DNA of 64,000 nt. It comes from Mobula hypostoma (taxonomy: Eukaryota). Of the stretch, positions 1 through 64,000 are shown piece by piece (position 1 is the first letter of the stretch; each line of letters opens with the position of its first letter). The stretch spans positions 153,266,001 through 153,330,000 of the forward strand of contig NC_086097.1 in the NCBI RefSeq assembly GCF_963921235.1, given 5' to 3'. The notes beneath the pieces were generated by a model. The model saw only the letters and a program-made list of their open reading frames with translations, did no database searches and was not told the origin of the DNA. The translations under genes were made by a program, and so were the position numbers.

Positions 1-305
1 AACCCACTTTCTCTGCGGGTACAACAATGCTCATTCAGTGTCCAGATCAAGTGTCCTGAGGTCTGTATCATCTGACCTCCCATTTATTTCACCAGGCTGA
101 GCATCACCTGTCACTTAAAGAGTCCCTCCTTTCTTTGTCTGCAAAGGAATGCAAGCAGGCAACCTGTCCTTGAAGAAATATCGATAACCAGCCTTTGGTC
201 ACCATAGCAACCTTCCAGCTGCTCAGTGCTGTCTCCAACTCCAAACTCAGTAAAAATCCAAAGTTACTTCCAATGCCTTAAAGTGACAGTCCAACCATTA
301 TTCTT

Positions 306-341
<36 letters not shown>

Positions 342-458
342 CCAAAAGCAACATATCGGTGGTAAATAACTCTGTCTCGCTCTCCTTTCTAAACAAACCA
401 TCAATGATAAATGTCTCTCTCCAAACAGTTAATTGGGGTACTCCTGGATCTCCTCACA
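1..458 (-). mobile_element. Probable LTR fragment, truncated by the window edge
   Basis: The minus strand starts TGTGAGGAGATCCAGG (TG start) and the stretch is non-coding, with an internal (CT)n tract. There is no partner LTR in the window. Confidence 0.3.
308..336. repeat. (TC)n microsatellite
   Basis: Directly visible perfect TC tract. Confidence 0.95.
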
Positions 459-559
459 TTATCAACCTACATCCTCACTCCTGGCATTGGAAAGCAGCTC
501 AATAATTAAGTATTTGAAAATGTTCGGCCTCGAACAACCACAATTAACATAATTGTGTG

Positions 560-970
560 GTACATAAATCTAACTGTTGATGTGTTTTGGCTTTGAGGAT
601 TTCTTGGTGCTACATTCAGTTAAATGTTCCCTTGATGGTAAAGACTGCCATTCTGAGTTCACCTCTAGACTTCATTCCTTTTATCCATGTCCAGGCCAAG
701 GATGATCGATCTGAGTGGTCCCAGTGAAACCCAAAGTATCAAGAGCAAGTTTTTGATGATTAAGTGATCAAATGCACCGTCAGCAACAACTTCTATCACT
801 TTGTTGAAGATTAAGAGTAGACTGATTAGGTTTAATTAGACAGTTTTGATTTTCCTTTTTTTGTGTGGTCAGAATGTTCTTGAGCAATTAATGAGAAGGA
901 CAACTTTTATTGTCTATTCCAATGGGTAGATGCCAGAGTTATAACTGTACAGGAACAGCTTGGATGGAGT
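560..970 (-). mobile_element. Old, degraded CR1-group LINE RT fragment
   Basis: The reverse strand shows remnants of the LFQYSYN.GIYP and NP.NY.PISLLSI.NKV motifs. It is the same type of RT as 25164-25829. Confidence 0.6.
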
Positions 971-2059
971 TCTTGAAGTCTCCTCCATTCTGTACTTCTT
1001 TAATTTCCCCTTACATTGAATATTGGATGCAGCAGAGTAGTGGGATTTTGACCCCTTGATTGTTGGATTTCTTCAATCCATCATTTATGTGTTGCTTTTG
1101 ATCTTCAACATGCCTGCTGTCCTGTCTTTCAATTTTGTTAATTTTGCACCTTCATTTTTAAGTACATTTAGTGTTGCTCCTGGCATGTTGCTCAACTGTC
1201 CTTCTTGAGTTTGCAGCATAAAGGATTTGAATAGGAAAGTACTGTGGATTGTGTCCACATGCCCTTAATCTCCCTTTTTTGATTCTTTTTGCCACTTTCC
1301 TAAAATAAGAGGTAAATTTCAGTGGATTCTTAACCTGCCAACATGCATTTGGAAAGTAGGAAAAGGAAATTAGGACTCAAAATAGAAGCCCAGGCAGTTA
1401 TGGGAAGGACATGTAACATGTAAACATGACACAGACAGTCACTGAGGTCAGGGTAAATTTCAAGACCCTGAAGTTGTGTGGCAGCAGCAACTGCTTTGTC
1501 ACTGTACCACTTTCTCCCTGAAATTAAGGAAAGCTCCAAGTTACCTCCAAGCCAGCAATAAACACAGCCTTGAAAATGAATAAAGAAATAAAAGAGCATT
1601 CACCTTCTATTGACTGATTATTGCTTCTGGCTACCTACTTTAAATGATGTATTCTATCTTATTTCCTTCATATTTTCTTCCTTACAACAAAAAAAAATGT
1701 AAATACCAGAAATTAAGTTGGAAGCTGCCAATCTGCCTTTGGAGAACAGTTTTGTTCTGTTTTTAGGCAATTATTAATTAGGTGCATGAGTAGACCCTCA
1801 AGTCTGGTCTGGCAGATATAAATATAATTTCAACTCCACATTCTTATGTCCGCATAGTAAACATTCATCCCCTTGCTAATTAAGAATTAGCAATCAGGAG
1901 TTCTGCTTAAAAGCAATTTGAAGTTCTGCTTACTCTGCCCAAAGAGTCCCATAAACTGGAGACTCTTTCTTAATTGGGTGATCTTTACTTCTAAATTGTG
2001 ACCTCCTAGTTCTACCCAGTGTCCAGATTCCCTTAATACCTAAAGAAATTCCAATATTA

Positions 2060-2360
2060 CATCTAAGAACTGGGAAGACATTGCAGGCAAGAGATACATG
2101 CAGAGGAAATCTGTTCGATAGGGAGTTGCAGTACCTGAGAGCGACCTCCGCTGTGCCATGGAGAACAAGCGGTAAATATGTAAAGAGAGTTTAAACAACC
2201 AAAAGCCCCAACCACTAACCACAGCCACCATTTACTCTTGCCCACACTGCAACAGCGTATGTGAATCTTGGATCGGCCTCTACAGTAACCTGAGGACACA
2301 CCTATAGACAACTCCATAGTAGAACATTGTACTCGACTGGAATGGTCGCATTACTACATT
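2060..2360 (+). mobile_element. RTE-clade LINE 3' fragment
   Basis: Encodes a C-terminal C2H2-like remnant, YSCPHCNSVCESWIGLYSNLRTH, typical of RTE/BovB-like ORF ends. Confidence 0.7.
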
Positions 2361-2916
2361 CGCCCACAGACAGAAGCATCCTCTCCACCTCCAAAGGATC
2401 CCCTTGTTCCCTTTTTGTTCTCTTCTAAATCACAGATAATGTCTTTCCCTTGCCTTTCCTACATAAATCAAAACATTCCTTCCAGGAATTAGTCCTATAG
2501 ATCTTTGCTTAACTTTTGATTACTGTACTTGCTTCTCACTCACCAAGGCTCTGGTTTCCACATTCCCCTTCAATGCACAAAGAGCCATTTTCTTGAAATC
2601 GACCGACCAGTGTCTTGCTTACTCCACTTCATCTAAGCTTATTGCCTTCACATGAAAATTTATCATCATACTGTATAAAAAAAATAAAAATGTGGGTTAA
2701 AATATGCAGGAGGTTTAATAGAAAAACATCCAATAATTTAGAAGGTCTGCTAATCTGACACCATCAAGATCTGAAGCCGAACAGATAATCAGAGTTTTAC
2801 TGTACAGATTTTAGAAAATTCAAGTCAAATTGTATCTTCCCTGACTTCCTTAAGAATCTTTAAACCCAGCAGATGTGCTATTGTCAATTTTTGTGTAACT
2901 TCTGTGATTTTGTGTT

Positions 2917-3148
2917 GGGCACATGGCCAAGTGGTTAGGGCATTCGTCTAGTTACCTCAAGGTCGCTAGTTCGAGGCTCAGCTGTGGCAGCGTGTTTCAA
3001 CTCTTGAGCAAGGCACTTAATCACACATTGCTCTAGTCTGTGCGAGGAGTGGCACCCCACATAGACTTTTAATCTGCGCTTTGTAAGGCATGAAAATGCC
3101 CCATGCAGGCCTCTCATGGTCTGTGTTGACATTCCCTCCCTCCCTCCT
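2917..3148 (+). mobile_element. tRNA-derived SINE
   Basis: Pol III A box TGGCCAAGTGG and B box GTTCGAGGC, followed by a CTTGAGCAAGGCACTTAA core and a (CCCT)n tail. Confidence 0.8.
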
Positions 3149-4179
3149 TCACAGAACAATAAAATTTCATATTCAGTTGCACCCCGTTCCTGTGACACAG
3201 CCTTAATATACAAATTTGAACATTAACCCTAGGTATTTAACTAATTTCTCTGCAACTTCCTCACTATTAATTGTCTACTTTATTATGGAGTAGCTTCAGA
3301 ATTGCCTTATCTGTCTCATTACTGATGTACTCATGGAAAATCTTTTGCACAGTTCGGTACATTTTTCCACACACTCCATTTTAAAAGCTCCTCTTCCATA
3401 GCTTCTCAAAATCATCTTATTGTGAGCTTCATATTCTCAGTGCTGGCAGAAAGAAGATAAAAACTCGCATAGCATACCTCAGCACCAGCAGGAAAGTGAG
3501 TGGATTATAAGGAGCATCACCCTGCTGATGAACATGGGTGATCTGCTGATGCCCAACATTTCTCTGAACATGGTAAGCTCAAGCTTTTCATGGGTTGTGT
3601 CCTTGTGATGAAGGGAAGCAGTAATCTACTCAAGAGTGGTATTTGTCAACTCAATGAGAATGTCAAGCTGTCTCCTTTAGAGCATCAAGTTGCTCTTGTG
3701 TAACAGAGACACGACGTCCACCATGATCAGGCTGAGACTGCAGAGAAATAGAAACACGTTGAGTTGCCTCCATCTGTGCCTTCACTGCAGCAGGATTTGA
3801 TATGTGACAAGATTGTCACTGAGGCCTTCAAAGAATCGTGGAGGTTGTTGTCTCCAGACTCTACACAAGCTTTTATGACAGTGTGGGATGGGGAGGTGGG
3901 GGGTCTGGGTGGGGATGGACTCTTTCAAGCTGCATGCCATCTTTTACATTTAGCTAGACAGGTCAGAAAATACACCGACAATCTCTTTTTGTATCCACAT
4001 AACTTTGTCAAGAAAGCATCCCAAATGTGCTTGAGGTTAATAAATTTACTACTGCATATTGTTTCTAGTGTTCTGGTAGTAAAACAAGAGTGATTTGATG
4101 GGAATGTAGGGTGAAATTTAAAAAAATAGGATTAATGTAGGGCTAATAAAAATGGGTGATTAATGTTTGGCATGAAATT

Positions 4180-6490
4180 ATAGAGTTATACAGCACTGGA
4201 GCTAACCATTTGGCCTATTGTATTCATGCTTACTTTTTCTTCCATCTGCACTAATCCCATTTTCCTGCATTACACATGTATCCTTGTAATCCTTGCCTAT
4301 CAATGTACTTGTCTAAATGTCTCTTAAAAGTTGTATCTAATTCCACCTGCTCCTTTGGCAGCATGTTCACATTATCAACACTTGCTGTGAAAATCTTTCA
4401 TTTCAAATTCCCATTACCACTTCTTTTTCTCAGTTTAAACTTATCCTCTCTTGTTTTTAATACCTTTACTATGGGGAAATGATTCTGATAATCTACTCTA
4501 TCCATGTCACTCATTATTTCATATTCCTCTATCAAGTCATGCCTCAGACTATTTAGTTCCATCGAAAGCAAATCTAGCACATCCATTCTCTACCCATATC
4601 AAAATTGCTCCTATCCAGACAACATCCTGGCTGAACCTCCCTAGCACTCTCTCCGGCAAAACCACCTCTTTTCTGCAGTATGGAGACCAGTAAGTGCAGT
4701 ACACCTAGTACTTTGAAAAGTTGCAACATTAGGTCCCAGTTCTTATTCTCAATGCACTGACCTATGAAGCCTTCCTTTTTCAGTTTCAGTTTTTCTCTGA
4801 AATGTTACCAATCTCAGAGAACTGTAGACTTGAACTGAAAGACTTCTCTGTTCGTTAATGTTCTTTGGTACCCAACCACTTGCTGTACACATTCTACCTC
4901 TTATTTGACTTCTAAAAATATGTCGTCTCATAATTGTCGGAAGTAAATTCCACCTCCCAACAATGTCCAACTTCCCATCTTATCTATATTCTGCTGTAGT
5001 TTTAGACATCTTTTTTAGCCTTTCACAATACTATGAACACTTGTATTGTCCATATACTCCTCCTAGGTTCACATCCAAGTCATTAATATCTATCACATAC
5101 AACAAGGCTCTCAGCACCGATCCATGCAGCACACACTGGTCACAGACTTCCAATCAGAAGATCATCCCCTTTCACCACTTTCTAGCACCAAGCCAATTTT
5201 GGATCCAATTAACAAGCTCACTTTGGATCACATGTGCTCTCATCTTCCAAAATCTCCTACCAGGTTTAACCTGTCAAATGCCTCACTAAGGTCCACAAAG
5301 ACATCTTTCACTTCCCTAACTGTGGGATTGAGTTTAGGAGCTGAGAGGTAATGTTGCAGCTATATAGGACCCTGGCCAGACCCTACTTGGAGTACTGTGC
5401 TCAGTTCATGTTGTCTCACTACAGGAAGGACATGGAAACCATTCAAAGAGTGCAGAGGAGGTTTACAAGGATGTTGCCTGGATTGGGGAGCATGCCTTAT
5501 GAGAAAAGGTTGAGTGAACTCGGCCTTTTTCCCTTGGAGCGGCGGAGGATGAGAGGTGCCCTGATAGAGGTGTATAAGATGATAAGAGGCATTGAGTGTG
5601 TAGATAGTCAGAGACTTTTTCCCAGGGCTGGAATGGCTTGTGTGAGAGGGCAGTTTTAAGGGGCTTGGAAGTAGGTACAGAGGAGATGTCAGGGGTAAGT
5701 TTTTTACGCAGAGCGTGGTGAGTGCGTGGAATGGGCTACCGGCGACAGTGGTGGAGACAGATATGATAGCGTCTTTTAAGAGACTCCTGGACAGGTACAT
5801 CAATCTCAGAAAAATAGAGGACTAGGGTAACCCAAGGTAATTTCTAAGGTAAGAACATGTTCAGCACAGCTTTGTGGGCCGAAGGGCCTGTATTGTGCTG
5901 TAGGCTTTTTATGTTTCTATGTTTCCATTAATCTTCTTAATTAGCTCCTCAATAAAAAAAACAATAAGATTAATGAGGCAGGATTTCCACTGCTCGAAGC
6001 CATGCTGACTATCCCTGATCAGTATTTTCAAATGCACATAAGTCTCATCCATTATGATTTTCTACAATAACTTCCCTACCACTGAAGGGCTTGTTGTTAC
6101 TTGACTTATTCCTGCTGCCTTGTTAACTAAAGGAACAACATTAACTATCCTCTGAGACATCACCTGTGGTCAATGAAGATGAACTAATCTCCATCAGTGT
6201 CCCAGCCATCTTTTCCTTTGCCTCCCATAGCAACCTGGGATTTATCAACCTAATCCTAGGGATTTGTCAACTCTTCTATGTCCAATGACATTAATATCTC
6301 TTCAGTTTTAGTACTGACCTGATCCAGATTATCAATATACAACTCCTTGAACTCCTTGTTGTCTTGGTGAATGTCGATCAGAGTATTCATTTAAGACCTC
6401 ATCTACTTCAGCTGGTTCTGTTCATGGATGACCCCTTTGCACCCCATGAAGACCTAGTCTTTCCTTGGCTACCCTCTTGCTCCTGATATA
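4180..6490 (-). mobile_element. Old CR1 LINE (3' UTR plus RT region), interrupted by a younger CR1
   Basis: Minus-strand ORF remnant LRHDLIEEYEIMSDMDRVDYQNHFP. The CR1 sequence resumes after about 5926. Confidence 0.8.
5321..5926 (+). mobile_element. 5'-truncated CR1 LINE
   Basis: ORF 5351-5659 reads LYRTLARPYLEYC...QRRFTRMLPGL...LERRRMRG, and the element ends in a TATGTTTC-type tail. Confidence 0.92.
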
Positions 6491-6632
6491 GAAAATGTAG
6501 GGCTGAAAAGTCTGTTTCACTGTTCCATCTCTCTTTGAATGAATGGCTTTAACCTACAATGTGAGCAGTAGGAATAGATCTGTTATGCGTCATGTGAGGT
6601 TACAGCCAGTAGTGTCTGACATAACTCTCTTT

Positions 6633-7146
6633 AACATAGAACATAGAAAATAGAATAGTACAGCACAGTACAGGCTCTTCAGCCCACAATGTTGTGCTGA
6701 CCCTCAAACCCTGCCTCCCATATAAGCCCCACCTTAAATTCCTCCATATTCCTGTCTAGTAGTCTCTTAAACTTCACTAGTGTATCTGCCTCCACCACTG
6801 ACTCAGGCAGTGCATTCCACGCACCAACCACTCTCTGAGTAAAAAACCTTCCTCTAATATCCCCCTTGAACTTCCCACCCCTTACCTTAAAGCCAAGTCC
6901 TCTTGTATTGAGCAGTGGTGCTCTGGGGAAGAGGCACTGGCTGTCCACTCTATCTATTCCTCTTAATAACTTGTATACCTCTATCATGTCTCCTCTCATC
7001 CTCCTTCTCTCCAAAGAGTAAAGTCCTAGCTCCCTTAATCTCTGATCATAATGCATACTCTCTAAACCAGGCAGCATCCTGGTAAATCTCCTCTGTATCC
7101 TTTCCAATGCTTCCACATCCTTCCTATAGTGAGGCGACCAGAACTT
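6633..7146 (-). mobile_element. 5'-truncated CR1 LINE
   Basis: ORF 6679-7221 reads FWSPHYRKDVEALERIQRRFTRMLPGL...FFTQRVVGAWNALP. The tail shows as ACATAGA repeats on the plus strand. Confidence 0.93.
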
Positions 7147-7404
7147 TGACATGGATAACTCATCTTTTCTGGTGCCTGATTTAGAGATGGTGTCAGGGGA
7201 TGCCAGGCACAAGAACAACAATGTACTTTGGTCACTGTTGTAATCCCACTCTTTCTGTTCTCATTTCATTCTCCCCTCCAGCTCCTACATCTCCTCCAGG
7301 CCTCCTAGATTTGTGTCATGTCGCTCTGGTGAGAAGGAAGCATGAGATCTCCCTTTACAACCTGCAAAGACAAAATATAATTGAGCTGCAGTTGTACGCC
7401 ATTT

Positions 7405-8187
7405 ATAAATTCAACAATGCCACAACTGCTATCAGCAGAATCACAAATGGTGGTGAGAAGGTGTACAGGAGTGAGGTAGTTGGCTGGTTGAGTGGTGGCA
7501 GAACAACTTTGCACTCAGTGCCAGTAAGACCAAGGAATTAATAGTGGGATTCAGGAAGGGTCAGTCACGGGAAAACACACTAGTCATTGAGAGGATAGCA
7601 GTGGAAAGGGTGAGCATTTTCAAGTTCCTGGTTCTCAACATCTCAGAATATCTATTCTGGGACCGAAATACAATTTTGAAGAAGGTGTAATATCATCAGG
7701 AGTTGGAAGTGATTTACTACATCACTAAAGTTTCTAGCAGATGAAATATGGAGAACATTCTAACTGGTTGCATTACAGTCTAGTATGGAGGGGCCTGTAT
7801 ACAGGATCAGGCAAAAAGCTACAAAGAAGTGTAAACTAGCCAGCTCTGTCATGGGCATCTTCAGAAAGTGATGTCTCAAAATGGTGGCATCCATCGTCAA
7901 ATACATGCCCTCTTTTCTTTAGTACCATCAGGGAGGAAATACAGGACCCCACTGACTCACACTTAACGTTTTAAAAACAGCTTCTTCCCCTCCAGATTCT
8001 GATGTCTGAATGGTCAATGAACCCATGAACACTACCTATCCTTCGATCTCTTTTTGCGCTACTTAATTAATATTTCAATATATATAAATTTTGTACTTTA
8101 TCGTATATTTTATGTATTGCATTGTACTGCTGCCAGAAAACAACAAATTTAACGACATATGTCAGTGATAATAAACCTGATTGTGAA
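7405..8187 (+). mobile_element. Degraded Rex1/Babar-type LINE, 3' part
   Basis: Remnant KF..ATT.ISRITNG.E.VYRSEV...SKTKELIV, and a 3' end GATAATAAACCTGATT. Confidence 0.75.
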
Positions 8188-8521
8188 GCCATGCATAAAA
8201 CACTTTTATGGGATGCCAATTTGTGTGGTAATGAGGATACTTACTGCAGGACAAGTTAGATGTCTGTAGTTATTATAATGAAACATTGATAATGAATGTA
8301 ATTGACAGACATAGTACAGCCTCTCATTGAGATCTGGTTTGGACTTCTGTGGTCCTGCTGTCCAGGAGAAGAAGGATGATCATTTCTTCTAGCCTTGTGT
8401 GCCACGTTTCGAGTGCTCTGATCCTTTCTGAATGATCCCCCTCCTATTTCATTTTTTTTAGTCTAAATAAAGTGGATGAACAACATTCAGAAAGCTACTT
8501 TCATTATTACATATTTGTAGG

Positions 8522-8810
8522 TATAAACCCCTTTTTACTGGACATCGCTAGAAACACGGCTTTGTTAGTCCCTCGCTAACAACCACCGAACGCAGCAATG
8601 AGAAAACCATCTTTCTTGAACTCCGTGCATCTAGGGTCCCATCAGACTGTGAGGTTAGGATGTTTCGACCACCCCAACCCCAATCTGAATGTTTACTCTG
8701 TAAATACTGCCCAAATGCAATTGTCTGTCAACAAGAAATGACAGATCGTACACTGCATGCAATAATAAAGAAGGTGTATTTATGATTACCAACTTTAATC
8801 AAACAGTTCA
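8522..8810 (-). repeat. Truncated 3' LTR of the minus-strand Gypsy element
   Basis: Aligns by eye with 14378-14650 (shared GGATGTTTCGACCACCC and AAGGTGTATTTA). Confidence 0.75.
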
Positions 8811-9490
8811 GTTCAAACAGAGGTTCAGGAATCTCTTCATCAATTTTTGGGGAGGTTGCATAAGGTTACGTATACCACACCCTCATTTCCTCGTTCTCTG
8901 AGTCCATAGAGCATTCGGTGGTTAGGTCTCATTCTGGTCTCTCCACTGATGGCACTTCTGTTCTCTACCTTCAGCACAGAGTCCTCCTACTATCTGTAGG
9001 ATCCACCTCAGACTCTGGGTCAACACGTACCTCCTGCCTTCAAGGTAAAAGGTGATTCCGAAAGTTAATTTTGACCAACCTATTCCCATCTTCTGACTTC
9101 ACCCAGAAAACTGGCCCGTTTGGCATTTGACTCTTTACTATGTGAGGTGTAGACACCCAGCAGTCAGCCAGCTTATGCTTCCCTGATTGCCCCAAGTTCC
9201 TTATTAAAACTCTGTTTCCAGGCATCCACTGGAAGAACCTCATCTTCTGATAATATCTCCTCTTTTGTCCTTGATTCTGCTTGGTAACAGAGACCTCTGC
9301 TAGCTCATAAGCCTTTTGCAGTTCCTTCCTCATGTCAGACACATACTTAATATAGGTGTTCTGTGGCAACTCTTCTCCGCCAGTCCCAAAACAGCGATCA
9401 GCAGGCAATCTCGTTTTGCACCTGGACATTAAGTAGTATGATGAGTATCCAGTATCTTCCTTCTGTGTACAGATGTAGCAGTGGACCAAA

Positions 9491-10515
9491 TAGAAACATA
9501 GAAACATAGCAATCTGCAGAACATTACAGGCCCTGTGGACCACAATGTTGTGCTGACCTACTCTAAAAGCTACCTAGAATTTCCCTACCTCATAGTCCTC
9601 TATTTTTCTGAGCTCCATGTGCCTATCTAAGAGTCTCTTAAAAGACCCTATTGTATCCACCTTTACCACCGATGCTGGCAGTGCATTCTACACTCCAAGC
9701 CACTCTCTGTGTAAAAAACTTACCTCTGATGTCCCCTTTGTACCTACTTCCAAGCACCTTACTCATTTCAGCCCTTGGAAAAAGCCTCTGACTATCCACA
9801 TGATCAATGCCCCTCATCATCTTATACACCTCTATCAGGTCACCTCTCATCCTCCATCACTCTAAGGAGAAAAGGCCAAGTTCACTCAACCTATTCTCAT
9901 AAGGCATGCTCTCCAATCCAGGCAACATCCTTATAAATCTCTGCTTTCTCCCGATAGTATCCACATCTTTCCTGTAGTGAGGTGACCAGAACTGAATGCA
10001 GTACTCCAAGTGGGGTCTGACCAAGATCTTACATAGACGTATCATTACCTCACGGCTCTTGAACTCAATCCTATGGCTGATGAAGGCCAACACATCATAT
10101 GTCTTCTTAAAAACACCATCAACCTGTGCAGCAGCTTTGAGTGTCCTATGGACATAGATCCTCCACACTGCCAAGAGTCTTACCATTAATAGTATATTCT
10201 GTCTTTAGATTTGACCTACCAAAGTGAACCACTTCACACTTATCTGGGTTGAACTCTATCTGCCACTTCTCAGCCCAGTTCTGCATCCTATCGATGTCAT
10301 GCTGTAACCTCTGACAACCCTCAAGACTATCCACAACACCCCCTACTTTTGTGTCATCAGCAAACTTACTAACCCACCCTTCTACTTCCTCATCCAGGTC
10401 ATTTATAAAAATCACAAAAGGGAGGGCTCCTAGAACAGATCCCTGTGGAACACCACTGGTCACCGTCCTCTATGCAGAATGCGAACCATCTACAACCACC
10501 CTTTGCCTTCTGTGG
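9491..10515 (-). mobile_element. CR1 LINE nested in the Gypsy integrase
   Basis: ORFs include VTSGVPQGSVLG...FADDTK and RPHLEYCIQFWSPHYRKD, with a TAGAAACA tail. The integrase reads QHIDH|LVHCY across the insert. Confidence 0.93.
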
Positions 10516-10817
10516 TCAATATGCTGATTCCATTTCTTCTTCTTGCTGATACCCAGGGTTCCGTCTAGCACTCTCTGGTTGAACTTCTCAGGCTGGGAAC
10601 ACCCTGAGGGTGATAGGGTGTGGTCCTTGACTTCTTGATTCCAAGCATGCCCAGTAACTCATGTATGAGCCGACTCTCAAAATCACTTCCTGATCGCTGT
10701 GCATCCATCCTGGGAGGTGATAACGAACAAAAATCTTTTCCTATAATGCTTTGGCCATGGAGGCCACCCTCTGATCCTTTGCAGGGAAGGCTTGAGCATA
10801 TCTGGTGTGGGGATCAG

Positions 10818-11268
10818 AAATAATAATAATTACTATTTTTTTTATTGATCACATGTGCAAAATTCTTTCATTACAACAGCATTATTAAAAACACACTTAG
10901 CAGTATGCAGACTGAACTAATAATAAAGTACAGAATAATAATTTACCAATGCGCAAAAATGTGCGACAATATGTACAAAATAATAAAACAGAGACTATTT
11001 TACTATTAAGTGTGTTCTTCTGTCACACAGAGATGAACTATTGTATATGCTTATTGCATTTGGTAGGAAATATTTTCTGTAATGATCCTTGTGACAACGG
11101 AGCTGAATGAGCCTGTTTGAAAGGCTGCTCCACTGCTTATTAAGTAGGTCATGGAGAGGATGTGCCAGATTGTCCATAATGGATAACAGTCAGTCTTGCG
11201 ACCTCCTCTGCACCACTAGCTCAAAAGAGTTCGGGTAGTAGCCAAGGACGGTTCCAGCCTTTTTTATG
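10818..11268 (-). mobile_element. Rex1/Babar LINE 3' fragment nested in the Gypsy pol
   Basis: Reads LIKKAGTVLG...MDNLAHPLH...YRKYFLPNAISIYN, with an (ATT)n tail. Confidence 0.85.
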
Positions 11269-14200
11269 AGACTATGTGCCCAATGTAGTTGACAGACGTC
11301 TTGCAAAACTGGCACTTATTAGCACTTCATAGTTTTAGTCCTTCAGCTTTCAGGCAGTTTAACACCTTCAGTAGCCTCATCTCATGCTCCTCCAGTGTGG
11401 ACCCGAACAGGATGAGATCATCCAAGCACACCAGTACTACAAGCAAGTTCATATCCCCAACAGTCTTCCCCGTGACACATTGGAAAGTAGCCAGAGCTCC
11501 TGATATGCCCTGGGGCATTCTTTCAAACTGAAAGAATCCAAGTGGACTTATGAATACCATCTTCTCTTTGTTAGCTTCACTCATGGGTATCTGATAAAAC
11601 CCGCTCCTTAGGTCCAGTACATTGAACCATTTTACTCCACTTAGGCAGGCCAGCACATCTTCGATCTGCAGAATGGTACACTGATCAAGGACTGTACGTC
11701 AGTTCAGTTTCGGATAGTCAACACACATTCGTACCTTCCTAGTCTTCTTCCTCACCACCACGATGGGTGATGCATAGGGACTCCATATTTCAACGATAAT
11801 TCCAGTTTTCTTCAGTTTCAGCAGATGCTGCCAAACATCTTCAACCCCTGCTGTGCTAATCGCTAAAACCTTTCTCTGAAAGGGGAGTCCTCTGTCACTC
11901 AAATGGTGTGGCGAGTACTCTCGGAACAACCCAGATCAAATTTGTCAGTAAAAAAGACACCTTTGAGCTTTAGCATCTTCGTCGTTAGTCTCCTTTTCCA
12001 ACTCTTGGGTACTGGGAAGTCATCAAAGTTGAATGACTTGGCTGTCAACTTTCCTGATCCAGAAGATTGTCTCTCTCCTGGTTTTCTCACAGGAAAACGA
12101 GACATTATGGTCTCTGGGAAAAGATGTGCCATTGGCAAGCCCCGCCTGAGGGTGACCTCTCTCTTCAAGGTGTTCCTGACAATCACTGTCATCCCACTTA
12201 CATGTAGAGCTGACAGTTTCTGCAGATTAGGCCTTAACAGCACCCCAGCAGGTAAGCATGACTCCTCTTCGTGGTCTTCTGGAGCATCCAATAGGAGGCA
12301 TTCCAAGAAATTTGAGGTTTTCCGTCACTTAAAATACTTCCCCAGTCATAACATGATGGGTTTGTGCTGGGTGTACCACACAGTTCCCCATTTGTGCTCA
12401 TCATCCAGCCTAGGATGGGTTTACACTTTCTCAAAAACAGCTCTGAACACTAGGTGAATGCAGAAGGCTCTCAGAATACTCTCTCCAGTTCTCTCCTTGC
12501 AGGCTCCCAATAGCTTCCTCACAATAGGAGTCTTTGTTCCCAAAAGAATGGAAGCTTCACCCTTCTCAACCAAGTCAGACAGACCAATACTAACGTAAAA
12601 AAGGGCCTCAGCTACTCCAACGTCTGCTTAGGAAAGCTCCAGCTTCAACAACAAGTAACTGTCATACGGGTAGTATTCAGTATTGAGGCCCCAAAGCTCT
12701 AGACCACTGAGTGGTGTCAATGGTAAATGCTGGTTGTACAAGGATCTGTACAGTAGAGTAACCTGAGAACCTGTATTAAGTATGGCTCTGGCATAAACGG
12801 CCTTAATCTGTATAGATACACTGGAGCTTGGCCAGTAAGCCTTCAGGAATAGGGTTTCACACTTTGGTGTGTTCCTTGATACATTGATTGGAACATGTTC
12901 CTCTAAGATGCCAGTTGTTCCCTTACTGGGTCTCTCCAAAGTTTCCTGACTTCCTCTTCTGTTTAGGTAACCACTGAGTTACTTTCCAAATAGTTTCCTG
13001 TCCTTCACACTCCCATTTGAAATGTCCGTCCTCACCACAGTTGTAACAGAATATACCAATCGCTCCCCTGGTCAAGGGACCCCGCTCAGTAGCAACCCTC
13101 TGCTTTATACATCCCACCAGTGGGTTTAGCTCCTTATTGGCCTTGTCATGCTTGGTAGCAGCACTAGCCAATATCAACTGAGATACCTCGGCTCTCAGAT
13201 CTTTCACTATATCCTGCAAAATCTGCGTGTGTGTGGAATCAGGCGTCACTTCAGCAACAGAGGCTACTATCAAGGACTTCTGCTCCTCCATTGTATTTTC
13301 CTCTTCTCTTACTTCTCTGATCAGCTCAACAAAGACGGAAGGGGGATACATCCTACGAGATATTTGGAGGATTAAAGCAGTCACAGACACATGACTATGC
13401 ACCAGTCACCACTTGGTCCATTCTTAATTGATTCATATCAGCCAGTTGAATGGCCCCTTTAAGTGCTGTCTCTCTAGCTGAAAAATCCAGGCAGAAAGTT
13501 TCTCTCCATTCTCCTGAACCTCATTATACGTCTGCTGGGCTGCCTGTCATGCCGAAAATGCTTTCTAACGCTTGTATGTAGCCTGCGTAAGTGGCAAATA
13601 GGTTCTCTGCCTTTAAGGACCTCACCAGCTCAGCAGACAGACCTTTTAGACTCTATCAGTTGCTGACTTCTCATAGTATCTGAGCACTGCCACTCATCCA
13701 GTCACTGAGGTGTCTGCTCCACCCAAGTCTCATATTCCTCCGCCCCCTTGTTGGTGGGCTTCACTCCCCAGAACATTCTCAGCCTATGATAACTTTGAAT
13801 TTCCGCTGGTGCACTTTGGCATTTTTCCAGCAGGGATGTAACTGCTGATTCCAACTCAGAAGTTTCACCACCTGCTGAAGAATTCATTAGACCTCCCACA
13901 TCAGACAACTCCTTCCCCTCACTTCACAGAAACAAGAGCAACTTACCTTTAAAGTCTCCACCCTCAGCTACACTCCTCTCTTCTCTAAAAGTATGGAAGT
14001 TCGAAGGTGCCGTCTCTCCAGGTGTCCCAGTCATACCCAGATCTATTCCCATCATGTCATTGCCAGTCTAAACTAAAATGACACTTTTGTCCACCGTTTG
14101 CTCAAACCACTATTCTCTGAACATAACTTCCTCTAAACCTGGAACTGAACTTAAAATTCTACTCAGCAATTTAGCTGGGCTGTGGATATCCACCCCAGTC

Positions 14201-14351
14201 AGAACACAAGCGTTAGTTGAAAGATGATCTCTGAATCACACCAACAGTTGTGGCATCTATAATCACGTATTTTAATCACATTCCTGGATACTCATTTAAA
14301 CACAGTAACCACTTAATCAATTCTTGCAGCAATTACGCAGTGTTCAATGAA

Positions 14352-14377
14352 CCAAATCCCAGACAACAGGCCCACAA
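14352..14377 (-). promoter_or_regulatory. Degenerate primer-binding site, tRNA-Pro-like
   Basis: The minus strand directly after the 5' LTR reads TTGTGGGCCTGTTGTCTGGGATTTGG. This resembles TGGGGGCTCGTCCGGGATTTG, the complement of the tRNA-Pro 3' end. Confidence 0.6.
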
Positions 14378-15278
14378 TGAAACCCCTTTTTGCCAGGCGT
14401 CTCAAGAAAATGGCTCGTTAGCCCCTTGCTAACAGCCTCTGGACTTAGCGGTGAAAAAAACCACCTTTCTCAAACTCTGTACGTCTAGAGTCGGTATGAT
14501 TTGCGGCCCTCCAAACTAGAAAGTTGGGATGTTTCGACCACCCAAGCCCTGATCTGTGTAAATGCTGCCAACATGCAATTATCTGTCAGCAAGAAATAAC
14601 AGATTGTACATGCATGCAATTATAAAAAAAGGTGTATTTAAGAATGTTAATTATGATAGAAGAAAGAAAAAGAAAGAAAGAAAAGGGCTCATTATAATTA
14701 AACCAGTCAAATGTGCACAAGATTGGAGTTCAGATCTTCCAAAAGCTGGATGTGTGCTTTTACTCATGGTGCCAACTCCTATTCACCGATCACCAGTAGA
14801 ACTTCCCATCTTGAACTCCATTGAATTGAACATCTCCCACTGAAAAGACCTCCACCTACTCCAGTGTCTGTCACAAAACCTCTCCGCCCAGCTTTCTCTA
14901 GAACAGGGGTAGGTAACCTTAAGAACAAATGATTTTCTCGCATGCGTTATTCATTAATTTGAGGCAAAACATAACTAGATGTATTTAAATGGATAATTCC
15001 CATATTTCAAGTTTTTTATAGCATTTATCTGGCCCACCGTCTGCTCATTAATACGCAATTCGGCCTACAGAGGCAAAAAGGTTGCCGACCCCTGGTCCAG
15101 AACCTTCTCCCAATTCCACCATCCTGATTGACTGACCCGACATTCTTAAGCTGAACATCACATTCCCTTAAATTTAACTGTAACCCAAACACAATTAGCA
15201 GAACACACTGCTTCTACAAAAAACATTAAATGAAATACCCTACAACTTCAGCAGTAAAATCATAACCAGGGTGTTACA
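14378..15278 (-). repeat. 5' LTR of the minus-strand Gypsy element
   Basis: On the minus strand it starts TGTAACACCCTGG and ends GGGGTTTCA next to the PBS. Confidence 0.8.
14904..15094. mobile_element. hAT (Charlie-type) MITE inserted in the LTR
   Basis: TIRs CAGGGGTAGGTAACCT / AGGTTGCCGACCCCTG. The 8-bp flanks CTCTAGAA / GTCCAGAA fit the NTCTAGAN target. Confidence 0.85.
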
Positions 15279-18200
15279 AGTAGAAGGGACAGAAATTCAA
15301 CAGTGGGGTGAGGGTAGAAGATGCTGCAGGAAGCTGTGAAGTTCATGGGGATGTGCATGTGTGTGTGCGAGAGGAAGAGATGCAGTTTTACAAGTGGACG
15401 CCCGCGTTGATAGTATTGTGTGGCATGAAATTCCTTCCAATCTTACTCACTGAGTTATCTGCCACCAGGCTGCTGTTCCTGTAATCCTAGTGGATCTTCC
15501 AGCCACCTCTGGGACACAGAAAAACTTTCATCGTATTCATTTCATTGATGAGCCCATCACTATCCCTCACTGTAAATTATGGAACTACTTCTTTCCCTCC
15601 CCTGCTAGCACCTCGATTCTAAATGCTAGCCTCAATGTTTGTTGCTGTGGACAGTGTACCTTTAAGAACTGACCTACTGTTCTGCTTTCTACTGAACAAT
15701 TGCGCAAAACTTAGCATGGCCCCTTTGTAGAATGTGTATGTCACATTTTTAACACATCCTTTGAGTGTAAATTACCCTCAAGCAGTGTACACTTGCTGTT
15801 GACATATTTTGCTATTATTTTGAGGGATACTCAATTCACTACCAGCACTAAATTTAACAATGTTTGAGAGCATCAATAATAGGTGCCATCCAGTTCAAGA
15901 CAACATTGTTGTCAGTTGCTCTGTCCCAATTTCCATTCCATCTGGGGAGTTGCACTGAGATATCTATTTGGCTTTCTGCTTAGTGGATTTAAATAAAGAC
16001 ACGTCCTTTTTGTGATAAGAGACTACGGGCCATCTGAAGACAGACCAGAGAACTCCACCCCTCTTTTCTTTTCATGTTGCTGGTATATATTTTGATTTAC
16101 ATTTTATTTGCAGTATTTTGTTTGCTACTTTTTCATTTAATCTGTTCAGATCAGAACAGTGCCAAGTGTTGATCATCCAAACTGTTTAATCTCCTGATAA
16201 AAGATGCTGTGGAAGATTTTCCTTGTGCCAACCTGTTTTATCTGTTCAAAGCCACAGTGTGAAATATACAATCTAGCCTGATGTTTTAAATTATTCATTA
16301 CGAAGATTTTTTTTTCCCCAGTCATGGTATTACTATGCTGTCAGAAGCTCAGAAACCATCTTGCCCCACAACATTCAACAATCCAAATTCATGCCCATCT
16401 TTCCAGACCTAAATCCTGTTCTAAATCAGATATCTCTGGAGCAGGAGGTCGCAGAGTGAGTTGGAGATAGTTCCAGGTGGACTTTTCACACCAGTTTTAA
16501 AAAGCAAATGGGGATTGTCAGGATTTGTCTGCAGAGTGGAAGATAGCGGGGCAAGTTGGAGACATTTCCTTGTGGACTTTATGTGCCAGTTTTAAAATGA
16601 GAGTAGGGCCTGTTAGGAGATATCTGCAGACCTGTGGTTTGCTTGGATTAATAGTAGCTAGGATTAATTAGCAAGAGTCAATAAAAAGAAGCAAGGTTTA
16701 AGCAGAGTGGCCATTGTTGGATCAGGCCAGTGTTAGAGTGGTCAGGTTTTTGCCTTAACAGGCTTGGGCAAGAACAGGCACAGGCTAGAACTTAAGTCTG
16801 ATGAGTTAGACGCACAAGAACTGTAGGCAAGATGTTAGTTCAGGCAGTGGACTGCTCCTTCTATGAGATGTGGGGTTTCATGGTACCTAATGGTCCTCTT
16901 GCTGACTACACCTGCAGGAAGTGAACCCAATCTTAGCTCCTGACTGACAAGGTCAAGGGATTGGATCTGGAGCTGGATGTATTCAGAACCAACAAGGTGG
17001 CTGACAACTTCATAGATGAGTCTTTTACTGATGTGCTTACACCAAGAGTGCAGGCTTCAGAGAGTTGACAGGTAACCACCAAGAGAACGAAGGGGAGTTG
17101 GCATTCAGGGCAGGGTTCCCCTGTGGCCATTCCCTTCAGCAACAAGTATAGCACTTTTGATGCTGCTGATGGTAATAATCTATCAAGGCAAAGCAGCATC
17201 AGCCAGGCCAGTGGGATTGTGGCTTGCTCTGAGGCTCAGCAGTGAACAGTAAAGTTAGGTAGATCAGTAGTGACAGGAGACTTGATGATTAGGGGATGGA
17301 CAGCAGATATGTGGCAACAAAAGAGAAGCCAAGACCCTGATGGGAGTTATATACAGGACTCCGAACAGTGGCCAGGATGTGGAATATAAATTTCAATGGG
17401 AAATAGTAAAGGCATGAAATAAGGGCAATGTTGTGATAGTTATTGGGGATTTCAATATGCAGGTAGATTGGGATAATCATGTTGCTGATTGATCCTAAGA
17501 GAGGGAATTTGTAAAGTGCCTATGAGATGTATTTTTAGAGCAGCTTGTTGTTAAGGCCACTCAGAAAAAGGCAATTCAGGATTGGGGGTTGTGCAATGAA
17601 CCAAATTTGATTAGGGAGTTTAAAGTAAAGGAACCCTTAGGAGGCATTGCTCATAGCATGATAGAATTCACCCTGCTGTTTGAGAGGGAGAAGATAAAAT
17701 CAGATGTATCAGTATTACAGTGTAGTAAATAGAATTATAGAGGCATGCGAGAGGAGCTGGCCAAAGTTGGTCGGAAGGGGACATTTTCAGGTATGACAGC
17801 AGAACAGCAATGGCTGGGGTTTCTGGGGAAATTGGGAAGACGCAGGATAGATAGATCCCAAAGATGAAGAAGTATTCTAAAAGGAGGATGAGGCAACCAT
17901 AGCTGACAAGAGAAGTCAAGGCAGGGAATATAATGTAGAAAAAATTAGTGGCAAGTTAAAGGACTGGGAAGCTTTTAAAAACCAATAGAAGGCAACTAAA
18001 AAAAATTAATGACAGAAAAGATGAAATTGGAAGGGAAGCTAGCCAATAATATCAAAGAGAATACCAAAAGCATTTTCAGATGTTTAGAGAGTAAAAGCAA
18101 GGTGAGGGTGACTATTGGACCACTGGAGAGGTAATAATGGGGGACAAAGACATGGCGGACGAACTTACTAATTATTTTGCGTCAGTCTTCACAGTGGAAG

Positions 18201-19188
18201 ACTATATGCCAGAAAGTGTCATGGTAGAAATGAGTGTAGTTGGCGTTACTCAGGAGACAGTGCTTAGGAGGCTGAAAGGCCAAATGTACTGTACAAAAAT
18301 CATGTAGACCAGATGGATTACTCCCCAGGATTCTGAAAGAGGTAACCAAAGAGATTGTGATGGCATTAATAATGTCTTTCAAGATTCACTAGATGCTGGA
18401 ATGGTTAAGAAGAACTGGAAAATAGCAAAGGTTATTCCTTTCTTTCAGAAGTGAAGGAGACAGAAGGAAGGAAACTACAGGACATTTGGGCGATCTTCAG
18501 TGGTTGGAAAGGTTAGGAAGGTGCTAGAGAGTGTTATTAAGGATGAGGCTTGGGGGTACTTGGAAAAATTGCTAAATACGTCAAAGCTACCATAGTTTTC
18601 TTGATGGGAAATCTTGTCTGCCAAATCTGTTGGAATTCTTTAAGGAATAACAGACAAAAGGGAGCCAATGACTTGTTTCCTTGGATTTTCAGAAGGCCTT
18701 CAACAAGGTGCCACACATGAAGCTGCGTAACATGATAAGTACATATGCTATTACAGGAAAGATACTAGCATAAATAGAAAATTGGCTGATAGGCAGGAGG
18801 CAAATCTTGCCAAAGGATTTGGAACAAAGGGTGAAATCTCTGGTTGGCTACCAGTGACCAGTGGTATTCTGTAAGGCTTAGTATTGGGACAACTTCTTTT
18901 CACATTATATGTCAATGACTTGGGTGGTCAAATTTTTGGCTATGTGGCCAAGTTTGCAGACAATACAAAGATAGGTGGAGGGACAGGTAGTGTTGAGAAA
19001 GCAGGGATTCTGAAGAAGGACTTCAACAGATTGGGAGAATGGACAAAGAAGTGGCAGGTGGAATACAGAGAATTGTATAGTCATGAACTTTGGTACATTA
19101 TTTTCTCAACAGGGAGAAAATTCAAAGATCAAAGGTGCAAAGGGACTTGGGAGTCCTTTGCAGGATTCCATAAATGTTAACTGGCAGG

Positions 19189-20557
19189 TGATGTGTGAAC
19201 AAAGTCACCAGAGAGATGTAGCTGGATGATATGGAGTATTTTTTCATTCGACAAAATGAGACACAGCGGGCATCATATTGAGACCCTTTTGAAGGAAGAG
19301 GCCTGCTTGACCGAACACTACATGACATTTTATATGCTAACAATTGAAGCATAGTTCCATATTTACAATGCAGTTCACACACCAACACAAACAAATCTTC
19401 AGATGCTGGAAATACAAAGCAACACACACAAAATGCTGGAGGAACTCGGCACTTAAAGAAGCAGGAAGCATTAACTTAGCATCCCCCATCACCAATTGGA
19501 TCCCACTACCAACACATTTTTCCTTCCCCCCCCCCCACTTTCTGCTTTCCACAGGAATTGCTCCTATGTGACTCCCTTGTCCACCTGTCCCTTCTTACTG
19601 ATCTCACTCCCACCGCTTATTCTTGCAAACAGAACAAGTGCCACACCTGCCCCTACATCTCCTCCTTTACTACCATTCAGGACCCCAATGAGGTGACAAT
19701 TCACTTGCAAGTCTGTTAGGGTCATCCACTCTATCCGGTGAACTCAGTTTCGCCTCCTCTATATCGGTGAGACACGACATAGATTGGGAGACCACTTCAC
19801 CGAACCACAAAAGTGGGATCTCCCATTGGCTCCCCATTTCAATTACACTTCCCATTCCAACATGTCAGCCCATGGCCTCCTCTACTGCTGCGATGACACT
19901 GCACTCAGGTTGGAGGAAGAACACCTTATATTCCATCTGGCTAGCCTCCAACCTGATGGGGTGAATACTGATTTCTCCAACTTCCAGTAATTGCCAGTCC
20001 CGTCCTTAATCATTCCCTATTCCTTTTTCCTCATTCACCTTCTCTTCTTACCTGCCCATCACCACCCTCTGGTCTCCTCCCCCTTCCCTTTCTTCCATGG
20101 CCTTCTGTCTTCTCCTATTGGATTTTCCCTTCTTTATCTCTTTTACCAATCAACTTTCCAGATCTTTACTTCACCCTCCCCTTCTCCTGGCTTCACCTGC
20201 ACCTTGTACTTCTTCCCCTCTCTTCACCTTCTTAATCTGACTTCTCTTCTTCTTTTCCAGTCCTTATGAAGTCGGCCTAAATATCGACTGTTTACTTTTT
20301 TCCACAGATGCTGCCGGGCCTGCTGAGTTCCTCCAGCAGTTTCTGTCTATAACTCTCAAAACTCCTCTTCACCCCCACACTTCAGACAATGTTAATCAAC
20401 ATTGCCTGGTCCTTCAATCAACTGCTGCTGTCACAGTTTGAGGATCGCATTGTCCGGAGATGCATTTTAAATTCAATCTACAGTCCAAATTCAGTTCTGA
20501 AGACTGGTGGCTGAAGTTATTTGCTAAATGTCCTAACCCCTAAAAAATGCCCTAACA
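19189..20557 (-). mobile_element. Solo LTR (TG...CA) containing a Penelope insertion
   Basis: Ends TGATGTG...CCTAACA, flanked by the 4-bp duplication CAGG (19185-19188 / 20558-20561) within CR1. The minus strand has a TATA-like CATATAAAA. Confidence 0.75.
19388..20346 (+). mobile_element. Penelope-like element fragment (GIY-YIG endonuclease) with inverted ends
   Basis: Remnants LLYIGETRHRLGDHF and HFN...RLEEEHLIFHLASLQPDGVN. TGCTGGAGGAACTC near 19434 is the inverse of GAGTTCCTCCAGCA near 20325. Confidence 0.85.
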
Positions 20558-20689
20558 CAGGTTGAGTTCTTGGTGAGGAAGGCAAATACAATGTTAGCAT
20601 TCATTTCAAGAGGACTAGAATATAAAAGCAAGGATGTGTTGCTGAGGCATTGTTCAGACTGCACTTGGAGTATTGTGAGGAGTTCTTTT

Positions 20690-20890
20690 TTATTTTATTT
20701 TACTTTAGTTGTAAAGTATGGAGTAGGCCTTTCTGGTCCCTTAAACCATGTCACCCCCGCAATGTCCAAAAAAACCCATTTAACCCTAATCTAATCACAG
20801 GGCAATTTGCAATAACCAACTAACCTACCCGGTACATTGTTGGCCTGTGGGAAGAAACTGGAACACCAAGGGAAAATGGACGCATTCCAA
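20690..20890 (-). mobile_element. V-domain SINE fragment
   Basis: Reverse complement of the V-domain (..CCAGTTTCTTCCCACAGGCC..) with an A-rich tail. Confidence 0.7.
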
Positions 20891-21170
20891 GGTTGTGGGT
20901 CTCTTATCTAAGGAAAGTAGTTCTGGTGTTCGAGAGCATCCAGAGAATTTTACAAGAATAATTCCAGGAATGAAAGGGTTAACATGTGAGGAGCATTGGA
21001 TGGCTCTGTGCCTGAATGCACTGGAGCTTGGAAGAATGCGAGGGGATCTCATTGAAACCGATTGAATATTGAAAGGCCTAAACAGAAATAGGTCCTATAC
21101 TGGTTGAGTCTAGGACCAGAGAGCACAACCTCAGAGGGATGTCAATTTTGAACAGAGGTGAAAAGGAATT

Positions 21171-21430
21171 TTAATTTCATTTTATCACACATTGAGCCTT
21201 TCTGTCCCAGGAACCCCCGCCAACCCCAATTTAACCCTAGCTTAATCATGGGACAATTAACTTAACTGGTATGTCTTTGGACTGTGTGAGGAAACCGGAG
21301 CACTCAGGAAAAACCCACACATTCCATGGGGAGGATATATAGAGACTCCTTACTGAAGAAGCTGGATTTGTATTCCAAATTCTGATGCCCCAGGCTTTAA
21401 TTCTGTCACGCTAAACACTAACCATGCCCG
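21171..21430 (-). mobile_element. V-domain tRNA-SINE
   Basis: The plus strand reads GTCTTTGGACTGTGTGAGGAAACCGGAGCACTCAGGAAAAACCCAC, the antisense V-domain. Confidence 0.75.
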
Positions 21431-21705
21431 TGGTGTGGCATCACAGTAATGTAGCTGTTAGAGCAACACTATTACAGCTTAGGGCTTTAGAACCCAACAT
21501 TCATTTGCAATATCCGTAAGGAGTCTGTATGTTCTCCCCATGGGATATGTGGGCTTTCTCTGGGTGCTCCAGTGTCCTCCCACAGCCCAAAGGTGTACCG
21601 TACAGCAGGTTAATAAGTCATTGTAAATCAGGTTAAATCGGGGGTTGCTGGGCGATACATCTCAAAGGGCCAGATGGGCCTATTCCGCGCTGTATCTCAA
21701 TATAT
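21431..21705 (+). mobile_element. V-domain tRNA-SINE
   Basis: Contains GTTCTCCCC...GGGTGCTCCAGTGTCCTCCCACAGCCCAAAG and a CR1-like tail GGGCCAGATGGGCCTATTCCGCGCTGTATCTC. Confidence 0.75.
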
Positions 21706-23147
21706 AAATTTCTTTAACCCGAGGGTAGTGAATCTGTGGAATATATTACCATGTATGGCCGTGGAGGACAAGTCACGAAGCGGACATAAAGCAGAGGTTG
21801 ATAGGTTCTTGGTTGGTCAGGTTGTCAAAGGTTACAGGGAGAAGGCAGGAGAATGGGTTGAGAGGGATAATAAATCAGCCATGATGTAATGGTGGAATAG
21901 ATTCAATAGACCAAGTGGCCTAATTCTGCCCCTATATCTTATGTTCTTATTCATGCAGACATTTTGTTTTTGTAAATGCAAATTTCACTGAGACTGTGAT
22001 GAGAGAAAAAAAAACACTTCATCTTTTATGGATATAGTTTATTTTTTCCTTTTCCTAAATTAACTGATATTCTTTAAGTCACTTGTTTGCATCAGTGTTA
22101 AGGTGTTCTTTTAATTATGCTTGCTTCCACACATTACCATCATTACTTGGTGAAAATCTATTTCTCTGACAGCTGGATTTAATGAAGCTGGCAAGTTTAT
22201 TTTGGTATTACAGCTGGTTGTGTGAGAGCTGTGCCAAGGGGACTGAGCTAGAGCAAAACAATAAAACAGTGGAAAAACATCTGAAGCCTTTGCATAATTT
22301 GCCTTTACCTTTACAGTGAGAAAAGGGGATAAGGCAATTATTTTATCTGCTAGGCAACCTCACCTCTATGAATAACCTGAATGTGTTGGAGCTCATTAAC
22401 TCGTTTTGCATTCAGCTATACTCCCCTTACAGAACTTTTATCAGAAGGCACTTTTAAAAGGCATTTAAATGTCATTTTCAGAGAGAAGCTTTATTTTCCA
22501 GTATTTTCAGGATTTTGAACGAACAATTAAAGTTTACTGCGTAGCAGTTCTTATCAGTGAGCTGCAAGTACAGAAAATGTAGCTCTCCATTTCAGAATTG
22601 AAAAGAGGCCATTATTTTAATGGCTCCCCATGCCAATTCTTTCTACCCCATGTCTTTCATTTAATGGATTCTATTGAGTTTCTTTGTTTTGTGGCTGCCT
22701 GTAAAAGGCAAGCCTTAAAGTTGTATATAGCATACATACTTCGATAATAAATGTACTTTGAACTTTCATAGGAGTTAAAATCAGGTGTGTAGTTATAGAT
22801 ATTGTAAAGGACAATATATTAAAAGCATCAGGAAAGTTTGGTTTGACTGAAATGAGCCTTTGCATTATATATTTATTAGCCATTACTGAAGATAATTTAG
22901 TTTCCTCCAAACATCAGCTGTCCATTTCCTAAATTGCTCCAAAACATGTTCAATAATTGACCAACATTGCCAGCTGATTTGGCAGAACATCAGTTTTAAA
23001 ATTGTTATTCACATTTTCAAATCCGGTTTATCGCATCTCTCCTCGATACCACTGATAACCAGCATCATTATATAATAACTCTTCCACTTCTGGCATTATT
23101 TAGACCCTCGATTGCTACCTCTCTATCAACATCCATCACATGGAGAC

Positions 23148-23255
23148 ACACATGACTTGCAAATGCTGGAAACTGAAGCAACACACAAAGAGCTGAAGGA
23201 ACTCCATGGGTCAGGCAGTATCAGGAAGCGGAATGGACAGTTGATATTTTGGGTC
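23148..23255 (-). mobile_element. Penelope terminal-repeat fragment
   Basis: ATGCTGGAAACTGAAGCAACACACAAA...GGAACTC matches 19403-19448. Confidence 0.65.
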
Positions 23256-23817
23256 ATCTGTCACACCTTCAGTTATATAGACTTTAAGTTCTAGCATTCT
23301 TTCTCTAAATACCTCCAAACCTCTTTCCTTCTGCCCTCTTGGAAACTTCTTGTCCTAATGTCCAACTGTGGTGCAGTAGCAAAGTAAGCTTGGCAATATT
23401 CTAAAGAAATAACAAGGATTTTCTTTTATTTCAACTAGGTTTAAGCATCACTATAAATTCAAATTGTTTTTGTTATAGCTTGAGGTCCAAGAATAAGACC
23501 ATAAGATGTAGGAGCAGAAGTCGGCCATTCAGCTCATCGTGTCTGCTCTGCCATTCAATCATGGGCTGATCCACTTCATTCAGTCATCCCCACTCCCCTG
23601 CCTTCACCCCATACTCTTTGATGCCCTGGCTAATCCAGAACCTATCTACCTCTGCCGTAAATACACCCAATGACTTGGCCTCCACAGCTGCTCATGGCAA
23701 CAAATTCCACAGATTTACCACCCTCTGACTAAAGTAATTTCTCCGCATCTCAGTTCTAAAAGGATGTCCTTCAATCCTGAATTTGTGCCCGCTTGTCCTA
23801 TAATCCGTTACCATGGG

Positions 23818-26800
23818 GTAGTGGAGGTATAATTTGTCCATCTGTGCTGATCACCCCATCCTTGACTAAGCTGTTCCACCATGAACATGATCTGTTATGA
23901 GTCAACATAATGCTTTCAGATCAGTTTGTGCATAGCACATACCTCCACCACACTGCTCAGGTGTGTTTCTGTGGTACAGGGGCTAGTGACTCTTGTGCCT
24001 GTTCTATCTACTTGCTACGGGTTATAAATCTAAGCCTCAAACAGACGGATCTAAGCAGAAACAACCCACGCCTACCCATCGACTACGTGATAAAGAGCTG
24101 TGAATCATGGTGGTAAACATACGTGGACTCCGATCAAATATAGGTGAACTTGCCAACCTGTGCACTGAAGAGAAACCTTCCATCATTATTGTCGTTGAAA
24201 CATTCCTCGACTCATCAGTCCCAGATGTAGCGGACTGCATTACCATCCCTGGCTACTCAATATGTTGCCGCAGAGATCAGGAGGGAACATCAGGAGGTGG
24301 CATTGCTGTTTACTGTTTGGAGGGTATTGTGATACACCGTAACCCTAGGAGAGATCCGAAAGACCTTGAACTCATGTGGTTCACCGTGGCTCTTCAACCA
24401 CTGAAGCTACTAATTGGTGCCATCTATCGACCTCCTAATGCCAACAATGACGTCCTTGAATACCTGGACAGTAACACCTTCCCCAAGTTGACAGAGTTCA
24501 GTGCACAGTCTGTGATGCTTATAGGGGACTTCAATGTCCATCATCTAGGCTGGCTGGGCAGCCAAACAACTGACAATGCTAGCCAGCACACACTACAACT
24601 AGCTGATAGTCTTGGTCTGCAGCAGATTGTGTCAGACCCAACAAGGGGGGAGTATATCCTTGCTCTTGTTATGACAGACCTACCCGTGAAGGCAACAACT
24701 ATGGCTCTAGTGGGTTCTTCAGACCACAACCCCATGCTAGTGAAGTTGGATGTTCCAGCCATACAAGAGGGAAGTTTGGTGTTACGACAAAGCCAACTTT
24801 TGGGACATGTGTGGTCATCTTTCATCAACTGACCGGTCTAGCATTCTCAAAGACAAGGACCCTGGGAAAGCTTGCACCAAGCTTACAGAAGTTATATGTG
24901 AGGCCATGGACACTCACAGTCCCAGCAAAATTGTTACTGAGAAGACTGGCGATCAAGTATGGTTTGATGACAAGTGCAGACGAGAAGCAAAGAAGAAACT
25001 TCGTCTCTACCGCCAGCTAAAGAAGTGCAACACCCCTGTTAATAAGGAGAAGTTTGCCCAGGCTGGGCAGTCGAGCAGAGAGACAGGCCCGAAGAAACCA
25101 TAACATCAAACTCAAAATGACTTAACCAGTGGTAACCTTAGCAGTAAGAAGTGGTGGAATGTTGTGAACTCCCTCTCTGGAAGAACAGGCCACTCTGACA
25201 TCCCTGTCATTGAGCACAATGGGTCTGTACATACAACAGCAAAGGATAAGGCCAATGTTTTCTGTCAGGCTTTTGCAGATAAATGTCAGCTCACAAATGC
25301 TAATGACCAGCCACCAGTTGTCAAGCAGCTTACTACCACCTCGCTGAACAAAATCATCTTCAAACCTAAAGATATCAGGAAAATTATGCAACAGCTTCAG
25401 CCTGATAAAGCATCTGGCCCTGACCAGATTCCAACTAGGGTCTTAAAGGAATGCAGTGCAGATCTTGCAAGTCCTCTCTGCCGCCTCTTCCAGCTATGCT
25501 TCTCGAGTGGTGTATTCTCAGAACAATGGAAAATTGCATCAGTAACACCAGTACACAAGCGGGATTACAGAGCTGATCCTACAAATTACCACCCCATATC
25601 CTTACTCAGTGTCATCAGCAAGATAATGGAAGCAGCAGTCCACAAACAAGTTCAGAGCTACCTACTCCGTAACAACTTAATTTCAAGTAGGCAGTATGGA
25701 TTTAGACCTGATCACAGTACAGACGATCTCCTCACCACCTTATCTCAAACGTGGAGCACCTTCTTAGACAAAGGTGGAGAAGTGTGTGTCATAGCCCTGG
25801 ATATCAAAGGAGCATTTGACAAGATCTGACATAATGGACTCTGTGTTAAGCTGAGATCCAAAGGAATATCTAGAATGCTGTTTAGATGGCTGCAGAGCTG
25901 TCTTCATGGATGGACAATCAAAGCTGTTATCTCTGGTCAGGCTTCTGATTCTTCAACCATCAATTCATCTGTACCACAGGGTTCAATACTTGGGCCACTT
26001 CTGTTTTCCATCTTTATTGATGACTTGCTTGATGCATGCAGTAACAAGCTATACCTGTACGCTGACGACTCCACACTGTTTGCACCATTTAGAGCAGGAG
26101 AGAGTAATACAGTGGCAGCAGGCCTGTATAGGGATCTTGACAGGATGAAAGCCTGGGCAGACGACCGGAATGTCTCCTTTGAGCCTACTCAGTGCAAGGC
26201 GATGGTGATGTCTAGGAAGAGGAATCCATCTAACCCCGTCCTGTGTTTTGGGAACTGCAAGCTGGATTTGAAGAAGGAGCTAGTCATCCTTGGTGTTAAT
26301 ATTGACAGCAAGTTGGTGTGGGATAAACACCTTTCCACTATTTCAAACAAGGCTGGACAAAGGCTTGGAGCTCTGTGGAAAGTAACATCTAAACTAGACA
26401 AAGAGGGCAGAGCCACGGTTTACAAAGCCCAGGTACGAAGTATTATGGAGTATGCCTGCTTATCATGGATGAATGCCTCACAGAGTGTCCTCAGCCAGCT
26501 TGATTTCATTTGAAGAAAGGCTCTCAGGATTATAGGTGTAGATGAAGCCACAGCTCGTGAGAAGCTAGCCATCAGTAGCTTACACTACAGATGACTGGTT
26601 GCTGCAGCGACTGTGCTATACAAAATGTACACCAGCCACAGCCCTGCAGACTTTCGCGTCATGCTGCCTTCATCTAATGAGAGATGGCGCACCACATGAT
26701 CAAGTTTATCTATGCCTGTTCATGCTGTTTCTATGCCTGATGCGAGAACCTACACACTGGATATAAGATTCCTTCACTGTGCTATCAGAATTTAGAACAG

Positions 26801-27373
26801 CCTTCCAGATGCTGTGGTTGGAAACATCTGCAATGATGGGGTCCAAGCCTTCAAGAGTCGAGTGCACAAACACCTATCATCTCTGAGAGGGAAGTCACAT
26901 GCTTCTTCATAAGCTATCATGAAGGGGACCAGGACAGCAATGCTTGGTTGTTGGTAGTTAGGGTAAATACCTGACTTTCAAGAGCACTTGTGAGTTATGT
27001 TCCGGCTGGACTTAGTCCTTAAACCGCTGGAGAACAGTGCGGAAAGAACAGGTGCTGTTTTCTCCTGGTAGGGATTAGCTTTTAGTTCCAAGTGCTCCTG
27101 CCACATTTTGTCACCTTGCAACCTTATCCGTCAATCTCTTTGAATTATGGAGGACAGCATGTGTATAAATGTCTCTCTCCAGCAGACATCATCATGATCA
27201 TCATGACTCCAGTATTTCTACTATTTTTTAATTGTACATATGATTTTTTTGTGTTCTATCACTGAGCAGCAGTCAACCATTTGATTGGCCTATCAGAGTT
27301 CTCTTTGGGAACTAGTTGACTTGATCAGCATTTCTGATCTGGCTATTGTTCACGATTGCATTTAATTTAAAAA
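23818..27373 (+). mobile_element. CR1-group LINE with near-complete APE-RT ORF2 (a few stops and frameshifts) and a ~460-bp 3' UTR
   Basis: APE motifs NIRGL, VVETFL, GGGIAVY, IYRPP, GDFNVHH and SDH; RT motifs LDIKGAFD, VPQGSILGP and YADD. Flanked by the duplication ATGGG (23813-23817 / 27374-27378), with a short A tail. Confidence 0.92.
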
Positions 27374-27567
27374 ATGGGAAATAACTTTGCCATATTTAAT
27401 CTGTTCAGGCCTTTTAACATTTGGAATGTTTCTATGAGATCCCCCCTCATTCTCCTGAAATCCAGGGAATGCAGCCCAAGAGCTGCCAAATGTTCCTCAT
27501 ACGGCAACCTTCTCATTCCTGGAATCATTCTCGTGAAACTTCTCTGAACTCTCTCCAATGTCAGTAT

Positions 27568-28066
27568 CATCATCATCATCATCAGGTGCCATGCCCAGTT
27601 TGAGCTTTGACTGCCATGGCCCGCACACTCCTGTTTCGGGTCAAGTGGATCAATTCATTGGTATTCATTTCCAGTTCTCTGGCTGCTGTCTCCATCATCA
27701 TTTGTCTTTGCCTTCCTCTTGCTTCCTTCCCTTCAATCTTTCCCATAATTACCTTGCATTCTAACTCCTCTTTCCTAATCACATGTCCAATGAAGTCGCG
27801 TTGCTTTTTCATGATCTCATACATTATTTCTCTTTTTGTGTTTGCTCTGTTCATGACATCCTCGTTAGATATTCGTTTTGTCCATGATATTCTTTGCATC
27901 CTCCTCAAAAACCACATCTCTGCTGCTTCAATTCATTACCTCATGTTACTAGAAATTGTCCAACATTCTGAGTCATATAACATAACTGGGTAAACGTAAC
28001 ATTTCGTGTTCTGAGGCGGGTTGTCATGCCTAGTTTAGAGTTGATCAGTATACTCTTCATTCTCGT
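27568..28066 (-). mobile_element. RTE LINE 3' fragment
   Basis: Reads MWFLRRMQRISWTKRISNEDV...GHVIRKEELE...GKIEGK..RGRQR, with a (TGA)n tail and an 11-bp TSD AATGTCAGTAT (27557-27567 / 28067-28077). Confidence 0.93.
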
Positions 28067-29954
28067 AATGTCAGTATATCCTTAATAAAATAAGGAGCCC
28101 AAAACCGCACACAATATTCCAAGTATGGTCGCAGGAGTACCTTATAGAGTCTCAACATCACATTCTGACTCTTATATTCTATACATCTAGAAATTAATGC
28201 CAACATTGCATTGGCCTTCTTCACCACCAACTCAACCTGCAGGTTAACCTCTAGGGTATCTTGCACAAGGACTCCCAAGTCTCTTTGCATATCTGCATTT
28301 TGAATTCTCTCCCCATCTAAACAATAGTCTTCCCATTTATTTCTTCCACCAAAGTGCATGACCATACACTTTCCAACATTGTATTTCATTTGCCACTTCT
28401 TTGCCCATTCCCCTAAACTATCTGAGTCACTCTACAGGCTCTCTGTTTCCTCAACAATACCCGCTCCTCTACCTATCTTTGTATCATCAGCAAATCTAGC
28501 CACAAATCCCTTGATACCATAGTCCAAATCATTGACATACATTGTAAATAGTAACAGTCCCAACACTGACCCCTGTGGAACTCCACTGGTAACCAGCAGC
28601 CAGCCAGAATAGGATCCCTTTATTCCCACTCTCCGTTTTCTGCCAACCAGCCAATGCTCCATCCACGCTAGCAACTTCCCTGTAATTCCATGGGCTCTTA
28701 TCTTGCAAAGCAGCCTCATGTGCGGCACCTTGTCAAAGGCTTTCTGAAAATCCAAGTACACTATGTCTGCTGCATCTCCTTTGTCTACCCTGCTTGTAAT
28801 TTCCTCAAAGAATTGCTGTAGGTTAGTCAAGCAGAATCTTCCTTTCAGGAAACCATGCTGGCTTTGGCCTATCTTGTCATGTGCCTCCAGGTACTCCATA
28901 ATCTCATCCCTAACAATTGATTCCAACAACTTCCCAACCACTGACGTCAGGCTAACAGGTCTATAGTTTCCTTTCTGCTGCCTCCCACCCTTCTTAAATA
29001 GCGGAGTAACATTTGCAATTTTCCAGTCATCCAGTACAATACCAGGATCTATCGATTCTTGAAAGATCATAGTTAATGCCTTCGTAATCTCTCCAGCTAC
29101 TTCCTTCAGAACCCGAGGGCACATTCCATCAGGTCCAGGAGATTTATCCACCCTCAGACCATTAAGCTTCCTGAGCACCTTCTCAGTCCTAATTTTCACT
29201 GCACAAACCTCACTTCCCTGACACTCTTGAATGTCTGGTATACTGCAGACGTCTTCCACTGTGAAGATACGCAAGATGCACAATGAGTTCCTCTGCCATC
29301 TCTGCATCTTTCATTACAATATCTCCAGCATCATTTAATATTGGTCCTATATCTTCCCTTGGCTCTCCTTTACCCTTCATATACTTAAAAAAGTTTTTAC
29401 TATCTTCTTTACCCTTCATATACTTTAAAAAATAGATAATCAATACAAGGAACCAGAGATTGGAATAAACTTTCTTTTTATGTTTTACGTAGTGCACTAA
29501 CAATCTCCTGAATATAAATGTGAAGCTGGGCATAAATACTTCCACTATGCTGTTTTGCACATAATCTCATTTGCTAAAATAGGATCAGTATAGTTCCTGT
29601 TGTGACCTACATATTGCCATTGCTGCACAGACTGTTTGGAAGTGAGTTGACATTTAAAGAAGGTTCCCCAAGGCAACATCAGTACAACTCAGAATGTACT
29701 GCCATGCAGGTGTTGCTTGGAGGAACACAGCAGTCATCAATGAAACTGCCCCTCTCCCTGTATTAATGCTAATCTGATTTATTCTGGTGCCATAAGTGAA
29801 CATACAGTAAAAGGATTAATGATTCCAGCACACAGCTCATGATAAGTTCCTAAACAGTATCTGATCAATGAAAGGAACAACATGGATTAATCCCTTATAA
29901 TGCTGATCAATGGACACTGAGGCTTGGAGATGTAGTTTGCTAGATATCGATGTC

Positions 29955-30300
29955 ATAGGGTCGTAGATTCATACTGCAGAGAAAATGGCCCTTTGACTCA
30001 TCGTCCATGTTGACCAATAAGTAACTCTATTTTAACTAATCAGATTCCCATCAGCTCCCCCTAGATCAGTTCCCTCTAGATTCCATCCCTTACCACCACA
30101 CTTGGACAATTTACAATAGCTGAATAACCTACCTGCATATCTTTGAGATCTTGGAGAAAACTTACAAATTCGGTGGAAACTTTCTTGGTCATAGAATGAA
30201 AATGTAAACTCCACGCAGACAGACTCCACGAAGTCAGGATCAAACCTTGATCTGTGGCACTTTTGGGCAGTGATTCTACTAACTGAACAACAATGCTACC
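29955..30300 (-). mobile_element. Degraded V-domain SINE
   Basis: Antisense V-domain (..TCTGCGTGGAGTTTACATT..) with a CR1-like tail. Confidence 0.65.
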
Positions 30301-31937
30301 CGATTCCTGATATAACGTAGCAGAGCCTTTGATTGCATGTCATTCCTAAATCCGACACAATATGCTCCCAAATTCATTTGTGCATCAACAACAAAGATTA
30401 TGCATTTCTCTCAGGAACTCTAGTTTCTGCCATCAGTGGAGGAAGTACACAATGCCTGACCTGTGATGTCGTTAACTGTGTAAATGATCAAAGGGATCAT
30501 GCCACAAAATCTGTGAGTCATTTAACACATAAGTGACTACTGATACCATGTAGCATGCTTTTAAACACTTTCATCTCTGACATCTGTATAAAAGCACTAA
30601 GTTCTAAGGCTTTGATTTCTCGTTTGTCCTTGCAAACTATCACTAGCTGACCATATCCAATATCCGGGCTTGTTATAAATCAGATAATTGTGGTATTGTG
30701 TAAAATATATCATTAATTCCACCATCCTACACCAACCTATTCAATGATACATTTCATACATTATTTTGATATTGTTTGCTGATAGGAGATGGAGCAAAGA
30801 AGCAAAAATATTGGCTGATTGTCTGCTTTATAATATCTTGTGAACAAATAAGATTGGACAAATGAACAAAGATTTCCAGCACATAGAATCGTTCCATTTG
30901 CTGTATTATCCACTTGAATCTAATTAGACTCTTTTGCACTTTTCCCTTGTTTAGATCCATACTTTTGAACTTACTGTTGAATAAAGAATAGGTACTGATC
31001 CAATTGAAGGCTTCAGTTGGATCAGTGCTTATTGGAACAGGCAGCTAACTATTGTACAAGCTATTGATGAACATAAATTATTCATTACCCTGATATTAAT
31101 TTATAGATTTTGCTGTGCAGTCCTGTCTTCAAGTTCCTACATCCTGGTGTTTCATTTCATTTATCAGCATACCTGCTTCTTTGATTAAAACGTGGGCAAT
31201 ACTTGAAGGGATTGGAGGTTACTCCAGAGGAGAGACATGCAATATATTATGCCACTTAATCTAAAAGTTATGAATGTACGATGTAACAAGATGAGCAGGA
31301 ATGTATGTAAAGGATGTCAGCCAAAAATGAATCAAAGCAGGTTGTCTGTTAGCAACTGTATCAGCCAGTAAGATGCAGGGAGGGTGGTGTATGTGACTGA
31401 GCTCATAGCAAATGATTGATTGTACCACAAGCAAATTTAATTTACTCGGAAAATGAGTTTGTTAAAAGTGTGAGCAAACCAAACTAATGGCCAAATTGCA
31501 GGAATATCCTCCTACAAAAAGAAAGTTGCCTGGAAAAATGCGATTAGACTATAAGTGTTACTTTCACATTTTGCATGTAAAATCAATTTTAGTCACCTTC
31601 ACCTAGTTTTGCACTTCTGGTTCACGAAGATTCTCTATGTCCCTACATTCAACTCATACAATTTTACAGTTATGCCAGCAGCATGTAGCAAAAAACTATA
31701 TTGTAACTCATTATTTCTTTCAAAACAATATATCTTCTTCACTCTATTAAAACAAACCATTAAAAGTCACTTAAGATTGAAATCTCAAACATATCAGGAA
31801 GCACAAAAGAAATTTGGAATATTAAGATTACTAACATTATGTTGAACTGGGTATCAAAAGAAAAGCACATCAAGTTGAAGAAGCGATCAACTATAACCAA
31901 TTAAATGATGATTCCGAATGGAGGGGCTGGAAGTATT

Positions 31938-32464
31938 CTGCTCGTTTTAGGTCGCATCTGGAAATTCCAGTTGACGGACAATTTCCCACCACACCGCTCT
32001 GACATATTGGGAAATGATGTACTCGGCAGTTACAGTGGTTTGCCTTTGCCTTCTGCCGGGTGAGTTTAAAGAGATCACCACCTCTTGCAATGGATGACCA
32101 GGACGTCTAAGTGCTTTGCCGTGCTCTTAGCGCTCCACCAACGCCTGCCGACCTGCCTTCTTGACCGTTGGACCATTAATCGGTCTCCTCCACTCCATCT
32201 GCTAGGGCCAGACTTCACACGCAGGGATAGGCAGATCCCCTACCTCACCAAGGGTCGAAGACCTGATGGCTACCCTCACCTGGTTTGGCCCGTCTGCTGA
32301 GATGGTTTACCGGGGTGTGGCTGCTGTGCATGCTACAGCTACTTGGAGGCACAGGTAAGAGCTGAGTGCCAGGTGGGGACCAAAGGTGGATGAGCTACCC
32401 TGAAAAAGGGCATGGAGGCCCCCCACCAGAGGTGCTACCCCTCCCTAGACATCCCATACACCCC
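31938..32464 (-). mobile_element. Non-autonomous RTE-type retroelement headed by a ribozyme
   Basis: TSD TGGAAGTATT (31928-31937 / 32465-32474). GC-rich and non-coding, with an RTE/Bov-A-like GGCAAAGGCAAACCAC motif. Confidence 0.8.
32275..32464 (-). ncRNA. HDV-like self-cleaving ribozyme fold (this copy probably degenerate)
   Basis: P1 GGGGUGU (32464-32458) / ACACCCC (32318-32312). P2 CUUACCUG (32359-32352) / CAGGUGAG (32282-32275). L3 UCC with the GG after P1 forms P1.1. P4 CCAUCU / AGACGG. J4/2 GCCAA. P3 has a central mismatch. Confidence 0.75.
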
Positions 32465-33994
32465 TGGAAGTATTTACTCCTGTACAATGATTCCATATTT
32501 TCCATGTATATTTTTATAAGTGGTTATCAGACCTTGACTCTATGAATGAAGTCAAGACAAACTGCAGATGCTCTGACCACAATACTTTGAATATTCTCTG
32601 AAACTGGAGATGGCCAACACAGCAACCATGTGCAAATGAGGACAACATCAGCAGATGGTAACTCCTTAGCTGAAGGTGGAATTGAGCCAGCTTTTTGAAA
32701 TGAATGGGTTAATCCAGAACAGTCAACATGCTATTTATGAAAAACAAACAATCCTTGAAATTTTTAAGAAAGCTTTTGGAAGAATTGATAAATTGGAAAG
32801 ATAAAAAAAAAAGATGCAGTATCCCCAAATGAATGAACGAATGAATGGACTGACTTTATTTATAGGGAAATAGAAACTTCAATTCATTTCACATGAAGCT
32901 TGTTAATAAAGATCTAGAATATGGTATAAGAGAGCATGTAGACTTGAAATCTAGAGGAATACTAACAGAAATTAACTCTGCCCTAAAAGGCTATACATGC
33001 TGTACCATTTGAAATTTTCTAATTGTTAAAATAAATTAATGATTGACGGATTTTGCTGAGTAACAGTGTCAAGGTACGTGTAACAAAGGAGATGAGTTCC
33101 TGTGTTAATGGAGTAAGTCAACTAGATCAGGTTGAATAATATTACGGGTTTGAAGACCTGACTGCCTTTCTGGGGATATGTGACTTCAGTTTGAGTTAGC
33201 GCTGTGCTATAGTTCTTCTTCCATAAACTATTTTACATCCCATCTAAAGGTTATCTTCCAGCTTCCAAGTCTGACATCACATTGCTGCTATATGAGGTGC
33301 AGTGTACATTTAAGAAGGAAATGTTCCATGTGCCATAACCTTTGTCACATTGTTGTTGCCAACCACTGCTGTTATACCTTTCAATAAAGGATGTCTTGTT
33401 GTTCCTGGTACTACTAATTGTATACCTTGTCACATAACTGCAGAATCAAAGAACTGCCAAGGTGGAGAAGTTAGGGTGTTTTCCTTCAAACACCCTAAAG
33501 CAAGGCTGTAATGAATAGTGTGAAGTTAGTAGAAAACAAGTTTCTCTGCAATGGTGGTGATGATAGGTAGTTGATGTTCCCAATATTTTAGTGACTTGAA
33601 GGGAAACAGACATAATCAAGCATATCAGAGAATGAGTGAAAATGCTTTTGATGAATCAGAAAGAGACATGGAACAGAGCAACAATACACAAGGAAGGGAA
33701 TATGGTTGTTGGCAGTATGATTGAATCATGAGTCTTTTAGTTCCAGAAGCCACAGGTGAAAGAGAATGTTCTCCGATTATGTTCAGAATGTTTCAAGAAT
33801 TATAAAACTGGGACTAAAACAGGATGTTTGAGAGATAGTTCGGAGATATATCTTCAGGCTATGGGAAATTAAAAATAGTGCAATATCCCCATCTTTTCAG
33901 ATCAGGCCTTGTAGGATTAATTAGTGTAAGGGCAGTCAGTTGAGAGAGTGCAGAAAAATCTATTAAAAAATGAGGAAGTTGGAAAACAAGTTGG

Positions 33995-34407
33995 CAAGAT
34001 GCACCAAAGCCCTTGAACAGAAAATCCTACAAAAAGTAATGGATACAGCCCAGTTCATTATGGGTAAAACCATCCTCATCATTGAGCACTCCTATATGAA
34101 ATACCATTGCAGGAAAGAAACATCCATCATTGGGGACCCCACACCCAGAACATGCTCTCTTCTTGCTGCTGCCATCAGGAAGAAGTTACAGGAGTCTCAG
34201 GACTCCAGGACTCACACTACCAGGATCAGGAACTACCTCCTACCCACCTGACTCATGAACCAAAGGGGATAACTTCACTCAACTTCACTTGCTCCATCAT
34301 TGAAATGTTTCTACAACCAATGGACTCACTTTGAAGGACTCTTTATCTCCAGTTATCAATATTTATTGTTTATTTATTTATTATTTTTATTTCTTTCTGT
34401 TTGTATT
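33995..34407 (+). mobile_element. Rex1-type LINE 3' fragment (tail continues at 42247-42420)
   Basis: Reads KILQKVMDTAQFIMG. Its 3' UTR is split by the Gypsy insertion. Confidence 0.75.
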
Positions 34408-34794
34408 TGTCATGGTCCTGTCCAGCAATGCCCCATCTTGCTATTATTTCCTTAATTAGGTCTTAATCCCCTCGAATGATTTCCAATTGTTCCCAATTTT
34501 CATTAATTACAGCACACCTGCTTTCCAACAGCGAACTGAGGGTAAGAACCCTGGTGTCACTGTCATGCTTCGCCAGTTCGTTGGTCTTCTCTGGTGTGTG
34601 TAAACCTCATTCCCTGATCCCTTAGGACTGTTAGTTCTAAGCTCTGTACTATTCCCTGGATAATCTACGTAAACCTTGTCTCCGTGTAAAGATTCTCCTG
34701 AATACCTGTTCCACGTTCACAGCTGCGCTAACGCCTCACGACCCTGTCCCCGTGCCTGTGTCCTGGTTTCGTCCCCAGCCACGTCCTTGCAACA
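34408..34794 (+). repeat. 5' LTR
   Basis: Runs TGTCATGG...TTGCAACA. By hand count it differs from the 3' LTR by about 30 substitutions plus one indel. Confidence 0.95.
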
Positions 34795-34795
34795 G

Positions 34796-34806
34796 AACGA
34801 ACTGGC
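34796..34806 (+). promoter_or_regulatory. Self-priming primer-binding site
   Basis: AACGAACTGGC is the exact reverse complement of GCCAGTTCGTT at 34572-34582 within the LTR. Confidence 0.8.
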
Positions 34807-36445
34807 CAGAATGAACCCAGCGGGCATGGATCTGGTACAACAGGCCCTCGCCAGCCAGGACTACCTACTGGGCGCCAACGACCAACTGCTCAGGGAGGTC
34901 ACGGAAAACCTTTGTGCGCTGTACACGAATGTGAGGAAGGTCCCTTACTCCGTCCCTTCCTGTCTGACCAAACCGCACAGCCTGGGATGGCTACGCCCCT
35001 TGGGTCGGCAACACAATCCCCTTGAGAGCCGTACGTACCTGAACTGGAACCTTACAATGCTCTTTGGTCCTTGAACAACAGCCATGTACGTCCACCTCGG
35101 ACAAATGGAAAATTGCGTACATCATGGGGCTGTTATGAGGGGATGCCTTGGCATGGGCCACCGTGATCTGGAACAACCGACCAGAGGTCTGTCCTCCCTT
35201 CTCCTCCTTTGTCTCCGAAATGAGGAAGGACTTTGAACAGCCCATTTATGGTAAGGACGCCCCTAAGTGCTTGCTAACTCTCTGTCAGGGTTCGCGAAGC
35301 GTAGCAAAATACTCCATCGAGTTCTGAACATTAGCGGCCGACTCTGGGTGGAATGACGAGGCCCTACGGGAGGTGTTTCGGCAGGGCCTTTCAGATAAGA
35401 TAAAAGATGAATTGGCAGTGAGGGATGACGCGGACAGCCTGGACTCTCTGATCTCTCTAGCCGCTAGGCTAGATAATCGACTTCAAGAGCGTCTGAGAGA
35501 AAAGACTAGTCACCCCACTCCTCGGGTCAGCTCATGTCCCACCTTACAATTTTCAGCCAGCCTCCCTTCCCAGGCCACTCCAAGTGTAGCTCCTGCTCCA
35601 ACTGTCCCCACCACCCTGGGGGAGGAACCGATGCAGCTGGGACGGAACCGTCTCTCCCCTGCTGAACGACTTCGGAGGCAGAGAGTTGGGGATTGTTACT
35701 ATTGCGGCCAGCCTGGACATTTCCAGGATACCTGTCCTCTGCAACAAACGTGGAGAGCTCACCAGTAGAAAGGGGGACCATGGTGAGCCGGCTAACACTC
35801 CCTTCAGTCCCCCAGACCCAGATGCAGATCCTGGCTACTGTGAACTATCAACAACAGTCCCTGTCCCTATCTGCCTTGGTGGATTCCGGTGCCGAGGGAA
35901 ATCTGCTGGACGAGGACATAGCCTCCTGGGCCGGAATACCTCGGGAGTCATTAAGTACCCCTCTGGAGGCCAGGGCGCTGGATGGAAAACTGCTGGCTCG
36001 GATTACCCACTGTACGTCATCCCTCACCTTGATTCTGTCCAGAAACCATCGAGAGGAGGTATGATTTAACCTCATCTATTCTCCTCAAACTCCTGTAGTT
36101 CTGGGATATCCCTGGCTGAACCATCACAACCTCTACATTGGACGACCCCAACAGGTGGACTGCGAGAGCCAAGTGTCTGGACCGTGCCGACCCATTGGCA
36201 CTTATGTGAATGCACCTGTCATAACAAGTAAATAAAGTGCACACTGTTCTAATTTATTTTAACCTCAACCCACACTGTACACTTGACTTACATCCCCGGA
36301 GAGCGCACGACCTACTGCGCGCTCTCTGCAGTCCTCGACTAGAAAGCGGCATGCACCAGCTACCCACCTGTCATCTAAGGAGCGAATCTGTCATCTAATC
36401 GAATTGTTACCAGCAGTAAGTCACAGACCCTAAACCAAGAACAAC

Positions 36446-38083
36446 ATGCCTGCGCGAAAAAGCGCAAAGTCGAACAGGAAAACCGTCAGCTCAAATCTGA
36501 CTGGACTGATCAGAGAGAGAGCGCAACAGCTGCATCATTGCATGCATCATGGAATCTTGCCAAAGCTAAGAAGCCATTCACTGATGCCGAGTTGATTAAA
36601 ACGTGTGCAATTGATATGGTGGGCGAAGTTTTAAGTCACGATGAGAAAATCAAGAAAACAGTAGTGGAGCTATTAAAGACGGTGCCATTGTCGGCTATCA
36701 CGGCAACAAGAAGAGTAGAAGTTTTAGCGGAGGAGTGTTTTTCCAATCTACTCACTGATTTAGAGAAAGCAGAAGCCATATCACTAGCCATAGATTCATC
36801 CTGTGACCGAACCGATATGGAAGAGCAAGATTTTTTGACGGGAAGACCTTTTGGGAAGAGCTACTTTGTTTGCTTCCTCTGCCTGGGCGCACAACTGGGG
36901 AAATAATTTTTAACGAATTGACACAGATCTTTGAGAAGAATGGCTTGGATGCGAGCAAAATGGTGTCCGTTGTCACTGATGGGGCTCCGTCGATGGTGGG
37001 ACAACACAAGGGCTTGGTAAGCAGGTTTGCCGCTGTTAATCCAGCACTCTTAGCATTTCATTGCATTATTCACAAATCAGTGTGGTGCACTAAACTGTGT
37101 GGGGAAATGAAAGAGGCGATGATACTGTGACAAGACTGGTAAATTTCGTTCGTGAGAGTTCTGGTCTGCAACATCGCCTTTTCAGAGCATTGCTGGAGGA
37201 AACGTCAGCGGAACACAAAGATCTTTTATCGCATAATGATGTTCGCTGGCTAAGCAAAGGCCGTGTGTTGGAGAGGGTGTGCGACCTCGCAATGAGCTTG
37301 TGTCATTTTTATCCACCCTGCAGAGCCAAAAAGCCCAAGGATTTAAGAGATTTTTAAGTGACAACAAGGTGATGGCACATATTCTTTTTTTGTCTGACAT
37401 CAGGTTTCATCTAAATCAACTTAATCTGCAATTACGAGCCAACAACCACACTGTTGCGGACATGTACGAGGCGATTGAAGCTTTCCTGTCAAAGCTGAAC
37501 CTTTTGGAGAGAGTCATTCACAGGAGAAAGTTGCACTTTCCACGTCTGCGGGAGCATTGCAAGAAGAATGAAATGCGGGAGGAACCAGTGATGAAGGATT
37601 TCATGACGAGCCTGGCAGAAAACTTCAGGGAACGATTTGAAAGCTCCCCTAAACTCTCGGGTGACATCCTCCTCTTCCTGAGACAGCCGTTTTCCATTTC
37701 GGCTGATGGCCAGTGAACTGCAGAGGCCAAAAGGCTGGTGCCTTCCATCGATGAGGCAACTCTTCAGATGGAGGTCTTGGAAATGGGAACATCTGATTTG
37801 CTCAAAGCACAGCACAAGGACGTTGGGGTGAGTGACTTTTGGATTAACGTGGTTCCCCGAGCTCAATTCAAAAACACGAGAGCTATTGCAGTGCTCCTAC
37901 TCACACTGTTCGCCTCCACATACATATGTGAGTCATTGTTTTCATCAATGAACTCTATCAAGAACCAGGACAGAAACACTCTCTAATGTATATCTTGGCC
38001 AGTGCCTCAGGACTGCCACAACAGAATACAGGCCCGACATCAGAAGGATTGCCATATCCCATCACTGTCACTTCTCTCACTGA
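36446..38083 (+). pseudogene. hAT transposase pseudogene
   Basis: Consecutive ORF pieces at 36538-37986 lie in shifting frames. The N-terminal KKRK..ENRQ...W start is followed by an apparent deletion. Confidence 0.88.
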
Positions 38084-38526
38084 TTGGTGAGTGAATCAAC
38101 TTATTTTTGTCCATTTGTCAATCTTATTGTGGTATAATAATATTACAACAACAATAATACTGTTAATTTCATTTACAGCTACACTTCATACTTTAAATGC
38201 TACATAGCTTAATTTAAAAGAACAAATAGATTAAATGAGAGAACAGAAACAGTGGAAAAGGCAGTACTACTAAAACTCTGTGTAGAAGAGAAGTGTTCTT
38301 TGTGTGGAAGAGAAGTGGTGAAGACTACCATGTTTACTCTCTGCCTCTCGTTTTTCTTTTGCACTACCTTATTTTCCCTTTTCTACTTTCTATTTATGAT
38401 TCATAATTTAAATTTTTAATATTTACTATCAATTTGTACTCCAGGGAGCGCAAAGCGCAGACTCAAATATCGCTGTGATGATTGTACATTCTAGTATCAA
38501 TTGTTTGGCGACAATAAAGTATAGTG

Positions 38527-38530
<4 letters not shown>

Positions 38531-38574
<44 letters not shown>
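38531..38574. repeat. (TG)n microsatellite
   Basis: Directly visible. Confidence 0.95.
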
Positions 38575-38575
<1 letters not shown>

Positions 38576-38718
38576 TCCCAACGTGACAACTGTCAGTTGT
38601 GATAGCTAGAGTCATAATTAAATGGTTGGTTTTGGACTTATTTTGTTTCAAGAGTGCATTTCGTTTTCTTGTGTGACCCACAACACAGGCTTTGAGAATC
38701 CCAGGCCTAAATAATTAC

Positions 38719-38745
38719 AACTACTACTACTACTACTACTACTAC
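38719..38745. repeat. (ACT)n microsatellite
   Basis: Directly visible. Confidence 0.9.
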
Positions 38746-41700
38746 GTGGTAATAGCAGCAACAATAACATCTGCCCATAAAACAACTTACTGGCGCAATG
38801 AAAAAAAAAACCCTGGACGTTTTGGCCCTTGGCTTTGCATGCTTGACATAATTTGGCCCTTATGGAGAACTAGTTGGGGAACCCTGCCCTACATTGACTG
38901 GTCTACCGAGAGGATAGCCAGTTGGAGCCCACTTTGCCACGCCACCTGTCTGCGGTCAGCTCCATCCCCTAGGGAGGCTACAGCGACCTCACCTGTCTTG
39001 GAACTCCTGGACTTGTCCAGAGTCCCCGCAAAATACCATGACCTGGGGCAAGTATTCAGCAAACAACAGGCTCTTTCCCTGCCTCCGCAGCGCCCGTATG
39101 ATTGCACTATCGACCTTCTCCCCGGGGCCTCATTACCCACCAGTCATCTTTATAACTTGTCCCGACCAGAGAGAGAGGCCATGGCGAAATACATTAGCGA
39201 GTCCCTCGCGGCGGGCATTATCAGACCTTCATCCTCCCCGGCAGGCGCCGGTTTCTTCTTTGTAGAAAAAAAGGATGGTTTGCTTTGCCCCTGTATCGAT
39301 TACCGAGGCCTAAATAATATAGCAGTTAAAAATAAGTACCCACTGCCCCTCATTAATTTGGCATTTGAACCACGTCATGGAGCCACCATCTTGTCAAAGT
39401 GGGACCATTGTAGCGCCTACCATCTAGTCAGGATGAGGGAGGGAGACGAGTGGGAGACTGCTTTTAATACACCACTGGGCCACTTCGAATACTTGGTCAT
39501 ACCGTTTGGCCTCACCAATGCCCCCACCATTTTTTAAGCCCTAATCAATGATGTGCTGAGGGACTTCATTAATCTCTTTGTGTTCATCTACCTAGTTGAT
39601 ATCTTAATATTTTATAGCAGCCTCCAGAAACACATTCACCATGTCTGTCTAGTCCTCCAGAGACTGTGGGAGAACAAGTTATTGTGAAGGTGGAGAAGTG
39701 TGACTTCCACATTCCCTCGGTCAGCTTCCTGGGCTACATTATCGAAAACGGGCAGGTAAGGGTAGATCCTGTGAAGATCCGGGTGGTGGAAGAATGGCCC
39801 AGACCCTTGACACATAAACAATTTCAGCAGTTTTTGGGTTTTGCAAACTTTTACCACCGATTTATCAGGGATTACAGTTGGGTGACGGCACCACTCACCT
39901 GACTTACTTTGCCCACAACACCTCTTCTTTGGGACTTCAAGACCGATTCAGCCTCCATGGAACTAAAGAGGCATTTCACGACTGCGCCCATCTTGGTCCA
40001 ACCGGACCCCTCCTGCCAATTCGTTGTTGAGGTTGGCGACTCTGACTCCGGGACCGGGATGGGAGCAGTCCTGTCCCAACGATCAAGTTCGGACGAAAAG
40101 CTTCATCTTTGCGCCTTCTTTTCTCGCCGGCTGTCCCCTGCCGAGTGGAATTACAACGTGGGGAATCGGAATCTACTGGCAGTCAAGCTAGCATTGGAGG
40201 AGTGGAGGGAGAGGGCGGACGGGGCAAACACCCATTTATTGCTTGGACGGATCATAAGAACCTGGAATATATTCAGACCTCCAAACGTTTGAACTCCCGC
40301 CAGGTCCATTGGGCATTACTTTTTGGACGATTCAAGTTTTCTCTCACATACCGTCCAGGGTCCAGGAACGGGAAAGCTGACGCGCTCCCACCAATACAAT
40401 TCCAAGGAGGACACTTCCAGCACAGAGACTATCCTCCCACCATCCTGCTTGGTGGCAACCCTCACTTGGGAGATTGAGTCCAAAGTAAAGGAAGCCCAGC
40501 GGGACGACCCCGACCCCGGCAATGGACCCGGCGATCGCCTGTATGTGCCCGTTTCTGTCAGGTCCCAGGTTCTCCAGTGGGGGTACGCATCTCGTTTCGC
40601 CTTTCACCCCGGGAGTGATCGGACACTGGCTCTCCTGAAAGGACACTTTTGGTGGCCTTCCATGGAGGCGGATACCCATTCCTATGTCTCTGCATGTTCC
40701 ATCTGTGCCCGTGGAAGAGTCTCTCATCAACCACCTGGGGGGTTACTTCGAACCCTACCTGTCTCTGGTTGTCCTGGGTCGCACATCACCCTAGATTTTG
40801 TCACCGGTCTACCCTCTTCACATGGAAACACCACCATCCTCACCATGGTAGACCGGTTCTCCAAGGCGGTTCACTTGGTAGCCTTCCCTAAACTCTTCTG
40901 CTCAGGAAACCACAGACCTTCTCATCTGCCACATCTTCTGCCTCTACGGAGTTCCGGCGGGCATTGTGTCCGATCGAAGTTCCCAATTCATCTCGCAGGT
41001 ATGGAAGGCCTTCTGTCAAGCCTTGGGTGCCTCAGTCAGCCTGTCATCCAGCTTTCACGCACAGATGAATGGGCAAATGGAACGGGTCAACCAGGATTTG
41101 GAGGCGACGCTACGTTGTACAACAACCAACAACCCGTCTACCTGGAGTGACCATCTCGCGTGGGTTGAGTATGCCCACAACTCTCTGGTTAGTACTACCA
41201 TCGGAAGGCCTCCCTTTAAGTGCTCCCTTGGGTACCAAACCCCGTTGTTCCCCGCACAAGAAAAGGAGATTGTGGTGCCGTCTGTTCAGGCCCATATCGA
41301 TTGGTGCCGCAAGGTTTGAGAGGACACACGCACGGCCCTGCCCAGATCAGTAGATTGCAATAAGAGGATTGCTGATTGACACTGGATTCCTGTGCCTGAG
41401 TGTCAACCTGGGCAGAAGGTGTGGCTCTCATCCAAAGACATCTCTCTCAGAAACGAGCCTAAGAAACTCGCCCCTTGCTTCCTGGGAAATTTTGAGGTCG
41501 AAAGTATCATCAACCCCACAGCAGTCCGACTTAAACTACCAAGATCTATGCACATCCACCCTACTTTTCATGTTTCCAAATTAAAACCACTTTCCGTCAG
41601 TCCCTTGTGTCCTCCGACCGAAACCCCTCCACCCGCCTGGATCATCGACAACCATCCAGCATACACTGTCTGGCGGCTACTACATGAGCGCCGTTAGGGC

Positions 41701-41853
41701 AAAGGCCTCCAATACCTGGTCAACTGGGAAGGGTACGCCCCAGAGGAACGTTCCTGGGGTTCCCGCTCCTTTATTCTGGACCCCTCCTTCATCCAAGACT
41801 TCCATCGGCACCATCTGGACAAGCCTAGAGGATCCCATGGGGGGGGGGGTTAC

Positions 41854-42246
41854 TGTCATGGTCCCATCCAGCAATGCCCCATCTTGCTATTATCTCCTTG
41901 ATTAGGTCTTAATCCTCTCGTCTGATTTTCAATTGCTCCCAGTTTTCATTAATTACAGCACACCTGCTTTCCATCAGCGAACTGAGGATAAGAACCCTGG
42001 TGTCACTGTCATGCTTTGCCAGTTCGTTGGTCTACTCTAGTGTGTGTAAACCTTATTTCCTGATCCCTTAGGACTGTTAGTTCTAAGCTCCGCACCATTC
42101 CCTGGATAATCTACATAAACCTTGTCTCTGTGTAAAGATTCTCCTGAGTACCTGTTCCACGTTCACGACTGCGCTAACGCCTCACGACCCTGGCTCTGTG
42201 CCTGTGTCCTGCTCTTGGGTTTGTCCCCAGCCTCGTCCTTGCAACA
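41854..42246 (+). repeat. 3' LTR
   Basis: Direct repeat of 34408-34794, preceded by the PPT. Confidence 0.95.
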
Positions 42247-42639
42247 GTATTTGCACAGTTTAATGTCTTTTGCACATTGGTTGAATGCTTAAATTGGGGC
42301 AGGCTTTCATTGATTATGTGGTGGTTGCTCTTCTTTAGATTTATTGAGTATGCCCACAAGAAAATTATCTCAGGGCTTTATATGGTGACATATATGTACT
42401 TCGGTAATTTATTTTGAACTTTGTTATGTTTTGAAACTCCTAAACATTAAAACCAATTGAAAGCAAAACAAGGAGCTGGGAGGTAAATGTGTGTACTTTG
42501 TTTTTACTTCTGAGGGAGGTATACATGTATATGATGTAGCAGCATGGTAACATAAACAGGTAACAGAGTAGATGCTGAGAAGGCTGCTGCTTTCCCTGCA
42601 GGTGCATGGTTTGAGAATAAAGGATCAATTATTAATTTC

Positions 42640-43915
42640 ATGCTGAGGAACTTCCCTCAGGTGGCTGTGAATCTTTGACTTTTCTAACTCAGAAAGCTGT
42701 GGGAGTGGGGTATTTAGTTTTATTCAAGAAAGAGACTGATAGATATTTCAACTCCAAGGAGTCAAAGGATACATGGAAAGTGTTTAAAGTGTTGAAGTAA
42801 AGACTGGATAAATCCTGATCACATTGAATCATCAGATACAACAGATCAATAGACCCATCATCAATAGATGAGGGTTCAAGACCAGCATAAAAATATTTAG
42901 AAAGCTGTGTGATAATCAATCAGAGTCAACGTGGTTTTATGAAAAAGCAATCGTGTTTGATAAACTCTCAAGAGTTCTTTGAGGATTTAATAAACAATGT
43001 AGATAAGAAAAATCTATAGGTATGGTGTATTTGGATTTCCATGAAGTGAAAGGTTACCAATGAAGAGGAATTGACTGGGGAAATATATGGCTCTGATAAG
43101 GGTGTGGCAACAGAAATCAGGTGGAATAAATGGACCTCTTTCAGATTGTTAGTCAGTAACTAGTGGGATTCCACAGGGATCTCAATCATTTATAGTCAAT
43201 ATTAATGAGTTGGATGACCAAGCTGAGAATACTGCAAAAATATTTGCTGTTAATGAAAGAGAAATGGATTATCAACATCACAAGGAGGATGCATACAGCT
43301 TGCAAAGAGATACAAAGAGGTCAATTAAGTGGGCAAGAAATTGGCAGATGAATCATAATAAGGTTATTCACTTTGAACAAATAATAAAGAACTAATTATT
43401 ATTTAAATAGAAAGAGACTGCAAATTGTTGGAGAAAAGGGTATCTGGGAGTTCTGGTACATGAAATAAAGAATGTTAGGACGTAGGTATAGCAACTAATT
43501 AGTAAGGTTAATGGAATGATGGTTTTTATTCCAAAGGGTATGGAATATAAAAACACAAAAGCCTCAAAGGTGTTTTAATGGGCGCTGATGAAAGCTGACC
43601 TGGAGTACTAAACAGTCTTCATGTTAAATAGGGAATGTACGTGCATTGGAGGCATTGCAGAAAAAGCTAACCAGTGATTTTTAGGATGAAAGAGTTGACA
43701 TACAGAGCAAGTTTTTTGCAGGTTGGGCCTGTATGAAGTGGAATACAGAAATTTGAGAGATGAGCTTATGGAACTATAAGATTTTGAGGGAGAATGACAG
43801 GGTGGATGCTAAGAGAATATTTTTTCTGTTAGGGAAGGGGAGGTTAGTGATCAAGAATGTAGGTCTATGGGGCATGGTTTCATTATAAAAGGGTATTCAT
43901 TTAAGACAGAAATGA
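42640..43915 (+). mobile_element. Old CR1 fragments
   Basis: Remnants SQRGFMKK.SCLIN, VYLDF, VTSGIPQGS and KWARNWQM. Confidence 0.7.
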
Positions 43916-44220
43916 GAATTAGTGTCAGATTTAATATCACTGCATATGACATGAAATCTGTTGTATGTGACAGCAATGGTATAATACATAATTTAAAAAA
44001 ATATAAATTACAATAAGTCATATACATATATATTATAAAAGCCATGCAAAAAAACAGAGGAAAAAATAGTGAGGTAATATACATGGGTTCATTGTCTGAG
44101 AGTCTTTGGTGACATACCTAGTCTCCTCAAACTCCTAATGAAATAGAAATATTGTTGTAACTTTTTTGTAATTGCATTAATATGTTGAGCCCAGGATAGA
44201 TCTTCAGACATGTTGACTCC

Positions 44221-44474
44221 TGCTATACTTTGTAACTCCAAAACATTAAAACTAAAACTAATTGAAAGCAAAAACACTCAGCCAGAAATGCAAGTCTAAC
44301 TTTGTTTTCACTTTTAGTGAGATGCACACATTTGACACAGTGGCGTGATGGTGGATGCTATGCACATACTTTTATGTGTAACCCAAATGAATTATTTAAA
44401 CATCAAAGAATGCTTAATCAGATAATATATTTACAATATTACTCAAATATTACTGAAATATTAAATACACAACA
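44221..44474. mobile_element. Short solo-LTR-like insertion
   Basis: A TG...CA-bounded AT-rich unit splitting the Rex sequence (TTGAC..|..CCAGGAAC). A related start occurs at 42422-42550. The right boundary is ambiguous by about 3 bp. Confidence 0.5.
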
Positions 44475-44593
44475 CCCAGGAACTTGAAACTGCTCACCCT
44501 TTCCACTGCTGATCACCCTATGAGGAATGGTGCGCAGTCACTTCCTGAAGTCTACAATCAATTCCTTGGTCTTACTGGTGTTTAGTGCAAGGA

Positions 44594-45422
44594 AGGTGGT
44601 GGAATGCTTGGATACAGCGGCCCCTCCGGGTCTAATCAAATGTGTATTTGTTCGTCTTTCATGTCTTTTTTATGACAGCAAGTCACTGCTGGATACTAAG
44701 AACATGTATTATTGCAGAATTATCCTATCAGCGAGTTGAACTTGTTGCATACTGTTGTTGTGCTGTTGGCTGAACTTGTTGTGTACCATTGATGTGTTGA
44801 TGTGCAGGGCAAGTGATTGTCTTGGACATTTTGATTGTGATTGCAAGACCCTATTGGATATTGGTAATGTGGAATACTGCAAGTCTAGTTCATTGGTTCA
44901 TTAGCAAGTCCAATGGTGAAGGAGCTGCATTGCCTCAGTTTTGGCAAGGATGAGGCCTATGCCATGGAATCATCTGTTGCAGATGTCCTGGAAAGGAGAT
45001 GCTGAGGCAGCATGGGAGAGTGCAGTTGCCCCTGTGGGTGCTCTGGAATACATATTGGGTTGGGAGCTGACCCCTCCTGTAGGGGCTCACTCCAGTGTTC
45101 ACAAGGTGCTACCTTTTGGTCTTTGCAATGTGCTGCCCTCTGGTGTTTACTTGGTACTGCCTTCCAGCATTTACTCAATGGAAGAACAAGCTGGACCAAG
45201 AGAACTTATCATCAGTCTAGAGTTATGCCACTCAGTGACTTTAGCTACGGTATTATCTTTTCTTTGTGACTATAGCTTCCTGCAATTGTAACCATATGTG
45301 CTACTTGTACTATGTGCAGTGGGCTGTGTGCTGTTGGTAATCTGTTCTGAAGCTTGGCCCTGGAGGAGCACTGCTTCATTTGGCAATATTTAAGCATGTT
45401 GAATGATAATTAAACTTGAACT
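44594..45422 (+). mobile_element. Non-coding retroposon-like insertion with a LINE-type tail
   Basis: Interrupts the minus-strand Rex element and ends GAATGATAATTAAACTTGAACTT, resembling the Rex-type tail at 55105-55155. Confidence 0.55.
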
Positions 45423-46597
45423 TCTTGATACAATACCACTACTGTAAACCAGTTGATCAATTTCATTCCTATATGCATCCTCGTCAACAGCTGAAATTCT
45501 GTCAATAATAGTTACGTCATCTGAAAATTTATAGATGGTATTTGAACTATGCTTTGACACACAGACATTGGTGCAGAAAGAGTAGAACAATGGGCTAAGC
45601 ATGCATCCTTGAGGAGCACCAGTGTTGAATGTCAGTGAGGAGGAGATGTTCATTCCGATCTGCACTGATTATGGTTTCCTGATTCAAGGATCCACTAGCA
45701 GAGGGAGATACAACAGCCCAGGTTTTGGAACTTGTTTATTAGTTCTGAGGGTAAGATGACATTGAACACTGAGCTGTAATCAATAAACAGCCAGACATTG
45801 TTATTGCTATTGTCCAGGTGGTCCAAGGCCAAGTGGAAAGCCAACAATATTGCATCCACTGTAGACCTACTGTGCCAATAGGCAAACTGCAAAGGGTCCA
45901 GGTTTTTTTTTAGGAAGGAGCTGATTCTGGCTATTACCAATCTCTCAAAATACTTCATCATAGTAGATGTGAGTACAACTGATAGTCACTGAGGCAGCTC
46001 ACCCTGCTCTTCTTGAGCACTGGTATGATTGTCACCCTTTTGAAGCAAGTGGGAATTTCCATCTGCAGCAGTGAGAGATTGAAGATGTCTTTGAACACTT
46101 GTACAAGTTTCAATGTTCTACTAGGTACGCTATTAGAGGCTGATCCCTAGTGAGGGTACACCCTCTTGTAAGGTGTTCTGACAATAGCCTCTGAGACAGA
46201 GATCACAGGGTCACCATATGCTGCAGGGATTTGTGTAGGTGTAGTTCTATTCTCCCTTTCAAAGTGTGCATAAAGGCACTCTGCTCAGCTGGGAGTGAAT
46301 CATTGCAGCCATTCATGATGTTAGGTGTCATCCTGTCGGAAGTAGTGCCTGCAAACCTTATCTGAGCTGACAGGCATCTGATAACTTCAACTGGAAATGT
46401 TTTATCTCTCTTTAGATAGCCTTCCATAAGTCATACCTGGACTTGTACAGTTCTAGATCACCACTCTTGAATGCCACAGATCTAGCCCTCAGCAGACTGG
46501 TTCATCCATCACTTGTGTTTTGGGTAGGTCCAGTATGTTCTTGAAGGCACGAACTCAGCCACACAGGTCTTGATGAAGTCAGTGACAAATGTGACCT

Positions 46598-47190
46598 AGA
46601 AACCATAGAAACTACAGCACAGAAACAGGCCTTTTGGCTCTTCTTGACTGTGCCGAACCATTTTCTGCCTAGTCCCACTGACCTGCACAAGGACCATATC
46701 CCTCCATACACCTCCCATCCATGTATCTGTCCAATTTATTTTTAAGTGTTAAAAAATAACCCGTATTTACCACCTTGTCTGGCAGCTCATTCCATACTCC
46801 CACCACTCTCTGTGTGAAGAAGCCGCCCCCGCCTAATGTTCCCTTTAAACTTTCCCCGCCTCACCTTTAACCCCTGTCCTCTGTTTTTTTTTCTCCCCTT
46901 GCCTCAGTGGAATAAGCCTGCTTGCATTCATTCTGTCTATACCCATGATAATTTTATATACCTCTATCAAATCTCCCCTCATTCTTCTACGCTCCAGGGA
47001 ATAAAGTCCTAACCTATTCAACCTTTCTCTGTAACTGAGTTTCTCAAGTCCCGGCAACATCCTTGTAAACCTTCTCTGCACTCTTTCAACCTTATTTATA
47101 TCCTTCCTGTAATTTGGTGACCAAAACTGAACACAATACTCCAGATTTGGCCTCACCAATGCCTTATACAACCTCATCATAACATTCCAA
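46598..47190 (-). mobile_element. 5'-truncated CR1 LINE
   Basis: ORF 46845-47297 reads VMMRLYKALVRPNLEYCVQFWSPNYRKD, with a TAGAAACCA tail. Confidence 0.92.
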
Positions 47191-49049
47191 TTTTCATATT
47201 CATTCAAATTCAAATATTGAAGAAAGAGTTTCTTGTAGAAGATTGCTGTGAGTTTTTGGAATTTTCTACCACAGAGAACTATTTGGAAAGGGATCATTGA
47301 AAATATTCATGGCAGAGACCAACAGATATTTCAGTTTTAAAGTAGTTCAGGATATGTGGAAAGTGTGTAAGTGGTGTTGAGGCTAAATTCGATCTTATTA
47401 AATCATCAAATCCATCAGTCCAATAGAGCAATTTTAGGAGTAGCAATACATTCAGATGATTGATGTAGTGGATTTCTTCAATTAATGGGTTAATGCATTC
47501 TTCAGCTAGTTATATCACTTACCTCTGGATACTCTACAGTAGAACACCTGACAAAGGACAATTGGTGACTTCAGTTTGAAATTGACATTCCCTTCAAGCA
47601 AATAATTAACATCAATAATGAAGTGATGATCCTCCAACACCTAGGCAGGTGATCAACATAACAAATTTAGTGCTTCTTTTATTTTTCATTTCATGTTATT
47701 TCGGAACAGACTGTTACTTTTATGTGTGTAGGTGCCCATCCTGCAAGCTGTTTTTTCCCTGTTTGTATTAGGGGAAATTGAATTTGTGCATAAGCTAAGT
47801 TTAGGAGAACCAAAGGAGCTGGTAGAGCATGGGTTTGTGTAGCATTATGTATGAACTGGAGAAAAAGAGGACATTTTTGATCCGGGGTTATTTAATTGAT
47901 TTTTGCTGTTTCAGGAGCAGATTTTGTGCAGTTAGGAATTTTATTTAAAATTTACCTTTTAGTTTCCTATACTCCTGACACAGATTTTACATGTTTCTGA
48001 CACATTGGAGGTAGAACTCATATTTATAGTTTGAAAAGAACCATTATCAAAATAGTATGCTACCATCAAGTACTTTTTTAACTCTATGCCCTTGGCTCTG
48101 TGTGCCTCAGACACAAATTGTCATTATAACTTCTGAGTCTCCATCTCCCTACATGTAGCACGGACAGCCAGACATGATCCTCTTGGTGACTTCTGCACTC
48201 TCTCAGATTCATGTTCTCCTCCTACAGTATGAGCTTTTCAATTCTTTTATTCTTTTGGACATTCTAGATCTTATGGATGTGGTGTTCCAGGTATAGCAAA
48301 ACACCTCAAGAGCTGTAGGTTTGGCAGAAAACTAAATCCTGGAAGCAAATTAAACAGCTTAGAAAAGAAATGAGAATTCAGAAATATCTCAATTTAACAC
48401 AAGCAAACCAGAATGTGATCAGAGACCTCAATGGTTGAGGAGTTTTGTAATTTAAAGATTTCAATTAATCATTAAAAACAACTTCAGTTGGAGTTTTCAA
48501 ATCTATTCCAAGGTCCATAAGTTTCCCAATCTCTCTTCAATATGTCACTGAGAATGCGAAAACAAAGTAGCTTTGGACTGGAGCCAAGAAGCTTACAATG
48601 TAATTCTGCAGCTTCCTAGCCGCTCTCCTGATTGACTTTGTGAAAGCTTCCTTCACATGACTTGTGTTGATTCTTAGAAAAGTTTGGAGAAAGTTTTGAG
48701 ATGAATGGGACTAATCTTGTTTTCCAATCTCTACACAATTGAACTTGATCTACATAGTTACTAATGTTATTCGGGCTTAAGGACAACTTGAATTGGCTGC
48801 AACTGTCCATGAAACTGTTTTGCCATAAGTTGTAACTTGTCTTTAGGCAATTCATAATGTGAAATCAAAGCATTACTTTTATATGAAGAGCAATAATATA
48901 TTACTATTCTAACAATGTGTGGCCGTATCTTTATCTTTCCTTTTCTCGATGTTCCTATACAATGCACAGGATTACTTTCATTCACCAGTAGCATCCAACC
49001 CAAATTGTTGAATTTTGCATGCAAGACATCAGTATGAGATAAATCTCAC

Positions 49050-49128
49050 CATCTGATAGCTCCAGAGCCGCCTCCTGTGGATAAGCGATAGTAAGTGCCT
49101 CGGGTCCTCTGGCTCCTTTGGGTATTCT
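49050..49128 (-). other. Candidate spliced exon (79 nt)
   Basis: Polypyrimidine tract CTCTTCTTTCCTCTTTTACAAG and donor ATG|GTGAGA. Richer in GC and CpG than its flanks, and open in all three frames. Confidence 0.4.
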
Positions 49129-49429
49129 CTTGTAAAAGAGGAAAGAAGAGATCATTTGGTGGCAGCAAAGATATATTAGATTAGATTATGAGGACATAAT
49201 TATATATGCTGTATAATGGATGGATGAAGGGTATTTGAAGACTGCCAAAGGACAAGGGATATGACACTACAGAAGGACCATGCTGAAGGTAAGTACAAAT
49301 GGGAATTGGAGAGGAAATACTGCACTAAGGTTGGTATGACAAGTGAGGTGCTGAAATAAAGAATGCATTTTAGCAGTTGTAGTATTACACATATTAGGAT
49401 GGAAGCAAGTGTATCATTGTCCTTATCCT

Positions 49430-49950
49430 TCTAGATATTGTGAAGGTTTTCCTTTAGCTTTCTGGATCTGGGCACCCATTGCAAGGTCAGCCTGTCCCTA
49501 ATTGCCTTCATAAAGGTGGTGGTGAGCTATATTTTGAAACACTGCTGTTCTTCTGGTAAGATTGCTCCCACATTATTGTTGATAAAGCTGTTCTGGGTGT
49601 CAAGCCTGGGAAAGAATAGTGATATATTTCTATGTCAGGATGGTGCATGATAATGTTCCTCTACACCTACTGCCCTTATCCACAGGTCACAAGCTTAGGA
49701 GGCGGTGTCAGAATGCCTAGTTAAGAATCTGCAATGCGCTCCATCCACAAAGTACACTGTTATCACTGCAGCAGTGATGGAGAGAATGAATGTTTAGGGT
49801 GGTGGCTGGAGTGCCAGTTAAGGAGGCTTCTTTGTGGATAGGATCAAGCACTTGAGAGCTACTGCAGTTGCACTCATTCAAACAAATGGAGAGCATTCCA
49901 TTGCACTCCTGCCTTGCACCTTTTGGGTAGTGAAAAAAACCTTAGGGGAT
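49430..49950 (-). mobile_element. Old CR1-group LINE 3' remnant
   Basis: Antisense pattern TGTCCCTAATTGCCTT...AAGGTGGTGGTGAGC, which I recognise from elasmobranch LINE tails. A related piece lies at 51520-51890. Confidence 0.5.
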
Positions 49951-49959
49951 CAAAGTACA

Positions 49960-51500
49960 CAACGTTCTTTTTGCAGCCAATTACTACACAGAGGGGATTC
50001 ACCGCCATTGTGACTGTTGCTGCTTAAACCACCCTCTTCCCCTGTACAAATGCTGAGAAAGGACTACAGCAACTCTACAGCGCCATCTGCGATCTCGAAG
50101 CCACTTACCCCTACGGTTTCTTTATTGTGGCTGGTGACTTCAATCATGTCAATTTAAAAACAAAGTTTTACCAACATGTCAACTTCACCTCCAGTGGAGA
50201 GAATATTTTAGGTGTATATCAACATTGTAAAGGCTGCAAGTGCCCGCAGCTTGGATACTCAGGCCACACATCCGTTTCGCCAGTCCTTGCATACATACCA
50301 CTGGTTAAGTGAGACAAACCGGATTATAGGGACAGTAGGACCTAACCAGAAGATACCACTTCAATGCAGCAGGAAGCACAGAGTGGAGCAAGGTTCAGGG
50401 AGGTGGCTACCTATGATCATCACGTCAACATTGATGAATATGAGGGAATGGTGACTGGCTACATCGAAGAGTGCATTGAGTTTGTTACTGAGAGTAAACA
50501 CTACATTGCCAGGGCAAATCAGAAACCATGGCTGACTGCAGAGGTTCATGCACTGCTTAAGGATCAGGATGCTACCTCCAGTTGAGAAGAAAGTTAGCAA
50601 GAGCTGTGCTCTCCCCTGCCATCAGGAAGGCAAAACAAGAGAACTGAGAGAAAATACACAGGCATCTTTGCAACACTGGGATACACAGTGCATGTAACAG
50701 TTTACATGTCCACCCTGCTGACTCATTGCTGCACAGCCAGATCCAACTCAAACCGCAGCATCAAGTTTGCTGATGATTCAACAGTGATGAGTCAACATAC
50801 AGAGAGGAGGTAAAGAGACTTGTCAAATACTTTGAGAACAACAACTGACAATGTGGACAAGACAAAAATCATGACTGTGGACATCTTGAAGGCACAGGTT
50901 GACCACTCTCCATTGCACATCAATGGCTCTGCCATGAGGAGAGTGAAGAACACAAAGTACCTTGGTGTGCACATAATGAACGATCTGACCTGGACCCACA
51001 ATACCACCTCACAGGTCAAGAAGGCAGAGTAGTGCCTACATTTTCTGAGGAGATTGAGGCTTGCAAGACAATCGCACCATTCTAACAAATTTCTTCAAAA
51101 GTACCATTGAGAGTGTTCTGTCCGAATGCATTATTGTGTGATGTGGACTGCAAGACCCTACAGAAGGACACTGCCAAGAGGATCACTTGGGTCTCCCCCT
51201 CACTTATTTGTGACATTTACCGGGATGTTTTCCAGGAATGTTGTATATGAAGGGCCAGATGCATTGTTGAGAATCCCTACCATTCATCCCACAATCTTTT
51301 TGGCCCACTACCGTCAGGAAGGAGGTACAGGAGCATCAGGGCTAAGACTGCCAGACTGGGTGATAGCTTTTTCCCTCAGGCTGTGAGGCTAATGTATAAT
51401 CTGCCACCACCGAGTTGTCGTCACCAGGATAGCAAGCTGTTTACTGTTTACCTGTGCTGCACAATTCATATGCACTTTGAATTATATTTTTTTAAGTTAT
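49960..51500 (+). mobile_element. Degraded, internally deleted Rex1 LINE
   Basis: Motifs VAGDFNHVNLK, NQKPWLTAEV, IKFADDSTV and KYLGVHIMNDLTWTHNT. Confidence 0.85.
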
Positions 51501-53639
51501 TATGTGACTTGTTTATTTGAGATAATAGTCAATAGTGGTCCCCAATATACTGATATGGAGGACTCAGTGATTGTAATTCATGGAATGTCAAGGATAGGGT
51601 TGGATTCTCTCATATTTGTGATTAGTATTGCCTGACATCTTCATAGAGCAAAGGTTGATTGTCATCTAGCAGGCTATGGTTGTTGTGGTCTGGTCTTTCC
51701 TGGGATTGCCTCTTTTCCTGAAGAGCTGCAAATGGAATTGAATTTGATGCAGTAATAAATAAGCATTCCCCTTCTGACCTTATGAAGGATGGGAGGTCAT
51801 TGATGAAGCAGTTAAAAGTAGTTGTGCCTATGATTTGATCTGAAGAGCTCTTGCGGTCATGCCCTGGGCTAGGACGAATGATGCTAGGTCTTTATAACTT
51901 TGAATATACAGTAAGAGCATGGGAAGGTATTTCTGTTACTGATATCTGTGGCCATTGCCAAATTCATGTCCTTGTTTCAGCTACAGGTTTTTGATCACCT
52001 CAACTGACATGATATTCATCAAAACTTCAAGGCTGCCCAATGTTACTGATGTGTCCACTTTCCACTTCTTCTCTTCCCACAGAGAGTGTAGGAGCCACAT
52101 ACCACAGCAGACCTCATGGTTCCAAAACCCCTTGAAGTACTTGCACTACAACTGATGCATGCCATCTCTGAAAACAGAACCAATATGTTAATTGAGCAAA
52201 TTAGTTAAATCCACTTCATCGAAACGCCACTTCTCCCAAATGCCATTTGAGCATATACAGTAGCACAATTTATATGGAAGCTAAAATTCATCTTCATGAC
52301 TTCCACCAGTAAGAGATTTTTATTTGCTTCTGAGTCTCAGTATTTTCCAACCTAATTAATTCATGGATGTGAAATGCTTACACCTGTGGTTGTCCTGATT
52401 TCCAGTAACTCTGACATTCTGCTCCTTTCACTGGATGGGCTTCCAGCAGAATAATTGCAGGCAGAGACACAAAAGTTGTTTCAGGGTAACTGAACTTTCA
52501 CACCTAACCCATTCAGGTAAATCCATTAAATTTACAAACTTCAAGCAACTCAGTTACTTCTTGCAGTAATATCTTTAAACTCCCTCAAATCAACTGTGTC
52601 AGCTTAAACCAGAAGCCAATACAAACATGTGTGCCACTTCCACAATAGTCAATCAATAAGAAGCAGCCGTCAGCACCAGTAATTTCATATCTAATTGATA
52701 GCTAGTTTGTCATTCAAACCACTTTATTCATGCTTGTGCTATAAATAGCCTTAGTTAATTCAGTGCTTACCTACGCATCCATCCATTTCAATTTAAGCCT
52801 GTATTCTTGTGGATGTCTGCAGCTTAACTCAATTTCCCGCTGGCAGCAGGGGGGTGGTTATGCTTTTAATTTACTTTGGTTTTAGTTCTTTTGGTGGAAA
52901 TATTTTAGAGTGTGGTTTCAGACTCTGACCTGATCCACAGCACATTACAAAAAGGGCATATATGAGTCTCCTAGCCATACATATCATATATCAGTCTCCT
53001 GGCCATTCTCCCTATCTTCAGATATTATCCTTTTATCAGACTTTGCCTTCTGTTTCATATTACAAAATTTAAATTTGAAATGAAAATCATCCCCTACTTG
53101 CAAAGCTCCTTCCTGGAACAGAATGCTTCAATAAGTTGTTGTCGAGTTGTCAAGAGAATAGCTATATCCAGTAATATTACGTTCATAGGCAGATCTGAAA
53201 CTGAATGTAAATTGAGATCTTTTTCAGATAAACAGAACCTGACACATGTAATAATATTTTGGTGGTTTAATTAGTATCATATATTTTGTTCCACAGGGAA
53301 ATGTGAAAATTGCCTTGGGTTTAATTCTCATTGTTAACCCACCATAAAGGTGACTCTGATTCATAACAGAAATGCTGATAAGCACATCAATGAACATTTT
53401 CTCTTTTTTTTTTGTACCTGAAATAAGCCATCTGAAGGATTTTTTTCCTGATTCATCTAATGTGTGCACAGAATCAAGACACCTGCCATATTTTGAATGA
53501 ACTTTAGTTCATTCTCTGCTTTGGATGTCCTGATTTTATTCAGTTTTTTTTTATCCCAGACAGCCTGCAAGCATTTGGCAATTCTTGACTGTTTAATCTT
53601 TCTCCTATCACCATTCACAGCCCTCTTCATGTCAGTAGC

Positions 53640-54080
53640 ACAGAAGTGGAAACTCCTGGGAGTGCATAACTAACATAATGATTGCAGAGCATACCCTCCA
53701 CGGTTAAGACAACTCATTAACACCTCTACTTTTTGAGGAGGTTGAAGAGAGCTGTACCATGTACAGTAGTACTAAGGACTATCTGCAGATGCACAGTTGG
53801 AAACATCCTAACATGCTGTATCACTGTGACACTGCACAAAGACGGACAGAAGGTCTCCACATTGGGTATAATGCATCCCTGGCACCAGCCTACCCATCAT
53901 CAAGGACATATATATACAGAAAAGTGCCAAAAAAGCCAGCAATATCATGAAAGATGTCACCCATCCTACGAATGAACTGTTTGTCACACTCCAGTCAGGA
54001 AAGAGGCTACACAGCATACGTACCAGGACCACAAGACCATTTTCCCCCAAGCCATCAGGCAGACTAACACCTCCACCCAT
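53640..54080 (+). mobile_element. Rex1-type LINE 3' fragment (tail probably 54890-55155)
   Basis: Motifs KLLGVH and LYFLRRLKR...RCTVGNILTCCITV. Confidence 0.7.
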
Positions 54081-54222
54081 GAACTCACCCTACACCACTA
54101 CATACACATCCTCTCCATAGCCCCTCAGTACCCTTCATCTCCCCATGTACTGCCGCTTTATGCTTACATTCTACACCTCATTTCTACCATTGACCCCTTC
54201 ACTGAACAATTGTGTTTTTATA

Positions 54223-54787
54223 CACTCAGCGGCAACTTTATTAGGTAGAGGAGATACCTAATAAAGTGACCACTGAGTGTACGTACATGGTCTTCTGCTG
54301 CTGTAGCCAATCTACTTCAAGGTTTGACATTTTATGCATTCAGAGAAGCTCTTCTGCACACCACTGCTGTGTTGCTGTCACCTTCCTGTCAGCTTGAACG
54401 AGAATGGCAATTCGCCCCGATCTCTCTCATTAACAAGGCATTTTTGCATTTTTATCCACAGGCCGGCAACTCACCAGATGTGTTTTTTTTTTGTTCTCCA
54501 CACTATCTTCTGTATAAAGTCTAGAGACTGTTGTGCGTAAAATTCTCAGGAGATCAGCAGTTTCTGAGATACTCAAACCACCTCATCTGTCACCAACAAT
54601 CATTGTATGGCCAAAGTCACAGATCAGATTTCTTCTCCAGCCAGGTGTTTGGTCTGAACAACAACTGAATGTTTTGACCACATCTGCATGCTTTTATGCA
54701 TTGAGTTGCTGCCACATGATTGGCTGATGAGATAGTTGCATAAAAGAGCAGGTGTACAGTTGTACCTAATACAATGGCCACTGGGTG
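54223..54787. mobile_element. Non-autonomous Tc1/mariner-like element
   Basis: TA followed by CACTCAGCGGCAACTTTATTAGGTA, and TACCTAATACAATGGCCACTGGGTG at the other end. An extra inverted TIR copy ends at 54279. Confidence 0.8.
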
Positions 54788-56119
54788 AATGCACAGCTGC
54801 TACCTAGGAGGGTTCATCTTGTCAAGAGTCACTTTGTTGGTTTATTATTACCTATCCGAGTCACTTTTGGTTTAGAAACTCCAGCACCAAGGTCATCTTA
54901 TGAACCTGTACATTCAATATGTCGATGTCTGTAAACTAAGCTTCTGTGTTTATGGCCACATTCAGTACTTACTTCTACTTTTTGTTGAATGGGATTGCTT
55001 TTATATTTATAATTATTGTGTTTCATTATGCTTGCTGTGTTTTTTTTATGCTGCATCAGACCTGGATTAACAATCATTTTGTTCTTCTTTATTCTCGTGT
55101 ACTGGAGAATGACAACAACAACAATAATAACCAACCTGGAATCTTGAATCTTGAGTAGTTCTTTATCAGTTTTTTTTTATTAGCTTTGTTCTTTCAAGTT
55201 AGTCTTTCAATTTTATTTCCATGATGTGTTTTGTTTCCAATCTGGAGCATTATGTGAAGAGGTTAAAAAGCTCAGTAACTGGAACAACTGATGTACACTA
55301 AATTTCTCATTAATTGCCTTGGGCATATTACCTTTCCTATTCCAAGAAAATCCTTGCAGCATTTTTGCCGTCATTTGATATGACTGTCCTTCTGTTGGGG
55401 ATGAGATAGCCTTGATGCAGAATTTAATGTTTTTTGTATCAAAGATAAGGAAAAAATATTGATAAGAAATGAAAAGTTGCCCGTTTGTTGAAATAAATCC
55501 TTGTTTATGTCAATGCAATAGGATAGTGGTGAATTGTCTGACATGTTTACAAAGGACAGCAGCAAGTAAATTCAATTTTGAATGTTCTCCTGTTGGTAAT
55601 TTATTTCTGAAAATGAAATGTGTGGCTTCTCAGGGTTAGCCTGCAGCCTAAAACACATTGTTCAGCTTTTATCAGAGAGTAGAATTTCACATTGGTCTGT
55701 CACTTTAAGACATTTTTCAGGGTATTCCTTATAAGGAAGTTATAGAAAGAGATATAACAGGAATTTAGAGGGGACAGGTTGTCAGTTGGTGATTATCTTG
55801 GACCTGGTTTATATATAAAATGGATAACTATAATACCTTAACATAAATACATTTATTAAGATTCAATATATTCATATCAGAATATTTATATTCAAGGCTA
55901 AACTTTTATTACGCAGTGGTTGTTTTTCCAAGTTCTCAGGGCAGCCTCAAACAAAGCAAGCACACCACATAGCTCTGCTTTCCAACAGGAGCACAGATCA
56001 CGAGTTCCATAAAGGTAGGAGGAATGTACACTTAAACAGAGACCACTGAATCCCCTTTCCATTACACAATCAAATTGCCTTTTGTTTTCAAATCAACTAA
56101 TGAACTCCTGGTTTAACCT

Positions 56120-56626
56120 AGTCATAGTAGTCATACTTTATTGATCCCGGGGGAAATTGGTTTTCGTTACAGTTGCACCATAAATAATAAATAGTAATAG
56201 TAATATTACTATTAGTAAATAGTAACAGTCATAGAAATAATAACTAGTAATAGAAAATAGTGATAAATAGTTAAATAGTAATATGTAATTTATGCCAGTA
56301 AATTATGAAATAAATCCAGGACCAGCCTATCGGCTCAGGGTGTCTAACCCTTCAAGGGAGGAGTTGTAAAGTTTGATGGCCACAGGCAGGAATGACTTCC
56401 TATGCTGCTCTGTGCTGTATCTCGGAGGAATGAGTCTCTGGCTGAATATACTCCTGTGCCCACCCAGTACATTATATAGTGGATCGGAGACATTGACCAA
56501 GATGGCATGCAACTTAGATAGCATCCCCTTTTCAGACACAACCGTCAGAGAGTCCAGTTCCATCCCCACAATATCACTGGCCTTACGAATGAGTTTGTTG
56601 ATTCTGTTGGTGTCTGCTACCCTCAC
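56120..56626 (-). mobile_element. Rex1/Babar LINE 3' fragment
   Basis: ORF ADTNRINKLIRKAS...HRKSFLPVAIKLYN, with an AATAGT-rich 3' UTR. Confidence 0.88.
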
Positions 56627-57299
56627 CACAGGTTTAGGAATTGTGATAGATATTCAGCTTCTTCACCTTTAGAAGAAATGTTTTCACTCCTAAACTTGCC
56701 TGAATAATTTTGATCAATAGACTGATGCTCTGGGGGCACTCGGTCTCTTGCCTGACAAATAGATATTGCTGTTAGTGTTGTGTCACTGAAGAATCTGCAG
56801 TTGTCACAAACCCTGTTGAACAGCCTGATGTTCGTTGTGATACTGAGAACACTTGCAGTCAAAGAACACATCAGGTTTTTAATCTAACTGTGCTGTAAAT
56901 TTACTTGGTCATGTACATCCCTCACTATAACAATGAGATCTATGTGTAAACAGATTTTCTTAGTAATATAAAAATATATATAGATTGTAAACACTAGCAG
57001 CCACAGAAATACCAATGTTCTATTGATCTGCACCAGTTTTGCTTTGAGGATTCAAAACTTAAATGTGATTATTAATCAGAAGTATTTTTAGCATGGAATG
57101 AGCCTTAGAGTCATAATCATAAAGTTACGAAGTTATACAGCGTGGAAATAGACCCATTGGCCCAACCTATCCCTGCTGACCAAGATATCTTTCCTAGCAG
57201 GCTGGGCCATTTCCTTCCAAATCCCTACTCTTCATGAGCCTACCAAAAATAACTTTCAACCAATGCAGTACTACCTGTCTCCACCATCTCCCTGCCATC

Positions 57300-57679
57300 C
57301 CACTGCAATCCTTTGTCTTGCAAAGCACACCTTGCATTATGGTCTCCCCTTCAGGTGGGACCACCCAGGCATCTTCCCTGGTGCTCTTTTCTCTGCACCT
57401 CCCACCAAAAGCCCCCAAACCAGACTATTGTCCTTCAGAAATCTCATCCTGCTCAGCTCTCTCAAATGTTTCATGGCATCCCACTGGACAGAAAGTTACA
57501 ACACGTACCAAAATAATCCAGATTGGCTGACACAGCATTCCTAAGTTGGACAACATAGCTCCTTGTCTTTAGCTGAATCTGAAACACTCTTACTAGTAGA
57601 ACATATTACTTTTGCAGAAAATTGCTAAAATAAAAATAACTCGCAGCATAGCTGTAGAAATCTTAACCAGGGCATTGCA
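57300..57679 (-). repeat. LTR fragment related to the 14378-15278 LTR
   Basis: 57515-57679 aligns with 15120-15278 (ATCC.GATTG.CTGAC...AATC.TAACCAGGG...CA). The left boundary is approximate. Confidence 0.7.
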
Positions 57680-60600
57680 CCTATTTAAACCAGGCAGCCT
57701 TAAACAGTTGCACCCAGCCTTGAGTTACCTTGTTGCCTGTGCTGCTTAGTATCTGTTCGCTCTTGTTTTGTGGCCCTGCACAGCTTGCTGTTTTGCAGCT
57801 TATTGTGTAAGTTATTGCTCACCTCCAATTCATCTCTCCTGCTCTGCTTTTGGGTCGATCCACCTCTGCATTTCCTGACAGGACTAGAAAACCTGCAATT
57901 GACCTAGAAGAGTATGTTCGCCTAAGGGATGTCTTCTGTCGACACCAGCGCATGACACAGAAGCAGCAAGAAACAATTGTCCATCTGCTCACCACTGTCA
58001 ACCAACCCTCTATTTTGATATAGCAGCCATATGCAGGTCAACCTTGGAGCCCCACATTCCAATGCCCAAATACTTCATCGGATCCCCAACCCAGTTCCAC
58101 AAATTCCCCTCCCAGTGTGTCTTTCACTTTGAGCTCCAGCCATTTCTGTCAGGCCTGCACAAGCAGGCACCTCCCAGTCTCCACCCAGCTAAAGGGAGTC
58201 ACTTGCCATTCATTGCCAACTCATCACCTGCAGCCTATTTAAACCCAGCTCTACAGCACAGTCCACTATTCACCCATTGAAAGAGCATGCCTGCCTCAGT
58301 TGCTTCTAGGCATTGAATTGAATACTTACCTGCATCATGGCTCACATTCGGAGCTGGATTACATGGTGGAATTCAAGATCTTTGTGGTGGAGTGTGGCAG
58401 GAATGTGGTAACACTGCTGGCCCATTACCATCAACAGCACCATCTTGTAGAGATAAGGAATATTCTATCTGGTAAGCTCTCACCAGTCTCTCATTCTAGC
58501 ACCATAGCTTGAATCATTCTCCCCATCTGCCTCCAAGCCCCAACTGCCCTACGCACATCAGAATCTCTGATGGAGTCTGGCGCAGCAGGCAACTTTCTGG
58601 ACCGGACTACTGGTGCACAGTTTGAACTCCCTACTGAGCCTATCTCTCGTTTATTCTGAATCATGGCCATTGATGGACATACCTTGGGTACAGGATGGTC
58701 AGATTGTACACACGGTCATTGCACATGAGCATGGAAGAGACTTTGGGCCCCGCCATTTCCTCCTTATTGACTCACCCAACACTACTCTCATCTTGGCTTA
58801 TTCCTGGATCTCCACTCACGACCCTCACTTCACTTAGTCATCTAGTTCACTGCTGAGTTCGGGACCAACCTACTGGACCAGCTTCCTGCAACCTCAGATG
58901 ACTTCAGCCCGTAAACCCGCAGAGATGGAAGAAACTCTTGACCTCACCTAACGTCTGCTGGAGTACCACAGCATAGCCGTCACCTTTAGTAAAAGGGAAG
59001 CCAGCACACTGCCACCTCACAGACCATACGGCTGCATATTGACCTGCTCCCTGGCAGCACCCTTCTCAGAGGTCATCTGTTCTCCTTCTCACTCTCCTCT
59101 CTTAAACCCAAGCCATGAATAACAAATTAGCCAAAGTCCTACAGCACAACTTCATTCAATCATCCCAGTCCTGAGGCAGTGCAGAGTTTTTTGTTGAAAA
59201 GAAGTATGGGGTTCCTCTTCCCTGGATTGGCTATGGTAGGTTCACCATTACAAACTGCTATCCTCTTTCCATAATGGATAACATATTCAAAATAGTCCAT
59301 GGAGCCCAGATCTTCACCAATCTGGATCTAAGGATTGCATACAATCTGACCCACATCTGCCAAAGGGATGTGTGGAAGCAGCATTTATAACACTCACTGG
59401 TCACCACGAATACCTGATGATGCATTTTGAACTTTCCAAAAGTCCATCTGTTTTACAAGCCTTCACTGACAAGATCCTCCAAGACACGCTACAGAGGTAT
59501 GTGTTCATTTACCTCAATGACACCTTCATCTTCTCTGCGGGCCCCTAAGTTCATATCTATCGCATCTGTTCAGTCTTTCAGTGCCTCAGTGAAAATCAAG
59601 TCTACTGCAAGTTAGAAAAATACAAGTTCCACACCCCAGATACATCCATTCACCCCAAGACATAACCATTGATCCAGGGAAAGTGTGAGACATTGTTGAA
59701 TGCTCTCAACCATGCCCCCTCAGACAGCCACAGTGCTTCTTGGCTTCTCCAAGCTCTACTGCTGTTTCATCAAGAACTACAGCCAAACTGCTGCACCTCT
59801 CACCTCCGTCAGCAAATCACCTACCTCAGGGATAACCTGGTCACCTGCCATGGACCATACTTTTGAGGAGCTCAAGACATACTTTGCAACCGGTCCCATT
59901 CTCTGCTATCCGAATATCTCTAACTTTTGTGGTAGAGGTGGACACATCTGACATGGGGCTGGGGTAATCCTCTCCCAGCAAGGACCGAATAGGGAGACAA
60001 ACCCTTGTGCATTCTTCTAGCACAAGTTCAACTCCACACAGCACCACCATGGAGTACAGCCAGGGTGTTGCTTGAAATTAAATGGGCCTTGGAGAATGGA
60101 GATATTGGGTGATGGAAAACACCAAGCCCTTCCTGATCCAAACTTTCATATCCATACACCAGACACACCGACTCAACCCATGTCAGGCTTGCTGGGCCTT
60201 CTTCCTCCAGCAATCCAACTTCACCATCTCTGATCAACCCGGGGCCAGGAACACAAAGGCGGACACCCTGTCATGCCAGTTTGACCTAGCAGAAACTGTG
60301 ATGGACCCTCAGCCCGTCATTCCATCCTCCCAGATCCTCGTCTCAATCATCTGAGATATTGAGAACCAGGTCTTCCACACCCTACAGCATGAGCCTACTC
60401 CACCTGACACACTTGACAACTGCATGTACCTGCTGGCAGCCAAAAGCTCTTAGGCACTCCAGTGGGCCCACTCTTCACCCGTCTCTGGCTATCCAGGCAC
60501 ATGACGGATTCTGGATTTTCTGCAAATGCTGGATTTTGTGGCCCACCATGTTTGCAGATGTATGTAATTCTTTCACTACTTGCCTTCAATGCGCCCACTG

Positions 60601-62003
60601 CAATTCATCCTACCAACAGCTCTTCTAGCATCCTATGGCCTCTACCTGTCCCCCAGTGCCAGTTATCCTACATTACCATGGATTTCCTTAAGGTATTGCC
60701 ACCCTCTGATGGGGTCTTGGCAATCATGACAATCGTGGACCAGTTCTCCAAGGTGGGTCCACTACATTGCCCTCCCAAAACTTCCGTCAGCTACTGAGAC
60801 AGCAGACCTGGGTCTTCACGTATAGTTCACGTCTACGGTTTCTCTCAGGACATTGGGTCAGACTAGGGCCCACAATTGGTCTCCTGCTTCTGGCAAGACT
60901 TCTGCTCCCTCCTGCGCATCTCAGTGAGTTTGTCCTCTGGCTATCATCTGCAGACAAGCAGTCAGTCAGAAAGAGCCAATCATTAAATGGAGAAGTTTCT
61001 GTCTCAACCCCTTTTTGAAGTATTTCATGGTTGCCAACTTCCATTGTTCCCCGCAGAGGAGCCAACGGTGGCTGTCCCGTCTGCCAGGACCCAGGTTTAC
61101 CCATGCTGGAATGATTGGAAGGGAGCACAGAGGGCCATACTAGGTGCACTGCGCCTACTGCCACGATGCTAACCGGTGTCAGACAGACTACTCTGGCCAG
61201 GTGACTATATTTGGTTATCCACCCGTGATCTGCCTTTGCGCATCAATTCCCACAAGCTGTCATCCTGGTTCATTGGCCCTTTTAAGAATAACTGTCGCAT
61301 CAACCCAGTCACTTACTATCTCTATCTACCACTGTTCCTCAGGATCACACCTACCTTCCACATGTCCTGACTCAAGCTCGTGGCCCACGGACCACTCACC
61401 CCACGAAGCCTGCACTTCTGTTACTTAGGATGGTAAAAGGTGGTCCAGTGAACACAGTTCACCACCTGATGGATTTATGTTGTCGTAAGTCGGGTGTGCA
61501 GTACCTGGTGGACTGGCAAGGGTACTTGATGATAACTTTAGGGACGAGACTTGAGGAGAGGATTTGGGTTCCGTTCGATTTCATCTTGGATTCTTTGCTC
61601 ATTGAGGAGTTCCACTGGAGCTATCCTAATTGTCCTGGGTGGTTGGGTGCTGACCGTAGGAGGTGGAGGGGGGTTTCTGTCAGGCCTACACAGGTAAGCA
61701 CCTTCCAGTCTCCACTCAGCTAACAGGACTCACCTGTCATTCACTTCTAACTCATCGCCTGTAGCCTATTTAAACCTGGCTCTCATCCACAGTCCTTGTC
61801 CACTCATCAAACCATCCAGCCTCAATCAGTTGCCCCTGGCATTCAGTTACCTTGTTGCCTGTGGTGTTTCATACCTGATATTTCTTATTTGGTGGCCCCC
61901 TGATAGCTTGTTATTTTGCAGTTTATTATTAAAGTTATCACTCACTGTTATGACATCGCCGCTGCTTTGCTTTAGGGTCAAGCCTCCGATACATTTACCG
62001 ACA
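57680..62003 (+). mobile_element. Older degenerate chromovirus (Ty3/Gypsy)
   Basis: Partial 5' LTR 57680-57880 and 3' LTR 61678-62003 after the PPT AGGAGGTGGAGGGGGG. Protease remnant MESGAAGNF, RT, RNase H and integrase remnants (ITMDF, IVDQFSK), and chromodomain VQYLVDWQGY...EERIW. Confidence 0.9.
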
Positions 62004-62559
62004 CTGTCAACTTATGATCCCAACCTGCCTAATATATTAAACAACCAACTCTCATTGCTATGCATCTGCATGAAATTTAGTTCATACATTTTAGTAGATG
62101 TCACTGTAGTCATGTCCCATTTTAAACACCTTGGTTACATGACAACTCATATCCAAAATAAAAGGATTTTCATTATTCATCAATAACATCAATAGGCAGA
62201 GTGATTCTCTATTTCAGTCATAAATCTGACAAGTAATGCTACATTGTGAAAGATTTGTTTGCTTGTAATATTTGTGTTTTTGACTCTTAACAGCTCTTAA
62301 TGTATTTGTAGGCATGACTCAGCACTGTATCTTGTTTGTTCAGTGATTTTGGAAGCTGGTCACTTGAGTGTCATTGATCAATGTTCAGGTGCTAATTTCA
62401 GATCCTGCAATTGAACCGTTTCAAGAAAGTTTAGGCAATGCATAAGGAATTGCTGTCTGTTTCAAGGCCCTATGTTCTATTTTTCTAGTCATACTAAAGA
62501 CACGTGTGTGTGCGCGAGTGCGCATGTGTGTGTGTGTCCTAATGTGTTTGCAATAGAGT

Positions 62560-64000
62560 TTAATGCCCAGTTATCCTGGATCAGGTGCTAGCCCTGTCAA
62601 GCATATGCATATGTGGTAGTTGGTACTGGAAGATCAGTAACCTGCTTTAAGAAACTTCTTGTTCTACCTCAAATTGTTGGTCTTCCACCACAGGACAACC
62701 TCCAGTAGGGAATCCTGCTAATGGCACATTCCAGGCTGCAGGCATACATGCTAAGGTACACACAATGGCTTTGTGGTGAAAAAAGTCAGTCTAGGCTCCT
62801 TCTGCTACTGTACAAGGAGGGGCTGACTTGGTTGTGGAAGACCCTTAAATATTGAAATGGTTATTACCCCAAGAGGAGCACTTGAGTGGCAATAACGCTG
62901 TGGTTTAAAAACAAAGTTAATACTACTGAATGTATTGACCACCAATGTAAAACTTATGCACTGCGTTTATTCTTTAATAGATTTTTTTGTCAAGGTAACA
63001 TTCTCTAAACTGAAATTCAAGACCTGGAATATCAAGACCATCATGGAAGCACTCTCCCCCCACCCCCAATATTTGACAGGTTTGACCATCAGTTTGTTCT
63101 CATAGCCCAAAAGTTTAAACCCTTTGGACTTGCAGTAGTCTCCATCTGTGAGGCGTGTTGGGCCAGAAATAGCCTGTTCAGAGAGCATTGTGATGGTACA
63201 CTTTCTTGTAGATGGAAAAACGACAAGATGCATGCTACTTTCATAGGGTGATTTTGCCATTAAGAATGAGCTGGTCTAGTGACTCCTCCCGTGGGATAAG
63301 TGAATATTCACAGCATTCCACTAATCATTAGCAACTTTTTCTATTCAACTTGAAGTATTTCGTCCACCATCACCGCACACCTATTCAAAATAGAAGTCAA
63401 AAATCCAGATCTTAATTGGAACTCAATGGAACATAAGGCAGGCAATAACACCACTGAAGTCTTAAATCTTGATGGAACGGTGACATATTCATAACATTAT
63501 TTTCCATCATTTCATATTGAAATGAGATGTATTTTGTTGTGGTCTGTCTGCTATTAGCCACAAAGAAAGTTCTTCCTACTGATCAAAAAGCCACTCGCAG
63601 AATTCCAACCACATAAAGATGGAATGGATGCAATAAGAGGCTAAATGGTATCACGACATAAGAAAACGAAATAGGCATATGAGTAAGCACCAGTATTCAA
63701 ATCCCTTTACCTCAGCTCCATTTTCTGTCCTCCTCCACCTAATGAAATAAGAAATGATTACTTACAACAGACACATCAAGGCACTCGAGGAACATTCCAA
63801 TACAATCTTCCAAGTTCACAGGCAGGAGAAGCAAACCAATATTTGTGAACTTTTGTGGGCAATCATCATCAACAATGAGACTCCAATTACACCCACTCAA
63901 CTTTGAATGGTGAACTATATCATATGCATACCTGGCACTAGATTCCCAATCAAACTCACTGCTCCTATCACTGTGATGGTGAGATAGGACTAGGAAGGAA
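62560..64000 (+). mobile_element. Old RTE LINE (5' UTR, APE start, RT C-terminal remnants), internally deleted
   Basis: Remnants LKFKTWNIKTIM, FAIKNELV and RHIKALE...IPGTRFP. Confidence 0.65.

Follow-up and report, generated by a model that had tools for sequence, protein, structure and literature searches.

The window analysed here, a stretch of 64,000 nucleotides, carries on its minus strand a non-coding retroposon that belongs to a multicopy family (family A) and that, judged from alignments with other repeats of the same genome, is a chimera, with nucleotides (nt) 1-379 derived from the 5' end of an RTE LINE and a tail derived from elsewhere. The head opens with a predicted HDV-like ribozyme, the fold of which is established, on comparative evidence from six families, by covariation, and which bears an additional hairpin in its loop L3. 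In the account that we favour, with a probability of roughly two in three, read-through RNA cuts itself 5' of G1, after which a tail-binding LINE enzyme inserts it. Specifically, a founding event would have joined the first 379 nt of an RTE LINE (family F) to the 148-nt tail of another RTE-related lineage; a source copy would be co-transcribed from upstream DNA, self-cleavage by the HDV-like ribozyme 5' of G1 would define the 5' end anew in every round, and a LINE enzyme would recognise the tail and insert the RNA by TPRT, leaving target-site duplications (TSDs) of 7-14 bp.

The description of the element as a GC-rich, TSD-flanked retroposon of about 527 bp, given in a first-pass annotation made from the letters of the window, holds. 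The GC content is 0.556 against 0.32-0.34 in the flanks, and the 10-mer TGGAAGTATT stands at 31928-31937 and again at 32465-32474, the direct repeat reaching 11 bp (31927-31937 and 32464-32474) once G32464 is counted. Moreover, a single contig in the public run X11 joins 31926 to 32464, omitting 537 bases, with an 11-letter overlap at the joint and three differences in the flanks, and this empty site identifies the insert as a genuine insertion; the same run contains 115 contigs whose match ends at 32464. Since the 11-bp repeat takes in G32464, the TSD edge of this copy is ambiguous by one base, so that the annotated coincidence of the cleavage site, 5' of G32464, with the TSD boundary is right in position and precise to within one base. 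The sense strand contains no ATG ORF of at least 40 aa, and the element has no tRNA or Rfam match. A Pol III A box followed by a B box is likewise absent from it, there being no exact B box and the sole B-box near-match (nt 205) preceding the A-box match (nt 290), which is the wrong order.

Across the 3.48 Gb of genome searched, the 40 scored matches to the element were all full-length, and 39 of them were other copies with 88-90% identity. Thirty family A loci lie 4-9% from their majority (6.0% for the window copy), show two tail types and are flanked in 19 cases by TSDs of 7-14 bp, in agreement with the earlier proposal of a non-coding, multicopy, SINE-like family without Pol III boxes. For a core motif of 18 bases the genome gives 986 exact matches, the first 30 of which by position fall into 8 family A loci, 1 LINE and 21 members of an older family (family E), and family A can be estimated at several hundred to about a thousand headed copies.

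The 5' ends of these copies, which the first-pass annotation had suggested to map, mostly coincide with the G of P1. Among the 30 loci, chosen by their 3' end and including the window copy, 14 begin within nt 1-4, another 4 within nt 5-12 and the remaining 12 deeper in the element; of 8 family A loci chosen by position, 5 start at nt 1. The 30 aligned copies are dispersed over many contigs and their flanks are unrelated up to G1; the 5'-truncated copies bear TSDs of their own, as TPRT predicts. Families A, B, E and F have the 5' strand of P1 in duplicate, at nt 1-7 and again at nt 10-16, and C and D have it once; a second cut site at nt 10 is possible, for which the 4 loci starting at nt 5-12, two of them resembling one duplicated insertion, are suggestive only. 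On one contig (G000:C91), the family A loci L040 and L041 lie 330 kb apart in opposite orientation with identical start and TSD, and probably represent one insertion within a segmental duplication.

Table 1. Features of the family A copy, in window positions, with the evidence for each.
Feature	Positions	Strand	Evidence
Whole element, family A copy, non-coding, 527 bp	31938..32464	-	genome copies, TSD, empty site
Upstream TSD, 10 bp (11 bp with G32464)	32464..32474	-	repeat; 11 letters fit both sides of the empty-site joint
Downstream TSD	31927..31937	-	direct repeat
190-nt fold of the HDV-like ribozyme, predicted to cleave 5' of G32464	32275..32464	-	descriptor, six families, pair counts
P1 5' strand, pairs with 32312-32318	32458..32464	-	pair 6 is G-C in 18/26 and A-U in 6/26 rows
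P1 5' strand, second copy (nt 10-16), mutated at 32452 here	32449..32455	-	family alignment
J1/2 domain, 98 nt, rod-shaped, multi-stem	32360..32457	-	fold of family majorities, pair counts
P2 5' strand, pairs with 32275-32282 (P2')	32352..32359	-	pair 6 varies by family
P3 5' strand, C32349 in a C-C mismatch private to the window copy	32348..32350	-	24/27 G-C
L3 core, 7 nt: U (32347), P1.1 CC, G	32341..32347	-	family majorities
19-nt hairpin at the 3' end of L3	32322..32340	-	descriptor, family comparison
P3' (32319-32321), P1' (32312-32318), P1.1 GG (32310-32311)	32310..32321	-	register, families
P4 hairpin, A32303 in an A-C mismatch at a CpG	32290..32305	-	3/6 pairs changed on both sides, A vs B
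J4/2 with candidate catalytic C32288	32285..32289	-	C kept across in-register loci
Remainder of RTE LINE 5' UTR (nt 191-379), common to LINE family F	32086..32274	-	86-89% to six LINE loci
Tail of foreign origin, 148 nt (nt 380-527), with a short microsatellite at its end	31938..32085	-	3' ends of F, C and D do not match it

On the minus strand, all the strands of an HDV-like ribozyme that the first-pass annotation had named lie at the places, in the order and in the register it gave (Table 1). P1, P2, P3, P1.1 and P4 follow one another as in the nested double pseudoknot, and G1, which opens P1 and pairs with a pyrimidine, marks the element's 5' terminus, with the one-base TSD ambiguity of this copy. 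The two mismatches listed earlier, C-C in P3 (32349/32320) and A-C in P4 (32303/32292), are both present and represent decay, because the family majority restores pairing at both: 24 of the 27 in-register family A loci have G-C as the middle pair of P3 and 1 has C-C, and the P4 mismatch is a G to A change at a CpG. Of the refutations proposed in the first-pass annotation, neither of the two that concern sequence, unrestored pairing in P3 and P4 and copies starting elsewhere than at the P1 G, came true. The window copy is probably impaired, the C-C falling in a P3 of 3 bp. P1.1, in which the CC of L3 meets the GG after P1', is intact in 20 of the 27 loci, the remainder being mostly CpG decay.

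A purpose-written HDV descriptor, the loosest setting of which admits an L3 as long as 40 nt together with a single mismatch in P3 and another in P4, retrieved one site in the 64-kb window, at that setting only, with its start at 32464 and the catalytic C at 32288 or 32287. At the same setting it matched once among 5000 dinucleotide-shuffled versions of the element and had 0 matches in 40 shuffles of the window; when no mismatch is admitted, 9 of the 30 family A loci pass. Little is conserved in HDV-like ribozymes besides the catalytic C and four positions (PMC3774820; for core features see also PMC10879173), and the design descriptor has a 7-nt L3 with U..CG and a J4/2 of CRRA (PMC6326823). 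Family A departs from this design in the length of its L3, in J4/2, which reads C-C-A-A with a C instead of a purine after the catalytic C, and at position 5 of L3, which is A although the U and G of the loop are in place; the same A is found in family D with a 7-nt L3.

The evidence that carries the fold is its conservation among six families (A to F), the majorities of which share the order P1-P2-P3-L3-P1'-GG-P4-GCnAA-P2', with no broken pair in the majority cores and with the U-C-C and G of L3, the GG and the G-C-n-A-A constant. Covariation, which had been named as a check, is found as double changes in P1, P2 and P4 among the six families, whereas P3, P1.1 and the catalytic C are invariant, so that P3 and P1.1 provide no covariation signal. 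Pair 6 of P2, for instance, is C-G in A, B, E and F, U-A in 6/6 loci of C and G-C in 18/22 loci of D, and three of the six P4 pairs changed on both sides between A and B, a comparison that is valid for the core and the downstream helices only. These anchor counts refer to in-register loci only (27/30 in A, 17/26 in B, 6/7 in C, 22/23 in D, 14/21 in E and 2/6 in F), a restriction that favours intact cores. Among such loci the catalytic C is kept in 27/27 of A, 22/22 of D and 6/6 of C; it is placed at 32288, as annotated, because the following base varies among C, U and G by family.

Over an alignment of 26 rows, 93.1% of cells are paired and double changes occur in 11 of the 27 pairs. P2-L3 is omitted from this count, since MAFFT misplaced it in families C and D by three columns, and anchors were used there. 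The covariation score is 0.332 against 0.184 for shuffled alignments (0/500) and at most 0.11 for slid partners. Because the rows are related, a relatedness that the shuffles keep, the covariation of the core amounts to about six independent double changes. The family A head is undiverged from that of family F, and family A by itself is therefore no evidence of selection.

Structure is also conserved around the core. J1/2 folds as a rod in which 90-96% of the pairs are kept and 6 of 15 pairs changed on both sides over the six families. The stem GGUGGGG/CCCCACC, drawn in this domain by the first-pass annotation, is 77% paired over the same families, with two pairs broken in 14 of 26 rows, and is not the conserved fold, the rod being better paired. 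Just 3' of P2', at about 32210-32270 of the window (minus strand), further hairpins are found, one with a G-C to A-U change between A and B, which indicates that structure extends beyond the ribozyme.

The feature that sets the family A head apart is L3, which is 26 nt long in A and F and reaches 28 nt in B and E, as opposed to 7 nt in C and D. The difference corresponds to an extra hairpin placed after the seventh L3 base, of 19 nt in A and 21 nt in B and E, which is lacking in C and D. The start of L3 at U32347 had been correctly placed, but the 19-nt hairpin (32340-32322), which makes the loop 26 nt long and not about 7, had been overlooked. Family A hence lacks the short, 7-nt L3 of HDV-like ribozymes and for that reason is not filed as a canonical one; an Rfam scan of the window region and of five sister loci returned no HDV-type match. 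Families A and B both bear the insert, yet they differ by three double changes in P4, implying that the fold was kept after the insert arose; the ribozyme would presumably tolerate the hairpin. No HDV-like ribozyme with an L3 insert, and no RTE ribozyme of a cartilaginous fish, was found in the literature searched; as to the former, the primary papers of the field and their supplements (e.g., Ruminski 2011) may list one.

The chimeric make-up of the element emerges from the comparison with family F, a full-length LINE with the family A head, which matches nt 1-379 in 5 of 6 loci with 86-89% identity, and the 3' end of which is unlike the family A tail in all four loci (of six) with the end seen. 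The tail does not match the 3' ends of families F, C or D, and when its last 68 nt were used to look for a partner LINE, the 30 loci examined were all of family A, either full, truncated or rearranged. The link to RTE elements drawn in the first-pass annotation is thus upheld for the head, while the expected autonomous RTE sharing both ends was not encountered, the 3' end of family F being different. A search for other RTE LINEs, for which we took the accession DUF6451 to be a suitable handle, retrieved other RTE-like LINEs, with 0 of 50 loci having sequence in common with the element. Over 146 columns, the tail has 74% identity with the 3' portion of a SINE (L038:2209-2480, minus strand) with Pol III A and B boxes in order, which is a lead to the tail donor. 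By eye, an inverted repeat of about 10 bp lies in the tail at about 31980-32015 of the window (minus strand) and recurs in this SINE; it is a candidate recognition stem for the reverse transcriptase.

The RTE origin of the head is indicated by its UTR motifs and by the single endonuclease-reverse transcriptase frame of the related LINEs. An RTE 5' UTR motif taken from the supplement of PMC5786205 has 3,643 exact matches in the genome, with 0 for the control, and led to families B and C. Family B, of about 560-600 bp, has nt 1-378 in common with A at about 73-78% identity and another tail, and family C is a LINE with an ORF of up to 1,129 aa that contains endonuclease and reverse transcriptase domains. 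A few family C copies retain a head, which folds in the same way and has an L3 of 7 nt; the C head has only 7 close matches and led to family D, which comprises LINE and short members, also with a 7-nt L3. The body of C is 67% like that of F, with long ORF segments 37-48% alike. Conversely, the heads of C and D are 75% identical over nt 1-203 and their ORFs only 25-29% alike (L174 and L179-L185 against L186-L208 and L240-L243), and from this likeness of the heads despite distant ORFs, heads seem to have moved between RTE lineages. With such an exchange, the L3 insert could be either a gain or a loss. Head exchange between RTE lineages was not found in the literature searched, from which the key primary papers may differ.

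Most full-length family C LINEs (L129:900-1100, L139, L140 and L141-L178) are without the ribozyme head and show a shared GC-rich sequence joined after an AG in the 5' UTR, one joint lying in the P4 loop. The pieces added to them translate like what we take to be first exons of host genes, OTUD5-like and MCEE-like. At a further locus, L091 (G000:C36:131597000-131605000, minus strand), lies an RTE-like LINE that belongs to another lineage and has a 1,018-aa open frame; a short element headed by a different RTE-type sequence follows farther downstream, and both fail the HDV descriptor. Within the window itself, four broken frames are presumably remnants of other mobile elements: one like an endonuclease-reverse transcriptase LINE (24104-26513, plus strand), one like a CR1-type reverse transcriptase (28057-29310, minus strand), one like an LTR retrotransposon (34673-41319, plus strand) and one like a nested DNA transposase (36379-37716, plus strand).

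Three other explanations of these observations have to be weighed against self-cleavage of a read-through transcript. That the HDV-like pattern is a chance pairing in a GC-rich repeat is hardly credible: the single-sequence folding energy is no better than that of shuffled sequences (z +0.73, with a tool that has no pseudoknot model) and Rfam gives no match, but the descriptor is satisfied by so few shuffles (1/5000), the covariation among six families refutes it, and canonical versions with a 7-nt L3 exist in C and D. The main rival reading, which we consider unlikely, holds that the fold derives from an HDV-like ribozyme, that the L3 hairpin disabled or greatly slowed it in A, B, E and F, that an internal Pol II promoter sets the 5' end, and that the structure serves protein binding or translation initiation. 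The insert does occupy the active-site loop, the Pr77 head of trypanosomes is both promoter and ribozyme (PMC4035085), HDV-like heads have been proposed as translation aids (PMC6765202), and in family C the majority of LINEs have spread lacking the ribozyme head. Against this, the catalytic C, the U, CC and G of L3 and the GG are fixed in the insert-bearing majorities, P4 changes are compensatory, and the starts of the copies agree with G1 to the base.

The ribozyme could also be active in the parent LINE and a mere passenger in family A, the start having been inherited from a cleaved LINE RNA at a founding template switch and the source being transcribed by other means. In keeping with this, the heads of A and F (86-89%) are as alike as the copies of A are among themselves (88-90%), and family A displays no separate sign of selection. 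However, an uncut read-through source would be expected to leave a shared upstream flank, yet the 30 copies are unrelated up to G1; a single source with a promoter placed exactly at G1 could account for this; the passenger explanation is given a low probability. Self-cleavage 5' of G1 in a co-transcribed source copy, followed by insertion through a tail-binding LINE enzyme, remains the preferred reading.

Should the heads with an L3 insert cleave, the HDV active site would be seen to accept a helix in a loop usually held fixed in length, which would call for broader search descriptors and open another position to engineered insertions; natural controls exist within one genome, in the form of sister families that have or lack the insert. 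In a wider form, it is an evenly balanced proposition that an active subclass with an L3 helix of 19-21 nt stands at the front of at least four RTE-derived families of this genome and escapes both Rfam and descriptors limited to a short L3, that many more of its members are perhaps present in vertebrate RTEs, and that the head is an exchangeable module. Cleavage of the insert-bearing heads would also lend structural support, in a large animal genome, to the published idea that short RTE derivatives arise through self-cutting 5' ends, with ribozyme heads seen moving between RTE lineages.

Ribozyme-headed non-autonomous retroposons are already known, namely R2 SIDEs, R2/R1 hybrids and NARTc. Family A lacks the tRNA, 5S or 7SL head with A then B box that defines Pol III SINEs. 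Its closest counterparts in architecture are the R2/R1 hybrid SIDEs and the R2 SIDEs of Drosophila, the ribozymes of the hybrids being active (Eickbush and Eickbush 2012, PMC3414825): as described there, these are non-coding elements with TSDs that combine the ribozyme of one non-LTR element with the 3' end of another and have a ribozyme-set 5' end. In contrast to them, family A is RTE-derived and dispersed, without the 28S rDNA site, and retains 379 nt of head and an L3 hairpin, whereas R2/R1 SIDEs retain the ribozyme only; moreover, its cleavage is predicted. The NARTc, RIME and SIDER elements of trypanosomatids are likewise short, non-autonomous retroposons with an HDV-like ribozyme at their start, which is active in several cases (PMC4035085), but they belong to the L1Tc/ingi clade and have a 77-nt head that doubles as promoter, as opposed to the 190-nt ribozyme of RTE origin in family A.

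The bipartite non-autonomous RTE LINEs (RTESINE2, WALLSI3, MAR4_MD and RTE-N2_Lch; Kojima 2018, PMC5786205) resemble family A in being ORF-less, in possessing the extreme 5' end of an RTE LINE and no Pol III head, and in their microsatellite tail. The same paper lists predicted 5' ribozymes for several RTE families and also describes tail exchange, its available text giving no ribozyme structure for the bipartite elements. By eye, nt about 355-378 of the element resemble RTE-11_PSi 370-393 and RTE-2_CPB from 363 onwards, and a tail motif matches the RTE part of SINE2-2_ACar. Family A thus combines an RTE 5' end, the lack of an ORF, TSDs and a microsatellite tail with a 3' end that is not that of the head-giving LINE, and its foreign tail keeps it out of the strict bipartite RTE class, into which families B, D and E fit better. 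As to the ribozyme itself, HDV-like ribozymes known from RTE elements, for instance the one named drz-Agam-2-1 (Webb et al. 2016, PMC4908430; Ruminski et al. 2011 as cited therein), in which a structured J1/2 speeds cleavage (PMC4908430), share with family A the helix order, the cut at the first P1 base, a large structured J1/2 and an extendable P2, and family A is distinguished from this type by its L3 hairpin, of 19-21 nt over the insert-bearing families, its doubled P1 5' strand and the lack of an Rfam match.
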